Origin: Escherichia phage GA2A
Length of the DNA stretch: 40,470 nt
Sequence record: NC_031943.1
Reading direction: 5' to 3' (one strand)
Shown here: piece by piece, positions 1 to 40,470 of the stretch
Layout of the letters: each line of letters starts with the position of its first letter
Numbering within the stretch: position 1 is the first letter of the stretch
Made by a program: the position numbers and the translations under genes
The notes under the pieces: model-generated
What the model was told of the DNA's origin: nothing
Databases searched by the model: none
Seen by the model: only the letters and a program-made list of their open reading frames with translations

Positions 1-165
1 ATCTCACAGTTCAAGAACCTCAAGTCTCCCCATAGGCCCTCTTTCAGTCCAGACCAAAGGCCCTACCCCAGTCTATCATAAGGTTAGACCGATGGTCAAG
101 ACTTCAGGTCAACGATAGGTTGTGGCTATTGGTGGTGGTGGAGACGATAGGTTGGGACTATTGGT
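1..165. repeat. Left direct terminal repeat
   Basis: 1-165 is identical to 40274-40438 at the other end of the window; T7-like genomes carry a terminal redundancy of about this size. Confidence 0.85.
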
Positions 166-200
166 CTGCCTCTGAGTCTCTATCTGTATAACCATAGGTC

Positions 201-264
201 TAACCAACCTACAGTCTAACCAACCTACAGTCTAACCAACCTACAGTCTAACCAACCTACAGTC
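201..264. repeat. Four perfect tandem copies of the 16-bp unit TAACCAACCTACAGTC, with degenerate copies to ~306
   Basis: Read directly; related CCTACAGT motifs recur near the right end (40193-40240). Confidence 0.8.
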
Positions 265-416
265 TAACCATAAGACACCAACACCTACAGTCAGAGACCT
301 ACAGTTAATAGACACACAGCTATAGACTTAAAGTCTAAGACATGTTAGTCAAAGACTATATCCTCTTACACCATGGGGGCCGACGATAGCTTAATCAATA
401 TTATTTAAAATTACCT

Positions 417-446
417 ATTGACTATAGGTCCAGACTGTGGCCTAAT
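417..446 (+). promoter_or_regulatory. Candidate host sigma70 early promoter
   Basis: TTGACT at 417-422 resembles the -35 of T7 A1; the -10 candidates (CCTAAT, TAATAG) are poor. Confidence 0.2.
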
Positions 447-557
447 AGCTTCCGTCAACACGACACGGCAACAACCGGATAGTGAAGACGCCGGGTCGGT
501 CCGGTTAAGTAGTCAGCCTGTAAGACATACGAACAACAGGCAACCGACATAAAGCAG

Positions 558-587
558 TTGACAAGTAGTAACGACTTAAAGTAGTAT
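558..587 (+). promoter_or_regulatory. Candidate host sigma70 early promoter
   Basis: TTGACA at 558-563, 18-nt spacer, TAGTAT at 582-587; correct position and orientation for early transcription. Confidence 0.3.
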
Positions 588-897
588 GATTTACCAAGCA
601 GCAAGACGCTACCAAGGACTGGCAGCAGGTACACTCTAAGCGCCTCACTAAGAGTAAATTGAGAGGTCGGGCTTCACCGAGTGAAGAAGGTCTGGTTGTC
701 GGATACTAAGTCACTACCTATAGCGCGGTGACAGACAAGGTTAGGAACTACCTAATACCTCGGAGGTTGACGACCTCAACGCTCTTTAACAATCTGGATA
801 AACTCTTAATGTGCGCCGATAGCGACTAACTACAGGGTCTTTGAGTCTACATCTGAAGGCCCTGACTGATAGTCACTAACTTAAATAGGGTAACATT

Positions 898-1074
898 ATG
901 AAAATCATAGCGATGAACGAAGAACTGGGCGTAATCTGGTACACGGCTACCGACTATAAATATCGCACTAAGCATGTGATAATCTACGGATTGACTAAGA
1001 CTGAGCACCAGAGCCGCAAGCAAGCGCAGGACGAGTTCAATAAGTGCCTGGACCATGCGTTCAACTGCCGGTGA
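898..1074 (+). CDS. Hypothetical early protein, 58 aa (first early ORF)
   Basis: ATG at 898 to TGA at 1072-1074; below the 60-aa track cutoff; preceded by conserved 22-bp leader repeat 860-881; no recognisable homolog. Confidence 0.35.
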   Translation: MKIIAMNEELGVIWYTATDYKYRTKHVIIYGLTKTEHQSRKQAQDEFNKCLDHAFNCR

Positions 1075-1137
1075 TTAACTACAGGTCGTTAACTCATAGC
1101 GGCCTGACTGATAGTCACTAACTATAGGATAAACAAG

Positions 1138-1662
1138 ATGAAACTGATAGGTAAAGGCGCGTTCACTAAATGCTACCTGAAGGATTGCGGGAGGCGTGTA
1201 ATTCTGGTCTCTTCTGACCCGATAAAAGAGTGTATGGCGTGGGGATGGTTCCCTGAGTCTCCACTGTTCCCTGAAGTCAAGATGATTGAGGTTGGCACGT
1301 ATGAGATGGACTACATGCCACCAACACGGGGTCTCAAGGCGCATTTAGATGATGACCAGTGGCAGCTCTATCAGGTGCTGCGTGATTGCTTCGCATGGTC
1401 TCCGGTATTCTCTCGACCTGATGACCTGTATCACAAGTGGTACGAGATATTCCAAGCTGCACACGACAGGTCCGAGACTGAGACTGTGCGGGAAGGTCTG
1501 ATGGATGTGCTGATGGCTCTGGATGCTTGCGCTAACTTCGGGTCTGATATTCAGTTTGAGATAAGCCCGCGCAATGTACGGGCAGTGAATGGTAAGCTGA
1601 TACTAGTGGATTGCTTCTTCCTTGTGTCCAAGCTGCAAGAGGTGAGGTCATCAAGATGGTAA
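1138..1662 (+). CDS. Protein kinase-like early protein, short gp0.7-like kinase domain only
   Basis: 174-aa ORF; N-terminal GKGAFTKCY resembles the Gly-rich loop GNGHFSAAY of T7 gp0.7; C-terminal SPRNVRAVNGKLILVDCFF resembles its catalytic segment; lacks the C-terminal shut-off domain. Confidence 0.5.
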   Translation: MKLIGKGAFTKCYLKDCGRRVILVSSDPIKECMAWGWFPESPLFPEVKMIEVGTYEMDYMPPTRGLKAHLDDDQWQLYQVLRDCFAWSPVFSRPDDLYHKWYEIFQAAHDRSETETVREGLMDVLMALDACANFGSDIQFEISPRNVRAVNGKLILVDCFFLVSKLQEVRSSRW

Positions 1663-1811
1663 CTTATGGTCTCTGCAAGCACTACGTCACCAACGCCCGG
1701 ATTATGGTCAAGACCGGGCAGATAAACCACGATGAGGCTATGCGTCTCCTGAAAGCGATCTATAAAGGCCGCAAGCGCATACACGACAGCTTACACTCTG
1801 AGGACAAGTAA
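1656..1811 (+). CDS. Hypothetical small early protein, 51 aa
   Basis: Internal ATG of track ORF 1611-1811 with RBS GAGGTGAGG upstream; start overlaps stop of previous gene (ATGGTAA). Confidence 0.3.
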   Translation: MVTYGLCKHYVTNARIMVKTGQINHDEAMRLLKAIYKGRKRIHDSLHSEDK

Positions 1812-1813
1812 AC

Positions 1814-1939
1814 ATGTACCAGATAACTTATAGCAGTGAACAGGCGTTCTACGATGGGTGCTACGAGATGATGAAGCGCGGTGCTTGCTACGTGGCTAAT
1901 CACCATAGCCTGACCATAACTTTGACGGGCGGATACTAA
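1814..1939 (+). CDS. Hypothetical small early protein, 41 aa
   Basis: ATG at 1814 directly after previous stop; TAA at 1937-1939; weak RBS. Confidence 0.2.
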   Translation: MYQITYSSEQAFYDGCYEMMKRGACYVANHHSLTITLTGGY

Positions 1940-2015
1940 CTGCGAGTGATAGACGAGAGGCCATCGACTGATAGGTGGCCTCAAAGATTACCACTTAAAT
2001 TGATAGGAGTTAACT

Positions 2016-2105
2016 ATGAGTGTGGGATATTGGGTTTGCCTAGCACCGGTTATCTTGATGATAGGCTATGGGATATATGACTGTATTAAACGGAAATCAC
2101 TATGA
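2016..2105 (+). CDS. Hypothetical small hydrophobic protein, 29 aa
   Basis: RBS AGGAG 7 nt upstream of ATG; hydrophobic core VCLAPVILMIGYGIY resembles the next ORF. Confidence 0.25.
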   Translation: MSVGYWVCLAPVILMIGYGIYDCIKRKSL

Positions 2106-2299
2106 GTCTTGCACTATTGATAGCCATAGGCTATGGACTTATCGCATACGTGCTGGTGATAGACATCAACAAAGCGCGTAAAGTCTACAAATTCAACTAT
2201 GTACGTCTGGGCCGCTGGACTGTACGTCAACCTAACGGACGATTCATGCGCAACTTAGCGAACGTCTGGGATATAGCAACACTTGGGAGCAAAATGTAA
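2102..2299 (+). CDS. Hypothetical small membrane protein, 65 aa
   Basis: Track ORF; N-terminal hydrophobic segment LALLIAIGYGLIAYVLVI; start overlaps previous stop. Confidence 0.4.
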   Translation: MSLALLIAIGYGLIAYVLVIDINKARKVYKFNYVRLGRWTVRQPNGRFMRNLANVWDIATLGSKM

Positions 2300-2625
2300 T
2301 GAACAAGTCTTACGGGATTAATCTGGTACACTCTATGGCCGCAGAAATGAACATGTTAAGCCTACTGGCTACAGGGTATCGCCACGGAACGTCCTCACAC
2401 ACCGAACGTCAACAGCAGGAGCGAGATCGTGTACTTCAGGCAAGACTCCGGGCCGAGGGCCATAAGTCCGAGCTAATGTGTCTGGCGTATGGTGGACAAC
2501 CAATCACTGACGATGGGAAACTTTTGGTCTCAGGCTGGAAGGCGATAGACCAACGGTCAGCCATCAAGCACACGACTCATGGTGACTTCAGTCATCTTCA
2601 CGCTAACCCACTGATATGCAAGTGA
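2299..2625 (+). CDS. Hypothetical early protein, 108 aa
   Basis: Track ORF; ATG overlaps previous stop (ATGTAATGA); immediately upstream of the RNAP gene. Confidence 0.45.
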   Translation: MNKSYGINLVHSMAAEMNMLSLLATGYRHGTSSHTERQQQERDRVLQARLRAEGHKSELMCLAYGGQPITDDGKLLVSGWKAIDQRSAIKHTTHGDFSHLHANPLICK

Positions 2626-2632
2626 TTCTGAC

Positions 2633-2655
2633 TTAACTATCACTATAGGACTCTG
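2633..2655 (+). promoter_or_regulatory. Phage-RNAP-type promoter upstream of the RNAP gene
   Basis: TTAACTATCACTATAGGA at 2633-2650 matches the consensus shared by 10 other sites in this window. Confidence 0.6.
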
Positions 2656-2722
2656 GGTCTAAGACTACAAGTGAAAGACCAAAGAGACTTTAAGTGAAAG
2701 ACTAATAACAAGGACTTTAAGT

Positions 2723-5404
2723 ATGAGCGTCATCTCTATTGACAAACATGACTTCTCTGATGTGTCGAACGCTATTGAGCCGTTTAACCTGCTGGCAGAC
2801 CACTACGGGCAAGACCTTGCAGTCAAACAACTTCAGCTTGAGCATGAGGCATACACTGAAGGCGAGCGACGTTTCATCAAGAACCTTGAGCGTCAGACTG
2901 AGCGCGGGGAACTGGCAGACAATCAGGTAGCTAAGCCTCTTATGCAGACTCTGGTCCCTAAGATTGCGCAAGCTGTCAAGGAGTGGCATGAAGGTCCAGA
3001 CGGGAAGCTGTCAACCTCTCGTCCGAGCGTAGCGTTCACCATGTTGAGCACTGAAGAGAAGGCCGTCAAGGACCGCTCTCTGCGCATCTCCTGTGAGTCT
3101 GCTGCGGTTATTATACTGAAGGTCATCCTCTCCAAGCTGGTCAAGCCTGAAGGGATACCGATTACACCAATGGCCTCCGCGATAGGGCGCACACTTGAGG
3201 ATGAAATCCGCTTCGGTCGCATCCGTGACAAGGAGCAGGAGCACTTCAAGAAGGCAATAGCTGAGAACCTGAACAAGCGGGCTGGGGCATCCTACAAGAA
3301 AGCCTACATGCAAGCGGTTGAGACCTCCATGCTGGAGCAAGGCCAGCTTGAAGATGCGTGGGGAACTTGGAGTCCGACCGAGGCTGTCCACGTTGGAATC
3401 AAGATGCTTGAGATTGTCATCCAGTCAACGCAACTGGTCGAGCTTAAGCGCTACGGTGCTGGCAATGCAGCGACTGACGTCGAGATGGTCCACCTGTCAG
3501 ACTTCTGGGTCAAGAAGATGGCACAACGAGGATTCAGCCTTGCGGGTATCGCTCCAGTCTACCAACCTTGCGTCGTGCCACCTAAGCCGTGGACTGGTGT
3601 AGTAGGCGGTGGGTACTGGGCCAAAGGTCGCAGACCGTTGCCATTGATTCGCTTAGGGTCTAAGTCTGCGGTGGCACGTTATGAAGATGTGTACATGCCT
3701 GAAGTATACGACGCTGTTAACATCATCCAGAATACACCTTGGAAAGTTAACAAGAAGGTGCTGGACGTGGTGAATATGGTCGAGAAGCTGAATAACACGC
3801 CTATTGACGACATCCCTCAGATGGAACCACTGAAGCCTGAAGACTATGCGGGAGAGACTGAAGAGGAACTCAAGGCATGGAAGAAAGCTGCTGCTGGTAT
3901 CTATCGCCGCGAGAAGGCCAGACAGTCACGCAGGTTGTCACTGAGCTTTATCGTTAACCAAGCGAACAAGTTCTCTCAGTTCAAGGCCATATGGTTCCCG
4001 TATAACATGGATTGGCGAGGCCGTGTCTACGCTGTCCCTATGTTCAACCCTCAAGGTAACGACATGCAGAAGGGTCTCCTGACTCTGGCAGTCGGCAAGC
4101 CTATTGGTGCTGACGGTTTTAAATGGCTGAAGGTCCACGGTGCAAACTGTGCGGGTGTTGATAAAGTCACCTTCGAGGAGCGCATCAAGTGGGTGGAAGA
4201 CAACCACGACAACATCATGACTGCTGCTAAGGCACCGATGGATAGCATTGAGTGGTGGGGCAAGTTAGACTCTCCGTTCTGCTTCCTAGCGTTCTGCTTC
4301 GAGTATGCTGGCGTAATGCACCACGGACTGTCCTACAACTGCTCGCTACCGATAGCGTTCGATGGGTCCTGCTCTGGTATTCAGCACTTCAGCGCGATGC
4401 TTCGTGACCACATCGGTGGACATGCAGTAAACCTGACGCCATCCGGTAAGGTACAGGACATCTACCGCATCGTATCTGACCGCATTGAGGAGGAGCTTAA
4501 AGTCCTGCTGATTAACGGTACGGACAACGAGATGGTAACGCACGAGGACAAGAAAACTGGTGAGATTACCGAGCGTCTCAAGCTGGGGACAAGAGAGCTG
4601 GCCCGTCAGTGGCTGACCTACGGTATGTCACGCAAGGTAACTAAGCGTTCGGTCATGACTCTGGCCTATGGGTCGAAAGAGTATGGCTTCGCAGACCAAG
4701 TTTACGAGGACATCGTGATGCCAGCGATTGACTCAGGGTCTGGCGCTATGTTCACTGAACCAAGCCAGGCGTCTCGCTTCATGGCTAAGATGATTTGGGA
4801 AGCAGTGAGTGTGACCGTAGTTGCTGCGGTTGACGCGATGAAGTGGCTTCAAGGTGCTGCCAAGCTGCTGGCTGCTGAAGTGAAGGACAAGAAGACTGGA
4901 GAAATCCTGAAGCCTTGCCTTCCAGTGCACTGGGTCACACCTGATGGTTTCCCTGTCTGGCAGGAATACCGCAAGAAGGATACCACTCGTCTTAACCTGA
5001 TGTTCTTAGGGTCGTTCAACCTTCAACCTACGGTCAACAAAGGGTCGAAGAAAGAGCTGGATAAGCACAAGCAGGAGTCCGGTATCAGCCCTAACTTTGT
5101 ACACTCACAGGACGGCAGTCACCTGAGGAAGACTGTGGTCCACACCCACAGCAAGTATGGCGTGATGTCCTTCGCGGTGATTCACGATAGCTTTGGGACT
5201 ATCCCTGCTGACGCTGAGTTCCTGTTCAAGGGTGTCCGTGAGACGATGGTCGAGACCTACCGCGACAACGATGTGCTGCAAGACTTCTACGAGCAGTTCG
5301 CGGACCAGCTTCACGAGACCCAGCGCGACAAGTTGCCTGAGTTACCGAAGCGCGGTAAACTGAACATCGAAGACATTCTGTCATCTGACTTTGCATTCGC
5401 CTAA
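2723..5404 (+). CDS. 1: T7-like single-subunit DNA-dependent RNA polymerase
   Basis: 893 aa versus 883 aa for T7 RNAP; C-terminus SSDFAFA matches the T7 RNAP C-terminal FAFA; conserved polymerase-core segments in the middle. Confidence 0.97.
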   Translation: MSVISIDKHDFSDVSNAIEPFNLLADHYGQDLAVKQLQLEHEAYTEGERRFIKNLERQTERGELADNQVAKPLMQTLVPKIAQAVKEWHEGPDGKLSTSRPSVAFTMLSTEEKAVKDRSLRISCESAAVIILKVILSKLVKPEGIPITPMASAIGRTLEDEIRFGRIRDKEQEHFKKAIAENLNKRAGASYKKAYMQAVETSMLEQGQLEDAWGTWSPTEAVHVGIKMLEIVIQSTQLVELKRYGAGNAATDVEMVHLSDFWVKKMAQRGFSLAGIAPVYQPCVVPPKPWTGVVGGGYWAKGRRPLPLIRLGSKSAVARYEDVYMPEVYDAVNIIQNTPWKVNKKVLDVVNMVEKLNNTPIDDIPQMEPLKPEDYAGETEEELKAWKKAAAGIYRREKARQSRRLSLSFIVNQANKFSQFKAIWFPYNMDWRGRVYAVPMFNPQGNDMQKGLLTLAVGKPIGADGFKWLKVHGANCAGVDKVTFEERIKWVEDNHDNIMTAAKAPMDSIEWWGKLDSPFCFLAFCFEYAGVMHHGLSYNCSLPIAFDGSCSGIQHFSAMLRDHIGGHAVNLTPSGKVQDIYRIVSDRIEEELKVLLINGTDNEMVTHEDKKTGEITERLKLGTRELARQWLTYGMSRKVTKRSVMTLAYGSKEYGFADQVYEDIVMPAIDSGSGAMFTEPSQASRFMAKMIWEAVSVTVVAAVDAMKWLQGAAKLLAAEVKDKKTGEILKPCLPVHWVTPDGFPVWQEYRKKDTTRLNLMFLGSFNLQPTVNKGSKKELDKHKQESGISPNFVHSQDGSHLRKTVVHTHSKYGVMSFAVIHDSFGTIPADAEFLFKGVRETMVETYRDNDVLQDFYEQFADQLHETQRDKLPELPKRGKLNIEDILSSDFAFA

Positions 5405-5416
5405 GGAGGCAACCTA

Positions 5417-5617
5417 ATGAAATTCGCACACAAAATCACTAACGTAGAAGGTGGTAATAAGCTGGTAACTGTGACCGAGAACAACGGTAAGGCGCTGGTC
5501 AAGATGACAATGATTCCAGCCGGGACAGCAAAGCGCGTGGGTCTCACCCAGAAGGAGCTGGTCCAGAACGTCCAGTGGTCCCACGAGAAGTCACTCGAAG
5601 CCGAGGCAGCAAAATGA
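5417..5617 (+). CDS. Hypothetical protein, 66 aa
   Basis: Track ORF with strong RBS AAGGAGG before the ATG. Confidence 0.5.
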   Translation: MKFAHKITNVEGGNKLVTVTENNGKALVKMTMIPAGTAKRVGLTQKELVQNVQWSHEKSLEAEAAK

Positions 5618-5691
5618 CAGACCTGAAGTGGCTGGCCTTATGGCTGGCTTTCCTAGCGGTGTATACCTTAATCCAACGCAGAAGAGGTTAA
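5614..5691 (+). CDS. Hypothetical small hydrophobic peptide, 25 aa
   Basis: ATG overlaps previous stop (ATGA); sequence MTDLKWLALWLAFLAVYTLIQRRRG. Confidence 0.2.
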   Translation: MTDLKWLALWLAFLAVYTLIQRRRG

Positions 5692-5695
5692 CCCT

Positions 5696-6169
5696 ATGTT
5701 CTTTAACTCCGCACTGAAAGCACGCATCGCAGAACTTGAACTCCACCTGAAGAACAGCGAGGAGCTGAACAACCATAAGTCAGCGACCATTGATAGCCTA
5801 CGGGCTGAGAAGACCAAGCTGGTGGACCGAGTGTCCTACCTTCAAGGCAAGAAAGCGCCAATCAAGGTTAAGCGGATGGTCGGACTGAAGTTCCGGGCGC
5901 TGTTAAACGGCCTCTATCAGCCTACCGAGTTCAAGACCGGGCCGGGCAACTGTGGGAAGAACGTTAAGCACTTCACTGTAACAAAGACCGACCGCACCCT
6001 GACCATCCACCAGCACCACGTTGACGACTCTCAGAAAGACTTCGAGTACCGACTGAGTGACATCGACGGTCGCATCCAGTATGACTATGAGATGGTGCAG
6101 GTTTACGGTGAGGAGGCAGAACAAGAGCGAGCACTTCAGGCGATGATTAGAAGACCACGCTTTGCCTAA
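5696..6169 (+). CDS. Hypothetical protein, 157 aa, N-terminal coiled-coil-like
   Basis: Track ORF; RBS AGAGG; its stop TAA is the first three bases of the next phage promoter; lies where T7 has its replication origin. Confidence 0.55.
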   Translation: MFFNSALKARIAELELHLKNSEELNNHKSATIDSLRAEKTKLVDRVSYLQGKKAPIKVKRMVGLKFRALLNGLYQPTEFKTGPGNCGKNVKHFTVTKTDRTLTIHQHHVDDSQKDFEYRLSDIDGRIQYDYEMVQVYGEEAEQERALQAMIRRPRFA

Positions 6170-6189
6170 ACTATCACTATAGGATTAGA
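6167..6189 (+). promoter_or_regulatory. Phage promoter (phi1.1 position)
   Basis: TAAACTATCACTATAGGA. Confidence 0.8.
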
Positions 6190-6228
6190 CTCAAGGTCAT
6201 GACTCAAAGTCGTGGCCTTCATGATTAA
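6186..6228 (+). promoter_or_regulatory. Conserved hairpin element, probable RNase III processing site (R1.1 position)
   Basis: TAGACTCAAGGTCAT...GTGGCCTTCATGATTA; one of three copies (also 13136-13186 and 37256-37298) at positions matching T7 R1.1, R3.8 and R18.5. Confidence 0.55.
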
Positions 6229-6253
6229 CCCTAAACTCAATCAGGAGCTACAC

Positions 6254-6433
6254 ATGTATCAGAACACCGTAAACTTCGAGCGCATCCGTGAACGTCAGCA
6301 GACTGAAGGATACATGCCGAAGGGCCGCAAGCTGAACAAGACTAAACGTGGCGGTGGCGTGAAGGGTGCTTTCCGTAACGCTGAGGGTAAAGACTCTCTG
6401 GTCAACCAAGAGAAGTATTTCGTAGGAGCGTAA
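6254..6433 (+). CDS. 1.1: gp1.1-like small basic protein
   Basis: KGRKLNKTKR matches T7 gp1.1; start taken at the ATG with RBS AGGAG rather than the track start 6212, which lies inside the hairpin element. Confidence 0.7.
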   Translation: MYQNTVNFERIRERQQTEGYMPKGRKLNKTKRGGGVKGAFRNAEGKDSLVNQEKYFVGA

Positions 6434-6436
6434 GAC

Positions 6437-6724
6437 ATGGGCATGTTCTCAAGAGCACATAGTGGAAACCTGAACACCCTGCGTAAGGCCATCCACAACT
6501 GGCAGTCCGAGACCGACTATAACGCAGTGGTCAGCACTTGGTTTGACCCGGTGATGAACAGGCAATGCGTCAGGGCGGGTATAGTCCACATTCATACACG
6601 AGAGGTCCTCATTGAGAAGGACTTCACGGAGTACCCGAATATCCACGACGAAGATGTGCAGACCGTAGCGGTTGCCACTTGGTTTAACAAACAGTTCAAC
6701 GACTACACTGGTAGATTCCTTTAA
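6437..6724 (+). CDS. 1.2: gp1.2-like protein (T7 gp1.2 is an inhibitor of host dGTPase)
   Basis: 95 aa; N-terminal MG....SGNL resembles T7 gp1.2 MGRLYSGNL; conserved position. Confidence 0.7.
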   Translation: MGMFSRAHSGNLNTLRKAIHNWQSETDYNAVVSTWFDPVMNRQCVRAGIVHIHTREVLIEKDFTEYPNIHDEDVQTVAVATWFNKQFNDYTGRFL

Positions 6725-6741
6725 TTCTGGAGACATTAACG

Positions 6742-7821
6742 ATGACAACTATCAAGACCAACCCTCACCTCGCTGTAGATTACTCTGAGTCTGGCGTTAA
6801 GAAGGCACTAGAAGCAGCCGGGTCTCTGGAAGCTGAAGTGAAGTATGACGGTGTGCGGTTGAATATTCCGGTCTTCCCTGATGGGCGAACTGAATGGTTA
6901 AGCCGTGAGTCAAAGACGCTTCCGGCCTTAGACCATTTGTCAACAGTTGGTCAGGACATCGGAGCTTGCCGTGCGTCCGACTGGCGATGGTTCCTGAAGC
7001 AAGCAGGACATGAAGTCTCTGGCCTGATGATTGACGGAGAGGTGATGGTCAAGGGTGTAGACTTCAACACATCCTCAGGTCTTATCCGCACGAAGTGGCT
7101 GAAGCCTGATAACCTCAAGTTCAATGACGTAAAGTTTGACGAGATGCCCCGCAAGTCTACAGGCGCTAAGTCTAAACTTCCGTTCCTGCTAGCACCAGAG
7201 CACATTCAAGTGGTCGTCTACGGGGTCATCGACCTTAACGTCATCAACGACCCGAAAGCTGAAGGTCCTATCCATAGCGTCACACGCCTGAAGGCCGAAG
7301 CTATCGTCCCTCTCCTCCAGAAATACTTCCCGGAAATCGACTGGGTTCTGTCTGAGTCACACACGGTCTATGACCTTGAGTCGCTCAACTCCCTGTACGA
7401 AGAGAAGCGTCTGGAAGGACACGAGGGTCTGGTAGTCAAGGACCCGCTGGGTAAATACAAGCGTGGCAAGAAGTCAGGCATGTGGAAAATGAAACCTGAG
7501 GATACCATTGATGGTATTGTGGTCGGACTGAATTGGGGGACTGAAGGTCTCGCCAACGAAGGGAAGGTCATCGGGTTTGACGTACTGCTTGAGAACGGTA
7601 TGGTCGTAGCTGCAAATAACATTAGCCAGAAGTTGATGGATGAGTTCACAGCTAACGTCATAGAGGCAAGAGACTCCACGGATAAAATACTGCCTTGTGC
7701 CTACTACGAGGGCTGGCAGTGTGAAGTCTCCTACATGGAGATGACACCAGATGGTTCCTTACGTCACCCTAGCTTCAAGTGCTGGCGCGGGACGGAAGAT
7801 AACCCAACGGTGAAATCATGA
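6742..7821 (+). CDS. 1.3: ATP-dependent DNA ligase
   Basis: 359 aa, same as T7 ligase; EVKYDGVR adenylation motif with lysine; long blocks match T7 (LDGEVMVKGVDFNT, EGHEGLVVKDP, KRGKKSGMWKMKPE, PDGSLRHPSF). Confidence 0.96.
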   Translation: MTTIKTNPHLAVDYSESGVKKALEAAGSLEAEVKYDGVRLNIPVFPDGRTEWLSRESKTLPALDHLSTVGQDIGACRASDWRWFLKQAGHEVSGLMIDGEVMVKGVDFNTSSGLIRTKWLKPDNLKFNDVKFDEMPRKSTGAKSKLPFLLAPEHIQVVVYGVIDLNVINDPKAEGPIHSVTRLKAEAIVPLLQKYFPEIDWVLSESHTVYDLESLNSLYEEKRLEGHEGLVVKDPLGKYKRGKKSGMWKMKPEDTIDGIVVGLNWGTEGLANEGKVIGFDVLLENGMVVAANNISQKLMDEFTANVIEARDSTDKILPCAYYEGWQCEVSYMEMTPDGSLRHPSFKCWRGTEDNPTVKS

Positions 7822-7997
7822 GCACGCAACTTTATGTCAACACGGCAAGCGGTCAACTCTACGCCGTAGTAAACGGTGAGCTGTGGTATCGCAAACTCAA
7901 GAAGTGGGCCAAGTCCTACTACGACGAAGAGACAATATCAACCATGAGTCATCGCTACCGAAAGGCTGCTAAGGTGAACAACTTTAAGATGCGTTAA
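7818..7997 (+). CDS. Hypothetical small protein, 59 aa
   Basis: ATG overlaps ligase stop (TCATGA); ends just before the early terminator hairpin; below track cutoff. Confidence 0.35.
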   Translation: MSTQLYVNTASGQLYAVVNGELWYRKLKKWAKSYYDEETISTMSHRYRKAAKVNNFKMR

Positions 7998-8002
7998 TGT
8001 CA

Positions 8003-8038
8003 ACCCAGTGGCCTTCGCGGACTGCTGGGTTTCTTTGC
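8003..8038 (+). terminator. Early host-RNAP terminator, TE-like
   Basis: Imperfect hairpin CCCAGTGGCC...ACTGCTGGG followed by TTTCTTTG, directly after ligase as for T7 TE. Confidence 0.5.
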
Positions 8039-8060
8039 GTCTGGGCCACCAGCTCGACCC

Positions 8061-8083
8061 TAAGCTATCACTATAGGACAACC
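8061..8083 (+). promoter_or_regulatory. Phage promoter
   Basis: TAAGCTATCACTATAGGA. Confidence 0.75.
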
Positions 8084-8105
8084 ATCAACAACCTAAGGAG
8101 ACTCT

Positions 8106-8366
8106 ATGTCTAAGAACTTAATGTTCAACCGTTATTCCAATACCTTCCACCTGTCCAACAACCCGTTCGCTTGCATTAAGCGCAACGAGAAGCTCGGATA
8201 CTTCGGGAAGGCAGTTAAGTTATCACCTACAGTCTTCGCGCTGATTACTCCGGGCAAAGCTGAAGATGCTCGCCAGAAGCGTGAGACCAGCGTACCTGTG
8301 GTCTACACTAAGTGGCCTCGCGTTCGCCTGTTCGTTGAGTTCGTGAAGGAGGTGGTCAATGATTAA
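8106..8366 (+). CDS. Hypothetical protein, gp1.6-like by position
   Basis: 86 aa; RBS AAGGAG; position and size as T7 gene 1.6. Confidence 0.5.
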   Translation: MSKNLMFNRYSNTFHLSNNPFACIKRNEKLGYFGKAVKLSPTVFALITPGKAEDARQKRETSVPVVYTKWPRVRLFVEFVKEVVND

Positions 8367-8802
8367 GGATGGCGACACGGTTAAATACGTCGGACCTCTT
8401 ACAGAACATATGGGCCGCGCCGGCGGCAAGGTGCTAGAGGTCCAAAATTCGGGAATCGCCGTCGTTAAGTGGCCCGGAAAATCTACACCAGTCAAGCACA
8501 TCAACACCGCATTGATTGTCACTAATAAGGTGCAGTCAGAGCCGACAACTGTAGGTCAGGACGACGGTGTCCGCAAGCCTTCCCACTATCAGGTATTCGA
8601 AGGCGTGGAGTCCATCGAGATTATCGCAAGGTCAATGACCGTGAGTGAGTTTCGCGGGTTCTGCCTCGGAAATGTCCTTAAGTATCGACTACGAGCTGGC
8701 AAGAAGTCCGAGCTAGCGACTATGGAGAAGGACCTGAATAAGGCTGCATTCTATCAGGAGCTGTTCGACCTTCATAAAGGCAAGTGTTATGCTGCCGAGT
8801 GA
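8359..8802 (+). CDS. Hypothetical protein, gp1.7-like by position
   Basis: 147 aa; overlaps previous stop; C-terminal SHYQV...IEIIARSMT...FCLGNVLKYRLRAGKK block is phage-typical. Confidence 0.5.
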   Translation: MIKDGDTVKYVGPLTEHMGRAGGKVLEVQNSGIAVVKWPGKSTPVKHINTALIVTNKVQSEPTTVGQDDGVRKPSHYQVFEGVESIEIIARSMTVSEFRGFCLGNVLKYRLRAGKKSELATMEKDLNKAAFYQELFDLHKGKCYAAE

Positions 8803-8880
8803 ATGGTGCGAGATGATGTTCGAGAAGACTGGTGACACCAATTACCTCGAAATGTATAACCTGTGGAAAGGGAGAGGTCT

Positions 8881-9045
8881 ATGAGCCTTGAAGAAAAGAA
8901 GTACATCGTGGAACTTGAGGGTCGCGTCCAGTCCTTCGAGGTCCCGGTATACGCCAAGTCTCTGGACGAGGCGACCCTAAAGTCTCAGGAATATGAAGAT
9001 GCTGGTTTCGTGGTAGGCCGCATCAGACCTGAGCTGCACGACTAA
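8881..9045 (+). CDS. 2: gp2-like inhibitor of host RNA polymerase
   Basis: [14 protein letters not shown] matches T7 gp2 SFEVPIYAETLDEA; start at ATG 8881 with RBS GGGAGAGG; stop TAA shared with next promoter. Confidence 0.8.
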
Positions 9046-9065
9046 ACTATCACTTTAGGAACACC
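9043..9065 (+). promoter_or_regulatory. Phage promoter (phi2.5 position), variant core CACTTTAGG
   Basis: TAAACTATCACTTTAGGA, one mismatch to consensus. Confidence 0.65.
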
Positions 9066-9092
9066 TTAACTTTAACTAGGAGATTTACACCG

Positions 9093-9788
9093 ATGGCTAA
9101 AGAGCAACTGAAGACTTTCACCACTCCGGTAGCTGGTATCGTTGAGCCTTACGCATGGCTTAACAAAGCAGACACCAAGTTCAACGAGCGCGGTGAGCAT
9201 AAAGTAAACCTGACATTCGACCTAAGCGACCCTAAGGTCCGCATGATGATTGATGTCTTGCAGAAGATTCACGACGATGCGTATGCGAAAGCACTCGCAG
9301 ACCACGAGAAGAACCCTCCTCAGGTTCAGCGTGGCAAGAAGCCTATCGAGCCGCGTGAAGGCGATATGCCGTGGATTGAGAACGGTGACGGCACTGTTAC
9401 CATGAAGTTCAAATGCTTTGCGTCTTACTTGAAAGACGGCAAGTCCGAGCCTATCGTATTACGGTTCTACGACACCGATGCTAAACTCATCCGTGACGTC
9501 CCGAATATTGGCGCGGGGTCTAAGCTGAAGGTCAAGTTTAAAGTCCTGCCGTTCAAGTGGAACGCTGCGACTGGTGCAAGCGTTAAGCTCCAGCTTGAGT
9601 CCTGCCTTCTGGTAGAACTGAAAGAGTGGAAAGGTGATGGTGCTGGTGGCGATGGTGGTTGGGGTGATGATGAAGACCTCGGTACTGGCTACAAAGCATC
9701 AACCGATGGTGACTTCGGGTCTGACGACTTCGGTGAAGATGCCGATGGTGGTGATGACTCTGCGTCCGGTGGCGATTACGACTTCTAA
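9093..9788 (+). CDS. 2.5: Single-stranded DNA-binding protein
   Basis: 231 aa versus 232 for T7; blocks RGKKPIEPREGDMPW, GSKLKVKFKVLPFKWNAATGASVKLQLES and acidic tail ending DF match T7 gp2.5. Confidence 0.95.
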   Translation: MAKEQLKTFTTPVAGIVEPYAWLNKADTKFNERGEHKVNLTFDLSDPKVRMMIDVLQKIHDDAYAKALADHEKNPPQVQRGKKPIEPREGDMPWIENGDGTVTMKFKCFASYLKDGKSEPIVLRFYDTDAKLIRDVPNIGAGSKLKVKFKVLPFKWNAATGASVKLQLESCLLVELKEWKGDGAGGDGGWGDDEDLGTGYKASTDGDFGSDDFGEDADGGDDSASGGDYDF

Positions 9789-9790
9789 TC

Positions 9791-10243
9791 GTGGCTGCAT
9801 GGACACCAAAACGGGGGCACTCTGTGGGTGCCTACCGCTCTGGACTTGAGGCCAAGAACCAGCAGTGGCTGGAGCAGAATGGCGTCAAAGCGGAGTACGA
9901 AAGCCATTATATCAACTATGTGATTCCGGCTTCCGACCACAAGTACACACCAGACTTCATCCTTCCGAACGGAATCATCGTCGAGACCAAAGGTATCTTC
10001 GATAGTGAAGACCGTAAGAAGCACCTTCTGGTACGAGAGCAGCACCCAGAGTTAGACATCCGGTTCGTGTTTAGCTCTTCCCGCTCCAAGTTATACAAAG
10101 GGTCTCCGACCACGTATGGCGCATGGTGCGAAAAGAACGGCTATAAGTATGCAGATAAGTTTATCCCGGTTGAGTGGCTACGGGAGGCGACTGTGCGTCT
10201 GCCTTCAGGTATACTCATTCCCAAGAAGAAAGGAGTTAAGTGA
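9791..10243 (+). CDS. 3: Endonuclease I (Holliday junction resolvase)
   Basis: FRSGLE, YTPDF, PNGIIVETKG, DRKKHLLVREQHPELDIRFVFSSSRSKLYKGSPTTYG match T7 gp3; GTG start. Confidence 0.93.
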   Translation: MAAWTPKRGHSVGAYRSGLEAKNQQWLEQNGVKAEYESHYINYVIPASDHKYTPDFILPNGIIVETKGIFDSEDRKKHLLVREQHPELDIRFVFSSSRSKLYKGSPTTYGAWCEKNGYKYADKFIPVEWLREATVRLPSGILIPKKKGVK

Positions 10244-10467
10244 TGACTCAAGAAGTTAAGGTCGTTCGTCAGCGCCTGACCATTGATAAAATCCCGGTAG
10301 GCTATGCGTTTATCGTCCACGGTAAGCCGGGTGAAGTGTACGTGAAGATTAGTAACTCTCACGTCTTCAACCATAAGTTACTCCAGATGCACACCACGGA
10401 TGCTAACCGCTTCCAACGCCATCTGAACCTCGTAGCTGTAGAGCTGGTGGTGTACGATGGTGAGTAA
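10243..10467 (+). CDS. Hypothetical protein, 74 aa, inserted between endonuclease I and amidase
   Basis: ATG overlaps gene 3 stop (TGATG); T7 has no gene between 3 and 3.5. Confidence 0.45.
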   Translation: MTQEVKVVRQRLTIDKIPVGYAFIVHGKPGEVYVKISNSHVFNHKLLQMHTTDANRFQRHLNLVAVELVVYDGE

Positions 10468-10915
10468 GGTTCAGTTCAACCCACGGTCCCGGACTGACGC
10501 TATCTTCGTTCACTGTTCGGCTACCAAGCCAGAGATGGACATCGGGGTAGAGACCATCCGTATGTGGCACAAGCAGCAAGGCTGGCTGGACGTAGGCTAC
10601 CACTTTATCATCAAGCGTGATGGCACTGTGGAAGAGGGACGCCCGGTCAATGTCGTAGGGTCACACGTTAAGGACTGGAACTCACGGTCTGTAGGCGTCT
10701 GCCTTGTAGGTGGAATTGACGCTAAGGGCAAGTTTGAAGCTAACTTCACTCCAGCCCAGATGGACTCCCTGCGCAGCAAGCTGGCTGACCTGAAGGCTCT
10801 GTATCCTCAGGCAGAAATCAAAGCACACCATGACGTAGCACCAAAGGCGTGTCCAAGTTTCGACTTGCAACGCTGGCTGTCTACCAACGAACTGGTCACT
10901 TCCGACCACGGTTAA
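10457..10915 (+). CDS. 3.5: N-acetylmuramoyl-L-alanine amidase (T7 lysozyme)
   Basis: 152 aa; DAIFVHCSATKP, WLDVGYHFIIKRDGTVEEGR, HHDVAPKACPSFDL, NELVTSD match T7 gp3.5. Confidence 0.96.
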   Translation: MVSKVQFNPRSRTDAIFVHCSATKPEMDIGVETIRMWHKQQGWLDVGYHFIIKRDGTVEEGRPVNVVGSHVKDWNSRSVGVCLVGGIDAKGKFEANFTPAQMDSLRSKLADLKALYPQAEIKAHHDVAPKACPSFDLQRWLSTNELVTSDHG

Positions 10916-10938
10916 TAACCTCTAAAGGAGAACACTCA

Positions 10939-11154
10939 ATGATTAAACTTATCGAATTTCTTGGTCGTCTGGTGGTGCGTGGTTATCGTCGCGCTGCTGT
11001 TATGGAACGAAAGGTAGCAGAGAAGGCTGCTGACGGTGCGGCTGATGCTGCTGCTCTGGCTGATAAGCTGACCATCGCGTCACTTGAAGCTGGCATGAAG
11101 GCACGTCAGGCTGACACCAAAGCTGACCAGTTGGCCCAGTTCTTCAAAGCCTAA
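10939..11154 (+). CDS. Hypothetical protein, 71 aa
   Basis: Internal ATG of track ORF 10849-11154 with RBS AAAGGAG; stop TAA shared with next promoter. Confidence 0.5.
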   Translation: MIKLIEFLGRLVVRGYRRAAVMERKVAEKAADGAADAAALADKLTIASLEAGMKARQADTKADQLAQFFKA

Positions 11155-11174
11155 ACTATCACCTTAGGGATGGG
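11152..11174 (+). promoter_or_regulatory. Phage promoter before primase-helicase, variant core CACCTTAGG
   Basis: TAAACTATCACCTTAGGGA, followed by inverted repeat GGGACAATTAGTCCTGTCCC. Confidence 0.6.
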
Positions 11175-11219
11175 ACAATTAGTCCTGTCCCTTTGTTCGC
11201 ATTTGTGATTAAGGAGTGA

Positions 11220-12923
<1,704 letters not shown>

Positions 12924-12967
12924 CCTAGAGCAACGACTTGAAGAGTCACTTAAGAGGAGAGTAACTC

Positions 12968-13132
12968 ATGCTGCGAAAACTTAAAGCTCGATACCATCGG
13001 TTCATGTACAAATGGTGGAGCGATGAATCAACCTGCCTGTCGAACATTCTGGGAGACCAGCGGTTCAACTCTAAGGCATGGAAGAAAGCTAACCGGAAGT
13101 TCATGTATCACTTCTTGCGTACAGACTTCTAG
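12968..13132 (+). CDS. Hypothetical small basic protein, 54 aa
   Basis: Strong RBS AAGAGGAGAG 6 nt upstream of ATG; below track cutoff. Confidence 0.45.
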   Translation: MLRKLKARYHRFMYKWWSDESTCLSNILGDQRFNSKAWKKANRKFMYHFLRTDF

Positions 13133-13135
13133 GTC

Positions 13136-13186
13136 TAGACTCAAGGTCATTCACATCGAGTGACCTTTATGATTAGACTAAACGGA
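13136..13186 (+). promoter_or_regulatory. Conserved hairpin element, probable RNase III site (R3.8-like position)
   Basis: TAGACTCAAGGTCAT...GTGACCTTTATGATTA; second copy of the element. Confidence 0.55.
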
Positions 13187-13195
13187 GGATTAATA

Positions 13196-14068
13196 ATGAA
13201 GGTTCTAAGTCTGTTTGATGGAGTTGGTGGTGGATATCAAGCACTACGGCTTGCCGGGGTCCAAGTCTCTTCATACATCTCTTCAGAGATAGAAAAGAGC
13301 AGTATAAACATAGCAGCCCGTCATATACCTGACTACTTAAACCTAGGTGATGTTAGAGGGGTAAGAGGTGGTGACTACGACTTAATACTTGCCGGGTCTC
13401 CATGTCAAGGCTTTTCGTATGCAGGGAGGGGGCTTAACTTCAGTGATCCGCGCTCCTCACTCTTCTTCGAATTTGTCAGAATAGTCAGAGAATCATTAAT
13501 CTTTAACCCTGATGTTAAAATCTTCTTAGAGAACGTAAATATGCGTAGGGAGTGGAAGGATGTCATAACGTCAGAGCTGGGAATCAATCCAGTAGAAATA
13601 TGCGCATCCACATTATCACCTTTCCGTAGAAACCGATTATACTGGTTCAACTGGGAGTCAGCACCTGAAATAAAGACTGTCAGTTTCAAGGAGCTAACTG
13701 GTGGTTTACCATGTAGTATAGTTGGTAGACCACTTGACGAGAACCTTAAGAGGGTAGACGGAAAAGGCCTTCCGGTGGTTCAATGCATAGAGGTTACAAA
13801 TGGGGATATTGGAAGATGTGTAACTACGGTATCAAAAGACTCATGTGTATACCTAGGGGCTAATAGACCTCCGTCTAGAATACCTGATGCATATGGGGCT
13901 AATCGTAACTTATGGAGAGACCTTACTATATCCGAGCTGGAGGTGGGGCATGGGTATGACAGTGGGTTTTTTGATAATGTCAAGGAATCTACCGCCAGAA
14001 AGGCCATAGGAAACGGATGGAGCTTACAGGTTGTTTCTAGCATATTTAGAGGGCTAAACCATGTTTGA
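13196..14068 (+). CDS. DNA (cytosine-5)-methyltransferase, orphan
   Basis: Ordered C5-MTase motifs: I LFDGVGGG, IV GSPCQGFS, VI FLENV, VIII FRRNRLYWF, X IGNGWS; start at ATG 13196 with RBS GGAGG; visibly AT-richer than flanks; not present in T7. Confidence 0.85.
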   Translation: MKVLSLFDGVGGGYQALRLAGVQVSSYISSEIEKSSINIAARHIPDYLNLGDVRGVRGGDYDLILAGSPCQGFSYAGRGLNFSDPRSSLFFEFVRIVRESLIFNPDVKIFLENVNMRREWKDVITSELGINPVEICASTLSPFRRNRLYWFNWESAPEIKTVSFKELTGGLPCSIVGRPLDENLKRVDGKGLPVVQCIEVTNGDIGRCVTTVSKDSCVYLGANRPPSRIPDAYGANRNLWRDLTISELEVGHGYDSGFFDNVKESTARKAIGNGWSLQVVSSIFRGLNHV

Positions 14069-16232
14069 CCTTAAGAGTATCTGGGGTTCTGACATCGAGA
14101 CCAACGGTCTCCTTGACACCGTGTCCCAGTTCCATTGTGGGGTCCTGATTAATGCCGAGTCGAATGAGACCCTTAAGTATGGGGTAGCGCCGATGGTCGG
14201 TATCGTCGGTGGCTTCAAAGAGTATGTGCAGAAGGTGGAAGAGATTGCCGCATCGCCGGATGGTATGCTGGTATTCCACAACGGTATCAACTATGACGTC
14301 CCTGCTATTGACAAGCTGAAGCGTCTGTACTTCGGGAAACGCTTTAACTTCCCGAAACACAAGATGATTGATACCTTGGTGTTGGGCCGCTTGATGTATC
14401 CCAACATTAAGTTCTCAGACATGGGAGCGGTGAAAGCTGGTCGTCTGCCACCTAAGATGATGGGACGCCAGTCTCTTGAGGCTTGGGGCTATCGTCTAGG
14501 TGAGATGAAGGGTGAGTACAAACACGATTACGTTGCCAAGTGCAAGGCCGAAGGTATCGAATATAAGTCTGGGGACGAATGGTTGTTCCCATCTCAGGAG
14601 ATGCTGGACTATAACGTTCAGGACGTTGTGGTCACACTGGCATTGTTCAAGAAGTTCCTGACTGACAAGTATTACTTCCAGTCTGAACAGTTCGCTTTCG
14701 AACAGATTTATGCGTTGCGTCTGGAACATGATGCTGCGTGGACCTGTGCGAAGATGGAGCGTAATGGCTATCCGATGAACACCGAGATGGTCGAAGGCTT
14801 ATATCGTGAACTCACTGTCAAACGTGCGGAGTTACTTGACAAGCTGCGCTCTACTTTCGGTAGCTGGTACGCACCAAAGGGAGGCAAGGAGTTCTTCAGG
14901 CATCCACGGACAGGTAAGGACCTTCCGAAGTATCCGCGAGTCGTGTATCCTAAGGTCGGTGGAATCTTTAAGAAGCCGAAGAACAAAGCTCAACGCTTAG
15001 GTCTTGAACCTTGTGAACTCGATACGCGAGACACAATGGAAGGAGCACCATTCACGCCAATCACTTACGTTGAGTTTAATCCGGGAAGCGGAGACCACTT
15101 AGCGAAAGTCCTGATGGAGCGTGGCTGGGAGCCTGCGGACTTCACTGACACCGGTAAACCCGTAGTCGATGACGAGACGTTAGAACACGTTAAGTTACCA
15201 GACGCAGAGGCTCAGGCTTGCGTAGAGCTGGTCCGTGAGTATCTGGTGGTCCAGAAGCGCATCGGTCAGGCGGCTGAAGGTAAGAACGCATGGTTGAAAC
15301 TTGTGGGTCCAGACGGACGTATGCACGGTTCAATCAATCCATGTGGTGCAGTAACCGGACGTGCGACCCATAGTTCACCAAACATGGCTCAGGTCCCAGC
15401 TAACGGTGCTCCATATGGTGAGACTTGCCGTGGTGCTTTCGGTGCAGCGTGGAACAAGACTGACGGTAAGCCAGACCCTTGGATTCAAGTAGGTGTGGAT
15501 GCTTCAGGTCTTGAGCTTCGTTGTCTGGGGAACCGAGCGTCTCCGTTCGATGGTGGTGAATACGCGAAGACTGTAGTAGAAGGTGACATCCACTGGGCCA
15601 ATGCTGTCAACGCAGGGTTAGCTCCTAACGTCCCACGCGACAAGTCTAGCCACGACCACGATGCTTTCCGTAACAACGCCAAGACGTTCATCTATGCGTT
15701 CCTGTATGGTGCAGGGGCCGCGAAGATTGGACTGATAGTAGGAGGCGGTAAGAAGGAAGGTTCAGCTCTCATGAAGAAATTCATTGAGGGCACACCAGCT
15801 ATCAAGGACCTGCGAGAGGCTGTGCAGAACACGCTCATATCTGAGTCCAAGTGGGTAGACGGTGAGAACATCGTGAAGTGGAAACGTCGCTGGCTGAAGG
15901 GTCTGGACGGTAGACGCATTCACATCCGGTCTCCACACTCAGCACTTAACGCCTTACTTCAGGGTGACGGTGCGGTGGTATGTAAGCACTGGATGGTACT
16001 GACTGAGAAGAAACTCGAAGAGGCTGGTTACGGTAACGGATGGGACGGTGACTTTGCACTAATGGCGTGGATTCACGATGAATTACAGATAGCGTGTCGC
16101 ACTCAGGAGATAGCAGAAGATGTCGTCCGTATTGCTCAAGAGGCGATGCGTGAGGTGGGTGAGTTCTATAACTTTAAATGCGTCCTTGACACCGAAGGGA
16201 AGATAGGACCAACGTGGAAGGAGTGTCACTAG
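14061..16232 (+). CDS. 5: DNA polymerase (family A)
   Basis: 723 aa; long blocks match T7 gp5 (EAWGYRLGEMKGEYK, YNVQDVVVT, KVGGIFKKPKNKAQR, GAVTGRATH, VDASGLELRC, NAKTFIYAFLYGAG, WKRRWLKGLDGRRIHIRSPH). Confidence 0.97.
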   Translation: MFDLKSIWGSDIETNGLLDTVSQFHCGVLINAESNETLKYGVAPMVGIVGGFKEYVQKVEEIAASPDGMLVFHNGINYDVPAIDKLKRLYFGKRFNFPKHKMIDTLVLGRLMYPNIKFSDMGAVKAGRLPPKMMGRQSLEAWGYRLGEMKGEYKHDYVAKCKAEGIEYKSGDEWLFPSQEMLDYNVQDVVVTLALFKKFLTDKYYFQSEQFAFEQIYALRLEHDAAWTCAKMERNGYPMNTEMVEGLYRELTVKRAELLDKLRSTFGSWYAPKGGKEFFRHPRTGKDLPKYPRVVYPKVGGIFKKPKNKAQRLGLEPCELDTRDTMEGAPFTPITYVEFNPGSGDHLAKVLMERGWEPADFTDTGKPVVDDETLEHVKLPDAEAQACVELVREYLVVQKRIGQAAEGKNAWLKLVGPDGRMHGSINPCGAVTGRATHSSPNMAQVPANGAPYGETCRGAFGAAWNKTDGKPDPWIQVGVDASGLELRCLGNRASPFDGGEYAKTVVEGDIHWANAVNAGLAPNVPRDKSSHDHDAFRNNAKTFIYAFLYGAGAAKIGLIVGGGKKEGSALMKKFIEGTPAIKDLREAVQNTLISESKWVDGENIVKWKRRWLKGLDGRRIHIRSPHSALNALLQGDGAVVCKHWMVLTEKKLEEAGYGNGWDGDFALMAWIHDELQIACRTQEIAEDVVRIAQEAMREVGEFYNFKCVLDTEGKIGPTWKECH

Positions 16233-16396
16233 TGAAAACTTACACAGAGCAGGAGGTCAAAGACCTTATGCGCTCTGCCTGGTGGTGTGGACACGAAGAG
16301 TCTCGATATGCCCCAAACCTTAACGGCTCGTGTAATAGGGATATTCGTCACCTCCTACGCGACCACAACGAACCAAATGAAGAAGGAGAAATCTAA
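16232..16396 (+). CDS. Hypothetical protein, ~54 aa
   Basis: Track ORF 16214-16396; likely GTG start at 16232 after RBS GGAAGGAG. Confidence 0.4.
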   Translation: MKTYTEQEVKDLMRSAWWCGHEESRYAPNLNGSCNRDIRHLLRDHNEPNEEGEI

Positions 16397-16680
16397 TGGC
16401 TATGACCAAACGAATCCGTGTGAGTTTCGACCTGAAGATGGTAGCTGGCTCAGAAGAGGAGTCCGCGCTCAACAGGAGTCTCGTCGAAATGGCTAAGCTG
16501 TACTTAGCTGGAGAGAAGACTGATGGTCTAGGCCTGAAGCTTTTACAGACATCCCTTGAGTCTGGGCCAGAGGCAGCGCTTGAGATTGCCCTGAAGAAGA
16601 CCATCAAGGAGGAGCTAGTGAAGACATTCAGTGGCAAACAGTTTGGCGTCTCCAACCTGCGCTTTGAGGTGAAACGATGA
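16396..16680 (+). CDS. gp5.5-like protein (T7 gp5.5 binds H-NS)
   Basis: 94 aa; N-terminus MAMTKRIRVSFD resembles recalled T7 gp5.5 N-terminus; conserved position. Confidence 0.55.
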   Translation: MAMTKRIRVSFDLKMVAGSEEESALNRSLVEMAKLYLAGEKTDGLGLKLLQTSLESGPEAALEIALKKTIKEELVKTFSGKQFGVSNLRFEVKR

Positions 16681-16886
16681 GTGAATACTTACGGGTCCTA
16701 GCGGCCCTTAAGTCGTGCCCGAAGACCTTCCAGTCCAACTATGTGCGCAACAACGCTGCACTTGTGGCTGAGGCTGCGAGTCGTGGACATCTAAGCTGCC
16801 TGTCTATGGATGGGCGTAACAACGGTGCGTGGGAGATTACCGCTGAAGGCACCAAGTTCCTAAATCAACATGGAGGCTGTCTATGA
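16677..16886 (+). CDS. 5.7: gp5.7-like protein
   Basis: 69 aa as in T7; LKSCPKTFQSNYVRNNAALVAEAASRGH...AWEITAEGT matches recalled T7 gp5.7. Confidence 0.7.
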   Translation: MSEYLRVLAALKSCPKTFQSNYVRNNAALVAEAASRGHLSCLSMDGRNNGAWEITAEGTKFLNQHGGCL

Positions 16887-17101
16887 ATCAAGACGTATCA
16901 GGACGCGAACTTAAGGTAGGACAGAAGGTTGCTTTCTGTCTGGCTGGAAATTCGTACGCAATGTGTATAGGCGAAGTCGTCCGGGTAATGCCTAAGACGG
17001 TAGCCATCAAGCACAAGACATTTACTCGCTGGAAAGGAGTTACCGAGGAAGTCGAGACGGTACGTGCATTCTCTTCAGTGTGTATCGTTGAGGAGGCGTA
17101 A
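16883..17101 (+). CDS. Hypothetical protein, 72 aa
   Basis: Track ORF, overlapping starts/stops on both sides. Confidence 0.5.
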   Translation: MNQDVSGRELKVGQKVAFCLAGNSYAMCIGEVVRVMPKTVAIKHKTFTRWKGVTEEVETVRAFSSVCIVEEA

Positions 17102-17967
17102 TGTCTGACAAGAAGATTGCTCTGGTTCTGGATGGTGACTATCTGGTCTTCTCTTCTATGGCTGCTGCCGAGGACGAGACAGACTGGGGCGACGACATCT
17201 GGACCCTTATCTGCGACCACGAGAAGGCTCGTCGTATCCTTGAGAACACCATCGCCGAAATCGTCAAGAAGCGCAAGGCGTGGAAAGACGCTAAGATTGT
17301 GATGTGCTTCACCGATGACGCCAACTGGCGCAAGTCAATATTACCGACCTATAAGGCCAACCGTAAAGGTTCTCGCAAGCCTGTAGGTTACAAGAAGTTC
17401 GTAGCCGAAGTGATGGCTGACCCACGGTTCAACAGCTTCCTGAAGCCAGCGCTTGAGGGCGATGACTGCATGGGCATCATTGGTACACGACCTCAGATTG
17501 TGGGCTGCGACCATGCGGTGCTGGTGTCCTGTGATAAGGACTTCAAGACTATCCCGAACTGTGAGTTCTTCTGGTTAACCACTGGTGAAATCCTGAGCCA
17601 CACGACTGCCGAGGCAGATTACTGGCACATGGAGCAGACCATCAAGGGTGACATGACGGATGGCTACGGCGGTATTCCGGGGTACGGTGAGGACACTACC
17701 CGCGCTTTCCTTGACGAGCCGTACTACTTCGTGCAAGAGACCCGCGAGCTGAAGACTGGCAAGAACAAAGGTCAGCTCAAGGTCGAGTGGAAGAAGTATC
17801 CGAAGCGAGAAGACCAGACGTTGTGGGACTGCATGGTGACTCTGGCTGCTAAAGCTGGGATGACCGAGGAGGAACTTCTGGTTCAAGCTCAGGTAGCTCG
17901 TATTTGCAGAGCCTCCGACTACGACCCTAAGTCCAAGGAGGTCATCCTATGGACACCATCCATGTAA
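17101..17967 (+). CDS. 6: 5'-3' exonuclease
   Basis: 288 aa; VLDGDYLVF, DHEKARRILE, FTDDANWRK, YKANRK, KPVGY, SCDKDFKTIPNCEFFW, IKGDMTDGYGGIPG, LWDCMV match T7 gp6. Confidence 0.95.
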   Translation: MSDKKIALVLDGDYLVFSSMAAAEDETDWGDDIWTLICDHEKARRILENTIAEIVKKRKAWKDAKIVMCFTDDANWRKSILPTYKANRKGSRKPVGYKKFVAEVMADPRFNSFLKPALEGDDCMGIIGTRPQIVGCDHAVLVSCDKDFKTIPNCEFFWLTTGEILSHTTAEADYWHMEQTIKGDMTDGYGGIPGYGEDTTRAFLDEPYYFVQETRELKTGKNKGQLKVEWKKYPKREDQTLWDCMVTLAAKAGMTEEELLVQAQVARICRASDYDPKSKEVILWTPSM

Positions 17968-18041
17968 TATACTGGGCCGGACTTCTGGCCCTTTACTACA
18001 TGTATAAGTGGTTCGGGTCGAACAACCGTCCTAAACACTGA
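17949..18041 (+). CDS. Possible small membrane peptide, 30 aa (gene 6.3-like position)
   Basis: ATG inside the 3' end of gene 6 in another frame; hydrophobic MDTIHVIYWAGLLALYYMYKWFG. Confidence 0.25.
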   Translation: MDTIHVIYWAGLLALYYMYKWFGSNNRPKH

Positions 18042-18095
18042 GTCTAACCGATAGTCATATCCTATCAATCCAACAGTCATCCATAGGTGAAACAC

Positions 18096-18118
18096 TAAAC
18101 TATCACTATAGGGACTTT
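18096..18118 (+). promoter_or_regulatory. Phage promoter (phi6.5 position)
   Basis: TAAACTATCACTATAGGGA. Confidence 0.8.
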
Positions 18119-18177
18119 AGGACCAAAGATATGACTATAAGATAGACTTTAGTCTTAACTTAAAGAGGAGATTCAAG

Positions 18178-18450
18178 ATGGCGATTAATGCTATTGAAAA
18201 CGTTGTTAAGCAGTTACAGGAAGAAAGACTTGATGTCCCGAACATCTCACAGTCTGCCATCCAGTTCCTGCACGTACTGTTCAACGCAAGCTACGCTGAG
18301 AAGATGGGAGCTATCAGTCTCCTCAAGCAGCAAGGCTACAGCGATGCGTTCATTGCCGGGTTCATCAAGGGTCTCCAGTATTGTTCTGACACTCTCGACT
18401 CTGCAATCGCTATGCGTCGTGAGCTGAAAGATACCGTTCAGTTCGATTAA
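18178..18450 (+). CDS. Hypothetical protein, gp6.5-like by position
   Basis: 90 aa; RBS AAAGAGGAG; first gene after promoter. Confidence 0.55.
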   Translation: MAINAIENVVKQLQEERLDVPNISQSAIQFLHVLFNASYAEKMGAISLLKQQGYSDAFIAGFIKGLQYCSDTLDSAIAMRRELKDTVQFD

Positions 18451-18464
18451 CTGTAGGAGGGACT

Positions 18465-18689
18465 ATGTGTTTCAGTCCAAAGATTAGCACTCCGAAGCCG
18501 TCTGTCCAAGCACCTGAACCAGCACCTCTGAGTGAGGAGGTTGCGTCAGTTGACATCGGGGCAGAATCGGATGTAGACACCAACGAGACCAAAGGTATCA
18601 AAGACCTTAAGGTTAAGAAGGAGTCTGCACCTAAAGATAAATCGTCAGTGAGTCGCGCTATGCGGGCCTCTGGCGTAAACATGGGGTAA
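18465..18689 (+). CDS. 6.7: gp6.7-like virion protein
   Basis: N-terminus MCFSPKI matches T7 gp6.7; RBS AGGAGGG. Confidence 0.7.
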   Translation: MCFSPKISTPKPSVQAPEPAPLSEEVASVDIGAESDVDTNETKGIKDLKVKKESAPKDKSSVSRAMRASGVNMG

Positions 18690-18693
18690 GACA

Positions 18694-19098
18694 ATGCTAC
18701 CATATCTCAACTCACGCGAAGGTCGCCACATGTGCGCCTGTCGCCTCTGGGAAGACGGGCAGTCTAACTTCAAGTCATTCGAGGACTTCAAGGCTCATAC
18801 TTATCGTATGGCTGACGAGTTCGACGGTGAAGAGTACACAATCTACGATGTCTCAGGTCAACCAGTAGCGTATCTCTACATGCTGGCTACCGCATCTTGG
18901 CACCGACCGACTCCCGGTCTTGACCTTTCAATCGTCGCTATTCGTCGTGACTCGCAGTCCTCCCGCAAGGTTCTTGAGACTGTCAGGCACATCATAGACG
19001 AAGAGTGCAATCGTTGGGGTCTTGGCTGGTATTCTCGTGTCAAGCATGTTTCTGGGTCGGTAGACATCGTAACAACTAAGGAGATTAACCGTGGGTAA
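18694..19098 (+). CDS. Hypothetical protein, gp7-like by position and size
   Basis: 134 aa versus 133 for T7 gp7. Confidence 0.55.
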   Translation: MLPYLNSREGRHMCACRLWEDGQSNFKSFEDFKAHTYRMADEFDGEEYTIYDVSGQPVAYLYMLATASWHRPTPGLDLSIVAIRRDSQSSRKVLETVRHIIDEECNRWGLGWYSRVKHVSGSVDIVTTKEINRG

Positions 19099-19339
19099 AT
19101 CAATCAGTAAGGCTTTCAAGAAAGTGGTGAAAAGTACGTTAGGGACCGTAGGTCTTGGCTCTGACGATGCACCTAATGTTGTTGAGGCTCAGACCCCAGC
19201 AGCACCAGTGGAAGTTCCGAACGACCAAGTTGAAGATGTGGATACTGAAACAACCGCATCTGACGAGAAGAAAGTGAAGCGGTCCGGTAAGCGTAGCCTT
19301 CAGGTCTCTCGCACCTCTGGTGGAGGCATCTCTATATGA
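19091..19339 (+). CDS. 7.3: gp7.3-like tail-associated protein
   Basis: N-terminus MGK...K..KKV and C-terminus KRSLQVSRTSGGGISI resemble T7 gp7.3 (ending SGGGINI); GTG start after AAGGAG. Confidence 0.75.
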   Translation: MGKSISKAFKKVVKSTLGTVGLGSDDAPNVVEAQTPAAPVEVPNDQVEDVDTETTASDEKKVKRSGKRSLQVSRTSGGGISI

Positions 19340-19746
19340 CAGACTGCATACTACATAAAGGCTGCGTTAATAATTCTGGGTATGGCCTGAAGTGGTATGC
19401 TGGTAAGCTGCGGGGAGCACACGTAGTGTCGTATCTCAATAACAAGGGACCTATACCAGAAGGGCTAGTTGTGATGCACTCTTGTGACAACAGATTGTGC
19501 GTAAATCCAGAACACCTTAGTATTGGGACCTACAGTGAGAACATGATAGACTGTGTTTCCAAGGGACGGAAGAACTCTCCGCATAGTGACAGCCACTACA
19601 ACTCCAAGCTGAGCGCTGAAGAAGTTAAGTCCATACGCAAGTCAGGACTAACGGCTACAGAGCTTACAGCCATGTATCCCGGAGTGTCTAGGAGAACGCT
19701 GTCTGACGTATTAACAGGTAAAACATGGAGGCACGTAGATGGCTGA
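19336..19746 (+). CDS. HNH endonuclease (homing-endonuclease-like), gene 7.7 position
   Basis: HSCDNRLCVNPEHL HNH core with upstream SGYG...GAHV; paralog of 30395-30844. Confidence 0.85.
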   Translation: MTDCILHKGCVNNSGYGLKWYAGKLRGAHVVSYLNNKGPIPEGLVVMHSCDNRLCVNPEHLSIGTYSENMIDCVSKGRKNSPHSDSHYNSKLSAEEVKSIRKSGLTATELTAMYPGVSRRTLSDVLTGKTWRHVDG

Positions 19747-21307
19747 ACGTGAAGGGTTCGCTGCTGAAGGCGCGAAGTCAGTTTATGATAGATTAAAGAA
19801 CGGACGACAGCCATATGAGACGCGCGCTCAGAACTGTGCTGCCGTGACCATCCCCTCGCTATTTCCCAAGGAGTCCGACAACTCGTCTACGGAATACGTG
19901 ACGCCGTGGCAAGCTGTAGGTGCTCGCTGCTTGAACAACTTGGCCGCAAAGCTAATGTTGGCGTTATTCCCGCAGTCACCGTGGATGCGACTGACAGTCT
20001 CAGAATATGAGGCCAAGACCTTGAGTCAGGACTCAGAGGCCGCTGCTCGTGTTGACGAAGGGCTGGCTATGGTCGAGCGTGTGTTGATGGCCTACATGGA
20101 GACAAACAGTTTCCGTGTCCCACTGTTTGAAGCTCTGAAGCAGCTTATCGTCTCCGGTAACTGTCTGCTTTACATTCCTCCTCCAGAACAAGGAACCTAC
20201 AGTCCCATGCGAATGTACCGCTTAGTGTCTTACGTTGTTCAACGTGATGCGTTCGGTAACATCTTGCAGATTGTGACTCTCGACAAGGTAGCGTTTAGTG
20301 CTCTACCGGAAGACGTGAAGTCTCAACTCAACGCAGACGACTATGAGCCTGACACCGAGCTTGAAGTGTATACGCACATATACCGTCAGGACGATGAGTA
20401 TCTGCGATATGAGGAAGTGGAAGGCATTGAGGTAACAGGGACCGATGGTTCCTACCCGCTGACTGCATGTCCATACATCCCGGTACGAATGGTTCGACTG
20501 GATGGTGAAGACTATGGTCGTTCTTACTGCGAGGAGTATCTGGGAGACCTGAACTCGCTGGAGACGATTACAGAAGCTATCACCAAAATGGCTAAGGTAG
20601 CCTCCAAAGTGGTGGGCCTCGTTAACCCGAACGGTATCACGCAACCTCGACGTCTGAACAAGGCGGCTACAGGTGAGTTCGTGGCGGGTCGAGTAGAGGA
20701 CATCAACTTCCTGCAACTGACGAAAGGTCAGGACTTTACGATTGCCAAGTCGGTGGCTGATGCTATCGAGCAACGTTTAGGCTGGGCCTTCCTTCTTAAT
20801 AGTGCTGTTCAGCGTAATGCCGAGCGAGTAACTGCTGAAGAGATTCGTTATGTTGCTGGCGAACTGGAGGCGACCTTAGGTGGCGTGTACTCAGTACAGT
20901 CACAAGAGCTTCAGTTACCTATCGTCCGTGTACTGATGAACCAGCTTCAGTCTGCTGGCATGATTCCTGACCTTCCGAAAGAAGCGGTAGAGCCTACGGT
21001 CTCCACTGGTCTGGAAGCTCTGGGCCGTGGTCAGGACTTGGAGAAGCTGACTCAGGCAGTAAACATGATGACTGGTCTTCAGCAGCTCTCTCAGGACCCG
21101 GACATCAACTTGCCGACCCTTAAGCTGCGACTTCTGAACGCTCTGGGTATAGACACCGCTGGCCTGCTCCTGACGCAAGACGAGAAGCTGCAACGTATGG
21201 CTGAACAATCCGCTCAAGGAGCTGTGGTCAATGGTGCGTCTGCTGCTGGTGCTAACATGGGCGCTGCTGTAGGTCAGGGAGCTGGTGAGGACATGGCTCA
21301 AGCCTAA
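19739..21307 (+). CDS. 8: Portal (head-to-tail connector) protein
   Basis: 522 aa; extensive identity to T7 gp8 (YETRAQNCA, TPWQAVGAR, YRLVSYVVQRDAFGN, CPYIPVRMVRLDGEDYGRSY, VTAEEIRYVA, STGLEALGRGQDL). Confidence 0.97.
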   Translation: MAEREGFAAEGAKSVYDRLKNGRQPYETRAQNCAAVTIPSLFPKESDNSSTEYVTPWQAVGARCLNNLAAKLMLALFPQSPWMRLTVSEYEAKTLSQDSEAAARVDEGLAMVERVLMAYMETNSFRVPLFEALKQLIVSGNCLLYIPPPEQGTYSPMRMYRLVSYVVQRDAFGNILQIVTLDKVAFSALPEDVKSQLNADDYEPDTELEVYTHIYRQDDEYLRYEEVEGIEVTGTDGSYPLTACPYIPVRMVRLDGEDYGRSYCEEYLGDLNSLETITEAITKMAKVASKVVGLVNPNGITQPRRLNKAATGEFVAGRVEDINFLQLTKGQDFTIAKSVADAIEQRLGWAFLLNSAVQRNAERVTAEEIRYVAGELEATLGGVYSVQSQELQLPIVRVLMNQLQSAGMIPDLPKEAVEPTVSTGLEALGRGQDLEKLTQAVNMMTGLQQLSQDPDINLPTLKLRLLNALGIDTAGLLLTQDEKLQRMAEQSAQGAVVNGASAAGANMGAAVGQGAGEDMAQA

Positions 21308-21327
21308 ACTATCACTATAGGAACACC
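21305..21327 (+). promoter_or_regulatory. Phage promoter (phi9 position)
   Basis: TAAACTATCACTATAGGA; its TAA is the portal stop codon. Confidence 0.8.
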
Positions 21328-21422
21328 GAAAGTAAGAGCGACTAAGCCGACCATATGGTAGCCGTTAGTCCCACACTGCAAGTAGGTGTTTACCTATTAA
21401 CGACTTAAAGGAGAATGACTCA

Positions 21423-22307
21423 ATGTCTCAATCAGTTTATGCCGAGTTCGGCGTTAGCTCTAATGCAATCACTGGTTCCGTTGAGGACCTGAACGAACAC
21501 CAGAAGTCTATGCTTGAACAGGACGTAGCTGTTCGTGATGGCGACGACGCTATTACCTTCAAGCAACTGGAAGCCGAAAATGAAGAGGCTGACGAAGAAG
21601 ACGAGAACGTCGAAGAGACTGAAGGTGAAGAAGACCACGAGTCCGATGACGAAGAGTCTGAGGCCGATGGTGAGCAGCCTGAGTTCATCGAACTGGGTGA
21701 TGCACCGAAAGAGCTGACCGAAAGTGTCACCGCTCTGGATGAAAACGAAGCTGCATTCGACGACATGGTGTCTTCTGCTGTGGAAGCTGGCAAGGTCACT
21801 GCTGATGAAATTACCGCTATCAAGGCCGAATACGCCAAGGACGGTAAGCTGTCTGATGCATCCTACGCTAAGTTGCAGGAAGCAGGTTACACCAAGCGTT
21901 TCGTAGATTCGTTTGTCCGTGGTCAGGAAGCTCTGGCTGAACAGTATGCTGCTGGTGTAGTCCGCTACGCTGGTGGAGCTGAACAGTTTAATCGAATCCT
22001 GTCTCACCTTGAGTCAACCGACCCGTCAACTCGTGAGGCATTGGAAGCTGCTATCGTTCGTAAGGACATTGCGACTACCAAAGCTCTGCTGAATCTGGCT
22101 GGCAAGACTCTTGGTAAAGCTGTTGGTGTTAAACCTCAGCGTACCATCACCACTCAGGCTAAACCTGTGGTCGCACCTAAGGCTCCTAAGACCGAAGCAT
22201 TCAGCTCTAAAGCTGACATGATTAAGGCTATGAGTGACCCGCGATACCTGCGTGACGCTAAGTACACGATGGAAGTTCGAGCTAAGGTAGCTGCATCAAG
22301 CCTGTAG
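21423..22307 (+). CDS. 9: Capsid assembly (scaffolding) protein
   Basis: 294 aa, highly acidic; blocks DGDDAI, AESYAKL..GYTK.F.DS..RGQEAL.EQY, MIKAMSDPRY match T7 gp9. Confidence 0.92.
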   Translation: MSQSVYAEFGVSSNAITGSVEDLNEHQKSMLEQDVAVRDGDDAITFKQLEAENEEADEEDENVEETEGEEDHESDDEESEADGEQPEFIELGDAPKELTESVTALDENEAAFDDMVSSAVEAGKVTADEITAIKAEYAKDGKLSDASYAKLQEAGYTKRFVDSFVRGQEALAEQYAAGVVRYAGGAEQFNRILSHLESTDPSTREALEAAIVRKDIATTKALLNLAGKTLGKAVGVKPQRTITTQAKPVVAPKAPKTEAFSSKADMIKAMSDPRYLRDAKYTMEVRAKVAASSL

Positions 22308-22310
22308 GAC

Positions 22311-22333
22311 TAAACTATCACTATAGGGAGACC
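22311..22333 (+). promoter_or_regulatory. Phage promoter (phi10 position) with long 5' UTR
   Basis: TAAACTATCACTATAGGGAGA, closest to the canonical strong T7 class III start GGGAGA; ~105-nt leader with 8-bp inverted repeat TATTACTT/AAGTAATA. Confidence 0.85.
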
Positions 22334-22433
22334 AATAGACAGACTCAAGGTTTCCCTATTACTTCAGTCCATACGGATTGGGCGTACAGTAAGTAATAAA
22401 CTTTATCTTTCATTCGAATAGGAGAATTATCAT

Positions 22434-23480
22434 ATGGCAAACGTTCCGGGTCAGAAAATTGGTGCAGACCAAGGTAAAGGCCAATCTAGTGCAGACCAGC
22501 TAGCACTGTTCCTTAAGGTCTTCGCTGGTGAAGTCCTGACAGCTTTCACTCGCCGCTCTGTTACCGCTGACAAACATATTGTCCGCACCATTCAGAATGG
22601 TAAGTCCGCACAGTTCCCGGTAATGGGTCGCACCTCCGGTGTGTATCTTGCTCCCGGTGAGCGCCTGAGCGATAAGCGCAAGGGTATTAAACACACTGAG
22701 AAGGTTATCACCATTGATGGTCTGCTGACCTCTGACGTGATGATTTTCGACATCGAAGACGCCATGAACCACTATGACGTGGCGGGCGAGTATTCCAACC
22801 AGCTCGGTGAGTCTCTGGCTATCGCTGCTGATGGCGCGGTACTGGCTGAGATGGCGATTCTGTGTAACCTCCCTGCCGAATCTGACGAGAACATCGCTGG
22901 TCTGGGCAAGGCGTCCGTTCTGGAAGTTGGTACTAAAGCCGACCTGAACACTCCAGCCAAGCTGGGTGAAGCGATCATTGGTCAACTGACCATCGCACGT
23001 GCTAAGCTGACTGCCAACTACGTGCCTGCTGGCGACCGCTACTTCTATACTACGCCTGACAACTACTCCGCGATTCTGGCGGCTCTGATGCCTAACGCTG
23101 CTAACTACGCTGCGCTGATTGACCCTGAGACGGGCAACATCCGTAACGTAATGGGCTTCGTTGTGGTTGAAGTTCCTCACCTGACTCAGGGTGGTGCTGG
23201 CGAAACTCGTGGTGAAGATGGTATCTCCATTGCTTCCGGTCAGAAACACGCATTCCCGGCTACCTCCAGCTCTACCGTTAAGGTTGCTCTGGACAACGTT
23301 GTGGGCCTGTTCTCTCACCGTTCCGCTGTTGGTACTGTTAAGCTGCGCGACTTGGCGCTGGAACGTGACCGCGACGTCGATGCTCAGGGCGACCTGATTG
23401 TCGGTAAGTACGCTATGGGTCACGGCGGTCTGCGTCCAGAAGCAGCAGGCGCTCTGGTTTTCAGCCCAGCAGCTCCGTAA
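22434..23480 (+). CDS. 10A: Major capsid protein 10A
   Basis: 348 aa; LALFLKVF.GEVLTAF, GKSAQFPV, HTEKVITIDGLLT, EDAMNHYDV, LMPNAANYAALIDPE, AMGHGGLRPEAAGA match T7 gp10A. Confidence 0.97.
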   Translation: MANVPGQKIGADQGKGQSSADQLALFLKVFAGEVLTAFTRRSVTADKHIVRTIQNGKSAQFPVMGRTSGVYLAPGERLSDKRKGIKHTEKVITIDGLLTSDVMIFDIEDAMNHYDVAGEYSNQLGESLAIAADGAVLAEMAILCNLPAESDENIAGLGKASVLEVGTKADLNTPAKLGEAIIGQLTIARAKLTANYVPAGDRYFYTTPDNYSAILAALMPNAANYAALIDPETGNIRNVMGFVVVEVPHLTQGGAGETRGEDGISIASGQKHAFPATSSSTVKVALDNVVGLFSHRSAVGTVKLRDLALERDRDVDAQGDLIVGKYAMGHGGLRPEAAGALVFSPAAP

Positions 23481-23746
23481 CAACCCTTAAGATGACCGTG
23501 GCTTCGGCTCCGGTCGTCCAGACTGTTAGTGGCATTGTAGGAACGAGCATTAAGGTTGAACTCACAGAACTTGTGGATGTGACCGATTGGTCTCTGCTGG
23601 CTGTAAGTGTCGACGACCCTGCCGTAACCTACAGTCGCCGCACCAATAGTCTGTACTTTAAGGCTTCGGTGGCTGGTGACTACCAGATTATCATCAGCTA
23701 TGATGGCTCTCCTGTGAGAACCTTCAAGCTGCAAGTCACAAACTAA
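23456..23746 (+). CDS. 10B: Probable 10B C-terminal extension reached by programmed -1 frameshift
   Basis: Slippery heptamer GGTTTTC at 23456-23462 near the 10A stop; the -1 frame stays open to 23746 and encodes a beta-rich, Ig-like segment. Confidence 0.5.
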   Translation, partial: GFQPSSSVTTLKMTVASAPVVQTVSGIVGTSIKVELTELVDVTDWSLLAVSVDDPAVTYSRRTNSLYFKASVAGDYQIIISYDGSPVRTFKLQVTN

Positions 23747-23750
23747 TTGA

Positions 23751-23789
23751 AACCCCTTGGGTGCCTTCGGGTGCTTGAGGGGTTTTTTG
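23751..23789 (+). terminator. Tphi-like terminator for phage RNAP
   Basis: AACCCCTTGGGTGCCTTCGGGTGCTTGAGGGGTTTTTTG, GC stem plus U-run, same place and form as T7 Tphi. Confidence 0.9.
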
Positions 23790-23803
23790 CTTAAGGAGGG
23801 CCT

Positions 23804-24370
23804 ATGGCTCAGTACATTCCGCTTAACGCTAATGACGACTTGGATGCTGTCAACGATATGCTGGCTGCTATCGGTGAACCAGCAGTCCTACAGCTCGACG
23901 AAGGGAACGCAGACGTCTCTAACGCTCAACGTATCCTGCATCGTGTCAATCGTCAGGTCCAAGCTAAAGGCTGGAACTTTAACATCAACGAAGCTGCTGT
24001 CCTGACGCCTGATGTCCAAGACAATAAGATTCGATTCCTACCGTCTTACCTTCGGGTCATGACTGCGGGCGCTACCAGCTACTACAGTAACATGGGTGGC
24101 TATCTCTATGACCTCAGCACTCAGTCGACAACCTTCACCGGGCCGATTACAGTCGAGCTGGTGGAGATGAAGCCATTCTCCGAGATGCCTGTGGTCTTCA
24201 GGGACTACATCGTGACCAAGGCAAGCCGTGAGTTCAACGCTAAGTTCTTCGGCAGCCCTGAGTCTGAAGCATACCTGAGGGAGCAGGAAGCAGAGCTGTA
24301 CCAGCAGGTGATGGAGTACGAGATGGACACCGGGCGATACAACATGATGTCTGACATCGGGAGGGACTAA
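23804..24370 (+). CDS. 11: Tail tubular protein A
   Basis: 188 aa; blocks NDMLAAIGEP, GNAD..NAQRIL.RVNRQVQAKGWNFNI, FRDYIVTKASREFN, MEYEMD match T7 gp11. Confidence 0.95.
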   Translation: MAQYIPLNANDDLDAVNDMLAAIGEPAVLQLDEGNADVSNAQRILHRVNRQVQAKGWNFNINEAAVLTPDVQDNKIRFLPSYLRVMTAGATSYYSNMGGYLYDLSTQSTTFTGPITVELVEMKPFSEMPVVFRDYIVTKASREFNAKFFGSPESEAYLREQEAELYQQVMEYEMDTGRYNMMSDIGRD

Positions 24371-24597
24371 TGGCCACTCATAACCTCAAGATTAACCGAG
24401 AGTTCTTTGGTCCAGTGAAGCTGGGACTGAAGACCGCTGAGCTGAGACTCAACGACAGGGACTACAAGGTGGGCGATTGGCTCATCCTGAACGAGTACGA
24501 CAACGGGTACACTGGACAGCAGGTAGCACGTAAGGTTGTCCACGTGGCTGACGTAGGGTCCATAGCTCCGGGTTACGTCCTGATGAGCTGCATTTAA
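24370..24597 (+). CDS. Small ASCH/PUA-like protein inserted between tail tube genes
   Basis: 75 aa; ATG overlaps gp11 stop (TAATG) with RBS GGGAGGG; motif F.PVKLGLKTAELRLNDRDYKVGDWLILNEYD; no gene here in T7. Confidence 0.55.
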   Translation: MATHNLKINREFFGPVKLGLKTAELRLNDRDYKVGDWLILNEYDNGYTGQQVARKVVHVADVGSIAPGYVLMSCI

Positions 24598-24608
24598 CTG
24601 GAGGTGAT

Positions 24609-26978
24609 ATGCCACTTTATACACAAAGCATTAAGAACCTTAAGGGTGGAATTAGCCAACAGCCTGACATCCTTCGGTTCTCTGACCAAGGGGAGACCCA
24701 GATTAACGGATGGTCCTCTGAAAGTGATGGACTCCAGAAGCGTCCACCTACAGTCTGGAAGAAGCGACTAACCGCTCTGAACGAGGTTATCCCTGACCGG
24801 GCAAAGTTCCACCTGATTAACCGTGACGAGAATGAGCAGTATTACATCGTGTTCACTGGTAGTGATATTATGGTGTTAGACCTTGAGGGGAACCAGTACG
24901 CTGTGACTGGGGACATGAATTACGTTAACACCGACGCACCTCGTGATGACATCCGGGTTATTACAGTGGCTGACTACACGTTCATCGTCAACCGTAAGCG
25001 AGTCGTTAGGGAAGGGACTGAGGTCTCACATCCGGGATACGACATGAAGCACCGAGCGTTGATTAACCTTCGCGGTGGTCAGTACGGCAGAACGCTGACG
25101 GTCTCAATCAATGGTGGGGCCAAGGTAGAGCACACGCTCCCGGCTGGTAATAATGCTGAAGAGGACCCACCTAAGGTCGATGCTCAGTACATCGGTGCGC
25201 AACTGAGGACACTTCTGGTCGCTGCATATCCGAACTATACGTTCAACCTCGGGTCAGGCTACCTTGAGATTGTTGCTCCTGCTGGACAGTCCATCACCTC
25301 CGTAGAGACGACTGACGGTTACGCTAACCAGCTAATCACTGCGGTCATTGATACGGTACAGACTATCAGTAAGCTGCCTCTGGCGGCTCCTGAGGGTTAT
25401 ATCATCCGTATCCAAGGTGAGACCAACAGTAGCGCTGATGAATACTACGTTCGGTATGACACCCAGCGTAAGACTTGGCGTGAGACGGTTGAGCCGGGAG
25501 TGACTACAGGTCTGGACCCTGAGACAATGCCCCATGCTCTGGTTCGTCAGGTTAACGGGAACTTTACGTTCCAGACGCTGAACTGGTCTAAGCGCGGTGC
25601 TGGTAACGAGGACACTAACCCGATGCCATCCTTCGTGGATAACACCATCAACGATGTGTTCTTCTACCGTAATCGTCTTGGCTTCCTGTCTGGAGAGAAC
25701 GTTGTGATGTCTCGTTCAGCCAGCTACTTTGCGTTCTTCCCTAAGAGCGTGGCGACCCTCAGTGATGACGACCCTATTGATGTGGCTGTGAGTCACCCTC
25801 GAATCTCCATCCTGAAGTATGCCGTGCCGTTCGCTGAACAGTTGCTGCTGTGGTCGGATGAGGTTCAGTTCGTGATGACCAGCTCTGGAGTCTTGACCTC
25901 CAAGTCCATTCAACTTGATGTTGGCTCTGAGTTCGCTGTGAGTGATAATGCTCGACCGTTCGCTATTGGACGTTCAGTCTTCTTCGCTGCGCCTCGTGGA
26001 TCATTCACCAGCATTAACCGTTACTTTGCTGTGGCGGATGTGACAGACGTTAAGGACGCAGACGATACGACAGGGCACGTGCTCTCCTACATTCCGAACG
26101 GGGTCTTCGACATCCAAGGGTCTTCGACTGAGAACTTCATTACTGTGTCGACTGAGGGTGCTCCGAACAAGCTGTTTATCTACAAGTTCCTCTTCAAGGA
26201 TGGAGTGCAGCTTCAAGCCTCTTGGTCTCACTGGGAGTTGGAGCAAGGAGAGCAGATTATGGCCTCAGCCTGTATAGGGTCCTCTATGTACATCGTGCGT
26301 AAGCATGGCTACGGAGTTGACTTGGAAAAGCTGGAGTTCATCAAGGAGGCTGTGGACATCGGCGGGGAACCCTACCGTCTCCATCTTGATGGTAAAACCA
26401 CTATGGTCATCCCGACTGACGCGTTCAACCCTGACACCTACACCTCGTCCTTCGACGTTGGTGTGGCATACGGTGGAGTTTTCCCACCAGCAGGGAAGTA
26501 TGTCATGGTCGACTCCGGTGGGCGCTCCGTGCAGCTACCAGACACCGTATGGTCCAGCACCCGGTGGGTGACTGTGAAGGGCGATTGGTCAGGCAAGACA
26601 GTGTTCATCGGTCGTGTCTATAAGTTCACCTACGCCTTCTCTAGGTTCCTCATCAAGTACGAGGACCAGAACGGGACGATTACGGAAGACTCCGGTCGAC
26701 TCCAGCTTCGCCGCGCTTGGGTGAACTATCAGCGCACTGGCGCTCTGGTGATGCGTGTCGTCAACCAACAGCGTGAGTTCCTGAACACCCTTAACGGCTA
26801 CAAGCTTGGACTACAGGACATCGGTCGGGTCAACATTGGTGACGGTCAGTTCAGGTTCCCAATGAACGGAGACGCTCTGCACACTCGGTTAATCCTTGAG
26901 TCAGACTATCCGACCCCAGTGTCCATCGTTGGTTGCGGCTGGGAGGCTTCATATGCCCGTAAAGCCAAAGCTATCTAA
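24609..26978 (+). CDS. 12: Tail tubular protein B
   Basis: 789 aa versus 794 for T7; SIKNLKGGISQQPDILR, NGWSSE, VADYTFIVNR, RNRLGFLSGEN, DDDPIDVAVS, ILKYAVPF, GRLQLRRAWVNY, IVGCGWE match T7 gp12. Confidence 0.97.
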   Translation: MPLYTQSIKNLKGGISQQPDILRFSDQGETQINGWSSESDGLQKRPPTVWKKRLTALNEVIPDRAKFHLINRDENEQYYIVFTGSDIMVLDLEGNQYAVTGDMNYVNTDAPRDDIRVITVADYTFIVNRKRVVREGTEVSHPGYDMKHRALINLRGGQYGRTLTVSINGGAKVEHTLPAGNNAEEDPPKVDAQYIGAQLRTLLVAAYPNYTFNLGSGYLEIVAPAGQSITSVETTDGYANQLITAVIDTVQTISKLPLAAPEGYIIRIQGETNSSADEYYVRYDTQRKTWRETVEPGVTTGLDPETMPHALVRQVNGNFTFQTLNWSKRGAGNEDTNPMPSFVDNTINDVFFYRNRLGFLSGENVVMSRSASYFAFFPKSVATLSDDDPIDVAVSHPRISILKYAVPFAEQLLLWSDEVQFVMTSSGVLTSKSIQLDVGSEFAVSDNARPFAIGRSVFFAAPRGSFTSINRYFAVADVTDVKDADDTTGHVLSYIPNGVFDIQGSSTENFITVSTEGAPNKLFIYKFLFKDGVQLQASWSHWELEQGEQIMASACIGSSMYIVRKHGYGVDLEKLEFIKEAVDIGGEPYRLHLDGKTTMVIPTDAFNPDTYTSSFDVGVAYGGVFPPAGKYVMVDSGGRSVQLPDTVWSSTRWVTVKGDWSGKTVFIGRVYKFTYAFSRFLIKYEDQNGTITEDSGRLQLRRAWVNYQRTGALVMRVVNQQREFLNTLNGYKLGLQDIGRVNIGDGQFRFPMNGDALHTRLILESDYPTPVSIVGCGWEASYARKAKAI

Positions 26979-27005
26979 CTAATTGAATGGCCTATAGTTT
27001 CAACT

Positions 27006-27028
27006 TAACTATCACTATAGGGACTATA
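27006..27028 (+). promoter_or_regulatory. Phage promoter (phi13 position)
   Basis: TTAACTATCACTATAGGGA, flanked by inverted repeat GGCCTATAGT / ACTATAGGCC. Confidence 0.8.
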
Positions 27029-27052
27029 GGCCCTTTAAGTTATAGGAACTTT

Positions 27053-27523
27053 ATGTATATTCGTAAGGCTACTGAACCAGATGTTCACTACCTATTGGGA
27101 CATCTCTCACAGGATGACGTTAACGAGTGCAGGGCAAACTTCGGGTCGACCAAAGGTCTGACCGACAGAATGCTCAGTCACCTCACTCCGTCATCTGTGG
27201 TTTTGACGAATGGCGTAGGCGAAGTGTTTGCCTATGGAGGGAACCAAGGAGATAACGTGTGGTTCCTGACTTCAAGTCTTGTCGAAAGGTTACGTCCTAA
27301 AGACAAGCGTGAGTTCATTCAGCGCATCTCTGAGTACAGGGACTTAATGTTAGGCCAATACGGGACCATCTGGAACTACGTGTGGTCAGGCAATAAGTCT
27401 CACATTAAATTCTTGAAGTTGCTTGGCGCTAAATTCCATGATGATTGGACAGTTAGTCCAGTAACTGGTGAGCGTTTTCAATTATTCACTATCTCTAAGG
27501 AGGACGTATGTGCGAGCCAGTAA
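27053..27523 (+). CDS. 13: Internal virion protein A
   Basis: NVWFLTSSLVERLRP...FIQRISEYRDLML...IWNYVWSGNKSHIKFLKLLGAKFH...QLFTISK matches T7 gp13; start moved to ATG 27053 because track start 26987 is upstream of the promoter start site. Confidence 0.8.
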   Translation: MYIRKATEPDVHYLLGHLSQDDVNECRANFGSTKGLTDRMLSHLTPSSVVLTNGVGEVFAYGGNQGDNVWFLTSSLVERLRPKDKREFIQRISEYRDLMLGQYGTIWNYVWSGNKSHIKFLKLLGAKFHDDWTVSPVTGERFQLFTISKEDVCASQ

Positions 27524-28095
27524 GTATCGGCATGGGTATTATGGCTGTAGCCGGTGCCACTATGTCCGCTTCTAGTCAGGCCAAAGCTGAGGGTGCTGCT
27601 ATCGACGCTCAGAACCGTCAGGCTCAGGAGATGGTTAAGCAGATGAACTACTCTGACGCCAACCTGAGGATGCAGGAGCGAGACCTGAAGGAACAGCAGA
27701 TGGCTGAACTGACAGAGACCACTCTCAACGGTATCCGCAATCAGGGTATGGTCCGAGCTGCGGTGGCTGAGTCAGGTCTGGAAGGTAACTCTATGGACAG
27801 GATTGAACGTCAGGTCGAAGGAGATACAGTCAAGGAGCGAGCAGGAATTACCGAAAGTTACAACCGTGACTATGCGGCTATCTTTGGGAACCGTATCGCC
27901 AACATTGAGAACACCAAGTCTGCTATCCGTGGTCAAGGTAAAATCATCAAGACCAGCCCACTGGCTCATGCACTTAATGTTGCTAACGCCGGGATGCAGG
28001 GATACGCTGCTGGTAAGTCAATCTCTGGGGCATCAAGCTCTGGTGGTGCTGCACCGATTAGTGCTGCTAAAGGCACACCTACAGGTCATAGCTAA
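27508..28095 (+). CDS. 14: Internal virion protein B
   Basis: 195 aa versus 196; LEGNSMDRIERQVEGD, ESYNRDYAAIF, AAKGTPTG match T7 gp14. Confidence 0.92.
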   Translation: MCEPVSIGMGIMAVAGATMSASSQAKAEGAAIDAQNRQAQEMVKQMNYSDANLRMQERDLKEQQMAELTETTLNGIRNQGMVRAAVAESGLEGNSMDRIERQVEGDTVKERAGITESYNRDYAAIFGNRIANIENTKSAIRGQGKIIKTSPLAHALNVANAGMQGYAAGKSISGASSSGGAAPISAAKGTPTGHS

Positions 28096-28106
28096 GAGGA
28101 GGACTA

Positions 28107-30389
28107 ATGGCTAGTAATATTGAATCAGCTCTGGCTAATCGTACTATGGGTCGTGGCAGAGCGCCGGGTAAAACTATCGCTGTCAACTATCAAGCAGCCA
28201 ACGTACAGGCTCCTACTGGTGACTCTGGTCTGGCCCGTGCGTTAACCAACTTCGTTGAGTCTGGGACTGGATTGTACAAGCAGTTCAAAGACGAGGAGAA
28301 GACCAGAGCCGACGAGCGGTCTAACGAGATTATCCGTAAACTGACACCTCAGCAAAGACGTGAGGCTATCCAGAACGGCACACTGCTGTATCAGGACGAC
28401 CCTTACGCTATGGAAGCACTTCGGGTCAAGACTGGCCGTAACGCTGCCTTTGCGGTGGATGACGAGATTAACGTTAAGATTCAGAACGGTGAGTTCCGTA
28501 CACGTCAGGACATGGAAGAGTATCGCCACCAGCGACTTCAGGACGCCGCTAAGTCCTATGCTGAAGAGGCGGGTATTAACCCTACCGACGAGTTCTTCCA
28601 GCGCGGGTTCAACGATAACATCACAGACCGCAACATCGCTATCTATGGGTCTTTCAATAAGTATTTCAGCAAGCAGTCTGAAGAGACAGCGATGTTGAAC
28701 ACTCGTATTGAGATGAACTCGTTCCTTAACGATGGGGACCTGATGCGTTCGCCTGAGTCTGGAAAGACCTTCATGGCCTACCTTCGTGATGGACTAACGA
28801 CTGCTGCTATCCCTTCGGACCAGCGAGCACGAGAGGTCATTACCCAGACGGTCCGTGATGCAATCCAGAAGTCTGGTGGCTCAAACTTCCTACAGCAAGT
28901 ACGAGGCGAGCGAATCACCCTTAACGGTGTGGACGCTACAGTCGAAGAGATTGTGGGACCTGACGTCTTCAACGCTGCTATTGTTGAGGCACAAGGCACT
29001 GAGTACAAGCTGGTGGCTAAGTATCAGGAGGACTTAGCGTTAGGCGTTCAGTCTGCGATTCTTCAGGACGACCCAACCATCGGTCTTGCCCAGATTCAGA
29101 AACTCAAGGAGCAGAACAACCTGCTTCAGCCGGGGGAAGAACTCACGCCTCAGCGTCAGATGCTTATTAATGCCGAAGCCAGCTTACTGGAAGCGGTCAA
29201 GCGTAAGTCTGCTGAACAGGCGAAGGAGAACACTAAGTTAATCCAGACCCAGAACAAGCAGCTAGTCATAGACCAAGCGTATCAGCGGCGTCTGGCTGGG
29301 GAAAACGTGTCCACCAACTATGAGGACCTTCCGGTATCAGATGCTACAGGCGAGTTCAAACGTTCGGATATGAACAACTATGCGTCTGCCAAGCTACAGC
29401 AGATTGACCAGATGGACATCCCGGAGGCTGCTAAAGACGCTCAGAAGGTGGCATTGTTAAGAGCTGACACTAACAACGGTCCGTTCCGTAATGCCTTCCA
29501 GACGCTGACTCAGGACGCTGCTGGTGAGTGGCAAGCTGCGGTCATCCGTGGACAGTACGACCCAGACAAGATGCAACGCTTCGAATCTCTTCGTCGTGCC
29601 TATACTCAGGACCCTTCAAGTTTTGCTGCTCTGTATCCTGACCAAGCTCAGTTGTTCTCTACGTTCGACCAGATGGACAAGATGGGCCTTGACCCTCAGA
29701 CGATGATTGAAGCTGATAAGCAAGCTGCAAGTCAGAGCAGGGAGATGCGCATGGAGTCAGACAAGGCGTGGCAGGAGTTGAAGAACGACTCCAAGAACAC
29801 CCAGTTGTCCCGCCTCCCAACGTCTCTGGACTCAAGTGCTCGTAAGGTCTGGGACTCATGGTACTATCGAACAGGTAACGCTGACGCTGCAACTCAGCAG
29901 ACTCAACGCTGGCTGAATGAGAACACCGTAACGTTCCAGTCTGAAGGTTCTGACGGTAAGTCCATCGGCATGGTGTCCAAACACCAGCTTATGGTCGGGG
30001 ATAACCCAGAGTCGTGGCAGGTGGGTCGAGACATTATCGACACCGCTCGTCAGCAGCTCATTAAGGCCAACCCTTGGGTAGTGAACTCTCAGTTGTCCGT
30101 TGTTGAACATAACGGCTCTATCTTCCTCCAAGACGCTACGGGGACTATTCGTATTCGCTACGATAAGGAACTTGTAGGTAAACTCTACCGCGAACAACAG
30201 CAGAAGGCACAAGATGCCGCATATGCTCAGGCAGAACGTGACGCCAACAAGCGAGCGCGTATCGTCGGGACTAAAGCTGCTGGTGACAAACGTCGAGCTG
30301 ACCGAGAGGCCAACATCGAGAAGCGAGGTGGGTTGTACAATGACGTCTCACTGGAGGGTATCGCAAACGTACTAATTGGTAGGGAGTAA
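28107..30389 (+). CDS. 15: Internal virion protein C
   Basis: 760 aa; ADERSNEIIRKLTPQQRREAIQNGTLLYQDDPYAMEALRVKTGRNAA nearly identical to T7 gp15; further blocks YDKEL, NPWV. Confidence 0.96.
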   Translation: MASNIESALANRTMGRGRAPGKTIAVNYQAANVQAPTGDSGLARALTNFVESGTGLYKQFKDEEKTRADERSNEIIRKLTPQQRREAIQNGTLLYQDDPYAMEALRVKTGRNAAFAVDDEINVKIQNGEFRTRQDMEEYRHQRLQDAAKSYAEEAGINPTDEFFQRGFNDNITDRNIAIYGSFNKYFSKQSEETAMLNTRIEMNSFLNDGDLMRSPESGKTFMAYLRDGLTTAAIPSDQRAREVITQTVRDAIQKSGGSNFLQQVRGERITLNGVDATVEEIVGPDVFNAAIVEAQGTEYKLVAKYQEDLALGVQSAILQDDPTIGLAQIQKLKEQNNLLQPGEELTPQRQMLINAEASLLEAVKRKSAEQAKENTKLIQTQNKQLVIDQAYQRRLAGENVSTNYEDLPVSDATGEFKRSDMNNYASAKLQQIDQMDIPEAAKDAQKVALLRADTNNGPFRNAFQTLTQDAAGEWQAAVIRGQYDPDKMQRFESLRRAYTQDPSSFAALYPDQAQLFSTFDQMDKMGLDPQTMIEADKQAASQSREMRMESDKAWQELKNDSKNTQLSRLPTSLDSSARKVWDSWYYRTGNADAATQQTQRWLNENTVTFQSEGSDGKSIGMVSKHQLMVGDNPESWQVGRDIIDTARQQLIKANPWVVNSQLSVVEHNGSIFLQDATGTIRIRYDKELVGKLYREQQQKAQDAAYAQAERDANKRARIVGTKAAGDKRRADREANIEKRGGLYNDVSLEGIANVLIGRE

Positions 30390-30394
30390 TAACA

Positions 30395-30844
30395 ATGAAG
30401 AACGGGACAGCCAGTGAGAGACTGGCACGTCTTTCTGCTGTAGAGGAAACTGGCTGTGTCCGCTTCACCGGAGGTCTTAACAGCAGTGGGTATGGAAACT
30501 TATGGGTCGATGGAAAGACAGTAGGAGCGCACCGTGTTGCCTATGAGTTAGCGAATGGTCCGATACCTAAGGGTAGCGTACTGCGACACACTTGCGACAA
30601 CAGGTATTGCGTGAACCCTGAACACTTAGTCTTAGGGACGCATCGTGAAAACATGGAGGATATGACTAAACGTGGTCGTCAGGCAAGAGGCTCACAGATA
30701 AGCACTTGCGTACTGACTGAAGAAGACGTCAGGTTTATCCGCTCAAGTGATAAAAGCGGTGTGGAACTGGCACAGATTTTAGGAATCTCACCAGTAACTA
30801 TCAGTCGAATCAAGAGGAGATTAACATGGCAACACGTGGTATAA
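30395..30844 (+). CDS. HNH endonuclease, second copy, inserted between genes 15 and 16
   Basis: HTCDNRYCVNPEHL core with SGYG...GAHRVAY; paralogous to 19336-19746; 3' end overlaps the start of gene 16 by 19 nt. Confidence 0.85.
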   Translation: MKNGTASERLARLSAVEETGCVRFTGGLNSSGYGNLWVDGKTVGAHRVAYELANGPIPKGSVLRHTCDNRYCVNPEHLVLGTHRENMEDMTKRGRQARGSQISTCVLTEEDVRFIRSSDKSGVELAQILGISPVTISRIKRRLTWQHVV

Positions 30845-33800
30845 GAAATAACAACATCGGGAACATTCGTGTGTCTAAGGACCAATGGGAGGGAGCTACC
30901 GGAGATGATGGAGCATTCGTCACTTTCGATACGCCAGACTCCGGTGTCAGAGCATTAGCAAAGAACCTGATGTCATATGGTAGGCAGGGATACGACTCAA
31001 TCGAGAAGATTATCAACCGCTGGGCACCGCCTAATGAGAACGACACTCAGTCCTACATCAACTCTGTTGTGGCTGCGACTGGCATTCCAGCAACACAAAG
31101 TATCGACCTGACGAACCCTGACGTCCTCGCCTCTCTGTCTGAGGCTATCGGCTACCACGAGACAGGCTCCCGGTACAACCCTGAAGTCTATCAACAGGGA
31201 GTCGCAAGAGCACTCAACGGTATAAGCCCAAAGACTCCACCAGTAAGCGCTAAAGTATTTGACGCACTCACGGAAGGACTCAAGGCTAAACCTAAAGTAG
31301 CTCTTGGTGAGAACCTTCCGACCGCTGCTGGTCTTAACATTGAGGGTCAATCACCTGAGGCTCCCAACGAATCGTTCGGTGAGATGTTCTATAAGGCTAC
31401 TGGAGAGACCATGCAGGAACGAGAGGACCGCTCTACGTGGTTCGGTTTCGGTGAGGCTACAGAAGCTGAAGTGAAGAACTCTATGGTCGGCGTGGCTATA
31501 CGAGCTGGTCAGACTGAGGACTCACTGGATGTCATTGGCGATGTGTTCAACCCGACCAGATGGAACAACCATAAGTGGACTCGTGAGGAGCTGGACCAGA
31601 TTCGTAACGCTGGGGTTCTGCCTCAGTATTACGGAGTCATTACTGGCGGTTCTCCTCAGAATCTGACAGAGCTGATTAACTTGGCTCTTGAGAACCAGAA
31701 GTTGGACCAAGAGAGGGCCAAGGCCGGGACTGGCGCTCAACTGGTGGCTGGTGTGATTGGTGCTGGCGTGGACCCTCTGACCTACGTTCCTATTGCTGGG
31801 CAGGTAGGTAAAGGTGGGAAGCTGATCAACAAGATGTTCACTGTGGCTGCTCAGTCTGGTGCTCTGGCTGGGGCATCCGAGATTGCTCGAACCTCAGTTG
31901 CTGGTGGGGACGCTCATGTGGCTGAGGCAATTATGGGCGGTGCTCTCTTCGGTGGTGGTATGACTGCTATAGCTGATGGACTAGGCAGAGCCTTAGGTCG
32001 CAACACTAACGAGTTCGCTGGTCCAGCTACACGTCTGGAAGCTCGCGAGACCGCTCGTAACGTTGATGGGCAGGACCTGTCTCGTCTACCTATTCAGGAA
32101 GGTGAGCAGACCTTTAGCCACCAAGGCGTTAAGTTTGCTGACGTTCCGAACGAGCCGGGAAGTGTTCGACTGGAAGATGGTTCAATCCTGATTGGTGAGA
32201 ACCCTCTTAACCCTAAGACACGTCAAGTCTTCGACGAGGTGATTGAGCCTGAACGTGCGGCTGCTGGCGTCAACCTTGGAGGACTTACCGAGATTGGCCT
32301 GAAGCTCCTGAGGTCTGAGAACCCTGAGATTCGCGGACTTGCCGCTGACTTGGTGCGCTCGCCTACAGGTATGCAGTCAGGTGCGAGCGGTAAGATTGGG
32401 ACTACAGCGTCAGACGTATTCGAGCGGCTTCGTGCAGTGGACCATCGGTTCTACAATGACATTGACGATGCGGTCACTCAGGCACTGAAGGACCCATACT
32501 TCCAGACCAACTTCAACCGAGACACTGGTGCGTTCCGTCAGGACATCTACCAGCGTGTAGCTCTGGCTATCGAGGACGGAAGTGGGAACCTAAAGGCTGA
32601 ACTGACTCCGGGAGAACTGAAGGTCTATGACCTGCTGAAGAACCAGTTCGACGCTAAGCGTGAGATGATGGAGAACCCTGCGATGTTCGGTCGGGTGGAC
32701 GCTAAGTCTATCTTCCCCGGCAGCCGCTTCAAGGGGACATACGTTCCTCACGTCTACAGCAACCAGATGAAGGAGATGTACATCAAGGAGCTTGGAAGCC
32801 CTGAGGCGCTGCAAGAAGCAATCAAGAAGTCGTGGCTCACGAGCTATGCGTCAAGACCTGAGGTAAAAGCGCGGGTGGATGAGGCTCTGATGGAAGCTGA
32901 CCCTACCCTGACTCCAGAAGGACTTGCGGCTGCGGTAGATAAGTACGCCAACGATAAGGCTTACGGTATCTCTCACACCGACATGTTTGAGCGTTCGTCC
33001 GTAATGGAAGAGAACATCAACGGTCTGGTTGGTCTGGAGAACAACAACTTCCTTGAGGCCCGTAACCTGTTCGATAGCGATATGTCTATCATCCTCCCAA
33101 ACGGTCAGCCGTTCAACGTGAACAGCCTGCGTGAGTGGGACATGGACAAGATTGTCCCGGCGTACAACCGTCGAGTCAACGGCGACATCGCTATCATGGC
33201 TGGCACCGGAAAGACCACGAAGGAGGTTAAGGACACAGTAGAGACCATGATGAACCGTGCTGGTGATGACGGGAAGCTGAAAGGTGAAGTTTCGACTCTG
33301 CGTGATACCCTGAAGATACTGACTGGTCGTGCTCGACGTGATGGTGCTGACGATGCGGCATTAGCTACTGTGATGCGTACCATGACCGACCTCTCCTTCT
33401 TCGCTAAGAATGCCTACATGGGCGTTCAGAACTTAACGGAGATTGGCGGTATGCTGGCACGTGGAAACGTCCGTGCGATGCTGCATGGTATTCCTATCTT
33501 CCGTGACCTCGCCTTCCGTAGTAAGAAGATGGGAGCCTCGGAGATTAAGGAACTTCACAACGTTGTCTTCGGTAAGGAGCTTGACGACTCAATCCGTCCG
33601 TCCAAACAGGATGTCATCGACCGCCTGCGGGCGTACAGTACCTTGAGTAAACCAGCAGCTACGGCTTTGGGTTCTGCCAAGTATTACACTGGTGAACTTG
33701 CGGTCCGCTCTCCGTTTACGAAGGTCCTGAACGGTACGACTAACTACCTGCTGGATGCCGGACGTCAAGGATTCTTGTCTGACATAGTGGAGCACAGCTT

Positions 33801-34713
33801 GACCGGAAGTAAGCGCAAGTTTGACGACCGCTGGTTGAAGACTGCTGGTATTTCGGATGAGCAGTGGAAAGGCATTAAGTCCCTCATCCGTGAGTCAGTG
33901 ACTCGTGGTCCAGACGGGAAGTACACCATCAAGGACAAGAAGGCATTCAGTCAGGACCCAAGGGCTATGGACCTCTGGCGTATGGGTGATACCATCGCTG
34001 ATGAGACCCTGCTCCGTCCACACAAGCTGAGCAACATGGATGCCAAGGCGTATGGACCTCTGGCGAAGACTGTCTTGCAGTTTAAGAACTTCGTCATCAA
34101 GTCCATCAACGGGAGGACCATGCGTACCTTCTACAATGCCACCAAGAACAACAGAGCGATGGACGCCGCACTGTCCACGGTTATGTCTATGGGTCTGGCT
34201 GGAATGTACTACATGGCTCAGTCGCACATCAAGGCTTACGCTATGCAGGAGGGTCGTGACCGAGAGTACCTTAAGCAAGCCCTTAACCCGACAATGATTG
34301 GCTATGCGGCTCTGTCCCGTAGCTCCCACTTGGGTGGTCCTCTTGGTGTCGCCAACATTCTAGGCGGCATCGCTGGGTATGAGGACACTAAGATGCTCCG
34401 TTCGTCTATCCTCCCGCGCTCACCTACAGAGAAGCCTGAACGTGCCGTCACATTTGGTGCGGCTACAAGTGACCCTGTGATGAATGTCGTCGGTAACTTC
34501 TTGGAGCAGGTCCCAGCTTTCGGCTATGCTGCTAACGTTGGTGTTTCGGCATACAACTTGGCTGGCTACCTCAAGGCTGATACTCGTGTCAACGAGCGTG
34601 ACTACATGACCGGGATGTATAACACTTTCCGCGAACTGGTCCCGAACGACCCTATTACGCAGAAGTTGCTTCTTGGAACATTTGAGGAACAAGGCATTCA
34701 CATCAAGGACTAA
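30826..34713 (+). CDS. 16: Internal virion protein D (ejectosome protein) with non-T7 N-terminal domain
   Basis: 1295 aa; from ~residue 190 onward long blocks match T7 gp16 (STWFGFGEATEAE, TGGSPQNL, RLEARETARN, SPTGMQSGASGK, NPAMFG, GTYVPHVY, RPEVKARVDE, ILTGRARR, RAMDLWR, LVPNDP); first ~130 aa lack the T7 transglycosylase signature. Confidence 0.95.
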   Translation: MATRGIRNNNIGNIRVSKDQWEGATGDDGAFVTFDTPDSGVRALAKNLMSYGRQGYDSIEKIINRWAPPNENDTQSYINSVVAATGIPATQSIDLTNPDVLASLSEAIGYHETGSRYNPEVYQQGVARALNGISPKTPPVSAKVFDALTEGLKAKPKVALGENLPTAAGLNIEGQSPEAPNESFGEMFYKATGETMQEREDRSTWFGFGEATEAEVKNSMVGVAIRAGQTEDSLDVIGDVFNPTRWNNHKWTREELDQIRNAGVLPQYYGVITGGSPQNLTELINLALENQKLDQERAKAGTGAQLVAGVIGAGVDPLTYVPIAGQVGKGGKLINKMFTVAAQSGALAGASEIARTSVAGGDAHVAEAIMGGALFGGGMTAIADGLGRALGRNTNEFAGPATRLEARETARNVDGQDLSRLPIQEGEQTFSHQGVKFADVPNEPGSVRLEDGSILIGENPLNPKTRQVFDEVIEPERAAAGVNLGGLTEIGLKLLRSENPEIRGLAADLVRSPTGMQSGASGKIGTTASDVFERLRAVDHRFYNDIDDAVTQALKDPYFQTNFNRDTGAFRQDIYQRVALAIEDGSGNLKAELTPGELKVYDLLKNQFDAKREMMENPAMFGRVDAKSIFPGSRFKGTYVPHVYSNQMKEMYIKELGSPEALQEAIKKSWLTSYASRPEVKARVDEALMEADPTLTPEGLAAAVDKYANDKAYGISHTDMFERSSVMEENINGLVGLENNNFLEARNLFDSDMSIILPNGQPFNVNSLREWDMDKIVPAYNRRVNGDIAIMAGTGKTTKEVKDTVETMMNRAGDDGKLKGEVSTLRDTLKILTGRARRDGADDAALATVMRTMTDLSFFAKNAYMGVQNLTEIGGMLARGNVRAMLHGIPIFRDLAFRSKKMGASEIKELHNVVFGKELDDSIRPSKQDVIDRLRAYSTLSKPAATALGSAKYYTGELAVRSPFTKVLNGTTNYLLDAGRQGFLSDIVEHSLTGSKRKFDDRWLKTAGISDEQWKGIKSLIRESVTRGPDGKYTIKDKKAFSQDPRAMDLWRMGDTIADETLLRPHKLSNMDAKAYGPLAKTVLQFKNFVIKSINGRTMRTFYNATKNNRAMDAALSTVMSMGLAGMYYMAQSHIKAYAMQEGRDREYLKQALNPTMIGYAALSRSSHLGGPLGVANILGGIAGYEDTKMLRSSILPRSPTEKPERAVTFGAATSDPVMNVVGNFLEQVPAFGYAANVGVSAYNLAGYLKADTRVNERDYMTGMYNTFRELVPNDPITQKLLLGTFEEQGIHIKD

Positions 34714-34733
34714 ACTATCACTATAGGAAACGG
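34711..34733 (+). promoter_or_regulatory. Phage promoter (phi17 position)
   Basis: TAAACTATCACTATAGGA; its TAA is the gene 16 stop; followed by hairpin GGGAGGCGCTACCACAGGTCTCCC. Confidence 0.8.
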
Positions 34734-34778
34734 GAGGCGCTACCACAGGTCTCCCATTAATTCACAACAGGAGGCATA

Positions 34779-36788
34779 ATGGCTAACTCTACGCTGACAC
34801 AGTTCCCATCTGGTCAGGTTCGATATAAGATTAACTTCCCGTACCTCGCACGCGCGTTCGTGGTCGTCACTCTTGTGGTATCCACTGACCCAACGAAAGA
34901 CAGGGTGCTGGTAGTGGGGAATGACTATCGGTTCCTGAACGAGACGACCCTTGAGATTCTGGCAGACCAGACCGGGTTCGATATCATCCAGATTCACCGC
35001 TTCACGTCCACTGAACTGGTGGTTGACTTCCGTGACGGCTCAGTCCTGACTGCAAGTGACCTGTCCACCGCAGAGATTCAGGCCATCCACATCGCCGAAG
35101 AGGGCCGCGACCAGTCCATAAACCTTGCGTCTGGCTACGCTGAAGAAGCCAAGAAGTACGCTGACGAAGCTGGAGATGCTCTGGAGGGTATCAAAGATAT
35201 CGTTCAGGATGGGAACTTCGACTCGACCTTGCGTCAGGACCTTCGAAGCGATACAGGCCTTACTATGGTACACCGTAAGCTGCCGGACGTTGGGTCCGTT
35301 AACGTTGGATTGGACGCATTGTTCAGCAACATGCTTAACCCTGTGGACTTCGGTGCAGACCCTACTGGAAGTGTTGACTCCTACGCTGCGCTCCAGAAGT
35401 GGGCCGATGCCTGCACAGCTCGTGGATGGGCCTATGCTTACATCGCTGGCATCTTCAAGACCAGTCAGCCGATTACCTTCCGGGGACTTAAAGGCCTGAC
35501 CATCTACGGTCAATGCTATATCTACCCTACGTTCTCCTCTGGTGACTACGTGGTTGGCTTCTGTAATGGTACAGGTCTGCGCATCTATGGCCGATTCGAG
35601 GTCTCCGGACAGAACAAGCTCTATGTTAAGAGCGGTGTTAAAATCTGGTCAGACATGAACCCTAACGGTTTCTCGTTCAGCGACTTCTATGGGCTGTGTG
35701 TTTCTGATGCGGCTACAGGCATCACTCTTGGTGATACTCGTTATGCCAACGCGCTGCTGTCTGAGCTGTCATTCATTGGGAGCTACACGGTCGGGACTCC
35801 TTGTGCAATCCGTGCTATTGGTACTCAGTGCTACTTCAACACCATCGGATTTAACGCTGTAACTGGCGGGGCGGGCGACCTTGCTCAAATCACCCCATAC
35901 ACCTACCACCTGAAGGGCGCACAGCTTAAAATCATCGGCGGTGAGCTACAGCACAACGCGTCCATCTTCGGAGCTGGTGCGCTGGTTGAGCCTATCCTTG
36001 ACCCGGTTCACGGGAACACCTATGGTAACCTGACCATTGACCAGAACCACTTCGAGGTGGCTAGCCTGTGGGTAATGATTGCCAATCTGGATGGAGTACC
36101 AAACCCTATCAGCGCGCGCTCCACTGTTGCCTTGCTGGGACTCCACGGTTATCACAACCAAGACAATGGACCTGTAGTCCTAGTCCATGAGTCTGCTGAT
36201 GACTACCGTGGCACAATCGTTACGCGAGACATCTCCATGTACCGAAACGATGACCAGCCTACCCGTGTTAACATTAACATTCAGGCCCGCAACGCCTATG
36301 TTGACTACGACCGCAAAGGCTTCGGTAAAGGCTTCGTGAAAGGCCTTCAGGCTGTTCAGGGTGGCATCCTTAAGTTCGAGAAGGCGACCGTATGCATCGC
36401 TCAGAACTCCGTAGGTCAGACCCACACGACTACACCAAATAACGTCCTGTACACACAGTTCGTAGCCAACGGTGATACTGACCGCTGGTCTTCCAACTAC
36501 AATCCGGCGACTGGTGAGTTTACTGTTCCGGCTGGCGGACTCAAGGATGTTCATGTGGAGGCAACTGTAGAGGTTGCTAGCTCAAGTCAGGTTACAATGG
36601 CTGTGTACGTTGATAACGACCGCAAGAGCCTCGTTCAGACCCTGCCTATTGCTGGTCACACGTCAGCGTACTTAGGTCATCTCCCGGCAGGCGCTAAGAT
36701 TAGCGTTAAGTGTCAACTGGGTGCTGGCTCAGGTGCTGCTACCGGGTCAGGTCTCGACCGAATGATCATTACCGCTTCAAACTACTAA
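34779..36788 (+). CDS. 17: Tail fiber / tailspike with depolymerase-like C-terminal domain
   Basis: N-terminal ~150 aa match the T7 gp17 tail-attachment domain ([42 protein letters not shown]); the rest is unrelated to T7 and carries [23 protein letters not shown], typical of right-handed beta-helix polysaccharide depolymerases. Confidence 0.9.
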
Positions 36789-36796
36789 GGAGAGAG

Positions 36797-36991
36797 ATGA
36801 TTGAATTAGATTTTAAGAACGAGGTCTTAAAGGCCTCGCCTATCGTTGGGACGGCTGCTGCTGACGGTGCAAGTCGTTTCTTCCTTGGGCTCACTCTTAA
36901 CGAGTGGTTCTATGTGGCTGCGATTGCCTACACGGTGGTACAGATTGGTGTACTGATTTATAAAACCATTAAGAGCGGAGGTAAGACATGA
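36797..36991 (+). CDS. 17.5: Holin (class II)
   Basis: 64 aa; FYVAAIAYTVVQIG matches T7 gp17.5; RBS AAGGAGAGAG; start moved to the internal ATG of track ORF 36710-36991. Confidence 0.85.
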   Translation: MIELDFKNEVLKASPIVGTAAADGASRFFLGLTLNEWFYVAAIAYTVVQIGVLIYKTIKSGGKT

Positions 36992-37251
36992 CGCAGATGG
37001 ACTTAGAGAAGTTCCTGCTTATGCTGGACACTGAGCGTGCTCGCCTGATGTTGCAGGACTTGCGAGATGACTCCAAGCGTAACCCGCAGCTCTATAACTC
37101 CATTGAGAAACTTCTGGCTCGCCACAACTTTGTGTTAAGCAAGGTGTCTGTGGACGAGAAGACACTGGCTGACATGGAGGCACTGAACAAGGAGTACGAG
37201 AAGACCCTAAGTGAGTCCGAGGACAACGACACCGGGTATGGTGTTCAGTAA
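36988..37251 (+). CDS. 18: Terminase small subunit
   Basis: 87 aa versus 89; FLLMLDTERARLMLQDL...NPQLYNSIEKLLARH resembles T7 gp18. Confidence 0.9.
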   Translation: MTQMDLEKFLLMLDTERARLMLQDLRDDSKRNPQLYNSIEKLLARHNFVLSKVSVDEKTLADMEALNKEYEKTLSESEDNDTGYGVQ

Positions 37252-37255
37252 GTGT

Positions 37256-37298
37256 TAGACTCAAGGTCATTACTAATATGTAGTGGCCTTTATGATTA
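37256..37298 (+). promoter_or_regulatory. Conserved hairpin element, probable RNase III site (R18.5 position)
   Basis: TAGACTCAAGGTCAT...GTGGCCTTTATGATTA; third copy of the element. Confidence 0.55.
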
Positions 37299-37351
37299 AC
37301 ACACTACGAGAGGCGACTCTACGTGGATTCTTTAAAACGAGGAGGGCAACT

Positions 37352-37786
37352 ATGCTCGAACTTTTACGCAGGGCGCTCCCGTGGCTCGCAGCAGGACTCC
37401 TGTTCTGTTCCGGCTACTGGGTTGCCGACAAAAAGTGGGAGACCAAAGTAAATGCAGACTACATCACCAAACTGGAAGCTACTGAGAAGCAGCGCCGAGC
37501 AGTACAGTCAGAAGTCAACAAAGTTTCAAAAGACTTCCAGGACAAGCTCTCCGAAGTGGAGGGCTCTACTGATAGGGTTATTGCTGACCTTAACCGCGAT
37601 AACAAGCGGCTGCGCGTCAAAGTCAAAACATCAGGTGTCAGCGAGTCAGATTACCGTCGATGCTTCCCTGATGGAAAAGTCGAACTACACCCAGAGACTG
37701 CTAAAAGTCTTATCCGAATAACTCAGGAGGCAGACCTTAAGGAGCAGGCCTTGCAGGACACCATAAGGAGGTTGCGTGGCGAATAA
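37352..37786 (+). CDS. 18.5: Inner-membrane spanin (Rz-like)
   Basis: [13 protein letters not shown] helix, [24 protein letters not shown] and QDTIRRL match T7 gp18.5; RBS GAGGAGGG; start moved downstream of the hairpin element. Confidence 0.85.
37452..37721 (+). CDS. 18.7: Outer-membrane lipoprotein spanin (Rz1-like), embedded in the Rz gene in another frame
   Basis: [21 protein letters not shown] lipobox with Cys; resembles T7 gp18.7 (WKGALIGLFLICVATISGCAS). Confidence 0.7.
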   Translation: MQTTSPNWKLLRSSAEQYSQKSTKFQKTSRTSSPKWRALLIGLLLTLTAITSGCASKSKHQVSASQITVDASLMEKSNYTQRLLKVLSE

Positions 37787-39545
37787 ACAGACACCTCAGG
37801 AGAGACAGGAGGCGATGACCCAAAGGATGAGGGACGACTTCGTGTTCTTTATCTTCGTTCTCTGGAAAGCGCTGAGCCTTCCGGTGCCTACCCGCTGCCA
37901 GATAGATATGTGTAAGAAGCTGGCTGCTGGGGATAATCGACGCTTCATCCTTCAGGCATTCCGTGGTATTGGCAAGTCGTTTCTGACTTGTGGTTTCGTG
38001 GTCTGGAAGCTATGGAACAACCCAGACTTGAAGTTCATGATTGTGTCGGCCTCAAAGGAGCGAGCCGATGCGAACTCCATCTTCATCAAGCGAATCATAG
38101 ACCTAATGCCTCAGCTTCAGGAACTCAAACCTAAGCAGGGACAGCGAGATGCAGTTATCAGCTTCGACGTTGGACCAGCCAAGCCAGACCACTCACCTTC
38201 GGTTAAGTCAGTTGGTATCACTGGTCAGTTGACTGGTAGTCGTGCTGACGTCCTGATTGCCGATGACGTTGAGGTTCCGAACAACTCAGCGACTCAGGCT
38301 GCACGAGACCGTCTGTCAGAGCTTGTGAAAGAGTTCGACGCTATCCTGAAGCCGGGAGGTACAATCATCTATCTGGGTACTCCTCAGAACGAGATGACCT
38401 TGTATCGTGAGCTGGAAGGCCGTGGATACACTACTACTATCTGGCCAGCTCGTTATCCGCGCGACCGGAAGGACTGGCAGTCTTACGGCGACCGTCTGGC
38501 ACCGATGCTTCAGGCAGAGCTTGAAGGGGACCCTGAGGCCTTCTACTGGCGTCCGACCGATGAAGTTCGATTCGATGATACTGACCTGAAGGAACGTGAG
38601 CTGTCCTATGGTAAAGCTGGCTTCGCTCTACAGTTCATGCTTAACCCGAACCTGAGTGATGCCGAGAAGTACCCTCTGAAGCTCCGTGACCTTATCGTAG
38701 CAGACTTGGACCCAGAGTCCAGCCCAATGGTCTACCAATGGTTGCCTAACCCTCAGAACAAGCGTGAGGACGTTCCTAACGTTGGACTCATGGGTGACTC
38801 ATACCACACGTATCAGACTGTAGGTTCTGCCTTCAGCTCGTACACCCAGAAGATTCTGGTCATTGACCCTAGTGGTCGTGGTAAGGATGAAACTGGCTAT
38901 GCGGTGCTGTACCAGCTCAACGGATACATCTTCGCTATGGAAGTTGGTGGTATGCGTGGTGGCTATGAAGACTCTACGCTTGAAGCACTGGCTAAGATTG
39001 GTCGTAAGTGGAAGGTCAACGAATACGTCATTGAGGGTAACTTCGGTGATGGTATGTACCTTGAGCTATTCAAGCCTGTAGCGTCCCGTATCCATCCTGC
39101 TGCTGTAACTGAAGTGAAGAGTAAGGGCCAGAAAGAACTCCGCATCTGTGACGTTCTGGAGCCCATCATGGGGTCTCACCGACTTATCGTTAACGCTGCT
39201 GCTATCGTCCAAGACTACCAGTCGGCCTCTGATAAGGATGGTGTTCGTAACCCTATCTACTCTCTCTTCTACCAGATGACACGTATCTCTCGTGAACGTG
39301 GAGCCTTGGCACACGATGACCGACTTGATGCGCTGGCTATCGGTGTACAGTTCTTCGTTGAGTCTATGGCTAAGGATGCCAACAAGGGAGAACGTGAAGT
39401 CACTGAGGAGTGGCTGGAGGAACAGATGGAGAACCCACGGAAAGGCTTCGAGTCCATCCACACTGAGTTCTGGGACAATGGGGTCCGGGTGACTCACGAT
39501 ACGGACGACGAGCTGGGACTAGGGGCATACGTTACGTTCCACTAG
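37776..39545 (+). CDS. 19: Terminase large subunit
   Basis: 589 aa versus 586; long identity with T7 gp19 ([106 protein letters not shown]); GTG start after AAGGAGG. Confidence 0.96.
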
Positions 39546-39641
39546 CTGAATGAATAACTATAGGTGAAAGCTGCATGAATACGCGGTTAGTAACCTATAG
39601 TTACTACCAGTCTAACTTACTGTTTTACAAGGAGTTTGGAC

Positions 39642-39664
39642 TTAACTATCACTATAGGGAAGAC
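39642..39664 (+). promoter_or_regulatory. Phage promoter near the right end (phiOR position)
   Basis: TTAACTATCACTATAGGGA. Confidence 0.8.
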
Positions 39665-39842
39665 CCCCGGTTACTTATAGTATTACTGTAGTGAATATAC
39701 ATATGCAGACTTTATGCAAGACCTTAGGAGGCAGACTCCGAGTTCTTACCTAAGGCTTGCACCGATGGAAGGAGGGTGATATTAATCATAATCCCTCCAA
39801 TACGGATAGTCACCGACCATAGATACAGGAGGTATGTAGCAT

Positions 39843-40001
39843 ATGGCAAAGACCAAAGCTGTACTTAAAGCTCTGGCGACCAATCGAGCTACATACAGGT
39901 TTCTTGCTGCTGTTCTACTTGCTGCTGGCGTTACTGCTGGAAGTCAGTGGGTCGGGTGGGTCGAGACTCTCGTATGTACTCTGGTGTCTGAGTGTCCTTA
40001 A
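39843..40001 (+). CDS. gp19.5-like small protein, 52 aa
   Basis: RBS CAGGAGG; RATYRFLAAVLLAAG resembles T7 gp19.5 RVTYRFLVVLCAALG; below track cutoff. Confidence 0.5.
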   Translation: MAKTKAVLKALATNRATYRFLAAVLLAAGVTAGSQWVGWVETLVCTLVSECP

Positions 40002-40067
40002 CGCCATCATGGTAACAATCAACGAAAGGGGCTAAGGATGCAAGAAGAAAACTGGGGCTTTTAAGAC

Positions 40068-40112
40068 CTAAGGTCAGTACGTGGGATAAACCCTCCACTC
40101 TACTGACCTTAG
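40068..40112 (+). other. Perfect 12-bp inverted repeat with 21-nt loop
   Basis: CTAAGGTCAGTA (40068-40079) and TACTGACCTTAG (40101-40112); possible terminator or processing/packaging structure. Confidence 0.4.
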
Positions 40113-40192
40113 CTACTGTAGTCAAGGACTTTAGGTAACACCTTAAGAGAAGCTCACTTAGGGCATCCTACTTATTGGTCTATCCTAGTGTC

Positions 40193-40240
40193 GCCTGACC
40201 TACGGTCCTTGACCTACAGTGGCTGTGGCCTACAGTAGTG
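40193..40240. repeat. Right-end short repeats (GACCTACGG / GACCTACAGT / GGCCTACAGT)
   Basis: Related to the left-end CCTACAGTC tandem repeats; positioned just inside the right terminal repeat. Confidence 0.6.
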
Positions 40241-40273
40241 ACGATGAGTTTTGGACCAAAAGTTTGAGACCAC

Positions 40274-40470
40274 ATCTCACAGTTCAAGAACCTCAAGTCT
40301 CCCCATAGGCCCTCTTTCAGTCCAGACCAAAGGCCCTACCCCAGTCTATCATAAGGTTAGACCGATGGTCAAGACTTCAGGTCAACGATAGGTTGTGGCT
40401 ATTGGTGGTGGTGGAGACGATAGGTTGGGACTATTGGTGGTGGTGGAGACGATAGGTTGGGACTATTGGT
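40274..40470. repeat. Right direct terminal repeat plus one extra partial tandem unit
   Basis: 40274-40438 identical to 1-165; 40439-40470 repeats the preceding unit GGTGGTGGAGACGATAGGTTGGGACTATTGGT. Confidence 0.85.

What the first reader, a model, noticed from the sequence alone, without database searches (positions are those of the whole stretch)
23440..23746. Programmed -1 frameshift site GGTTTTC giving a capsid 10B with an Ig-like tail
Six codons before the 10A stop lies GGTTTTC (23456-23462), which to my recollection is the T7 gene 10 slip site. The -1 frame is open for a further ~95 codons and encodes a beta-strand-rich segment (TVSGIVGTSIKVELTELVDVTDWSLLAVSVDD...YQIIISYDGSPVRTFKLQVTN) resembling bacterial Ig-like domains. 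The terminator hairpin starts 5 nt after this frame's stop. A minor capsid species could therefore display an Ig-like domain on the head surface.
Basis: partly seen in the sequence, partly recalled or inferred. Interest (0 to 1): 0.5.

Follow-up and report, generated by a model that had tools for sequence, protein, structure and literature searches.

The report
Frameshifted capsid protein with Ig-like tail
This T7-like phage very probably makes a minor, longer version of its head protein by a programmed -1 ribosomal slip, adding an antibody-like domain to the head surface. The mechanism is already known from T7 and T3, and near-identical cases are annotated in close relatives.

Summary
The window is a complete Kayfunavirus (T7-like) genome. 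Gene 10A (22434-23480, 348 aa) carries G_GTT_TTC at 23456-23462 in the same register and position as T7's shift site. The -1 frame is open across it and adds 94 codons, giving a 437-aa, 46.1-kDa 10B.

- **Slip site tracks the extension.** In 82 distinct capsid 3' ends picked blind to the slip site, 56 of 57 with NGTTTTC carry a recognised -1 extension. All 8 with the synonymous GGTCTTC carry none.
- **Synonymous constraint.** CTG GTT TTC shows no synonymous change in 24 capsid genes.
- **The extension is translated.** dN/dS in the -1 frame is 0.11-0.32.
- **Not a separate gene.** ATG 23492 has no Shine-Dalgarno sequence, is not conserved, and lies in a hairpin stem.

Citrobacter phage CR8 has a 75%-identical extension, annotated as a -1 frameshift 10B with a note of mass-spectrometry matches.

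New here: the extension is a swappable cassette between the slip site and the T-phi terminator, and a conserved hairpin lies about 28 nt downstream of the slip site.

The parts
22319..22331 (+). Core of the phage RNA-polymerase promoter upstream of gene 10 (phi10 equivalent), CACTATAGGGAGA
   Evidence: This is the only exact match in the window. There are 6 matches with up to 2 mismatches, against 0.97 expected. Its position matches promoter phi10 in the T7 and T3 records.
22434..23480 (+). Gene 10A, major capsid protein, 348 aa, 36.5 kDa
   Evidence: ORF list. Pfam Gp10A-like E=2.6e-105. PDB capsid chains 9vvq, 7y23 and 2xvr match, E from 1e-209 to 1e-144, and cover only the 10A part.
23456..23462 (+). 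Slippery heptamer G_GTT_TTC (Val342-Phe343), site of the -1 shift
   Evidence: Same codons as T7. No synonymous change in 24 capsid genes. NGTTTTC co-occurs with an extension in 56 of 57 loci, and all 8 GGTCTTC loci have none, Fisher p=1.8e-9.
23408..23480 (+). Overlap zone where both the 0 frame and the -1 frame are open
   Evidence: The -1 frame is open across the slip site in all 20 relatives first examined.
23462..23518 (+). 10B-specific linker, 19 residues (QPSSSVTTLKMTVASAPVV), predicted disordered
   Evidence: AlphaFold pLDDT is 52-57 over the first 20 residues. Sequence and length vary between extension classes.
23519..23743 (+). Ig-like (filamin/Big_1-like) 7-strand beta-sandwich domain, residues 20-94 of the extension, followed by the TAA at 23744-23746
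23492..23494 (+). ATG that gene callers use to call a stand-alone 84-aa ORF; probably not a real start
   Evidence: Anti-SD duplex +0.6 kcal/mol, against a median of -7.3 for the window's ORFs of 100 aa or more. Absent in most Kayfunavirus relatives. Base-paired in the hairpin.
23491..23518 (+). RNA hairpin about 28 nt 3' of the shift site (UUCG loop); candidate long-range stimulator or initiation block, role unknown
   Evidence: -17.1 kcal/mol, z=-3.5, 0 of 200 shuffles fold as well. A hairpin sits at the same offset in every extension class. The Przondovirus version has 18 bp, 98.5% of cells paired and two pairs with compensatory changes.
23749..23788 (+). T-phi-type terminator for the phage RNA polymerase (17-bp stem, UUCG loop, T run), with the CCCC tract at 23753-23756
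   Evidence: Fold -25.2 kcal/mol. Terminator-like scan hit. Identical to the K1F terminator and homologous to T7 T-phi. A CCCC in T7's T-phi is reported to affect gene 10 frameshifting (PMC5009743).

Best explanation
Most ribosomes translating gene 10 stop at TAA 23478 and make the major capsid protein 10A. A minority slip back one nucleotide on G_GUU_UUC (23456-23462), with tRNA-Val in the P site re-pairing GUU to GGU and tRNA-Phe in the A site re-pairing UUC to UUU. They then read 94 more codons and make 10B (437 aa, 46.1 kDa). 10B co-assembles into the T=7 shell through its complete 10A body. It displays a flexible 19-residue linker and a 75-residue Ig-like beta sandwich on the outside of the head.

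Shown here: the signal, the open overlapping frame, purifying selection on the extension, the coupling of slip site and extension across relatives, and the predicted fold.

Inferred by analogy: the shifting itself and its roughly 10% level (figure recalled from work on T7, not from a paper read here), the outward display, and the function. The likely function is weak, accessory adhesion to surface or mucus glycans, as proposed for other phage Ig-like domains, and it is dispensable for plaque formation. The extension behaves as an exchangeable cassette bounded by the slip site and the T-phi terminator.
For: - Same heptamer, register and codon position as T7 (PMC5009743).
- The -1 frame is open across the site in all 20 relatives. 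Nineteen of those 20 keep G_GTT_TTC; PP81 has A_GTT_TTC.
- CTG GTT TTC shows no synonymous change in 24 capsid genes, although only 7.8% of conserved 4/6-fold codons are invariant and the Ala/Gly codons just upstream vary at 0.5-0.7.
- In 82 distinct IMG/VR loci chosen by an upstream motif blind to the site, NGTTTTC goes with an extension in 56 of 57. All 8 loci with the synonymous Val codon GTC (GGTCTTC) lack one.
- dN/dS is 0.11-0.32 in the -1 frame.
- The ATG has no SD (+0.6 against a median of -7.3 kcal/mol), is not conserved, and is buried in a hairpin.
- The CR8 record annotates 10B by a -1 frameshift at 'tttt' with 'matches in mass spectrometry analysis'. Its extension is 75% identical to this one.
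- In Kvp1, programmed -1 frameshifting at TTTTCA was concluded from MS peptides of the distinct 10B C-terminus (PMC2579914).
- K1F gene10b, at the same slip site, tolerates a GFP fusion that labels virions (PMC6277420).
- Fold evidence.
Against: - There is no protein evidence for this phage. The CR8 mass-spectrometry note is a record annotation, not a published junction peptide.
- G_GUU_UUC is an imperfect X_XXY_YYZ. No classical stimulator lies 5-9 nt downstream, and no Rfam frameshift element matches.
- The heptamer count in the window is not itself unusual.
- The loci in the co-occurrence test are phylogenetically related. The 8 GGTCTTC loci may be a single clade, so the Fisher p overstates independence.
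- The Ig-like assignment rests on a predicted model. No Pfam family passes its cut-off.
- The adhesion function is untested.
Confidence: 0.86

Rival explanations
1. The 84-codon ORF 23492-23746 is a separate gene ('10.1'). It would be translated from its own ATG, or by termination-reinitiation 11 nt after the 10A stop, giving a free 9-kDa Ig-like decoration protein.
For: An ATG is present in this sequence class. Gene callers and many GenBank records call a stand-alone ORF. PHROGs holds it as an 82-residue family. The short distance to the 10A stop would allow coupling.
Against: There is no SD: +0.6 kcal/mol against a median of -7.3. The ATG sits in the hairpin stem. Most Kayfunavirus relatives have no Met there, and callers pick different, truncating starts. 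The frame is open and the peptide conserved upstream to the slip site in all relatives. This model cannot explain the synonymous constraint on the slip site or its loss in extension-less phages.
Confidence: 0.06
2. The shift to the -1 frame is made at the RNA level. The phage or host RNA polymerase would slip on the T4 run and produce a subpopulation of mRNAs lacking one U.
For: The site contains a short homopolymer run. Transcriptional slippage produces alternative products in some phages and IS elements (reviewed in PMC5009743).
Against: Four Ts is much shorter than the runs known to give productive slippage (general knowledge, not tested here). The homologous T7 event is treated as ribosomal in the review. 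The G at the first heptamer position is kept in 53 of the 57 NGTTTTC loci. That fits tRNA re-pairing, whereas RNA polymerase slippage would need only the T run.
Confidence: 0.03
3. The -1 ORF is an unexpressed relic or chance open frame, and only 10A is made.
For: T7 10B is dispensable. Some relatives have lost or truncated the extension (ZG49 and the GGTCTTC group).
Against: dN/dS is 0.11-0.32 over dS up to more than 1. There are 453 phage records with the domain, in several Studiervirinae genera. The model is a confidently folded domain. The slip site is kept exactly where an extension exists.
Confidence: 0.03

Closest known systems
Bacteriophage T7 gene 10A/10B programmed -1 ribosomal frameshift (Condron, Atkins and Gesteland 1991; reviewed in PMC5009743)
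   Same: Same heptamer G_GUU_UUC at the homologous Val-Phe codons a few codons before the 10A stop. Same gene order: promoter phi10, gene 10, T-phi, gene 11. A T-phi terminator with a CCCC tract follows the 10B stop.
   Different: T7's 10B-specific tail (53 aa beyond the 10A stop, PMC11482910; 56 codons in the -1 frame from the slip site) is low-complexity and not Ig-like, and has no detectable similarity to this extension. Here 94 codons encode a linker plus a folded beta sandwich.
Citrobacter phage CR8 10B (NC_023548, genus Caroctavirus), plus the 'minor capsid protein' ORFs of KP32-like Przondovirus, PP81 (Pektosvirus) and many Kayfunavirus records
   Same: Homologous extension: CR8 is 75% identical, the others 43-54%. 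Same slip site. CR8 is annotated as a joined -1 frameshift CDS with a mass-spectrometry note.
   Different: This phage is not in the collection; its nearest record, EV136_1 (94% nt), annotates no 10B. Most records list the extension as a stand-alone hypothetical or minor capsid ORF. Neither the records and papers consulted nor PHROGs call it Ig-like.
Bacteriophage T3 / phiYeO3-12 10B with a Big_2 Ig-like extension (Fraser et al. 2006, as cited in PMC5009743 and in the Peru-2 preprint)
   Same: [quoted passage not shown]
   Different: T3 shifts on CCC_AAA_G two to three codons further on. Its domain is a clear Big_2 / phrog_215 member, with no sequence or profile similarity to this one (blastp no hit, hhalign probability 0.2%).
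Escherichia phage K1F gene10b (type species of the same genus)
   Same: Same slip site and an identical terminator. The gene10b C-terminus tolerates GFP and adhesin fusions that end up on the virion.
   Different: K1F carries a 48-codon T7-type, non-Ig tail. The two tails are alternative cassettes at one locus.

Membership tests
T7-type gene 10 programmed -1 ribosomal frameshift | Slippery heptamer G_GUU_UUC in the 0-frame register near the 3' end of the major capsid gene | tested here: met
   23456-23462, codons CTG GTT TTC. The position is homologous to T7.
T7-type gene 10 programmed -1 ribosomal frameshift | The -1 frame is open across the shift site and extends past the 10A stop | tested here: met
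   Open from 23408 to 23746, with 94 codons after the shift.
T7-type gene 10 programmed -1 ribosomal frameshift | Selective maintenance of the signal: synonymous constraint, and co-occurrence with an extension | tested here: met
   No synonymous change in 24 genes. NGTTTTC with an extension in 56 of 57 loci; GGTCTTC with an extension in 0 of 8. The phylogenetic non-independence caveat applies.
T7-type gene 10 programmed -1 ribosomal frameshift | Two capsid species sharing an N-terminus, with a junction peptide spanning the shift | not testable with these tools
   Indirect only: the CR8 record's mass-spectrometry note, MS peptides of the Kvp1 10B-specific C-terminus, and K1F g10b::gfp virions.
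T7-type gene 10 programmed -1 ribosomal frameshift | Long-range 3' stimulator involving CCCC in the T-phi terminator | tested here: inconclusive
   The terminator with CCCC (23753-23756) is present 291 nt 3' of the site. Its effect cannot be tested. A conserved hairpin at +29 is an additional candidate.
Phage Ig-like surface domains (Big_2, I-set and FN3 classes, as I recall them from Fraser et al. 2006) | Seven-strand, two-sheet beta-sandwich fold | tested here: met
Phage Ig-like surface domains (Big_2, I-set and FN3 classes, as I recall them from Fraser et al. 2006) | Significant match to one of the sequence families (Pfam Big_2, Big_3, I-set, fn3) | tested here: not met
   The best hit is Big_3 at 15.9 bits, below the 21.2 cut-off, and only 2 of 14 family members touch it. 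There is no similarity to T3's Big_2 tail. Weak profile links exist to Big_1/Invasin_D3/filamin (hhalign 62% over 28 columns) and to BACON (11%).
Phage Ig-like surface domains (Big_2, I-set and FN3 classes, as I recall them from Fraser et al. 2006) | C-terminal attachment to a virion structural protein, often through a programmed frameshift | tested here: met
   Fused to the capsid C-terminus by the -1 frame. The general pattern is described in PMC5009743.
Stand-alone capsid decoration protein gene | Own conserved start codon with a ribosome-binding site | tested here: not met
   No SD. The ATG is not conserved and is paired in a hairpin.

The most novel reading that the evidence does not exclude
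The locus between the conserved slip site and the T-phi terminator acts as a plug-in slot. At least three unrelated surface modules are exchanged there by recombination: a T7-type tail, a Big_2 domain, and this unclassified filamin-like Ig domain in several divergent subtypes. This would tune what the phage head sticks to. Expression of the slot would depend on an unconventional stimulator, a covarying hairpin about 28 nt downstream of the shift site, possibly acting together with the terminator. That would be a new class of long-spacer -1 frameshift stimulator.
Probability: 0.2. Interest if true: 0.5.

Novelty: new member of a known kind. Interest (0 to 1): 0.27.

Why it matters
The practical gain is in annotation. 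Of the 40 best DNA matches listed, most carry this extension as a stand-alone 'hypothetical' or 'minor capsid' ORF, and PHROGs files it as 'unknown function'. It is in fact the C-terminal domain of a frameshift-derived capsid protein.

For phage biology and engineering, it identifies a natural display site carrying an Ig-like module on the heads of Kayfunavirus, Przondovirus and related phages that infect E. coli, Klebsiella, Enterobacter, Salmonella, Shigella and Citrobacter. This bears on mucus or capsule adherence, on immunogenicity of therapeutic phages, and on capsid display design.

The conserved downstream hairpin offers a handle on the long-unexplained distant stimulator of T7 gene 10 frameshifting.

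Tried and rejected
- **Pfam and Rfam.** Scans gave no family above threshold for the extension and no known frameshift element.
- **PDB sequence search.** It covers only the 10A body, so there is no solved structure of the extension.
- **Word-index homology search.** It returned only 15 short ORF-type proteins.
- **Exhaustive profile search.** Beyond the family itself it gave only marginal hits to BACON, Big_1 and He_PIG repeat proteins. hhalign could not confirm these as homology.
- **Homology to T3's Big_2 tail.** Rejected.
- **Classical stimulator.** I looked for a structure 5-9 nt after the slip site and for an upstream SD-like element and found nothing convincing.
- **Cross-class RNA alignment.** Covariation was therefore counted within the Przondovirus class only.
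- **Condron et al. 1991.** The paper is not held. T7 details come from the 2016 review, the T7 record, or my own recollection where marked.
- **Heptamer frequency.** It is not evidence by itself: 1 observed against 4.1 expected.

Full report
**What the window is.** The 40,470-base window is a complete T7-like phage genome.
- It has a 165-nt direct terminal repeat (1-165 and 40274-40438).
- It carries phage-polymerase promoters of the CACTATAGGGAGA type.
- The capsid region is 94% identical in DNA to Enterobacter phage EV136_1 and 84-90% identical to many Kayfunavirus genomes such as Dev2, SFPH2, GW1 and Pisces.
- Gene 10A is 22434-23480 (348 aa). Its Pfam match is Gp10A-like, E=2.6e-105.
- It matches solved T7-family capsid chains only over residues 1-347.

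**The observation.**
- GGTTTTC lies at 23456-23462, in register G_GTT_TTC (codons 341-343 are CTG GTT TTC). That is six codons before the TAA at 23478.
- The -1 frame is open from 23408 to the TAA at 23744-23746.
- A shift on the heptamer adds 94 codons, giving a 437-aa, 46.1-kDa protein against 36.5 kDa for 10A.
- A 17-bp T-phi-type terminator hairpin (23749-23786, -25.2 kcal/mol) follows within 2-5 nt of that stop.
- The heptamer count is not unusual: 1 found where 4.1 are expected. The argument therefore rests on context and comparison.

**Is it the T7 site?** Yes. In the T7 record the homologous codons read GTG GTT TTC AAA GTG GAG TAA, and 10B is annotated as a joined CDS. The Atkins et al. 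2016 review gives G_GU as the X_XX of the T7 gene 10 heptamer (PMC5009743). It also records an unexplained long-range effect of a CCCC in the transcription terminator more than 200 nt downstream. The window has such a CCCC at 23753-23756, 291 nt from the site.

**Comparative evidence for a functional signal.**
- *First set of relatives.* Twenty loci covering Kayfunavirus, Przondovirus (KP32) and Pektosvirus were examined. Nineteen keep G_GTT_TTC in the same register, 16-25 nt before the 10A stop; PP81 has A_GTT_TTC. The -1 frame is open across the site in every one.
- *Synonymous constraint.* In a codon alignment of 24 capsid genes, CTG, GTT and TTC show no synonymous variation. Only 7.8% of fully conserved 4/6-fold codons and 30% of 2-fold codons are invariant. 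The four Ala/Gly codons just upstream vary in about half or more of sequence pairs (0.49-0.68).
- *A blind test.* I scanned IMG/VR with a motif for the upstream peptide GGLRPEAAGA that does not include the heptamer. Of the 82 distinct loci:
  - 39 carry this Ig-type extension: 37 with GGTTTTC, one with CGTTTTC and one with AGTTTTC.
  - 18 carry a T7-type tail, 14 of them with GGTTTTC.
  - 15 carry a T3-type Big_2 domain, mostly behind xxA_AAG sites.
  - 10 carry nothing, and 8 of those read GGTCTTC. That is the same Val-Phe peptide with a synonymous codon that abolishes the U run.
  - NGTTTTC against GGTCTTC, scored for presence of an extension, gives Fisher p=1.8e-9. The loci are related, so this p overstates independence.

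**The extension is translated, and not from its own start.**
- Pairwise dN/dS in the -1 frame is 0.11-0.32, with dS from 0.09 to above 1.
- The ATG at 23492 has no Shine-Dalgarno complement: +0.6 kcal/mol against a median of -7.3 for the window's ORFs of 100 aa or more, -7.3 for gene 10 and -12.6 for gene 11.
- Most Kayfunavirus relatives have no Met there. Gene callers start the 'ORF' at different, truncating positions.
- tblastn similarity runs upstream of the ATG into the annotated capsid CDS.
- The ATG is base-paired in a stable hairpin.

**Direct precedent.**
- Citrobacter phage CR8 (Caroctavirus) has the same slip site and an extension 75% identical to this one. Its record annotates 10B as 'predicted translation by a -1 internal frameshift', marks 'tttt', and notes 'matches in mass spectrometry analysis'. 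The genome announcement itself does not discuss it.
- For Kluyvera phage Kvp1, programmed -1 frameshifting at TTTTCA was concluded from MS peptides of the distinct 10B C-terminus (PMC2579914).
- In K1F, GFP and adhesins fused to gene10b end up on virions (PMC6277420; PMC13370021).

**What the extension is.**
- AlphaFold2, on a 16-sequence alignment, gives mean pLDDT 83. The first 19 residues are low-confidence (52-57). Residues 20-94 score about 90 and form seven strands.
- Foldseek agrees. Against PDB it finds lambda gpV (E=3.8e-4), filamin and chains of the phage N4 capsid reconstruction. Against BFVD it finds the PP81 'minor capsid protein', BIG2 phage proteins and T7M gp10B.
- At sequence level no Pfam family passes: Big_3 scores 15.9 bits against a 21.2 cut-off.
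- PHROGs holds the domain as phrog_7473, 'unknown function'.
- The exhaustive profile search of 1.84 billion representatives finds only 13 proteins at E of 0.001 or better. Six are short ORF-type members of the family and seven are marginal repeat proteins, of which three (BACON, Big_1/Invasin_D3, He_PIG) have clear Ig-like repeat annotations.
- hhalign gives 62% probability over 28 columns to a Big_1/filamin-like repeat, on the motif GDYxIxIxYDGSPV, and 11% to a BACON repeat.
- It is unrelated in sequence to T3's Big_2 tail.
- I therefore call it an Ig-like, filamin/Big_1-like E-set sandwich of an unclassified sequence family.

**Distribution and modularity.**
- tblastn finds the domain in 453 phage records (Klebsiella 285, Escherichia 52, Salmonella 35, Enterobacter 19, Pectobacterium 13, and others). 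In the rows listed it lies at or just after the capsid gene.
- K1F, the type species of the same genus, instead has a 48-codon T7-type tail between the same slip site and an identical terminator. ZG49 has a deletion that truncates the domain and removes the terminator.
- Against SFPH2 the window is 93-100% identical through gene 10A. Identity falls to 48-76% across the windows starting at 23453-23690, then returns to 95-100% in the terminator and the start of gene 11. Against EV136_1 the extension is 83-98% identical while gene 11 is about 70-80%.
- The extension is therefore a recombination cassette bounded by the slip site and T-phi. This is ordinary phage mosaicism, and it fits the view cited in the 2016 review that Ig-like domains move by non-homologous recombination, with those landing out of frame sometimes expressed by frameshifting.

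**Mechanism and function.**
- *Shown:* the signal, the frame, selection on the extension and the predicted fold.
- *Inferred from T7:* a minority of ribosomes shift. I recall about 10% from the T7 literature; no paper read here gives the figure.
- *Inferred:* 10B co-assembles with 10A. The capsid C-terminus, and hence the domain, faces outward. This is the basis of T7 and K1F capsid display.
- *Likely dispensable:* T7 10B is dispensable.
- *Function, by analogy only:* weak accessory adhesion to glycans.

**An unexplained extra.**
- No structure lies at the classical 5-9 nt spacing. A hairpin lies at 23491-23518, 28 nt after the heptamer (-17.1 kcal/mol, z=-3.5, 0 of 200 shuffles).
- Each sequence class of the Ig extension has a different hairpin at the same offset.
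- In the Przondovirus class it is 18 bp. On 15 distinct sequences 98.5% of cells pair, against 35-52% when the partners are slid. Two pairs change on both sides: A-U to G-C in 5 sequences and C-G to U-A in 4.
- Those changes alter linker residues (Thr to Val, Ser to Pro). This suggests that RNA pairing, not the peptide, is what is conserved.
- I could not determine whether the hairpin stimulates shifting at long range, blocks internal initiation or stabilises the mRNA.

**Verdict.** It is a new member of a known kind: a T7-type slip site combined with a T3-like outcome, built from a different and unclassified Ig-like domain. The value lies mainly in annotation, with one small open question, the hairpin.

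Noticed in passing
window 23491-23518; L015/L017 and the IMG/VR loci of alignment A3: A stable hairpin lies about 28 nt 3' of the shift site and buries ATG 23492. Analogous hairpins sit at the same offset in every extension class. In KP32-like phages the hairpin is 18 bp, with two compensatory pair changes that are non-synonymous in the linker.
   Followed up: partly
window 23483-23491 (ACCCTTAAG): The nucleotide motif ACCYTTAAG, or ACCTTTAG in the KP32-like class, is kept just 5' of the hairpin in the Kayfunavirus, CR8 and KP32-like classes. In one distant metagenomic relative (L025) it sits in a different codon register. It resembles the GCTTAAGGAGG ribosome-binding region of gene 11 after the terminator (23790-23800).
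   Followed up: no
window about 23453-23720 compared with L006 (SFPH2), L002 (EV136_1) and L023 (K1F): There are sharp mosaic boundaries. The extension is only 48-76% identical to SFPH2 while the flanking capsid gene and terminator/gene 11 are 93-100% identical. K1F has an unrelated T7-type tail between the same flanks.
   Followed up: yes
IMG/VR loci L030, L050, L068, L072, L077, L088, L093, L095: These T7-like capsid genes have no -1 extension and read GGTCTTC (Val codon GTC). That is a natural silent knock-out of the slip site.
   Followed up: partly
L024 (Escherichia phage ZG49, NC_047777): A deletion truncates the Ig-type extension after residue 53 of the 94-codon extension and removes the terminator stem. 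The -1 frame then runs on into unrelated sequence.
   Followed up: partly
window 1-165 and 40274-40438: An exact 165-nt direct repeat lies at the two ends, so the window is a whole T7-like genome with its terminal repeats.
   Followed up: partly
window 24370-24597 (+): A 75-aa DUF3850/ASCH-domain ORF (Pfam E=7.8e-20) is inserted between tail tubular protein genes 11 and 12. T7 has no gene there.
   Followed up: no
phage record OR786095.1 (hit H58): A 39,989-bp record labelled 'Staphylococcus phage MBBL139', host S. aureus, carries this enterobacterial T7-like capsid extension (48% identity). The host label is probably wrong, or the sample was contaminated.
   Followed up: no
window 18104, 21313, 22319, 27013, 39650 (+): Phage RNA-polymerase promoter cores (CACTATAGG...) recur on the + strand. 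The only exact consensus copy is the one in front of gene 10.
   Followed up: no

What the first reader, a model, noticed from the sequence alone, without database searches (positions are those of the whole stretch)
24370..24597. Small ASCH/PUA-like gene wedged between tail tube genes 11 and 12
T7 has gene 12 directly after gene 11. Here a 75-aa ORF with its own RBS is inserted with a 1-nt overlap onto the gp11 stop. Its sequence (FGPVKLGLKTAELRLNDRDYKVGDWLILNEYD...) resembles the small beta-barrel ASCH or DUF3850-type domains seen in phages. It would be co-expressed with structural genes at late times, which is an odd place for a nucleic-acid-binding module.
Basis: partly seen in the sequence, partly recalled or inferred. 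Interest (0 to 1): 0.5.

Follow-up and report, generated by a model that had tools for sequence, protein, structure and literature searches.

The report
Small DUF3850/ASCH gene between tail genes
A real, conserved 75-residue gene of the DUF3850 (mini-ASCH, PUA-like) family sits between the two tail-tube genes of this T7-like phage; it is already annotated in well over a hundred related phages, some relatives do without it, and its biochemical role has never been tested.

The parts
24370..24597 (+). DUF3850 / mini-ASCH gene (75 aa plus TAA); called gene 11.05 in Citrobacter phage CR44b
   Evidence: ORF list; Pfam DUF3850 E 7.8e-20 and ASCH E 1.7e-5; PHROG 986 E 1.8e-33; 3IUW E 4.7e-12; dN/dS about 0.12; AF2 pLDDT 96
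24359..24365 (+). Shine-Dalgarno GGGAGGG embedded in the last Gly-Arg codons (GGG AGG) of gp11
   Evidence: Sequence. Conserved in all genomes where an ORF starts at the TAATG. Replaced by synonymous GGT CGA in Dev2, Ro103C3lw and RDN8.1, where gp12 has its own spacer SD
24368..24372 (+). TAATG stop/start overlap (gp11 stop, DUF3850 start): translational coupling signal
24430..24459 (+). Codons for K21-T-A-E24-L-R26-L-N28-D29-R30: the K/E/R residues of the ASCH octapeptide (which starts at G19, 24424-24426) plus the DUF3850-specific NDR
   Evidence: Invariant in the orthologue alignment and at least 93% conserved in 150 unbiased family representatives. Aligns with YqfB K21/T24/R26. The Lys and Glu are catalytic in TthASCH, EOLA1 and TRIP4
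23804..24370 (+). gene 11 (tail tubular protein A / gatekeeper), upstream partner
   Evidence: PF17212 E 5e-47
24600..24608 (+). gp12 Shine-Dalgarno GGAGGTGAT in the 11-nt spacer after the DUF3850 stop
   Evidence: Sequence. The same element directly follows the gp11 stop in Dev2-type genomes
24609..26978 (+). gene 12 (tail tubular protein B / nozzle), downstream partner
   Evidence: PF25675 E 0
23749..23790 (+). T-phi-like terminator hairpin plus U-run upstream of gene 11; genes 11, 11.05 and 12 would be transcribed by read-through
   Evidence: 17-bp stem, -26.8 kcal/mol; EcoDS1 annotates a terminator at the equivalent place; T7 T-phi lies at the same position
22310..22329 (+). phage-RNAP promoter before the capsid gene (phi10 equivalent), the nearest promoter upstream of the ORF
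   Evidence: 11 promoter cores in the genome, none between 22313 and 27007
27004..27023 (+). next phage promoter (phi13 equivalent), which bounds the transcription unit downstream

Best explanation
The ORF is a genuine, translated accessory gene of Kayfunavirus phages. It encodes a stand-alone DUF3850 domain, a minimal 75-residue version of the ASCH/PUA-like beta-barrel. It is transcribed late with tail genes 11 and 12, by read-through of the T-phi-like terminator from the phi10 promoter. It is translated by coupling to gp11 through a TAATG overlap and an SD built into gp11's last codons. The product is most likely a soluble, non-structural protein. By homology, its conserved K21/E24/R26 residues (with N28-D29-R30) would line the pocket that accepts a modified nucleobase, such as an N4-acylated cytosine or an N6-modified adenine, either as a free nucleoside or nucleotide or flipped out of nucleic acid. 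It would then either hydrolyse the modification, as ASCH amidohydrolases do, or simply bind it. This would give a conditional fitness benefit in nucleotide salvage or in the epigenetic and defence conflict with the host. Shown here: gene reality, selection, family and fold membership, an intact catalytic-type motif, the late transcription unit, and dispensability in nature. Inferred: the pocket geometry, the ligand, catalysis versus binding, and the benefit to the phage.
Against: No DUF3850 protein has a demonstrated activity or ligand. 3IUW is a structural-genomics entry with no stated function, and the 7 papers that mention DUF3850 (6 listed) give no biochemistry. The domain lacks the C-terminal half of a full ASCH domain (Pfam ASCH matches only positions 2-56 of 103). 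That half supplies YqfB Glu74 and TthASCH Tyr81, so catalytic competence is uncertain. Some GKER ASCH proteins (ZmASCH, TRIP4) do not hydrolyse free ac4C. I could not inspect model coordinates, so clustering of the invariant residues into one pocket is inferred by homology only. Late expression is not an obvious time for salvage or counter-defence.
Confidence: 0.5

Rival explanations
1. It is an RNA- or DNA-binding regulator, as the common 'RNA-binding protein' label implies. It would bind a nucleic acid (late mRNA, tRNA, or phage or host DNA) without chemistry, for example to modulate translation or protect ends.
For: PHROG 986 is labelled RNA-binding protein. The PUA-like clan includes many RNA and DNA readers (YTH, EVE, TRIP4-dsDNA 9KYL) that appear among weaker fold hits. 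wHTH and ParB_N fusions occur in relatives. Some ASCH proteins act on tRNA.
Against: The label comes from homology and has not been tested. The pI is about 6-8 with K+R roughly equal to D+E. YqfB-type small ASCH proteins showed no nucleic-acid binding. The dense set of invariant polar residues looks like an active site or specific pocket more than a binding surface.
Confidence: 0.2
2. It is a virion-associated cargo protein. Made with the tail and core proteins, it would be packaged in small numbers and delivered into the next cell to act at the very start of infection, for instance against a modification-dependent defence.
For: It lies in the late structural operon and is translationally coupled to gp11. 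This position is unique among DUF3850 genes, which could reflect a need for late synthesis.
Confidence: 0.12
3. It is a tail-assembly helper, or merely a translational spacer that tunes the gp11:gp12 ratio, and its own fold is irrelevant.
For: It lies between, and is translationally linked to, two proteins that assemble together.
Against: Strong purifying selection acts on the protein sequence, and the family-wide ASCH-type invariant residues are retained. Homologues occur in phages with unrelated tails and in non-structural modules. Relatives assemble the same tail without it.
Confidence: 0.04
4. It is a spurious or decaying ORF that is not expressed.
For: It is small, has no experimental detection, and some relatives lack it.
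Against: dN/dS is 0.12 with saturated dS, the length is invariant, and the SD and start are conserved. Codon usage is coding-like in this frame only. SD and codon choice co-vary. The Pfam and structure hits are highly significant.
Confidence: 0.01

Closest known systems
Orthologous 75-aa gene of other Kayfunavirus phages (e.g. Enterobacter phage ENC31, EcoDS1 AS9_0040, CR44b gene 11.05, LM33_P1, KM02 'RNA-binding protein')
   Same: Same position between genes 11 and 12, same TAATG overlap and SD, and same 75-aa length. Identity is 99% aa to ENC31 and 67-93% to the others.
   Different: Nothing essential differs. This copy belongs to the Enterobacter-phage-like branch, and its gp12 is only about 74% identical to the E. 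coli phage versions.
PDB 3IUW, E. faecalis V583 NP_814290.1 'Activating signal cointegrator' (the solved DUF3850 structure found here)
   Different: It is a bacterial (possibly prophage) protein and is acidic (pI 4.8 against 7.9). It is a structural-genomics deposit, and no function was found for it in the literature searched here.
GKER-type ASCH amidohydrolases/deacetylases (TthASCH 2DP9, human EOLA1 5Y7D, TRIP4 ASCH)
   Same: PUA-like beta-barrel and the octapeptide GxKxxExR. Lys and Glu (and in some cases Arg) are needed for removing the acetyl group from ac4C. K21/E24/R26 have the same numbering as in EOLA1.
   Different: Those proteins are 121-160+ aa, with extra helices and strands and an aromatic residue (Tth Tyr81) that DUF3850 lacks. 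Fold similarity is only moderate (EOLA1, TRIP4 and 2DP9 Foldseek E 0.1-0.9). Activity has not been tested for any DUF3850.
E. coli YqfB (ac4C amidohydrolase; 1TE7, 9KYF/9KYH)
   Different: YqfB has Thr24 where this protein has Glu24, and it uses Glu74 from a C-terminal part that is absent here. Sequence identity is 16-17%.
DUF3850 genes and fusions in other phages (Kagunavirus/Bas77, Peduovirus, Gordonia, Listeria and Enterococcus phages; Dam-DUF3850; ParB-CTPase-DUF3850)
   Same: Same domain with the same invariant residues. Kagunavirus copies are 60-65% identical.
   Different: They lie in early, replication, methylase or anti-restriction modules, or are fused to Dam, ParB_N, Lar or wHTH (ParB fusion also). 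Only in Kayfunavirus is the gene embedded in the tail operon.

Membership tests
DUF3850 (Pfam PF12961) | HMM score above the curated gathering threshold over the full model | tested here: met
   71.3 bits against 22.9; residues 3-73 match model positions 1-76 of 77
DUF3850 (Pfam PF12961) | Family-wide conserved residues (H4, K7, G19, K21, E24, R26, N28, D29, R30, G35, D36, E42, S73) | tested here: met
   All are present. Each is at least 90% conserved in 150 representatives from an exhaustive HMMER search
DUF3850 (Pfam PF12961) | Fold of the solved DUF3850 structure found here (3IUW) | tested here: met
ASCH superfamily (PF04266; PUA-like clan) | Octapeptide G-x-K-x-x-[E/T/S]-x-R | tested here: met
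   G19-L-K21-T-A-E24-L-R26. The motif definition is from the preprint read
ASCH superfamily (PF04266; PUA-like clan) | ASCH HMM above the gathering score and a beta-barrel fold shared with solved ASCH proteins | tested here: met
ASCH superfamily (PF04266; PUA-like clan) | Complete ASCH domain including the C-terminal elements that carry YqfB Glu74 / TthASCH Tyr81 | tested here: not met
   The protein ends at residue 75 and no part of it aligns to the C-terminal half of the ASCH model. DUF3850 is a truncated 'mini-ASCH'
ASCH-type ac4C amidohydrolase / deacetylase (YqfB, TthASCH, EOLA1) | Catalytic Lys and Glu/Thr (plus or minus Arg) of the octapeptide | tested here: met
   K21, E24 and R26 are present and invariant.
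ASCH-type ac4C amidohydrolase / deacetylase (YqfB, TthASCH, EOLA1) | Measured hydrolysis of N4-acetylcytidine (free or in tRNA) | not testable with these tools
   Needs purified protein. No DUF3850 member was among the 19 proteins assayed in the preprint, which has no mention of phage, 3IUW or Enterococcus
T7-like virion structural protein | Present in all phages that build the same tail; detected in virions | tested here: not met
   Absent from K1F, PR_Kaz2018, Dev2, Ro103C3lw, RDN8.1 and SH3, which have orthologous gp11 and gp12. No virion proteomics exists for carriers
'RNA-binding protein' (PHROG 986 label) | Demonstrated or at least electrostatically plausible nucleic-acid binding | tested here: inconclusive
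   HMM match E 1.8e-33, but the label is inferred. The pI is 7.9 here and 6.0-6.4 in orthologues. Binding itself cannot be tested here
Known anti-phage defence or curated bacterial families | Match to PADLOC or NCBIfam models | tested here: not met
   No hit at E <= 1 in either library

The most novel reading that the evidence does not exclude
DUF3850 could be a phage counter-measure against defences that sense modified mononucleotides. T7-like phages shred the host chromosome, which releases Dam-methylated m6-dAMP. E. coli systems such as Metis and PUA-Cal-HAD detect that molecule with a PUA-like pocket and abort infection, T7 included. A stand-alone phage PUA-like/ASCH pocket with intact K/E/R residues could sequester or chemically erase that signal, or an analogous one such as ac4C from RNA turnover. 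This would explain why the domain is so common in phages, why it is fused to Dam and Lar and neighbours methylases, and why it is accessory. No phage inhibitor of these systems is reported in the two preprints read.
Probability: 0.06. Interest if true: 0.75.

Novelty: already known. Interest (0 to 1): 0.22.

Why it matters
As a genome feature it is ordinary. The gene is annotated in most Kayfunavirus genomes, belongs to a named Pfam family with a crystal structure, and is 99% identical to a deposited protein. Its value is as a convenient entry point to a very large family with no demonstrated function: about 16,900 clusters at 50% identity, heavily phage-associated. It sits in a 40-kb, genetically tractable T7-like phage. 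Natural null alleles exist (K1F-type and Dev2-type junctions). Its catalytic-type ASCH motif is intact. All of this would make a clean deletion, complementation and biochemistry study easy. If it turned out to erase or sponge modified nucleotides, it would link the recent ASCH/ac4C work and the m6-dAMP-sensing defences to phage counter-defence.

Tried and rejected
(1) Spurious ORF or antisense gene. Rejected: the minus-strand 85-aa ORF 24367-24624 and all other frames have negative codon scores, all 11 phage promoters are on the + strand, and dN/dS supports the + frame.

(2) Recent foreign insertion. Rejected: GC 0.531 and GC3 0.684 are like the neighbouring genes and the codon score is typical.

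(3) RNA element. There are no Rfam hits in the whole window.

(5) Defence-system or NCBI-curated family naming. No hits.

(6) Virion proteomics in the literature. Phage B1 used band-based MS that cannot see 8 kDa. SH3 and SH4 were analysed as whole virions but lack the gene. Neither is informative.

(7) Literature on DUF3850. Seven papers mention it (six listed) and none gives biochemistry. The most relevant notes ParB-CTPase-DUF3850 fusions enriched in prophages and next to parA.

(8) Conservation from IMG/VR loci was discarded as evidence for residues 28-36, because those loci were retrieved with the peptide pattern NDRDYKVG. It was redone on the seed-free HMMER set.

(9) Fusion partners among 60 long representatives. 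Mostly unrecognisable, with only single cases of Lar, LexA-wHTH and MarR/Crp HTH, so the guilt-by-association signal is weak.

(10) I could not obtain model coordinates, so no pocket geometry or docking was attempted.

Full report
**1. Observation.**
- Its ATG shares one base with the TAA of the upstream gene (TAATG, 24368-24372).
- GGGAGGG at 24359-24365 lies 4-5 nt upstream of the ATG.
- Eleven bases after its stop, gp12 starts at 24609, behind GGAGGTGAT.
- The neighbours are gp11 (PF17212 Tube, E 5e-47) and gp12 (PF25675 nozzle, E 0). The capsid gene lies further upstream and gp13 further downstream.
- In T7 itself, gene 11 ends at 24818 and gene 12 starts at 24842, with nothing annotated between.

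So the description is accurate.

**2. It is a real gene.**
- Only the annotated frame has phage-like codon usage, at +0.35 bits/codon, the same as RNAP, DNA polymerase and gp12. The other five frames are negative.
- GC and GC3 match the neighbours, so the gene is not a recent foreign insert.
- In 18 related loci from IMG/VR, Logan, ENA and NCBI, the ORF is always 75 aa, always starts in the TAATG overlap and always has the SD.
- Nei-Gojobori dN/dS over 84 pairs has a median of 0.12, with dS up to about 2.
- Synonymous codon choice gives independent evidence that translation starts here. Every genome in which an ORF begins at the TAATG uses GGG AGG for gp11's last Gly-Arg, and these codons form the SD. 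This holds for this window, EcoDS1, LET1 and KM02, and also for K1F and PR_Kaz2018, where the ORF at the TAATG is gp12. The three genomes in which gp12 has its own spacer SD (Dev2, Ro103C3lw, RDN8.1) encode the same Gly-Arg with GGT CGA.

**3. Genome and transcription context.** The window is a complete Kayfunavirus-type genome (Autographiviridae, Studiervirinae).
- It is about 90% identical over 84% of the 25-kb query to phages such as Peacock and LS3.
- It has 165-bp terminal repeats.
- The phage-polymerase promoter core AACTATCACTATAGG occurs 11 times, all on the + strand, against 0.9 expected by chance. The copies flanking the ORF are at 22313 (before the capsid gene) and 27007 (before gene 13), with none between.
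- A 17-bp hairpin with a U-run at 23749-23790 (-26.8 kcal/mol) sits between the capsid region and gene 11. T7's T-phi and EcoDS1's annotated terminator lie at the equivalent place.

The ORF is therefore in the same late, terminator-read-through unit as genes 11 and 12. This is inferred from sequence; no expression was measured.

**4. Family and fold.**
- Pfam: DUF3850 (PF12961) E 7.8e-20, 71 bits against a cut-off of 22.9, full model. ASCH (PF04266) E 1.7e-5, N-terminal half of the model only.
- PHROG 986 ('RNA-binding protein'): E 1.8e-33.
- The only solved relative by sequence is 3IUW, an E. faecalis 'activating signal cointegrator' from structural genomics: E 4.7e-12 with the single sequence and 1.3e-19 with a profile.
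- An AlphaFold2 model built on 28 homologues has mean pLDDT 96.
- NCBIfam and PADLOC have no model for it.

**5. Conserved residues.** Among orthologues, G19, K21, E24, R26, N28, D29, R30, G35, D36 and S73 are invariant.
- My first family-wide alignment used loci retrieved with peptide patterns from this same protein, so I repeated the analysis on an exhaustive, seed-free HMMER search.
- That search found 16,909 cluster representatives at E <= 1e-3 and 6,575 at E <= 1e-10.
- In the top 150, these residues are each at least 90% conserved: H4, L6, K7, G19, K21, E24, R26, N28, D29, R30, G35, D36, L40, E42 and S73. All are present here.
- G19-x-K21-x-x-E24-x-R26 is the ASCH octapeptide of the 'GKER' subgroup.
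- In YqfB the equivalent K21/T24/R26 (with E74) are catalytic for N4-acetylcytidine hydrolysis.
- In EOLA1, K21/E24/R26 line the ac4C pocket, and R26A is reported as catalytically dead.
- In TthASCH, EOLA1 and TRIP4, loss of the Lys or the Glu abolishes tRNA ac4C deacetylation.
- The HMM alignment puts the phage K21/E24/R26 opposite YqfB K21/T24/R26.
- The N28-D29-R30 triplet is specific to DUF3850.

There are caveats. DUF3850 lacks the C-terminal half of ASCH, which supplies YqfB E74 and Tth Y81. Some GKER proteins do not hydrolyse free ac4C. No DUF3850 protein has been assayed.

**6. Distribution.** The gene is the normal state of the genus, but it is not universal.
- blastn finds it in 161 phage records, always next to tail tubular protein A.
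- tblastn finds 185 records at 60% identity or more, and 343 more distant hits in unrelated phages.
- A junction probe from K1F is covered at 80% or more in 221 records. Roughly five in six Kayfunavirus-type records therefore carry the gene. This is an approximate figure from two separate searches, and duplicate records are included.
- The closest protein is 99% identical (Enterobacter phage ENC31 MAGs).
- EcoDS1 annotates it as 'unknown product', CR44b as gene 11.05, and others as 'RNA-binding protein' or 'DUF3850 domain containing protein'.

It is absent in two different ways.
- K1F and PR_Kaz2018 have gp12's ATG exactly where the DUF3850 ATG would be, and they keep the GGG AGG SD. This looks like a precise ATG-to-ATG secondary loss.
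- Dev2, Ro103C3lw and RDN8.1 have gp12's own SD straight after the gp11 stop, as in T7. SH3 has the same 11-nt gp11-gp12 spacing. This may be the ancestral empty site.

These phages build the same tail, so the protein is not a required structural component. The slot is also a recurrent insertion point: KM02 carries an HNH endonuclease between the DUF3850 gene and gp12, and phage B1 has a 158-aa ORF there.

**7. Context in other phages.** In about 38 unrelated IMG/VR phage loci, the two genes on either side of DUF3850 include Lar restriction-alleviation (4), SSB, HNH, VRR-NUC, C5 DNA methylase, ParA, MazG, dCMP deaminase, PAPS reductase, DNA polymerase A, endonuclease VII, integrase and Cro/CI regulators.
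- No virion-structural family was among the 25 most frequent neighbour families of the 59 matched.
- Fusions include Dam methyltransferase-DUF3850 and ParB_N-DUF3850, and Lar, LexA-type wHTH and tandem DUF3850.
- A PNAS paper independently reports ParB-CTPase-DUF3850 fusions as phage-enriched and linked to parA.
- In the Kagunavirus-like phage Bas77 the homologue lies next to the primase.

The tail-operon position is therefore a Kayfunavirus peculiarity, and the family's usual company is DNA metabolism, modification and anti-restriction.

**8. Most likely function.** Putting this together, I think the product is a small soluble protein of 8.4 kDa and pI 7.9 (orthologues 6.0-6.4). It would use an ASCH-type pocket to accept a modified base.
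- The many invariant polar residues in 75 aa, and the lack of a basic surface, point to an enzyme or a specific small-ligand reader. They do not fit a generic RNA-binding protein.
- The nearest characterised chemistry is amidohydrolysis of N4-acylcytidine.
- The nearest contextual theme is adenine or cytosine methylation and restriction alleviation.
- Which ligand is involved, and whether it is hydrolysed or only bound, is unknown.
- Its place in the late operon is best explained as a permissive insertion site with ready-made translational coupling. Packaging into virions remains possible, but no existing data test it: the two virion MS studies on relatives are uninformative.

**9. Speculative reading.** Two recent preprints show that E. 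coli defence systems (Metis, PUA-Cal-HAD) use a PUA-like domain to sense m6-dAMP released when lytic phages, T7 included, degrade the host chromosome. Neither reports a phage counter-measure. A stand-alone phage PUA-like pocket could in principle sponge or erase such a signal. Nothing here tests that idea, and I give it a low probability.

**10. Verdict.** The feature is an already-annotated, genus-typical accessory gene of a known domain family whose biochemical function is still open. It is not novel as a feature, and it is of modest interest as an experimental handle on DUF3850.

Noticed in passing
window 23408-23746 (ORF listed as 23492-23746): The 84-aa ORF after the capsid gene lies in the -1 frame of 10A. 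That frame is open from 23408, overlapping the last 73 nt of 10A. A T7-like slippery heptamer G GTT TTC sits in 10A at about 23450-23456. This looks like a 10B-type frameshift extension (minor capsid protein) and not a separate gene. It has no Pfam hit. EcoDS1 annotates an equivalent 'region of similarity to gp10B'.
   Followed up: partly
window 26987-27523: The mechanical ORF for gp13 (178 aa) begins upstream of the phi13-type promoter core (27007-27021). The real start is probably the ATG at 27053, giving 156 aa, as called in close relatives.
   Followed up: partly
L064 4240-7245 (Logan SRR17238234 contig, a Kayfunavirus-like phage): The nozzle protein gp12 is 1001 aa instead of about 789. 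It carries an inserted GDSL/SGNH lipase-esterase domain flanked by nozzle sequence, which is an unusual enzymatic decoration of a tail-tube protein.
   Followed up: no
L075 1189-1629 (Escherichia phage KM02); also phage B1 ORF41 in PMC12785254: An HNH homing-type endonuclease (146 aa, CVDHNHETG...CRHCN) is inserted between the DUF3850 gene and gp12, with a duplicated GGAGGTGATATG start region. The gp11-gp12 junction is a recurrent insertion hotspot.
   Followed up: partly
window 182-277: Five tandem copies of a 16-nt unit (GTCTAACCAACCTACA) lie just inside the left terminal repeat. This resembles the short repeat arrays near T7 genome ends.
   Followed up: no
window 1-165 and 40274-40470: A direct terminal repeat of 165 bp is identical at both ends. 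The right end carries one extra 32-nt sub-repeat (40417-40470), so the window seems to run slightly past one repeat copy.
   Followed up: no
window 23804-26978 compared with L001-L011: There is a mosaic identity gradient against E. coli Kayfunavirus phages: gp11 about 97% aa, DUF3850 about 85%, gp12 about 74%. This suggests a recombination boundary in or near the DUF3850 gene.
   Followed up: no

What the first reader, a model, noticed from the sequence alone, without database searches (positions are those of the whole stretch)
30395..30844. Second HNH endonuclease inserted between internal core genes 15 and 16
T7 has no gene between 15 and 16. Here a 149-aa HNH endonuclease sits in that gap, and its last 19 nt overlap the start and RBS of gene 16. 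It is a clear paralog of the HNH gene at 19336-19746 (shared SGYG..W..GK..GAH.V.Y, CDNR.CVNPEHL, ..NM.D). That pattern suggests a recent intragenomic duplication or homing event of a free-standing homing endonuclease. Relatives lacking the insert would be cleavage targets.
Basis: partly seen in the sequence, partly recalled or inferred. Interest (0 to 1): 0.6.

Follow-up and report, generated by a model that had tools for sequence, protein, structure and literature searches.

The report
Mobile HNH nuclease gene in phage
A small selfish nuclease gene sits between two essential virion genes of a T7-like phage. It is absent from about 90% of related phages, and the sequence evidence suggests it recently copied itself into different phage backgrounds together with the first ~340 bases of the next gene. 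This is a well-known kind of element, already annotated at this spot in relatives.

Summary
Window 30395-30844 (+) is an intact 149-aa HNH_3 endonuclease gene between genes 15 and 16 of a complete Kayfunavirus genome. It overlaps gene 16 by 19 nt.

The model's best structural match is I-HmuI, and it has a C-terminal helix-turn-helix. The conserved His/Cys/Asn residues are all present, and dN/dS is 0.03-0.27.

About 10-12% of related genomes carry a 450-bp HNH gene at exactly this junction. The rest have a 4-5-nt spacer there.

The "homing" reading is supported. The HNH gene plus gene 16 nt 1-~340 (window 30383-~31170) is 99-100% identical in at least 9 independent contigs whose flanks differ by 4-8% (3 differences where 65 are expected).

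The "recent intragenomic duplication" reading is not supported. The 7.7-position gene is only 45% identical, no closer than homologs in other phages.

Added detail:
- The HNH C-terminus (TWQHV-stop) is written in the +1 frame of recoded gene 16 codons 3, 6 and 7.
- Two deeply divergent HNH lineages share this site and an identical first 33 nt.
- Truncated alleles exist, and one empty site looks like a precise loss.

The closest analogue is T4 MobE. The element is already annotated at this site (CR44b "7.7C", TM1). Cleavage itself is untested.

The parts
30395..30844 (+). Free-standing HNH (HNH_3, I-HmuI-like) homing endonuclease gene, 149 aa
30381..30386 (+). Shine-Dalgarno (AGGGAG) serving the HNH gene. 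It lies in the last codons of gene 15. In empty-site phages the same AAGGAG serves gene 16.
   Evidence: Read from the sequence and the junction comparison. Function is inferred.
30390..30394 (+). 5-nt spacer (TAACA) between the gene 15 stop codon and the HNH ATG. The insertion point follows it directly.
   Evidence: Empty sites read TAA-CATA-ATGGCG or TAA-TAACA-ATGGCG. Occupied sites carry 431 extra nt before the gene 16 ATG.
30395..30427 (+). First 33 nt of the HNH ORF, identical across two deeply divergent allele groups. Contains the hairpin GCCAGTGAGAGACTGGC (30410-30426).
   Evidence: Codon identity at amino-acid-identical sites is 188/192 here against 497/1331 in the core. The hairpin is listed as a weak terminator-like site, not above the shuffles. 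RNA fold z-score -1.3. The reason for the conservation is unexplained.
30524..30655 (+). HNH catalytic core (residues 44-87 plus adjacent residues). H65, C67, C72, H77 and N86 are invariant, as is C21 upstream.
   Evidence: Pfam alignment covers residues 44-87. Invariant columns come from a 60-sequence alignment.
30710..30823 (+). C-terminal helix-turn-helix DNA-binding domain (about residues 106-143)
30814..30819 (+). Gene 16 Shine-Dalgarno (GAGGAG), carried inside the 3' end of the HNH ORF
   Evidence: Read from the sequence. Conserved in all nine alleles. Function is inferred.
30826..30846 (+). Dual-coding stretch. The first 7 codons of gene 16 are recoded so that the +1 frame reads W-Q-H-V-V-stop, which is the HNH C-terminus. 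The positions linked to the HNH gene are gene 16 nt 9, 18, 19 and 21 (window 30834, 30843, 30844, 30846).
   Evidence: All 9 occupied genomes were compared with 6 + 19 empty genomes. Empty sites read ATGGCGACTCGTGGTATTCGC. The window reads ATGGCAACACGTGGTATAAGA.
30383..31170 (+). Linkage block inherited with the HNH gene: the spacer, the HNH gene and gene 16 nt 1-~340. The right edge lies between 31150 and 31177.
   Evidence: The block is 99-100% identical in at least 9 independent contigs whose flanks differ by 4-8%. It has 3 differences where 65 are expected (Poisson P about 1e-24), and the longest identical run is 30383-30902. Outside the block the window matches type-1 empty-site phages.
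28107..30389 (+). Gene 15 (internal virion protein C), the upstream flank
   Evidence: Annotated in relatives. Pfam Phage_T7_Gp15 hits the identical-length product in L039.
30826..34713 (+). Gene 16 (internal virion protein D, peptidoglycan hydrolase), the downstream flank and the likely location of the target
   Evidence: Annotated in relatives. Placing the target here is an inference from the linkage block.
27003..27025 (+). Nearest upstream phage-RNA-polymerase promoter. The next one is at 34709-34731, so the HNH gene has no promoter of its own and is co-transcribed with the genes that run from here through gene 16.
   Evidence: The window was scanned with the consensus of CR44b's 11 annotated promoters.
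19336..19746 (+). Gene 7.7-position HNH gene (136 aa). Same family, 45% identical, and not the recent source of the 15/16 gene.
   Evidence: Its position before portal gene 8 matches T7 and CR44b gene 7.7.

Best explanation
This is a free-standing, I-HmuI-like HNH homing endonuclease gene (HEG) inserted exactly between the gene 15 stop codon and the gene 16 start codon of a Kayfunavirus.

It has no promoter of its own and is transcribed late with the internal-virion-protein genes. It uses the ribosome-binding site that serves gene 16 in empty-site phages, and it carries a replacement site for gene 16 in its own 3' end. Its last six codons are written in the +1 frame of gene 16's recoded first codons, so the insertion is close to neutral for the phage.

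Inferred mechanism:
1. In a mixed infection the monomeric enzyme binds through its helix-turn-helix domain and its N-terminal sheet.
2. It nicks or cuts HEG-less genomes at or near the junction, or within the first ~350 nt of gene 16.
3. Recombinational repair from the HEG-carrying genome copies in the HEG and the adjacent gene 16 segment. That segment carries the resistant version of the target.

Shown here: the domain make-up and conserved residues, the exact empty site, the sporadic distribution, purifying selection, and a sharply bounded block of about 790 nt that is nearly identical in otherwise diverged genomes.

Inferred, not shown: nuclease activity, where it cuts, and that the block spread by cleavage-driven repair rather than ordinary recombination.
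For: Enzyme features:
- Pfam HNH_3 E=2e-16.
- C21, Y33, H65, C67, C72, H77 and N86 are invariant across 60 homologs and present here.
- dN/dS is 0.03-0.27 among nine alleles, all 149 aa.

Distribution:
- Of about 200 phage records with this gene pair, about 22 are occupied.
- A spread sample shows only two states, empty or +431-436 nt, with 7 of about 57 occupied.
- IMG/VR has 19 empty junctions and 1 occupied.

Spread:
- The exact protein is on 11 contigs.
- The HNH DNA has 0-5 differences in 431 nt, and gene 16 nt 1-350 is 95-99% identical. Gene 15 is 94-96% identical and gene 16 nt 351-1500 is 92-95%.
- The block has 3 differences where 65 are expected, P about 1e-24.
- The window's flanks match empty-site phages to within 0-2 differences per 50 nt right up to the HEG, and again from gene 16 nt ~351.

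Life cycle and expression:
- Truncated alleles of 130, 123 and 90 aa exist, as the HEG life cycle predicts.
- There is no phage promoter between 27003 and 34709.
- No intron or other Rfam family is found.

Precedent: T4 MobE is a promoterless free-standing HNH HEG that nicks the 5' region of the downstream gene, nrdB (PMC2790892).
Against: - No biochemical or genetic test of cleavage exists for this protein or for any T7-family 7.7/2.8-type HNH that I could find.
- T7-like phages are highly mosaic through ordinary recombination, so a shared patch is not proof of nuclease-driven conversion.
- Both edges of the block are the same in all contigs. That fits a single ancestral patch later shuffled into different backgrounds as well as it fits repeated homing.
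- The right edge (about aa 115 of gp16) could be a protein-domain boundary rather than a cleavage-related one.
- The deep phylogeny of the family is unresolved (bootstraps under 60).
Confidence: 0.78

Rival explanations
1. The gene is a passenger. It is a conserved HNH-fold DNA-binding protein, possibly inactive as a site-specific nuclease. Ordinary homologous recombination among co-infecting Kayfunaviruses moved it together with a favoured N-terminal gene 16 allele.
For: Pervasive mosaicism is visible in the flanks. The block's right edge could be a gp16 domain boundary. A gene 16 5' allele related to the window's also occurs in empty sites, the type-2 empties.
Against: The left edge of the block coincides with the HNH start to within 0-5 nt in every contig, with three different spacers. 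The longest identical run is centred on the HNH gene. The catalytic residues are invariant and dN/dS is 0.03-0.27, which a passenger would not need.
Confidence: 0.1
2. The nuclease is kept mainly because it helps the phage. It would act as a weapon in mixed infections (marker exclusion, or interference with competitors' gene 16 or DNA), so that homing is a by-product.
For: Strong purifying selection. HNH endonucleases of Skunavirus show marker exclusion (PMC12724721). An intron endonuclease mediates interference competition in PhiPA3 (PMC11620839, listed).
Against: About 90% of relatives do without it. Truncated alleles and an apparent precise loss exist. This reading is not exclusive of the main explanation and uses the same biochemistry.
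Confidence: 0.1
3. One reading: a recent intragenomic duplication of the phage's own gene 7.7 into the 15/16 gap.
For: The two genes belong to the same family and share domain order and motifs.
Against: Protein identity is 45%, and only 70 nt of DNA are alignable, at 77%. T7 gp7.7, CR44b 7.7 and many metagenomic proteins are as close or closer. Nearly identical copies already sit at the 15/16 site in other phages, so the gene arrived from outside as a 15/16-site allele.
Confidence: 0.02

Closest known systems
Phage T4 MobE (free-standing HNH homing endonuclease between nrdA and nrdB)
   Same: Both are small free-standing HNH genes wedged between two conserved genes. Both lack a promoter and depend on upstream transcription. 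MobE acts on the 5' region of the downstream gene, and flanking DNA is co-converted (PMC2790892). Here there is no promoter between 27003 and 34709, and the co-inherited tract covers the first ~340 nt of the downstream gene 16. MobE also has an internal hairpin terminator. Here an invariant hairpin sits at codons 6-11, with unknown function.
   Different: The phage family and the target gene differ. No significant sequence relationship to MobE was tested. For the window protein, nicking, homing frequency and the cleavage site are all unmeasured.
I-HmuI (Bacillus phage SPO1 intron-encoded HNH nicking endonuclease, PDB 1U3E)
   Different: Sequence identity is only 16-17%. I-HmuI is encoded in an intron, whereas this gene is intergenic with no intron. 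This subfamily also has an invariant Cys/Cys/Cys/His set (C21, C67, C72, H77) and a weak match to the I-PpoI-type zinc-loop model PF05551, at 24.2 bits against a cutoff of 27.
Citrobacter phage CR44b gene 7.7C, and the annotated HNH genes of phages TM1, Pipis and Ro45lw at the same junction
   Same: The insertion site, the length (149 aa) and the 19-nt overlap with gene 16 are identical. TM1, Pipis and Ro45lw carry the same allele group: 89-90% DNA identity and 93-96% protein identity. They are annotated 'HNH homing endonuclease', 'HNH nuclease' and 'endonuclease'.
   Different: CR44b-type alleles are only 53-59% identical in protein, with saturated dS. None has been studied experimentally or described beyond its annotation.
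T7 genes 7.7 and 2.8 (uncharacterised HNH_3 proteins of T7)
   Same: Same protein family. T7 gp7.7 is 48-51% identical over residues 21-148 and gp2.8 is 40% identical.
   Different: They sit at different genomic sites, and T7 has nothing between genes 15 and 16. The 15/16 alleles have an extra N-terminal ~20 aa (MKNGTASERLA...).
T4 SegG and SegF (free-standing GIY-YIG endonucleases that cut at a distance and cause localised marker exclusion)
   Same: The concept is the same: the cleavage site lies in a neighbouring essential gene, and the stretch between the cut and the endonuclease gene is co-converted. This rests on my own knowledge and on the review PMC2988022 listed.
   Different: They belong to a different nuclease family (GIY-YIG). 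The distant-site idea is only an inference here.

Membership tests
HNH_3 / I-HmuI-like HNH endonucleases | Beta-beta-alpha-metal HNH motif with the catalytic His and the metal-binding Asn | tested here: met
   PF13392 E=2.2e-16, covering residues 44-87. H65 and N86 are invariant and N69 nearly invariant in 60 homologs.
HNH_3 / I-HmuI-like HNH endonucleases | Overall fold and domain order like I-HmuI (N-terminal sheet, HNH core, C-terminal HTH) | tested here: met
HNH_3 / I-HmuI-like HNH endonucleases | Site-specific nicking or cleavage of DNA | not testable with these tools
   This needs purified protein or in vivo mapping.
Free-standing homing endonuclease gene (HEG) | Present or absent at one precise site among close relatives, with an intact empty site | tested here: met
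   The junction is either empty (4-5-nt spacer) or carries +431-436 nt. About 10-12% of phage records are occupied, and 1 of 20 in IMG/VR.
Free-standing homing endonuclease gene (HEG) | Distribution disagrees with the phylogeny of the flanks, and adjacent DNA is co-converted | tested here: met
   The HNH gene is 99-100% identical in backgrounds that differ by 4-8%. The block 30383-~31170 has 3 differences where 65 are expected. The window's flanks match empty-site phages.
Free-standing homing endonuclease gene (HEG) | The ORF is maintained (purifying selection), with occasional decay and loss in the population | tested here: met
   dN/dS is 0.03-0.27. Truncated alleles P0045, P0047, P0048 and P0053 exist. 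HC13 has an empty site that keeps the recoded gene 16 codons.
Free-standing homing endonuclease gene (HEG) | The enzyme cuts the HEG-less allele, and the HEG is inherited above Mendelian frequency in crosses | not testable with these tools
   This needs mixed-infection crosses and cleavage assays.
Intron-encoded homing endonuclease | The ORF is embedded in a self-splicing group I or II intron that interrupts a gene | tested here: not met
   No Rfam family reaches the gathering score anywhere in the window. The insert is intergenic, and gene 15 and gene 16 are intact in both empty and occupied genomes.
Recent intragenomic paralog of gene 7.7 | Higher similarity to the same genome's 7.7 than to homologs elsewhere, with alignable DNA | tested here: not met
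   Protein identity is 45%. The window's own 7.7 ranks 23rd of 27 comparators, and only a 70-nt DNA stretch aligns, at 77%.
Terminase-associated HNH (HK97 gp74 type) | Adjacent to the terminase genes, conserved in all relatives, and required for cos cleavage | tested here: not met
   The gene lies between internal virion genes 15 and 16 and is absent from about 90% of relatives. The genome has direct terminal repeats. The functional requirement was not tested.

The most novel reading that the evidence does not exclude
The 15/16 junction may be a reusable 'landing pad'. Two HNH lineages whose cores are as far apart as unrelated family members (53-59% aa, saturated dS, not united in the tree) share an identical 33-nt 5' leader with an invariant hairpin, and a dual-coding 3' end that overprints gene 16. 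If so, whole nuclease cores, and with them target specificities, are swapped between fixed ends. The leader could also be a functional RNA or DNA element, for example an attenuator like MobE's internal terminator. The sharply bounded 790-nt drive block would mark a distant cleavage site in gene 16.
Probability: 0.2. Interest if true: 0.5.

Novelty: already known. Interest (0 to 1): 0.3.

Why it matters
As an element it is ordinary. HNH homing endonuclease genes are common in T7-like phages, and this one is already annotated at the same junction in CR44b, TM1, Pipis and Ro45lw.

Its value is as a clean natural example. The same site has:
- two kinds of empty allele;
- at least two deep HNH lineages;
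- decayed copies;
- a probable precise loss;
- a sharply bounded block of about 790 nt that has spread into diverged backgrounds.

That makes it an easy system for measuring homing and mapping the cleavage site in a T7-type phage, where, as far as my literature searches found, no 7.7/2.8-type HNH has been characterised. It also matters for phage engineering and therapy cocktails, because mixed infections could convert this locus.

Tried and rejected
- Sequence search of the PDB found nothing meaningful (best E 0.55). Fold search was needed instead.
- My first list of 'HEG-specific' fixed differences in gene 16 (nt 45-50 and 70-72) was an artefact of sampling only type-1 empty sites. IMG/VR type-2 empties carry those variants without the HEG. 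Only nt 9, 18, 19 and 21 remain strictly linked.
- The NJ tree, built to test whether all 15/16 alleles form one clade or derive from gene 7.7, has deep nodes with bootstraps of 6-56%, so it is inconclusive.
- The hairpin at codons 6-11, tested as a structured RNA or terminator, has fold z -1.3. The terminator-like count equals the shuffles, and the T-tract is absent from CR44b-type alleles. There is no support for a function.
- An intron context was rejected: there are no Rfam hits.
- A promoter of its own was rejected: no phage promoter lies between 27003 and 34709, and the single sigma-70-like match, on the minus strand, is at the chance level.
- The extra 648 nt in phage Emlis looked like a possible second insert but is a tandem duplication inside gene 15.
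- Literature searches found no study of this junction or of the activity of T7 7.7-type HNH proteins, only annotations.

Full report
**What is there**

The window is a complete T7-like genome of the genus Kayfunavirus. Its best matches in GenBank phages are Kayfunavirus records at about 90% identity over genes 15-16. A ~180-bp sequence at the left end recurs near the right end, which is a direct terminal repeat.

The ORF at 30395-30844 (+) is real: ATG start, 149 aa. It lies between gene 15 (28107-30389) and gene 16 (30826-34713). The gene identities rest on annotated relatives, including CR44b, whose gene products were seen by mass spectrometry.

The layout at the junction is as follows:
- The gene 15 stop codon is followed by a 5-nt spacer (TAACA) and then the HNH ATG.
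- The HNH ORF ends 19 nt inside gene 16.
- The gene 16 ribosome-binding site (GAGGAG, 30814-30819) lies in the HNH ORF, just upstream of the overlap.

**Protein**

- Pfam assigns HNH_3 (E=2.2e-16) and a sub-threshold match to the I-PpoI-type zinc-loop model. PHROGs gives HNH endonuclease families.
- In an alignment of 60 homologs the invariant columns are C21, Y33, H65, C67, C72, H77 and N86. All are present here.
- A sequence search of the PDB found nothing.

So the catalytic set is not degenerate, and the architecture is that of a monomeric HNH nicking or cutting enzyme with a separate DNA-binding domain. Activity itself is inferred.

**The paralog claim**

The gene at 19336-19746 sits just before portal gene 8, which is the gene 7.7 position. 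It is 45% identical to the 15/16 protein.

- T7 gp7.7 is 48-51% identical and CR44b 7.7 is 47% identical.
- Among 27 comparators the window's own 7.7 ranks 23rd.
- At the DNA level only a 70-nt stretch around the catalytic motif aligns, at 77%.

The two genes belong to the same family. A recent intragenomic duplication is not supported.

**Distribution among relatives**

- About 200 phage records carry this gene pair.
- Searches with the window allele and the CR44b allele find about 22 records with a 450-bp HNH gene at the junction.
- A spread sample of the ranking shows only two states, empty or +431-436 nt, with 7 of about 57 spanning records occupied.
- In IMG/VR, 19 Kayfunavirus junctions are empty and one is occupied. 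The occupied one is CR44b itself.
- K1F and EcoDS1 are empty.
- T7 has nothing between genes 15 and 16.

The gene is already annotated at this site in several records: CR44b '7.7C, predicted homing endonuclease', TM1 'HNH homing endonuclease', Pipis 'HNH nuclease' and Ro45lw 'endonuclease'. I found no paper that analyses it.

**The insertion site and the overlap**

Empty sites read ...GGAGTAA-CATA-ATGGCGACTCGTGGTATTCGC... (type 1) or ...GGAGTAA-TAACA-ATGGCGACTCGTGGTATTCGC... (type 2). Occupied sites have 431 nt inserted immediately before the gene 16 ATG.

In empty phages the AAGGAG in the last codons of gene 15 serves gene 16. In occupied phages it serves the HNH gene, and the insert supplies a new GAGGAG for gene 16.

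After comparing 9 occupied and 25 empty junctions, only gene 16 nt 9, 18, 19 and 21 are strictly linked to occupancy.
- These synonymous changes (ACT to ACA, ATT to ATA/GTA, CGC to AGA/AGG) turn the +1 frame from W-R-L-V-V-F... into W-Q-H-V-V-stop.
- That sequence is the conserved TW.HV C-terminus of this HNH family plus its stop codon.
- The unmodified gene 16 start is one substitution away from that motif. This may explain why the element landed, or was retained, exactly here. That point is inference.

**Evidence for recent spread**

The exact protein is encoded on 11 contigs from independent samples. Compared with the window:

| Region | Identity to the window |
|---|---|
| HNH DNA (431 nt) | 0-5 differences |
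| Gene 16 nt 1-350 | 95-99% |
| Gene 15 | 94-96% |
| Gene 16 nt 351-1500 | 92-95% |

- For three 6.4-kb loci, the block 30383-31150 has 3-7 differences where 57-65 are expected from the rest (Poisson P of 6e-17 to 2e-24).
- The longest identical run is 30383-30902 in two of the loci and 30569-30902 in the third, far longer than any run elsewhere.
- The left edge is within 0-5 nt of the HNH ATG. Three different spacers adjoin the same HNH gene.
- The right edge falls at 31150-31177 in all contigs.
- Outside this block the window matches type-1 empty-site phages at 0-2 differences per 50 nt. Inside it, the window differs from them by 6-14 per 50 nt.

This is the pattern expected if the element and a downstream tract were copied into an empty type-1 genome. 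The same pattern is documented for T4 MobE, a promoterless free-standing HNH gene that nicks the 5' region of the downstream nrdB gene (PMC2790892).

Here too the gene has no promoter of its own. The nearest phage promoters are at 27003 and 34709.

I therefore place the likely target at the junction or within gene 16 nt 1-350. A gp16 domain boundary at about aa 115 is an alternative reason for the right edge.

**Allele diversity and life cycle**

- Nine sequenced alleles are all 149 aa, with dN/dS of 0.03-0.27.
- They fall into two deep groups: window/TM1/Pipis/Ro45lw and CR44b/PH1061/ZH4/SD6/Ro103C3lw. Between groups, protein identity is 53-59% and dS is saturated.
- An NJ tree of the core does not join the two groups, but its deep nodes are unsupported.
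- Yet the first 33 nt are identical between the groups. Codon identity at amino-acid-identical sites is 188/192 there, against 497/1331 in the core. The stretch includes an invariant hairpin (30410-30426).
- I could not show a function for that hairpin. A core swap between fixed ends, or selection on the nucleotide sequence, are the options.
- Truncated alleles of 130, 123 and 90 aa occur in metagenomes.
- Phage HC13 has an empty junction that still carries the recoded gene 16 codons. That looks like a precise loss.

Invasion, maintenance, decay and loss are all visible at this one site.

**Verdict**

The homing-endonuclease interpretation is supported as far as sequence data can go, and the recent-duplication idea is rejected.

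The element is of a well-known kind and is already annotated at this site, so novelty is low. The quality of the natural evidence, together with the overprinted C-terminus, the shared 5' leader and the sharply bounded drive block, makes it a good experimental system rather than a discovery.

Noticed in passing
window 13160-14068 (+): A 302-aa ORF immediately upstream of DNA polymerase gene 5 is a C-5 cytosine DNA methyltransferase (Pfam PF00145, E=8e-24). The motifs FDGVGG, PCQGFS and ENV are visible. CR44b has an HNH gene (7.7B) at this position instead, and the window segment 13193-14085 has no DNA match to CR44b.
   Followed up: partly
window 19336-19746: The gene 7.7 locus shows the same cassette pattern as the 15/16 site. 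The flanks match CR44b up to 19349 and again from 19716, but the HNH core between them is only 42% identical in protein to CR44b's 7.7.
   Followed up: partly
window 30395-30427: The first 33 nt of the HNH ORF, including the hairpin GCCAGTGAGAGACTGGC, are identical in allele groups that are otherwise at saturated synonymous divergence. I found no explanation.
   Followed up: partly
L011 (Escherichia phage HC13), junction at about 2284-2310: The 15/16 junction is empty, but gene 16 begins ATGGCAACACGTGGTGTAAGG. That is the recoded form that otherwise occurs only with the HNH gene. It looks like a precise loss of the element, or a pre-adapted or resistant allele.
   Followed up: partly
proteins P0045, P0047, P0048, P0053 (metagenome contigs of about 39-40 kb): These are truncated versions (130, 130, 123 and 90 aa) of the SD6/PH1061-type 15/16 HNH. 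They lose the helix-turn-helix domain through frameshift or a premature stop, so they are decaying copies.
   Followed up: no
L016 (CR44b whole genome) compared with the window: CR44b carries five HNH genes (7.7B, 7.7, 7.7C, 3.8A, 3.8B). The window has only two of the 7.7 type and no counterparts of 3.8A or 3.8B beside the terminase gene. HNH content varies widely within the genus.
   Followed up: partly
L015 (Kayfunavirus Emlis) 1521-2822: An extra 648 nt relative to other phages is a tandem duplication of gene 15 nt 1521-2174. It could be real or an assembly artefact, but it is not a mobile element.
   Followed up: yes
L012 (Bas105), L009 (PH1061), L006 (ZH4): gene 16: Gene 16 is annotated as 4389 nt in these phages, against 3888 nt in the window and most relatives (+501 nt). 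I did not examine the nature of the extra segment.
   Followed up: no
window 30382: The window alone has AGG instead of AAG in the penultimate codon of gene 15 (K to R). This also changes the Shine-Dalgarno used by the HNH gene from AAGGAG to AGGGAG. All compared contigs and phages have AAGGAG.
   Followed up: no
window 1-182 and 40275-40438: A direct terminal repeat of about 180 bp matches CR44b's annotated terminal repeat. This indicates that the window is a complete linear genome.
   Followed up: partly

What the first reader, a model, noticed from the sequence alone, without database searches (positions are those of the whole stretch)
30826..31250. gp16 N-terminal domain is not the canonical T7 lytic transglycosylase
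From about residue 190 onward gp16 aligns block by block with T7 gp16. The first ~130 aa (MATRGIRNNNIGNIRVSKDQWEGATGDD...) do not carry the transglycosylase signature that I recall at the T7 gp16 N-terminus. This looks like a domain swap in the cell-wall-penetrating head of the ejectosome, possibly a different peptidoglycan hydrolase or binding module. It is also the region overlapped by the upstream HNH gene, so the insertion and the swap may be connected.
Basis: inference. Interest (0 to 1): 0.5.

Follow-up and report, generated by a model that had tools for sequence, protein, structure and literature searches.

The report
Different cell-wall enzyme on phage gp16
The DNA-injection protein gp16 of this K1F-like phage carries a small helical cell-wall-cutting domain of the already characterised Enc34/PM2-P5 lysin family where T7 has a lytic transglycosylase; the exchange is real but ordinary, is shared by all its close relatives, and has nothing to do with the neighbouring HNH gene.

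Summary
gp16 (30826-34713, 1295 aa) matches T7 gp16 only from residue ~125 (T7 ~152). Residues 1-124 have no SLT signal: no Pfam hit, no BLASTP alignment, and hhalign probability 1.1%. T7, T3 and three other gp16 N-termini hit SLT at 1e-19 to 1e-31.

The HNH link is not. K1F, SAKp10309 and vB_VIPECLMC06 lack the HNH gene and have the same domain. The HNH gene sits exactly between the gene 15 stop and the gene 16 start, and overlaps only 19 nt of gene 16.

About 222 Kayfunavirus-type records share the domain. It also heads gp16 homologues in Morganella phage MP2 and Ralstonia phage RS-PI-1, and lies inside epsilon15 gp15. The type of N-terminal domain disagrees with the gp16 body tree, so this position has been refilled more than once.

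This is a known module in a known role. Its main value is correcting annotation. Interest is low to moderate.

The parts
30826..31215 (+). gp16 residues 1-130: Enc34/PM2-P5/PHA02564-type, mostly helical peptidoglycan glycosidase domain, in the position of the T7 SLT domain
31021..31023 (+). codon TGG = W66, equivalent to Enc34 Trp79 (substrate-positioning aromatic residue)
   Evidence: Residue mapping. Present in at least 90% of 30 homologues. Invariant in 7 Kayfunavirus-type gp16.
31054..31056 (+). codon TAC = Y77, equivalent to Enc34 Tyr95
   Evidence: Invariant in A1 and A4.
31159..31161 (+). codon GAG = E112 (motif GYHETGS), equivalent to the proposed catalytic Glu131 of Enc34
   Evidence: Invariant in A1 and A4. 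The role of Glu131 is from PMC8943055.
31198..31428 (+). gp16 residues ~125-201: extended linker homologous to T7 gp16 ~152-228, the 'molecular tape' that binds gp15; homology to T7 resumes here
   Evidence: Alignments. T7 domain limits (1-156 SLT, 157-228 tape) are from PMC8954989.
31429..34713 (+). gp16 body (inner-membrane and cytoplasmic part of the ejectosome), orthologous to T7 gp16
   Evidence: phmmer to 7eyb_I, E=0, 1297 bits. About 95% identical to PDB 9vvp_L 'Gp29'.
30395..30844 (+). HNH homing-endonuclease gene (HNH_3 plus a C-terminal HTH) inserted between genes 15 and 16; its last 19 nt are the first 19 nt of gene 16
   Evidence: Pfam HNH_3 2.2e-16. Absent at this site in K1F, SAKp10309 and MC06. 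Junction alignments.
30812..30819 (+). Shine-Dalgarno AAGAGGAG for gene 16, lying inside the 3' end of the HNH gene
   Evidence: Read from the sequence. Conserved in the HNH+ relatives TM1 and Pipis, and annotated as an RBS in Pipis.
28107..30389 (+). gene 15 (internal virion protein C), the partner of gp16 in the periplasmic tunnel
   Evidence: phmmer to T7 gp15 1.8e-211 and to 9vvp_I 'Gp28'.

Best explanation
Residues 1 to about 124-130 of gp16 form a compact, mostly helical peptidoglycan glycosidase domain of the Enc34-endolysin / PM2-P5 / PHA02564 family. It sits exactly where T7 gp16 has its SLT (GH23) lytic transglycosylase. From residue ~125 the protein is an ordinary T7-type gp16, with the gp15-binding 'molecular tape' followed by the membrane and cytoplasmic body.

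Inferred mechanism, by analogy with T7: gp16 is packaged in the internal core (8 gp15 to 4 gp16, as in PDB 9vvp) and is ejected through the tail at infection. Its N-terminal domain then cuts glycan strands locally in the periplasm, so that the gp15-gp16 tunnel can cross the cell wall. E112 would act as the catalytic acid, and W66 and Y77 would position the sugar. The bond cut is probably the GlcNAc-MurNAc (N-acetylglucosaminidase) linkage, as found for the family member M4Lys, and not the lytic transglycosylase reaction of T7.

Shown here: homology, fold and conserved signature residues; absence of SLT; sharing across the whole lineage; independence from the HNH gene. Inferred: catalytic activity, bond specificity and role at infection.
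For: Sequence: phmmer to the Enc34 catalytic domain 7q47_A gives E=6.3e-12 over residues 3-123, with 43% identity over the aligned pairs. PHROG 873 'endolysin' scores 6.9e-51, and the domain also matches PHROGs for a tape-measure protein and a 'tail injection transglycosylase'.

Signature residues: W66, Y77 and E112 align to Enc34 W79, Y95 and E131 with a constant +1 chain offset. Y77 and E112 are invariant and W66 is at least 90% conserved in 30 homologues of 39-56% identity. All three are invariant in 7 Kayfunavirus-type gp16.

Family biochemistry: the Enc34 domain is muralytic on E. coli, P. aeruginosa and Hafnia sacculi (PMC8943055). M4Lys shows N-acetylglucosaminidase products by LC-MS (PMC7143992).

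Not SLT.

Position and role: the body and tape region are homologous to T7, and the T7 domain roles are from PMC8954989. The same domain occupies the N-terminus of gp16 homologues in Morganella phage MP2 (2e-37) and Ralstonia phage RS-PI-1 (4e-29). It also lies inside the epsilon15 ejection protein gp15.
Confidence: 0.8

Rival explanations
1. The N-terminus is a highly diverged but standard SLT/GH23 lytic transglycosylase.
For: Many GenBank records label the protein 'peptidoglycan lytic exotransglycosylase' or 'peptidoglycan transglycosylase'. The Enc34 paper argues for a very distant common ancestry of this fold with GH73 and GH23.
Confidence: 0.02
2. The domain keeps the fold but is not an enzyme in this context. 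It would serve as a peptidoglycan-binding or purely structural 'wing' on the gp15 tunnel.
For: In T7 the SLT activity is dispensable under standard conditions (Moak and Molineux 2000, as cited). Vibrio phage ICP3 gp16 has no N-terminal lysin domain at all, so the ejectosome can work without one on gp16.
Against: The three signature residues are strictly conserved across Kayfunavirus-type gp16 at 84-95% overall identity. Two are invariant and one is at least 90% conserved across distant free-standing lysins. The domain is about as similar to free-standing family members of 130-215 aa, mostly unnamed or labelled only 'structural protein' (39-56% identity), as those are to each other.
Confidence: 0.12
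3. The HNH homing endonuclease brought the new domain in, or caused the swap by co-conversion when it inserted.
For: The HNH gene abuts gene 16 and overlaps it by 19 nt. The first 12 codons of gene 16 differ more than average from K1F at the DNA level.
Against: K1F, SAKp10309 and vB_VIPECLMC06 have gene 15 followed directly by gene 16, without the HNH gene, and carry the same domain. The window's own allele (95% identical, including I11) occurs in HNH-less MC06. The differences specific to HNH+ genomes are synonymous: I6 ATT to ATA and R7 CGC to AGA, which create the HNH stop codon. The counts of phage records carrying the domain and carrying the Kayfunavirus-type body at >=60% identity are both 222.
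Confidence: 0.03

Closest known systems
Hafnia phage Enc34 ORF39 endolysin catalytic domain (PDB 7Q47; CDD PHA02564 'V virion protein' family), and its relative M4Lys of Salmonella phage BSPM4
   Different: Enc34 and M4Lys are lysis-cassette endolysins with a C-terminal transmembrane domain. Here the domain is the N-terminal head of a 1295-aa ejection protein. The gp16 version is a shorter form, lacking several Enc34 loop insertions.
T7 gp16 N-terminal SLT (GH23) lytic transglycosylase, residues 1-156, catalytic E37
   Same: Same position in the same protein, immediately before the gp15-binding tape. Presumably the same job of local wall opening during ejectosome assembly.
   Different: No detectable sequence or profile homology. 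Different family, a different location for the catalytic Glu, and probably different chemistry (hydrolase/glucosaminidase versus non-hydrolytic transglycosylase).
PM2 protein P5 and its homologues in Vinavirales ('structural protein P5')
   Same: Same domain family, assigned by structure prediction against 7Q47 with the same W/Y/E triad (bioRxiv 10.1101/2022.07.18.500477). This is the likely source of the 'structural protein' labels on the closest free-standing homologues.
   Different: A separate small protein of a tailless, membrane-containing phage, not fused to an ejection protein.
gp16 (IVP-D) homologues of Morganella phage MP2 (Minipunavirus) and Ralstonia phage RS-PI-1 (Okabevirinae), and epsilon15 gp15
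   Same: The same Enc34-type domain is built into podovirus ejection proteins. It is N-terminal in MP2 (44% identity) and RS-PI-1 (42% identity), and internal in epsilon15 gp15 (48% identity).
   Different: The bodies are much more distant (52% and 21% identity over the ungapped body columns). MP2 has Tyr in place of W66. The domain is about as far from the window's as free-standing family members are, which suggests separate acquisitions.
SP6 / K1-5 / phiKMV internal virion proteins with lysozyme domains
   Same: The same general principle: internal virion proteins host exchangeable muralytic domains (PMC5380687; PMC4819975; PMC8954989).
   Different: Different lysin families, and often on a different ejection protein or at its C-terminus.

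Membership tests
Enc34-type / PHA02564 / PM2-P5-like lysin domain | Significant sequence similarity to the Enc34 catalytic domain | tested here: met
   phmmer E=6.3e-12, query 3-123 against chain 7-140. 50 of 117 aligned residues are identical.
Enc34-type / PHA02564 / PM2-P5-like lysin domain | Compact, mostly helical fold resembling the lysozyme alpha-lobe, without a proper beta-lobe | tested here: met
Enc34-type / PHA02564 / PM2-P5-like lysin domain | Conserved Trp79 / Tyr95 / Glu131 signature in the groove | tested here: met
   W66, Y77 and E112 align to them. Y77 and E112 are invariant and W66 is at least 90% conserved in 30 homologues. All three are invariant in 7 gp16.
Enc34-type / PHA02564 / PM2-P5-like lysin domain | Peptidoglycan-degrading activity | not testable with these tools
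   Shown for Enc34 and M4Lys only.
SLT / GH23 lytic transglycosylase (T7 gp16-N type) | Match to Pfam PF01464 SLT | tested here: not met
   No hit at E<=1. Positive controls T7, T3, TVB03, fPS-10 and Haage score 1.6e-19 to 2.6e-31.
SLT / GH23 lytic transglycosylase (T7 gp16-N type) | Alignable to gp16 SLT domains, with the catalytic Glu-Ser motif (T7 E37) on the early helix | tested here: not met
   BLASTP gives no alignment. hhalign probability is 1.1%. E37 and S38 are invariant in the SLT set and have no counterpart in the forced alignment.
SLT / GH23 lytic transglycosylase (T7 gp16-N type) | GH23 fold as closest structural neighbour | tested here: not met
GH73 N-acetylglucosaminidases (FlgJ, TM0633) | Structural similarity strong enough for family assignment, including the beta-hairpin lobe | tested here: inconclusive
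T7 gp16 / internal virion protein D | Full-length homology of the body and gene order 14-15-16-17 | tested here: met
   7eyb_I E=0 over residues 125-1294. gp15 upstream. A gene with a T7 tail-fibre N-terminal domain downstream. ORF map.
T7 gp16 / internal virion protein D | gp15-binding 'molecular tape' after the lysin domain | tested here: met
   Window residues 125-201 align with T7 152-228, with conserved GI(S/T)PK, LP and F..F..GET motifs. Binding itself was not tested.

The most novel reading that the evidence does not exclude
The N-terminus of gp16 (IVP-D) is a plug-in slot that has been refilled several times within Autographiviridae: SLT in T7, T3, Przondovirus-like phages, Helsettvirus and Pifdecavirus; Enc34-type in Kayfunavirus, Minipunavirus and Ampunavirus; nothing in Chatterjeevirus. 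In that case the Enc34-type head would give these ejectosomes a different chemistry (hydrolytic N-acetylglucosaminidase) from T7's lytic transglycosylase. Tunnel assembly would then need only a local glycan break, not a particular reaction or product. Neither SLT-bearing nor Enc34-bearing gp16 bodies form a single group in a simple NJ tree (84% bootstrap for the discordant split).
Probability: 0.4. Interest if true: 0.35.

Novelty: new member of a known kind. Interest (0 to 1): 0.27.

Why it matters
The main consequence is for annotation and experiment design. More than 200 Kayfunavirus-type genomes label this protein 'lytic (exo)transglycosylase' or 'endolysin domain' by transfer from T7. A 2025 survey reported that in-silico tools found no domain in these 1295-aa proteins (PMC12031403). 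Assigning the head to the Enc34/PM2-P5 family gives a concrete catalytic residue to mutate (E112) and predicts a different reaction product. It also offers natural material for domain-swap tests of what the T7-type ejectosome needs from its wall-cutting head. The biology is not surprising, because exchangeable lysin modules on ejection proteins are an established theme.

Tried and rejected
1. Pfam and NCBIfam scans of residues 1-190 and of the full protein gave nothing usable. Only PHROGs and the PDB sequence search identified the domain.

2. My first profile-profile test against 'SLT' gp16 N-termini gave 98% probability. This was an artefact: I had included Morganella phage MP2, whose N-terminus turned out to be Enc34-type. 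Repeating it without MP2 gave 1.1%.

3. The HNH link was rejected.

4. I11 in the RNNNPGN motif is not a lesion caused by the HNH insertion. It occurs in HNH-less MC06, and the position varies across the family.

5. Base composition around the junction shows no clear foreign-DNA signal. GC is 0.47-0.52, against 0.51-0.57 nearby. Promoter and terminator scans were at chance level.

6. No paper was found for PDB 9vvp. The K1F genome paper (PMC1317022) and the T7 tunnel paper (PMC8349896) are not held, so I cannot say whether Scholl and Merril already noted the missing SLT motif.

7. Rooting the gp16 tree with RS-PI-1 was unreliable (21% identity, low bootstraps), so I make no claim about which head is ancestral.

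8. The search for homologous proteins returned no full-length Kayfunavirus gp16 among the listed hits, which were short proteins of 118-226 aa at 43-56% identity. The lineage distribution was therefore taken from tblastn against the phage collection.

Full report
**What is there.** The window is a complete-length T7-like genome (40.5 kb) with the late gene order 14, 15, HNH, 16, 17. At the DNA level it is closest to Kayfunavirus (K1F-like) phages: 89% identity to Escherichia phage TM1, with 217 matching records. Gene 16 runs from 30826 to 34713 and encodes 1295 aa. It is preceded by a strong Shine-Dalgarno sequence (AAGAGGAG, 30812-30819) that lies inside the 3' end of a 149-aa HNH_3/HTH homing-endonuclease gene at 30395-30844.

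**Checking the observation.** phmmer against all PDB chains aligns T7 gp16 (7eyb_I, 6yt5_G) only over residues 125-1294 of the query, matching T7 152-1314 (E=0). The first 135 residues give no BLASTP alignment to T7 gp16 1-155 and no Pfam SLT hit. The same scan finds SLT in the first 160 residues of T7 (2.6e-31), T3 (3.1e-31), Klebsiella phage TVB03 (1.9e-27), Yersinia phage fPS-10 (2.7e-23) and Pseudomonas phage Haage (1.6e-19). A profile-profile comparison of a 30-sequence alignment of the new domain against a 5-sequence gp16-SLT alignment gives 1.1% probability. The boundary is near residue 125, not 190. According to the T7 literature, this is where the SLT 'wing' (1-156) ends and the gp15-binding 'molecular tape' (157-228) begins (PMC8954989; alignment).

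**What the domain is.**
- Residues 3-123 match the crystal-structure sequence 7Q47 at E=6e-12.
- 7Q47 is the catalytic domain of the unusual endolysin of Hafnia phage Enc34. It belongs to CDD family PHA02564 ('V virion protein'). [quoted passage not shown] Its proposed catalytic residue is Glu131, with Trp79 and Tyr95, and its helix order is permuted relative to GH73 and GH23 (PMC8943055).
- PHROGs gives the same answer: phrog_873 'endolysin' at 6.9e-51, plus matches inside a tape-measure protein, a 'head protein' and a 'tail injection transglycosylase' family.
- An AlphaFold2 model built on 30 homologues is confident (pLDDT 88.2, pTM 0.82, ordered to residue ~130).
- Foldseek finds only 7q47 as a significant hit (TM 0.80, probability 1.00).
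- Residue mapping puts W66, Y77 and E112 on Enc34 W79, Y95 and E131.
- Y77 and E112 are invariant and W66 is at least 90% conserved across 30 homologues of 39-56% identity. All three are invariant in seven Kayfunavirus-type gp16.
- The family member M4Lys releases GlcNAc from muropeptides, which indicates N-acetylglucosaminidase activity (PMC7143992).
- PM2 P5 and its Vinavirales homologues were assigned to the same fold and triad.

**The HNH gene.** K1F, Klebsiella phage SAKp10309 and Enterobacter phage vB_VIPECLMC06 have gene 15 followed within a few bases by gene 16, with no HNH gene. Their gp16 N-termini are 87-95% identical to the window's. Junction alignments show a clean insertion between the gene 15 stop codon and the gene 16 ATG. 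The old gene 16 ribosome-binding context (GGAGTAA-TAACA-ATG) now serves the HNH gene. The HNH gene brings a new SD sequence for gene 16 and reads 19 nt into it. The only changes specific to HNH-containing genomes are synonymous: I6 ATT to ATA and R7 CGC to AGA, which create the HNH stop codon. The unusual Ile at position 11 (most family members have RNNNPGN) also occurs in HNH-less MC06, and the position varies across the family. The insertion and the different head are therefore unrelated.

**Distribution.**
- tblastn of the domain finds 737 phage records. Of these, 222 are at least 60% identical.
- tblastn of gp16 residues 191-690 finds 1274 records, again with exactly 222 at 60% identity or more. 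The other ~1050 are below 60% and include the T7, T3 and Klebsiella Przondovirus-like groups. The five of those that I sampled carry SLT.
- The domain is therefore a fixed feature of the Kayfunavirus-type gp16.
- It is not unique to that lineage. Morganella phage MP2 (Minipunavirus) gp16 starts with the same domain (44% identity, 2e-37).
- The Ralstonia phage RS-PI-1 (Okabevirinae) gp16 homologue also starts with it (42% identity, 4e-29).
- Epsilon15 ejection protein gp15 has it internally.
- It is also found near the C-terminus of a 562-aa protein of Aeromonas phage 51 and as a free 138-aa protein in D3112-like Pseudomonas phages.
- It is found as well in chi-like endolysins and in many short (118-226 aa) proteins that are mostly unnamed; some from Enterobacterales genomes are labelled 'structural protein'.
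- Vibrio phage ICP3 gp16 has no N-terminal lysin domain at all.

**Body tree.** A simple NJ tree of the gp16 body used 564 ungapped columns and 500 bootstraps. It groups MP2 (Enc34-type) with the T7/T3/TVB03/fPS-10 SLT clade, and Kayfunavirus with Haage (SLT) and ICP3 (no domain), with 84% support for that split. Head type is therefore discordant with body phylogeny. The MP2 head is no closer to the window's (44%) than the free-standing family members are (39-56%). This points to repeated refilling of the N-terminal slot, although the tree is crude and its root is unresolved.

**Mechanism.** Shown here: the domain's family, fold, conserved signature residues and position before the tape. Inferred from T7 (PMC8954989): gp16 is stored in the core and ejected through the tail. 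A near-identical phage core has been solved as PDB 9vvp, with 8 chains of the gp15 homologue and 4 of the gp16 homologue. Once in the periplasm, the N-terminal domain would cut the wall locally while the tape staples the gp15 hexamer into the periplasmic tunnel. I estimate a probability of about 0.8 that the domain is an active glycosidase used this way. Within that, a glucosaminidase-type hydrolysis is the most likely chemistry, but this has not been tested.

**Novelty and literature.** Exchangeable 'tail lysozyme' domains on internal virion proteins are an established concept (PMC4819975; PMC5380687; PMC8954989), and the Enc34 family has been characterised. In the held library I found no paper that assigns the Kayfunavirus gp16 head to this family. 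No paper combines Enc34 with any of the gp16, K1F or Kayfunavirus terms, and the only two papers that mention PHA02564 are the Enc34 and M4Lys papers. A 2025 survey states that in-silico tools found no domain in these 1295-aa proteins. Database labels such as 'lytic exotransglycosylase' look like transfers from T7. The finding is a correct observation with an ordinary explanation: a known module in a known role. It is useful for annotation and for designing mutants.

Noticed in passing
window 30395-30844 (junctions at 30389/30395 and 30826/30844): The HNH_3+HTH homing-endonuclease gene is inserted exactly between the gene 15 stop and the gene 16 ATG. It takes over the old gene 16 ribosome-binding context, supplies a new SD sequence for gene 16, and ends 19 nt inside gene 16. 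The TAA stop codon is made by synonymous recoding of gp16 codons 6-7 (ATT CGC to ATA AGA). CR44b carries a divergent HNH variant at the same site.
   Followed up: yes
L015:307-720 (Morganella phage vB_MmoP_MP2 gp16, KX078568): The N-terminus is also Enc34-type (44% identity, motif RNNNIGNI, Tyr in place of W66, Glu kept), although the gp16 body groups with SLT-bearing phages in my NJ tree. It is annotated only as 'internal virion protein D'.
   Followed up: partly
L017:766-1065 (Vibrio phage ICP3_2009_B gp16, HQ641341): This gp16 is only 1127 aa and starts about 45 residues before the region homologous to window residue ~198. It has no N-terminal muralytic domain and no Pfam hit. I did not look for where, or whether, this phage carries a virion lysin.
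   Followed up: no
L010:3941-4360 (Ralstonia phage RS-PI-1, NC_047816, HOR67_gp11): The 1686-aa IVP-D homologue of an Okabevirinae phage starts with the same Enc34-type domain (42% identity). It is labelled simply 'endolysin'.
   Followed up: partly
L008:4001-4336 (epsilon15 gp15, AY150271): The 842-aa ejection protein gp15 contains the Enc34-type domain internally (from about residue 267, 48% identity). It is annotated 'putative lytic transglycosylase' on the basis of an HHpred hit to SltB. I did not check whether it has two muralytic domains.
   Followed up: no
Phage collection hits H6 (MT350292 'Enterococcus phage EFA-1') and H26 (OR786095 'Staphylococcus phage MBBL139'): Genomes 88-90% identical to this enterobacterial Kayfunavirus-type region are deposited with Gram-positive hosts. 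These are probably mislabelled hosts or contaminants.
   Followed up: no
window 34779-36788: Gene 17 encodes 669 aa, with a T7 tail-fibre N-terminal adaptor domain only at residues 14-113 (Pfam 9.4e-20). The rest has no Pfam hit. K1F gp17 is 1064 aa (an endosialidase), so the receptor-binding part differs from K1F and the host glycan target is unknown.
   Followed up: partly
PDB 9vvp (chains I and L) compared with window 28107-34713: A solved structure holds 'Gp28' (760 aa, 8 chains) and 'Gp29' (1295 aa, 4 chains), both near-identical to the window's gp15 and gp16. This looks like the internal core of a very close relative. No paper was found, and the N-terminal domain did not appear in the Foldseek PDB search. 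It may be unresolved, or the entry may be newer than the structure library.
   Followed up: partly
P0001 (202 aa, on a 1753-bp contig; alignment): The closest homologue in the metagenome-scale protein search (56% identity) continues past the domain into a gp16-like 'tape' sequence (GITPKSKPIG...KLGEGL...). It is probably a fragment of a gp16 from an unsampled T7-like lineage that also carries this head.
   Followed up: no

Follow-up and report, generated by a model that had tools for sequence, protein, structure and literature searches.

A modular T7-anchored beta-helix tailspike in Escherichia phage GA2A, a probable endoglycosidase most likely directed at the E. coli O45 O-antigen

The tailspike locus

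Escherichia phage GA2A is a T7-like podovirus of the genus Kayfunavirus, and over its first 25 kb the genome shows about 90% identity to many members of that genus, Peacock, LS3 and EcoDS1 among them. In the stretch of DNA analysed here (record NC_031943.1, 40,470 nucleotides, hereafter the window), the T7 gene order runs from gp16 (30826-34713) through the tailspike gene and the holin gene (36797-36991) to the small terminase, Rz and the large terminase. The tailspike ORF extends from an ATG at 34779 to a TAA at 36786-36788, and its product is 100% identical to a database entry named ‘tail fiber protein [Escherichia phage GA2A]’ at NCBI and ‘Probable tail spike protein’ in UniRef. The gene occupies the gene-17 position, behind a promoter of the phage polymerase and between gp16 and the holin gp17.5, with the following features:

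34709..34731, + strand: phi17 late promoter (phage RNA polymerase) driving the tailspike gene, 23 nt, ACTAAACTATCACTATAGGAAAC
34769..34774, + strand: ribosome-binding site AGGAGG, 4 nt 5' of the ATG, read directly from the sequence
34779..36788, + strand: tailspike gene, ORF of 669 aa plus stop, at the T7 gene 17 position
36797..36991, + strand: class II holin gene (T7 gp17.5 position), GGAGAG and then ATG at 36797; its counterpart in phage Ro45lw is annotated as holin

The promoter agrees at every position with the phi17 promoter annotated in Ro45lw, and the promoter consensus, allowing up to 3 mismatches, occurs in 7 copies in the window, all on the + strand, with 0 expected by chance. Antisense or overlapping ORFs within the gene (for example 35040-35513, minus strand) were dismissed, the 7 phage promoters and all identified genes being on the + strand.

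Domain architecture

Along the protein, five consecutive segments and a cap motif can be delimited:

34779..35114, + strand: anchor (particle-attachment) domain of the T7 gp17 N-terminal type, aa 1-112, from PF03906 and PDB matches
35115..35219, + strand: Ala/Glu-rich linker, aa 113-147, common to Ro45lw and weakly similar to some Kayfunavirus fibres
35220..35342, + strand: short helical neck, aa 148-188, start of the exchangeable receptor-binding module
35343..35402, + strand: cap motif (strand plus helix) of the beta-helix N-terminus, aa 189-208, from a family profile match
35343..36305, + strand: right-handed parallel beta-helix, aa 189 to about 509, putative body for catalysis and O-antigen binding
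36306..36785, + strand: C-terminal domain, aa 510-669, with a C1q/TNF-like jelly-roll knob from about aa 533

The sole Pfam match in the tailspike is PF03906 at aa 14-113 (E 9.4e-20), whose score of 71.3 bits against a gathering cut-off of 25.2 identifies a T7 gp17-type anchor; the domain ends in a conserved 13-residue stretch. In a sequence search of the PDB, solved T7 gp17 chains align to aa 12-115 alone (E 3.6e-17), and the Kayfunavirus-type anchors 9lna and 9vvr align to aa 1-138 (E 4e-52 and 1e-48). An earlier reading made from the sequence alone (the sequence-only reading) had assigned the first ~150 aa to the T7 gp17 anchor. Measured against T7 itself the match is shorter, at about 115 aa; as the edge of a module the figure is right, since tailspikes with other anchors become homologous from aa 148-154. 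The accompanying statement that the remainder is unrelated to the T7 fiber stands, with no sequence match to T7 gp17 beyond aa ~115. After the anchor, nothing in the protein except the cap motif was matched by sequence to solved structures in the PDB; phmmer against the PDB returned N-terminal matches only, and GFP-like proteins at E 0.2-0.4 were discarded as chance. Within the linker, protein alignments to 9lna and phrog_31166 extend to aa 138, a region in which DNA homology to those Kayfunavirus phages is already gone.

For the part behind the anchor, the sequence-only reading had proposed a beta-helix and named structure prediction as a way to check it, and a beta-helix is what AlphaFold2 and Foldseek returned. 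The AlphaFold2 model (aa 141-669, monomer, 40 homologues as input) has a mean pLDDT of 90.8 and a pTM of 0.85. Its neck consists of short helices at aa 149-156, 160-163, 178-182 and 188-191, and its central domain is predicted to fold as a right-handed parallel beta-helix, which places it in the pectin-lyase-like superfamily. The top ranks of a Foldseek search against the PDB are taken by the HK620, CBA120 TSP2, K2-2, Sf6 and Kp7 tailspikes, each with a probability of 1.00, E about 3e-8 and about 11% identity over 280-400 aligned residues. Pectin-lyase-like enzymes are matched by fold as well. The non-T7 part is not beta-helix throughout: the helix takes up aa 189 to about 509, with the linker and neck (aa 113-188) before it and the knob (aa ~533-669) after it. 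With a beta-helix fold, the SGNH esterase type known from the Pisces or G7C spikes was ruled out.

A motif typical of beta-helix enzymes had likewise been pointed out, and it is borne out at the level of a 123-member profile compared with solved structures. This profile (cap consensus kDfGAvGDGvtDDTaAiqaAi) matches solved beta-helix caps at E 1e-12 to 3e-6, among them those of a GH55 glucanase, PfbA, the phi92 gp150 colanidase, the Sf6 tailspike, the AlgE4 epimerase and rhamnogalacturonase A, and in the family profile alignment aa 187-210 carry the PF12708-type cap pattern D-F-G-A-x-G-D/x-G...D-x-x-A-x-Q-x-A. Pfam at E<=1 gives no beta-helix family (PF12708, PF13229 or similar) for the GA2A tailspike, and PF12708 is weakly matched by 7 of 40 close relatives (best E 0.0012). 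The protein is thus placed in the beta-helix fold and superfamily, outside the curated sequence families, and because there is no Pfam beta-helix match, the assignment rests on the structure prediction together with the profile-to-PDB cap match.

The C-terminal C1q/TNF-like knob is the sole feature that the sequence-only reading lacked. A separate model of aa 510-669 (pLDDT 85.3) matches C1q/TNF-like jelly rolls, suggesting a distal domain that stabilises a trimer and possibly contacts sugar. Both the anchor and the C1q/TNF-like knob have folds that occur as trimers, and by analogy a homotrimer is expected. A self-cleaving C-terminal chaperone like that of K1F was considered and rejected, as there is no Peptidase_S74 match and the C-terminus is C1q/TNF-like.

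Cassette exchange and evolutionary history

DNA homology to the Kayfunaviruses Peacock, Dev2, Pisces and Ro103C3lw breaks off at 35113-35129 (aa 112-117), just past the conserved 13-residue stretch, and restarts at 36797, the start codon of the holin gene. The holin ATG is the 3' edge of the exchanged cassette. On the protein side, about 50 homologues (43-57% identity) can be aligned through to the C-terminus; most of these alignments start at aa 148-154 and a minority at aa 185-190. The homologues have unrelated N-termini: PF18668 (TSP1/gp66-type), PF09008 (P22 head-binding), a 205-aa Uetakevirus-type domain and an N4 gp66-type domain of ~390 aa (PhAPEC7). The carriers of the module are N4-like, Kuttervirus-like, P22-like and epsilon15-like phages, temperate phages among them. 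The description of the tailspike as chimeric is therefore upheld by the clean cassette edges relative to four other Kayfunaviruses and by the occurrence of the C-terminal module behind unrelated anchors elsewhere. By these alignments, the protein is a mosaic of three parts: an anchor conserved in the genus, a short linker specific to the lineage and a receptor-binding module that is widely exchanged, with the exchangeable cassette starting at about aa 148. Clustered at 50% identity, the module family comprises 809 clusters when the cut-off is E<=1e-3 and 215 when it is E<=1e-30; helix and knob are both covered in most of them. Published work already describes how anchors and RBDs are combined as modules in Kayfunavirus, and also that the GA2A-type module has spread across genera.

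GA2A and Ro45lw are collinear at ~84% identity across 27508-37771 of the window. The tailspike region matches Ro45lw at 79-84% per kb, its flanks are equally similar, and its GC content is unremarkable. A recent transfer of the cassette into GA2A was rejected on these grounds: as the tailspike is no better conserved than its flanks and has an ordinary GC content, the module was not recently gained by GA2A. It was probably already present in the common ancestor of GA2A and Ro45lw, or else represents an old acquisition. The replication and structural genes of GA2A are nearer to other Kayfunaviruses, which have different spikes (~90%), than to Ro45lw (~84%), and this mismatch between backbone and spike is as expected for cassette shuffling inside the genus.

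Receptor and serogroup specificity

The nearest relative of the tailspike is gp44 of phage vB_EcoP-Ro45lw (YP_009818296), with 88.5% amino acid and 81.7% nucleotide identity over the whole gene. By domain, identity amounts to 96.4% in the anchor, 84% in the helix and 92% in the knob, and 51 of the 77 substitutions fall in the beta-helix (321 positions). Ro45lw, for which STEC O45 was the isolation host, plates on O45:H-, O45:H2 and O45:H16, and does not plate on Salmonella or on O26, O103, O111, O121, O145 or O157; a distinct halo surrounds its plaques, and one generic E. coli strain showed inefficient spot lysis (PMC9866566). Placing the gp44 C-terminus where that of CBA120 TSP1 had been changed tropism from Salmonella to E. 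coli O45 (PMC12737597). The sequence-only reading had called for a polysaccharide receptor and for the spike as the determinant of host range; both fit an 88.5%-identical relative whose C-terminus moves O45 tropism and whose phage, with its haloed plaques, is O45-only among the STEC serogroups tested. We are almost certain that the GA2A protein is a modular beta-helix tailspike that fixes host range, and its receptor is very likely an O-antigen.

An ‘O45’ RBP subtype has been described across three genera, comprising the Ro45lw RBP, PhAPEC7 RBP1 and a Uetakevirus prophage RBP of the O45 strain CP8-3_Sichuan (PMC10408124 supplement). Membership of a subtype is defined there as >=30% amino acid identity over >=60% of the RBD to a serogroup-assigned member (PMC10408124). 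GA2A itself is absent from that paper and its supplements, and its host serogroup was not found in the searchable literature; its aa 151-669 are 86.3% identical to Ro45lw over the full length and 51.7% identical to PhAPEC7 RBP1 over 95%, values that place it in the ‘O45’ subtype. A further homologue from E. coli, P0015, is 50% identical and belongs to a prophage, where it directly adjoins gtrA/gtrB/gtrC-like O-antigen glucosylation genes. When 5,426 complete E. coli genomes were searched for its RBD DNA, a single one had it, NZ_CP053736 (CP8-3_Sichuan, 93.9% identity), and this strain is recorded as O45 (PMC10408124 supplement). The GA2A RBD gave no match in the same 5,426 genomes by blastn in distant mode, because the prophage copies are too diverged at the DNA level. 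Many further homologues occur in Enterobacter genomes, and the proteins encoded by the O-antigen gene cluster of E. cloacae O16 are reported to be 84-97% identical to their E. coli O45 counterparts (PMC7198725); a tie between these homologues and the relatedness of the O16 and O45 clusters is suggestive.

An active depolymerase with another substrate, be it a capsule (K antigen), colanic acid or a non-O45 serogroup, has to be weighed against this assignment. The concentration of the 77 substitutions in the helix would suit such a reading, since the 51 differences among its 321 positions could shift specificity relative to Ro45lw; the fold is also common to capsule depolymerases (Depo32, the K2-2 TSP, the phi92 colanidase), and certain RBP subtypes do not follow O serogroup (PMC10408124). 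It has to contend, however, with the 88.5% identity to an RBD experimentally linked to O45, the presence of the subtype in a prophage of an O45 strain and the gtrABC O-antigen modification cassette that adjoins a homologue, and we regard it as improbable. O45, or an antigen structurally near-identical to it, is the likely serogroup.

Conserved glutamates and probable chemistry

Conservation in the helix was assessed by aligning 123 diverse family members, most of which share 20-30% identity with GA2A. Only three charged helix residues, E329, E389 and E426, are conserved in more than 90% of the members, and all three are retained in Ro45lw:

35763..35765, + strand: codon of E329 (motif SE), Glu in 122 of 123 members, candidate active-site carboxylate
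35943..35945, + strand: codon of E389 (motif GGE), Glu in 112 of 123 members, candidate active-site carboxylate
36054..36056, + strand: codon of E426, Glu in 123 of 123 members, candidate active-site carboxylate

In the strand pattern of the model, E389 and E426 share a sheet: E389 is on the third strand of its rung, and E426 follows 37 residues later in the next rung. E329 lies on a different sheet. The spacing of E389 and E426 resembles that of the mutated catalytic pair of the HK620 tailspike, D339/E372 according to PDB entry titles, which is 33 residues apart. By their conservation, the three glutamates are candidates for the catalytic centre.

These residues also bear on whether the spike cuts at all. 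A tailspike that only binds would recognise the O-antigen without cleaving it and would be an adhesin, as certain beta-helix fibres without catalytic activity are. Retention of three glutamates in a family whose members are only 20-30% identical is hard to explain by the binding of different glycans, the plaques of Ro45lw are haloed and the top Foldseek matches are catalytically active tailspikes, all of which make a purely binding role unlikely, slightly more so than a different substrate. The fold, the conserved glutamates and, by analogy, the halos of Ro45lw suggest instead that the tailspike is probably a catalytically active hydrolase.

The O45 O-antigen unit consists of D-Glc, 6-deoxy-L-Tal (6-deoxy-L-talose) and D-FucNAc, and contains no uronic acid (PMC7685785). 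Beta-elimination is therefore impossible on this unit, and an enzyme active on O45 would be expected to be a hydrolase rather than a lyase. A polysaccharide lyase is very improbable, given an inferred substrate that lacks uronic acid and conserved residues that are glutamates, with neither a conserved Lys/Arg base nor a Ca-site pattern evident among the 123 members, in which R496 (86%) is the only conserved basic residue.

More speculatively, the entire module (neck, beta-helix with an SE/GGE/E glutamate triad, and knob) may represent a large glycosidase family without a solved structure, whose GA2A and Ro45lw members cleave an O-antigen containing 6-deoxy-L-talose and D-FucNAc. At E<=1e-30 the module family holds at least 215 clusters, none of which is assigned to a curated enzyme family. 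We consider this proposal tentative and rather doubtful; if true, the module would add a new family to the glycoside hydrolases, and enzymatic tailspikes would have in the C1q-like knob a type of distal domain not described before.

Proposed mode of action and significance

Taken as a whole, the preferred reading, in which we have good confidence, is a modular T7-anchored beta-helix tailspike that is a probable endoglycosidase, most likely for O45. The tailspike would serve as the single receptor-binding protein of GA2A, with the anchor holding six trimers on the tail, by analogy with solved T7-like tails. The groove of the beta-helix would bind the host O-antigen, most likely that of E. coli O45, and would cut it as an endoglycosidase by means of some of E329, E389 and E426. 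Cleavage would allow the virion to pass the LPS layer to the outer membrane, with T7-type ejection to follow. The knob would mainly stabilise the trimer, or could provide a second sugar contact.

The GA2A tailspike is of a well-described modular type; a relative has been published and used for engineering, the subtype has been catalogued, and nothing about it is new in principle. GA2A gp17 provides a second natural variant of the sole described O45-type Kayfunavirus tailspike, and its 77 natural substitutions relative to Ro45lw amount to a map of change-tolerant positions. Possible uses include the detection of STEC O45, host-range engineering (compare the Ro45lw domain on CBA120) and an O-antigen-specific reagent.

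Comparison with known systems

Ro45lw gp44 is the closest counterpart, being likewise 669 aa long, with the same architecture and the same genomic position. PhAPEC7 RBP1 (gp71, Gamaleyavirus) and the CP8-3_Sichuan prophage RBP resemble the GA2A tailspike in their succession of neck, beta-helix and C1q-like knob, at ~50% identity. Their anchors differ from that of GA2A, the former being of the N4 gp66 type (~390 aa) and the latter of the epsilon15 type (205 aa), as do the lifestyles of these phages, and their specificity is assigned by association rather than by assay.

The HK620, Sf6, P22 and CBA120 TSP2 tailspikes, which are O-antigen endoglycosidases, are 10-14% identical to the GA2A protein and carry other anchors; their C-terminal domains are not C1q-like, and sequence homology to GA2A is confined to the cap motif. 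T7 gp17 has its N-terminal domain and its gene position (between gp16 and gp17.5) in common with GA2A, and the similarity ends at aa ~115. The tail fibre of T7 is non-enzymatic and binds rough LPS.

GA2A follows the design principle of the K1F gp17 endosialidase, in which a T7-like genome encodes a T7 gp17-like anchor joined to an enzyme domain that destroys the receptor. In K1F the catalytic domain is a beta-propeller of the sialidase type, and the C-terminal chaperone is self-cleaving; GA2A, unlike K1F, combines a beta-helix with a C1q-like knob and has no Peptidase_S74 match in Pfam. Both phages belong to the same genus, K1F being a Kayfunavirus with a K1-specific RBP (PMC10408124).

Possible recombination junctions of the tailspike module

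Homologues of the exchangeable receptor-binding module that carry foreign anchors, that is, N-terminal attachment domains unrelated to the T7 gp17-type domain of GA2A, begin to align with the GA2A tailspike recurrently at one of two points, where the neck starts or where the cap motif of the beta-helix starts:

35220-35240 (aa 148-154), candidate junction at the neck start
35331-35348 (aa 185-190), candidate junction at the cap-motif start

Because these alignment starts recur, the sequence comparison suggests that the module has two preferred recombination junctions.

Variable genes, promoters and genome ends

Elsewhere in the genome, gene content and transcription signals are distributed as follows:

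13160-14068, +, C-5 cytosine DNA methyltransferase ORF, 302 aa (PF00145, E 7.8e-24)
30390-30825, small variable gene that separates gp15 from gp16, just upstream of the latter
2631, 9041, 18094, 21303, 22309, 34709 and 39640, all +, seven phage-RNA-polymerase promoters, core CTATCACTATAGG
1-165 and 40274-40438, exact direct terminal repeat, 165 bp

The methyltransferase ORF, inserted between the primase/helicase gene and the DNA polymerase gene, lies where the binned GC content of the genome reaches its minimum (0.44), and both Ro45lw, which has the nearest tailspike relative, and Peacock, a Kayfunavirus with a different spike, are without a counterpart of 13200-14056; the ORF is possibly an accessory gene that counters restriction. 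The small gene at 30390-30825 is present in Ro45lw, where the annotation gives hypothetical protein Ro45lw_42 at the matching place, and has no counterpart in Peacock. Seven phage-polymerase promoters were observed against none expected by chance, one of them with the core CACTTTAGG in place of the sequence shared by the others. Beyond the right repeat copy, the window closes with 32 bases unrelated to the repeat (40439-40470), a tail that is unexpected at a T7-like genome end and may have arisen artificially during assembly or trimming.

Homologues in prophages and Enterobacter

Directly downstream of P0015, a 50%-identical prophage tailspike of E. coli (GCA_032986265.1), lie three genes that constitute an O-antigen glucosylation (serotype-conversion) cassette:

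8199-11112 of the prophage locus L008, strand opposite to P0015, gtrA-like (PF04138), gtrB-like (PF00535) and gtrC-like (PF19528) genes

Many further homologues of the module, at approximately 50% identity, occur in Enterobacter cloacae-complex genomes (P0006, P0009, P0013, P0017, P0024, P0048). The O-antigen gene cluster of E. cloacae O16 is reported to be a close relative of the E. coli O45 cluster, with 84-97% protein identity (PMC7198725).

What the first reader, a model, noticed from the sequence alone, without database searches (positions are those of the whole stretch)
40068..40112. Perfect 12-bp inverted repeat between gene 19.5 and the right-end repeats
CTAAGGTCAGTA and TACTGACCTTAG are separated by 21 nt. 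There is no U-run after it, so it is not a classical intrinsic terminator. It lies where T7-like genomes have concatemer-processing signals, near the right-end CCTACAGT-type repeats, so a role in DNA packaging or replication pausing is plausible.
Basis: seen in the sequence. Interest (0 to 1): 0.35.

Follow-up and report, generated by a model that had tools for sequence, protein, structure and literature searches.

The report
Conserved right-end hairpin of T7-like phages
The 12-bp inverted repeat is real and is this K1F-like phage's version of a hairpin-forming element that T7-like phages keep about 150-250 bp before their right terminal repeat, most likely a DNA fold-back used when genome concatemers are processed for packaging.

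Summary
CTAAGGTCAGTA (40068-40079) and TACTGACCTTAG (40101-40112) form a perfect 12-bp inverted repeat with a 21-nt spacer. It is the longest perfect one in the genome, against 0.1 expected.

The window is a complete Kayfunavirus (K1F-like) genome. The repeat is the first element of the conserved non-coding right-end block and lies 185 bp left of the right terminal repeat (TR). Both arms are identical in every Kayfunavirus right end examined, while the spacer has at least three forms (19, 21 or 23 nt) and the upstream DNA is mosaic.

Other Studiervirinae carry hairpins of unrelated sequence at the same position, just 5' of a shared TAGAGTCAA-type box. T7 and T3 differ by four compensatory pairs, and gh-1 and a relative by three.

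Where stems are imperfect, the mismatches are A·C on the coding strand, which read as G·T wobbles on the bottom strand. Annotated RNA hairpins in these genomes show the opposite bias. This argues against an RNA role and fits a bottom-strand DNA fold-back, as in the T7 hairpin-end model of Chung, Nardone and Hinkle (1990). I could only recall that paper, not read it.

The function is inferred, not shown. It is a new member of a known kind, of moderate interest.

The parts
40068..40079 (.). Left arm of the inverted repeat (CTAAGGTCAGTA). The invariant core is the 11-mer CTAAGGTCAGT.
   Evidence: I6. It is invariant in all Kayfunavirus right ends retrieved through anchors that do not include the arms. 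It forms an island of conservation between the variable upstream DNA and the variable spacer.
40080..40100 (.). Spacer or loop of 21 nt, containing a 4-bp upper stem (GTGG 40081-40084 with CCAC 40095-40098).
   Evidence: The spacer has at least three forms in relatives, giving 19, 21 or 23 nt between the 11-bp cores. Each form has its own small upper stem: GTGG/CCAC, GTG/CAC or AGTG/CACT, and TAGC/GCTA.
40101..40112 (.). Right arm of the inverted repeat (TACTGACCTTAG).
   Evidence: I6. It is invariant in relatives. In EcoDS1 a C-to-G change next to this arm lengthens the stem to 13 bp.
40113..40129 (+). Conserved box CTACTGTAGTCAAGGAC directly 3' of the hairpin. It is homologous to T7 CTATAGAGTCAAGTCC, T3 CTGTAGAGTCAACC and Berlinvirus TGTAAGAAGTCAAC.
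   Evidence: It anchors the positional correspondence of the hairpins in different genera. It is also the left arm of a longer imperfect inverted repeat with 40198-40221 (I4).
40197..40236 (+). Short right-end repeats: GACCTACGGTC, GACCTACAGT and GGCCTACAGT.
   Evidence: D2, I14, I17. The hairpin arms contain a related core, GACCTAAGGTC.
40257..40273 (+). Box CAAAAGTTTGAGACCAC immediately left of the TR. Its sequence is conserved across genera: T7 ATAAAAATCTGAGTGACT, T3 ACAAAAATCTGAATGGGT, gh-1 AGAAAAATCTGAATGGTCA.
   Evidence: It is a better candidate than the hairpin for a sequence-specific terminase recognition or cleavage signal.
40274..40470 (+). Right copy of the direct terminal repeat.
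   Evidence: Window 1-165 equals 40274 onward, with one extra 32-bp unit in the right copy (D1, and 3). It begins with TCTCACAGT, as the T7 TR does.
39642..39663 (+). phiOR-type phage promoter (TTAACTATCACTATAGGGAAGA). Its transcripts would run through gene 19.5 and the hairpin.
   Evidence: phiOR or a predicted promoter is annotated at the corresponding place in EcoDS1 and CR44b.

Best explanation
The inverted repeat is the Kayfunavirus form of a structure-conserved, sequence-variable hairpin element. Studiervirinae (T7-like) phages place this element at the left edge of the non-coding right-end block, roughly 150-250 bp before the right terminal repeat. It most likely acts as single-stranded DNA rather than as RNA or as a duplex protein-binding site. 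Proposed mechanism (inferred): during replication or processing of head-to-tail concatemers, a 3' end of bottom-strand sense arises at or just left of the repeat, either from a nick or as a nascent leftward strand. This end folds back on itself through the repeat. T7-type DNA polymerase then extends it rightward through the roughly 185-bp spacer and the terminal repeat. That makes the second copy of the repeat, which is needed so that both neighbouring genomes are packaged with a full TR. It also produces a hairpin-capped intermediate. Shown here: the repeat and its stability; its invariance in the genus; the positional conservation of hairpins in other genera, with compensatory changes; and the bottom-strand bias. 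Inferred: that the hairpin forms in vivo, that it primes synthesis, and that it corresponds to the T7 'hairpin end' of Chung, Nardone and Hinkle (J Mol Biol 216:939, 1990), which I know from memory only.
For: 1. The repeat is real and exceptional.
2. Both arms are identical in about 30 Kayfunavirus right ends. These were retrieved through terminase homology, through a downstream 18-mer, or from annotated records. They include right ends only 76-80% identical overall.
3. In 212 of 220 database relatives, homology to the window begins at query position 23-26, which is the first base of the hairpin block. Upstream there are at least five different contexts.
4. The spacer between the 11-bp cores is 19, 21 or 23 nt and differs in sequence. 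A rigid dimer on duplex DNA would not tolerate this; a hairpin loop would.
5. Other genera carry unrelated hairpins at the same position, directly 5' of a homologous (T)AGAGTCAA box: T7, T3, K11 and KP32 have AGGGATTC...ATCCCT; Berlinvirus has AGTGATTAT(20-21 nt)ATAATCACT; Vibrio phage N4 and locus L016 have AATTACTAT(14-15 nt)ATAGTAATT; gh-1-like phages have GCTCAAT...ATTGAGC with an upper stem.
6. Covariation supports the stems. T7 and T3 differ by 4 double-sided changes and no one-sided change. gh-1 and L014 differ by 3 double-sided changes.
7. The hairpin is more stable on the bottom strand in 17 of 17 variants from five families. The difference is -0.4 to -3.9 kcal/mol with DNA parameters. 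Stem mismatches are never G·T on the + strand. They are A·C on the + strand, which is G·T on the - strand, in T7 (two sites), T3, K11, gh-1/L014 and the K1F-type spacer.
8. The controls go the other way. Of 27 annotated RNase III sites and terminators in phiYeO3-12 and gh-1, 23 are + strand biased. Only 36-42% of background hairpin windows favour the - strand.
9. With 14-21-nt spacers, cruciform extrusion from duplex DNA is unfavourable (general knowledge of cruciform kinetics). The structure is therefore expected to form only in single-stranded DNA.
10. The way the TR is duplicated is described as still not fully understood (PMC3350473).
Against: 1. There is no experimental evidence for this phage.
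2. The main stem of the target itself shows no covariation because its arms are invariant. Sequence-specific recognition of the arms therefore cannot be excluded.
3. The bottom-strand bias of the target is small (1.2-1.5 kcal/mol) and does not come from wobble pairs. The informative wobble cases are in other genera and amount to only about four independent sites.
4. Four further hairpin-plus-GTCAA candidates in loci with more divergent terminases showed no such bias, although their correspondence is doubtful.
5. The distance to the TR is not fixed (145-244 bp).
6. [quoted passage not shown] Whether the T7 palindrome was hit is not stated.
7. The coordinates of the T7 hairpin end could not be checked.
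Confidence: 0.5

Rival explanations
1. It is an RNA stem-loop in the phiOR and late transcripts that run through gene 19.5. It would act as a 3' stabiliser against exonucleases, as an RNase III processing site, or as a pause hairpin for the phage RNA polymerase.
For: The element lies downstream of a phiOR-type promoter and of the last ORF, so it is transcribed. The RNA fold is strong, -23.8 kcal/mol with z = -4.38. It has a bipartite stem with an internal loop, loosely like T7 RNase III sites. The gh-1 record annotates a stem-loop in the same intergenic region as a putative RNase III site, R13.
Against: In the positional counterparts, all wobble-capable mismatches are A·C on the transcript strand, which is disruptive in RNA. 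None is G·U. Annotated RNase III sites and terminators in phiYeO3-12 and gh-1 show the opposite bias. Even gh-1 'R13' is bottom-strand biased. The stem is only 12 + 4 bp. There is no U-run and no terminator-like site, and no Rfam family matches. No RNase III site is annotated after gene 19.5 in phiYeO3-12, and from memory none was mapped there in T7. The distance from the preceding stop codon varies from 3 to 66 nt.
Confidence: 0.2
2. It is a palindromic duplex binding site for a protein. The protein could be the small terminase gp18 (a pacB-type packaging signal) or another phage or host factor, and the two arms would be half-sites.
For: The arms are invariant in sequence across the genus. 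That is what sequence-specific recognition predicts, and it also mimics covariation between genera. The T7 packaging signal is described as PacB (recognised by gp18) plus PacC (PMC9860248). The arms contain a core, GACCTAAGGTC, related to the short right-end repeats (I14).
Against: Half-site spacing varies by 2 and 4 bp within the genus. Genera whose large terminases are 64-73% identical carry completely unrelated arm sequences. By contrast, the box next to the TR (AAAAGTTTGAGACCAC type) is conserved in sequence and is a better terminase-signal candidate. Strand-asymmetric wobble pairs have no meaning for a duplex site.
Confidence: 0.15
3. It is a replication-fork or recombination feature: a pause site, a cruciform cut by the gene 3 junction-resolving endonuclease, or a mosaic-boundary hotspot. 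It would have no direct role in TR duplication.
For: It sits exactly at the boundary where homology among relatives begins. Hairpins on a lagging-strand template can stall forks.
Against: A spacer of 19-23 nt makes cruciform extrusion unlikely. Nothing here tests pausing. A mere recombination scar would not be conserved as a structure, with compensatory changes, in five sequence families.
Confidence: 0.1
4. It is a chance inverted repeat with no function.
For: One perfect repeat of 12 bp or more is expected in about one genome in ten.
Against: Both arms are invariant across the genus next to a variable spacer and variable upstream DNA. Independent hairpins occupy the same position in other genera.
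Confidence: 0.03

Closest known systems
T7 right-end imperfect palindrome at nt 39568-39608, and the 'hairpin end' concatemer-processing intermediate of Chung, Nardone and Hinkle 1990 (J Mol Biol 216:939; recalled, not read here)
   Same: It is the first element after gene 19.5. Its centre is 190 bp left of the TR in T7, against 185 bp here. It is followed directly by the homologous box CTATAGAGTCAAG (CTGTAGTCAAGG here). It forms a hairpin on single strands. It is unannotated in the database records.
   Different: The sequence is unrelated. The T7 hairpin has 19-nt imperfect arms (15 pairs) and a 3-nt loop, whereas this one has a perfect 12-bp stem, a 21-nt spacer and a 4-bp upper stem. The T7 stem carries A·C mismatches that are G·T on the bottom strand; the target stem is perfect. 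That the mapped T7 hairpin end coincides with this palindrome is my recollection (about 190 bp left of the repeat) and is not verified.
RNase III processing sites of T7-like phages (R0.3 to R18.5; gh-1 R1 to R13 as annotated)
   Same: Both are intergenic, transcribed, bipartite stem-loops with an internal loop.
   Different: This one is shorter (12 + 4 bp). It lies after the last gene rather than before a gene or promoter. In the positional counterparts the strand bias is opposite to that of annotated RNase III sites.
Fold-back (snap-back) priming elements of linear DNA replicons, such as the terminal hairpins of parvoviruses and poxviruses and the 3' hairpin of phage N4
   Same: The proposed logic is the same: a 3' end folds back on an inverted repeat and primes copying of its own strand.
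   Different: This element is internal (about 185 bp plus the TR from the mature end), not terminal. It would act transiently on a concatemer, and no hairpin is expected in the mature virion DNA.
Class II T7 RNA polymerase pause/termination signal at the concatemer junction (ATCTGTT)
   Same: Both belong to the cis-acting concatemer-junction region and are linked to packaging in T7.
   Different: That signal is a sequence motif without a hairpin. In this window an ATCTGT lies at 182-187, just right of the left TR copy, not at the inverted repeat. K11 and BA14 annotate a 'concatemeric junction' at the corresponding place.

Membership tests
Studiervirinae right-end hairpin (T7 39568-39608 type) | An inverted repeat able to form a stable hairpin, lying between the last ORF and the right terminal repeat. 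| tested here: met
   12-bp perfect stem with z about -5 on both DNA strands. It lies between gene 19.5 (ends 40001) and the TR (starts 40274).
Studiervirinae right-end hairpin (T7 39568-39608 type) | Positional correspondence: directly 5' of the conserved (T)AGAGTCAA / CTAAGGTA.ACC box and roughly 150-250 bp left of the TR. | tested here: met
   The box CTACTGTAGTCAAGGACTTTAGGTAACACC follows the right arm. Distance to the TR is 185 bp, against T7 190, T3 184, Kvp1 182, gh-1 170 and BA14 168. The box homology was judged by eye from aligned sequences and was not scored statistically.
Studiervirinae right-end hairpin (T7 39568-39608 type) | Selection on pairing (compensatory change) rather than on sequence alone. 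| tested here: inconclusive
   This is met for the family: T7 against T3 shows 4 double changes and gh-1 against L014 shows 3. For the target genus the arms are invariant, so the main stem gives no test. The only support is that different spacer forms keep a small upper stem, and that one change in EcoDS1 extends the stem.
Studiervirinae right-end hairpin (T7 39568-39608 type) | A hairpin-capped DNA intermediate is formed at the site in infected cells, and the site contributes to concatemer processing. | not testable with these tools
   This needs analysis of intracellular DNA. The T7 experiment is known to me only from memory (searches failed to retrieve the papers).
Intrinsic (rho-independent or class I T7 RNAP) terminator | A G+C-rich stem-loop followed by a U-run. 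| tested here: not met
   No T-run follows the stem. No terminator-like site was found in 39500-40470 on either strand.
RNase III processing site of T7-like phages | About two helical turns of dsRNA with an internal loop on the transcript strand, tolerating G·U but not A·C. | tested here: inconclusive
   Only 12 + 4 bp. The target has no wobble positions. Its counterparts in other genera carry A·C on the transcript strand, unlike 23 of 27 annotated RNA hairpins. Cleavage itself cannot be tested here.
Described RNA families (Rfam 15) | A match to a covariance model. | tested here: not met
   The only hit was a chance-level miRNA match elsewhere in the region, at E = 9.2.
Class II T7 RNAP pause signal (ATCTGTT) | The conserved heptamer on the non-template strand. 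| tested here: not met
   It is absent from 40060-40120. ATCTGT is present at 182-187 instead.

The most novel reading that the evidence does not exclude
The right-end hairpin is a general, structure-only cis element of Studiervirinae. It works on the bottom DNA strand as a fold-back primer for duplicating the terminal repeat. The consistent G·T-on-bottom-strand signature would then be the first comparative evidence for which strand folds, and it would turn the unresolved question of how T7-like phages regenerate the second repeat into a simple mutational test.
Probability: 0.35. Interest if true: 0.6.

Novelty: new member of a known kind. Interest (0 to 1): 0.4.

Why it matters
T7-like phages package genomes from concatemers that hold one terminal repeat per junction. 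The repeat must therefore be duplicated, and the literature read here still calls the mechanism incompletely understood (PMC3350473). A hairpin kept at one position across genera, with changing sequence, compensatory substitutions and a bottom-strand signature, is a concrete and cheaply testable candidate for the priming step.

There are practical consequences too. The element is unannotated in K1F, CR44b, EcoDS1, T7 and T3 records. It sits at the boundary where right-end homology begins. It should be kept intact when engineering or rebooting K1F-like therapeutic phages, or when building packaging-signal plasmids.

Tried and rejected
- Literature: eight full-text searches and several look-ups failed to give any readable description of the T7 hairpin end or of pacB coordinates. 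The three Chung/Hinkle 1990 papers and the Fujisawa and Morita review are not held, and no supplement is held for the T7 insertion screen.
- Rfam found nothing and the terminator scan found nothing.
- A MAFFT alignment of T7 and T3 with the Kayfunavirus right ends misaligned the hairpins. Positional correspondence was therefore argued from the flanking box and from the distance to the TR.
- My first conservation profile mixed orientations, because the arm motif matches both strands. The corrected one selected sequences by the arms themselves, so arm invariance is cited only from anchor-independent retrievals.
- Extending the strand-bias test with a loose 'hairpin + GTCAA' signature to loci with more divergent terminases gave four doubtful candidates with no bias. 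They are not counted either way.
- My early estimate of the TR start (40266/40267, used to give 177 bp) was wrong. Re-reading the ruler gives 40274/40275, hence 185 bp.
- K11 and KP32 could not be included in the tool-based pair count because their inner stem has a different length.

Full report
**What the window is.** The first 165 bases of the window recur at 40274-40470, and the right copy has one extra 32-bp unit. The last genes are a large terminase (37776-39545) and a 52-codon gene 19.5 (39843-40001). A phiOR-type phage promoter lies at about 39642-39663. The right end matches more than 200 Kayfunavirus (K1F-like) genomes at 80-95% identity. The window is therefore a complete T7-like genome with direct terminal repeats (TR). 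The finding lies in the 272-nt non-coding stretch between gene 19.5 and the right TR.

**The observation.** The repeat is exactly as described: CTAAGGTCAGTA at 40068-40079 and TACTGACCTTAG at 40101-40112, perfectly complementary, 21 nt apart (I6).
- Folding as single-stranded DNA gives -13.1 kcal/mol on the + strand (z = -4.85) and -14.6 on the - strand (z = -5.56). As RNA it gives -23.8 (z = -4.38).
- An extra 4-bp upper stem forms inside the spacer.
- It is the longest perfect inverted repeat with a loop of 3-40 nt in the genome, against 0.1 expected per genome.
- The arm 11-mer occurs nowhere else in the window.
- There is no T-run, no terminator-like site and no Rfam match.

**Conservation within the genus.** I retrieved relatives by routes that do not depend on the arms: terminase homology in IMG/VR, an exact 18-mer downstream of the repeat, annotated reference genomes K1F, CR44b and EcoDS1, and the most divergent database hits.
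- In every case the 11-bp cores CTAAGGTCAGT and ACTGACCTTAG are unchanged. This holds even where the 227-bp right-end segment is only 76-80% identical.
- The twelfth pair (A-T here) is T·T in the K1F-type sequences. EcoDS1 has a C-to-G change that lengthens the stem to 13 bp.
- The spacer has at least three forms: ACGTGGGATAAACCCTCCACTCT, A(C/A)GTGGATAAAGACTCACTCT and TCATAGCTGACGCTACTCT. They put 23, 21 or 19 nt between the cores. Each keeps its own small upper stem.
- Upstream of the left arm there are at least five unrelated contexts, including an extra small ORF in K1F that stops 3 nt before the block.
- In 212 of 220 database relatives the alignment to the window starts at query position 23-26, the first bases of the hairpin block.
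- The left arm is thus an island of invariance between two variable stretches. The right arm is the start of a long conserved block.

**The same position in other genera.** T7 has an imperfect palindrome, AGGGATTCAGCGGTATGAT-TGC-ATCACACCACTTCATCCCT, at 39568-39608. It is the first element after gene 19.5 and its centre lies 190 bp left of the TR. It is followed directly by CTATAGAGTCAAGTCCTAAGGTATACC. The Kayfunavirus hairpin is followed by CTACTGTAGTCAAGGACTTTAGGTAACACC and lies 185 bp left of the TR.

| Group | Hairpin |
|---|---|
| T3 and phiYeO3-12 | T7-type element with a changed inner stem |
| K11 and KP32 | same outer stem AGGGAT/ATCCCT, yet another inner stem |
| Berlinvirus (BA14, Kvp1, Berlin) | AGTGATTAT, 20-21 nt, ATAATCACT, then TGTAAGAAGTCAAC |
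| Vibrio phage N4 (L013) and L016 | (G)AATTACTAT, 14-15 nt, ATAGTAATT(C), then TGTAGTCAAG or TAGAGTCAAC |
| gh-1 and two relatives | GCTCAAT...ATTGAGC with an upper stem, directly after the last ORF, 170 bp from the TR |

- Distances to the TR range from about 145 to 244 bp.
- The tool-based pair counts show four double-sided and no one-sided changes between T7 and T3, and three double-sided changes between gh-1 and L014.
- The box homology was judged by eye. The automatic alignment of such divergent sequences was unreliable.

**Which molecule folds.** All of these elements are transcribed from phiOR, so an RNA role had to be considered.
- I compared the two strands. With DNA parameters the bottom-strand hairpin is the more stable in all 17 variants, by 0.4 to 3.9 kcal/mol.
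- The reason is clear wherever the stems are imperfect. There is no G·T on the + strand. There are A·C mismatches, which read G·T on the bottom strand, in T7 (two), T3, K11, gh-1/L014 and the K1F-type spacer.
- As a control, 23 of 27 annotated RNase III sites and terminators in phiYeO3-12 and gh-1 are more stable on the + strand. Only 36-42% of all stable 50-nt windows in five genomes favour the bottom strand.
- One of the four exceptions among the annotated sites is gh-1 'R13', which also lies in the right-end block.
- This argues against a function in the + sense transcript and for a bottom-strand DNA hairpin.
- The evidence is suggestive rather than strong. It rests on about four independent wobble sites, none of them in the target's perfect stem. 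Four doubtful candidates in loci with more divergent terminases show no bias.

**How it most likely works.** The spacers of 14-23 nt make cruciform extrusion from duplex DNA unlikely, so the hairpin should form when the DNA is single-stranded. A bottom-strand 3' end that folds back at this site would point rightward. Extension by the phage DNA polymerase would copy the spacer and the TR. That would yield a second TR and a hairpin-capped intermediate.
- As far as I recall, this is the model proposed for T7 by Chung, Nardone and Hinkle (1990). They detected a hairpin end to the left of the concatemer junction. My recollection of 'about 190 bp' matches the T7 palindrome.
- I could not read those papers.
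- The accessible literature says only that packaging signals PacB and PacC exist (PMC9860248), that completion of the second repeat is not fully understood (PMC3350473), and that most insertions at the T7 genome ends are tolerated except at positions 142 and 162 (PMC11482910).

**Rivals.**
- A duplex protein site (for example for the small terminase) is compatible with the invariant arms. It fits poorly with the 2-4-bp spacing changes, with unrelated arm sequences in phages that have similar terminases, and with the strand-asymmetric wobbles.
- The box immediately left of the TR (CAAAAGTTTGAGACCAC; T7 ATAAAAATCTGAGTGACT) is conserved in sequence across genera. It is a better candidate for sequence-specific recognition.
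- An RNA role is disfavoured by the strand bias but not excluded for the target itself.
- Fork pausing or recombination roles were not tested.
- Chance is excluded by the conservation.

**Verdict.** The feature is real and conserved. It is best read as the Kayfunavirus member of a known but poorly documented kind of element, the T7-group right-end hairpin. It probably acts as bottom-strand DNA in concatemer processing. The cross-genus structural conservation and the strand signature are, as far as I could find, not described in the accessible literature, and they make the old hairpin-priming idea directly testable.

Noticed in passing
window 113-165 versus 40385-40470: The right copy of the terminal repeat holds three 32-bp units (ACGATAGGTTG.GGCTATTGGTGGTGGTGGAG; the last is cut at the window end). 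The left copy holds two, so the two TR copies differ in length (165 against 197 nt). This is either an assembly artefact or real length heterogeneity in a tandem array inside the TR.
   Followed up: partly
window 39555-39565 and 39593-39603: This is the second-longest perfect inverted repeat in the genome: TAACTATAGGT / ACCTATAGTTA, 11 bp with a 27-nt spacer, against 0.5 expected for 11 bp or more. It lies between the terminase stop codon and the phiOR-type promoter. Both arms look like promoter-core fragments (CTATAGG).
   Followed up: no
window 182-187: ATCTGT lies 17 nt right of the left TR copy. It resembles the class II T7 RNA polymerase pause signal (ATCTGTT) at the T7 concatemer junction. 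K11 and BA14 records annotate a 'concatemeric junction' at the equivalent place. The only essential genome-end insertion positions in T7 (142 and 162) lie near the end of its left TR, where (from memory) this signal sits.
   Followed up: partly
window 40113-40136 and 40198-40221: A second, longer imperfect inverted repeat starts right after the hairpin: GTCAAGGACTTTAGGT / ACCTACGGTCCTTGAC, 14 of 16 complementary. Folding extends it to ACTGTAGTCAAGGAC / GTCCTTGACCTACAGT. It encloses about 60-75 nt of the right-end block. T7 has a weaker counterpart (CCCTATAG...CTATAGGG).
   Followed up: partly
window 40257-40273: The box CAAAAGTTTGAGACCAC immediately left of the TR is conserved in sequence across genera (T7, T3, Kvp1, gh-1, K11). 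This contrasts with the hairpin, whose sequence is not conserved. It is a likely recognition or cleavage signal for forming the left end of the repeat.
   Followed up: partly
window 40029-40062: The window carries about 34 nt between gene 19.5 and the hairpin that nearly all relatives lack. Among the hits listed, only Pectobacterium phage LET1 aligned through it. It contains a 12-nt exact copy (GGCTAAGGATGC) of window 39368-39379, inside the terminase gene.
   Followed up: no
L086 (phage gh-1) 37000-37069: The stem-loop annotated as 'R13, putative RNase III recognition site' in the gh-1 right end is more stable on the bottom strand (-10.9 against -9.3 kcal/mol), unlike nearly all other annotated RNase III sites. 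It may be a DNA-level element rather than an RNA processing site.
   Followed up: partly
L082 (K1F) 552-619, and loci L011, L108, L111: Some Kayfunaviruses have an extra small ORF (MDEESYGSFSEEDYKTEWEYAH in K1F) inserted between gene 19.5 and the hairpin. It ends 3 nt before the hairpin block. It is not annotated in the K1F record.
   Followed up: no
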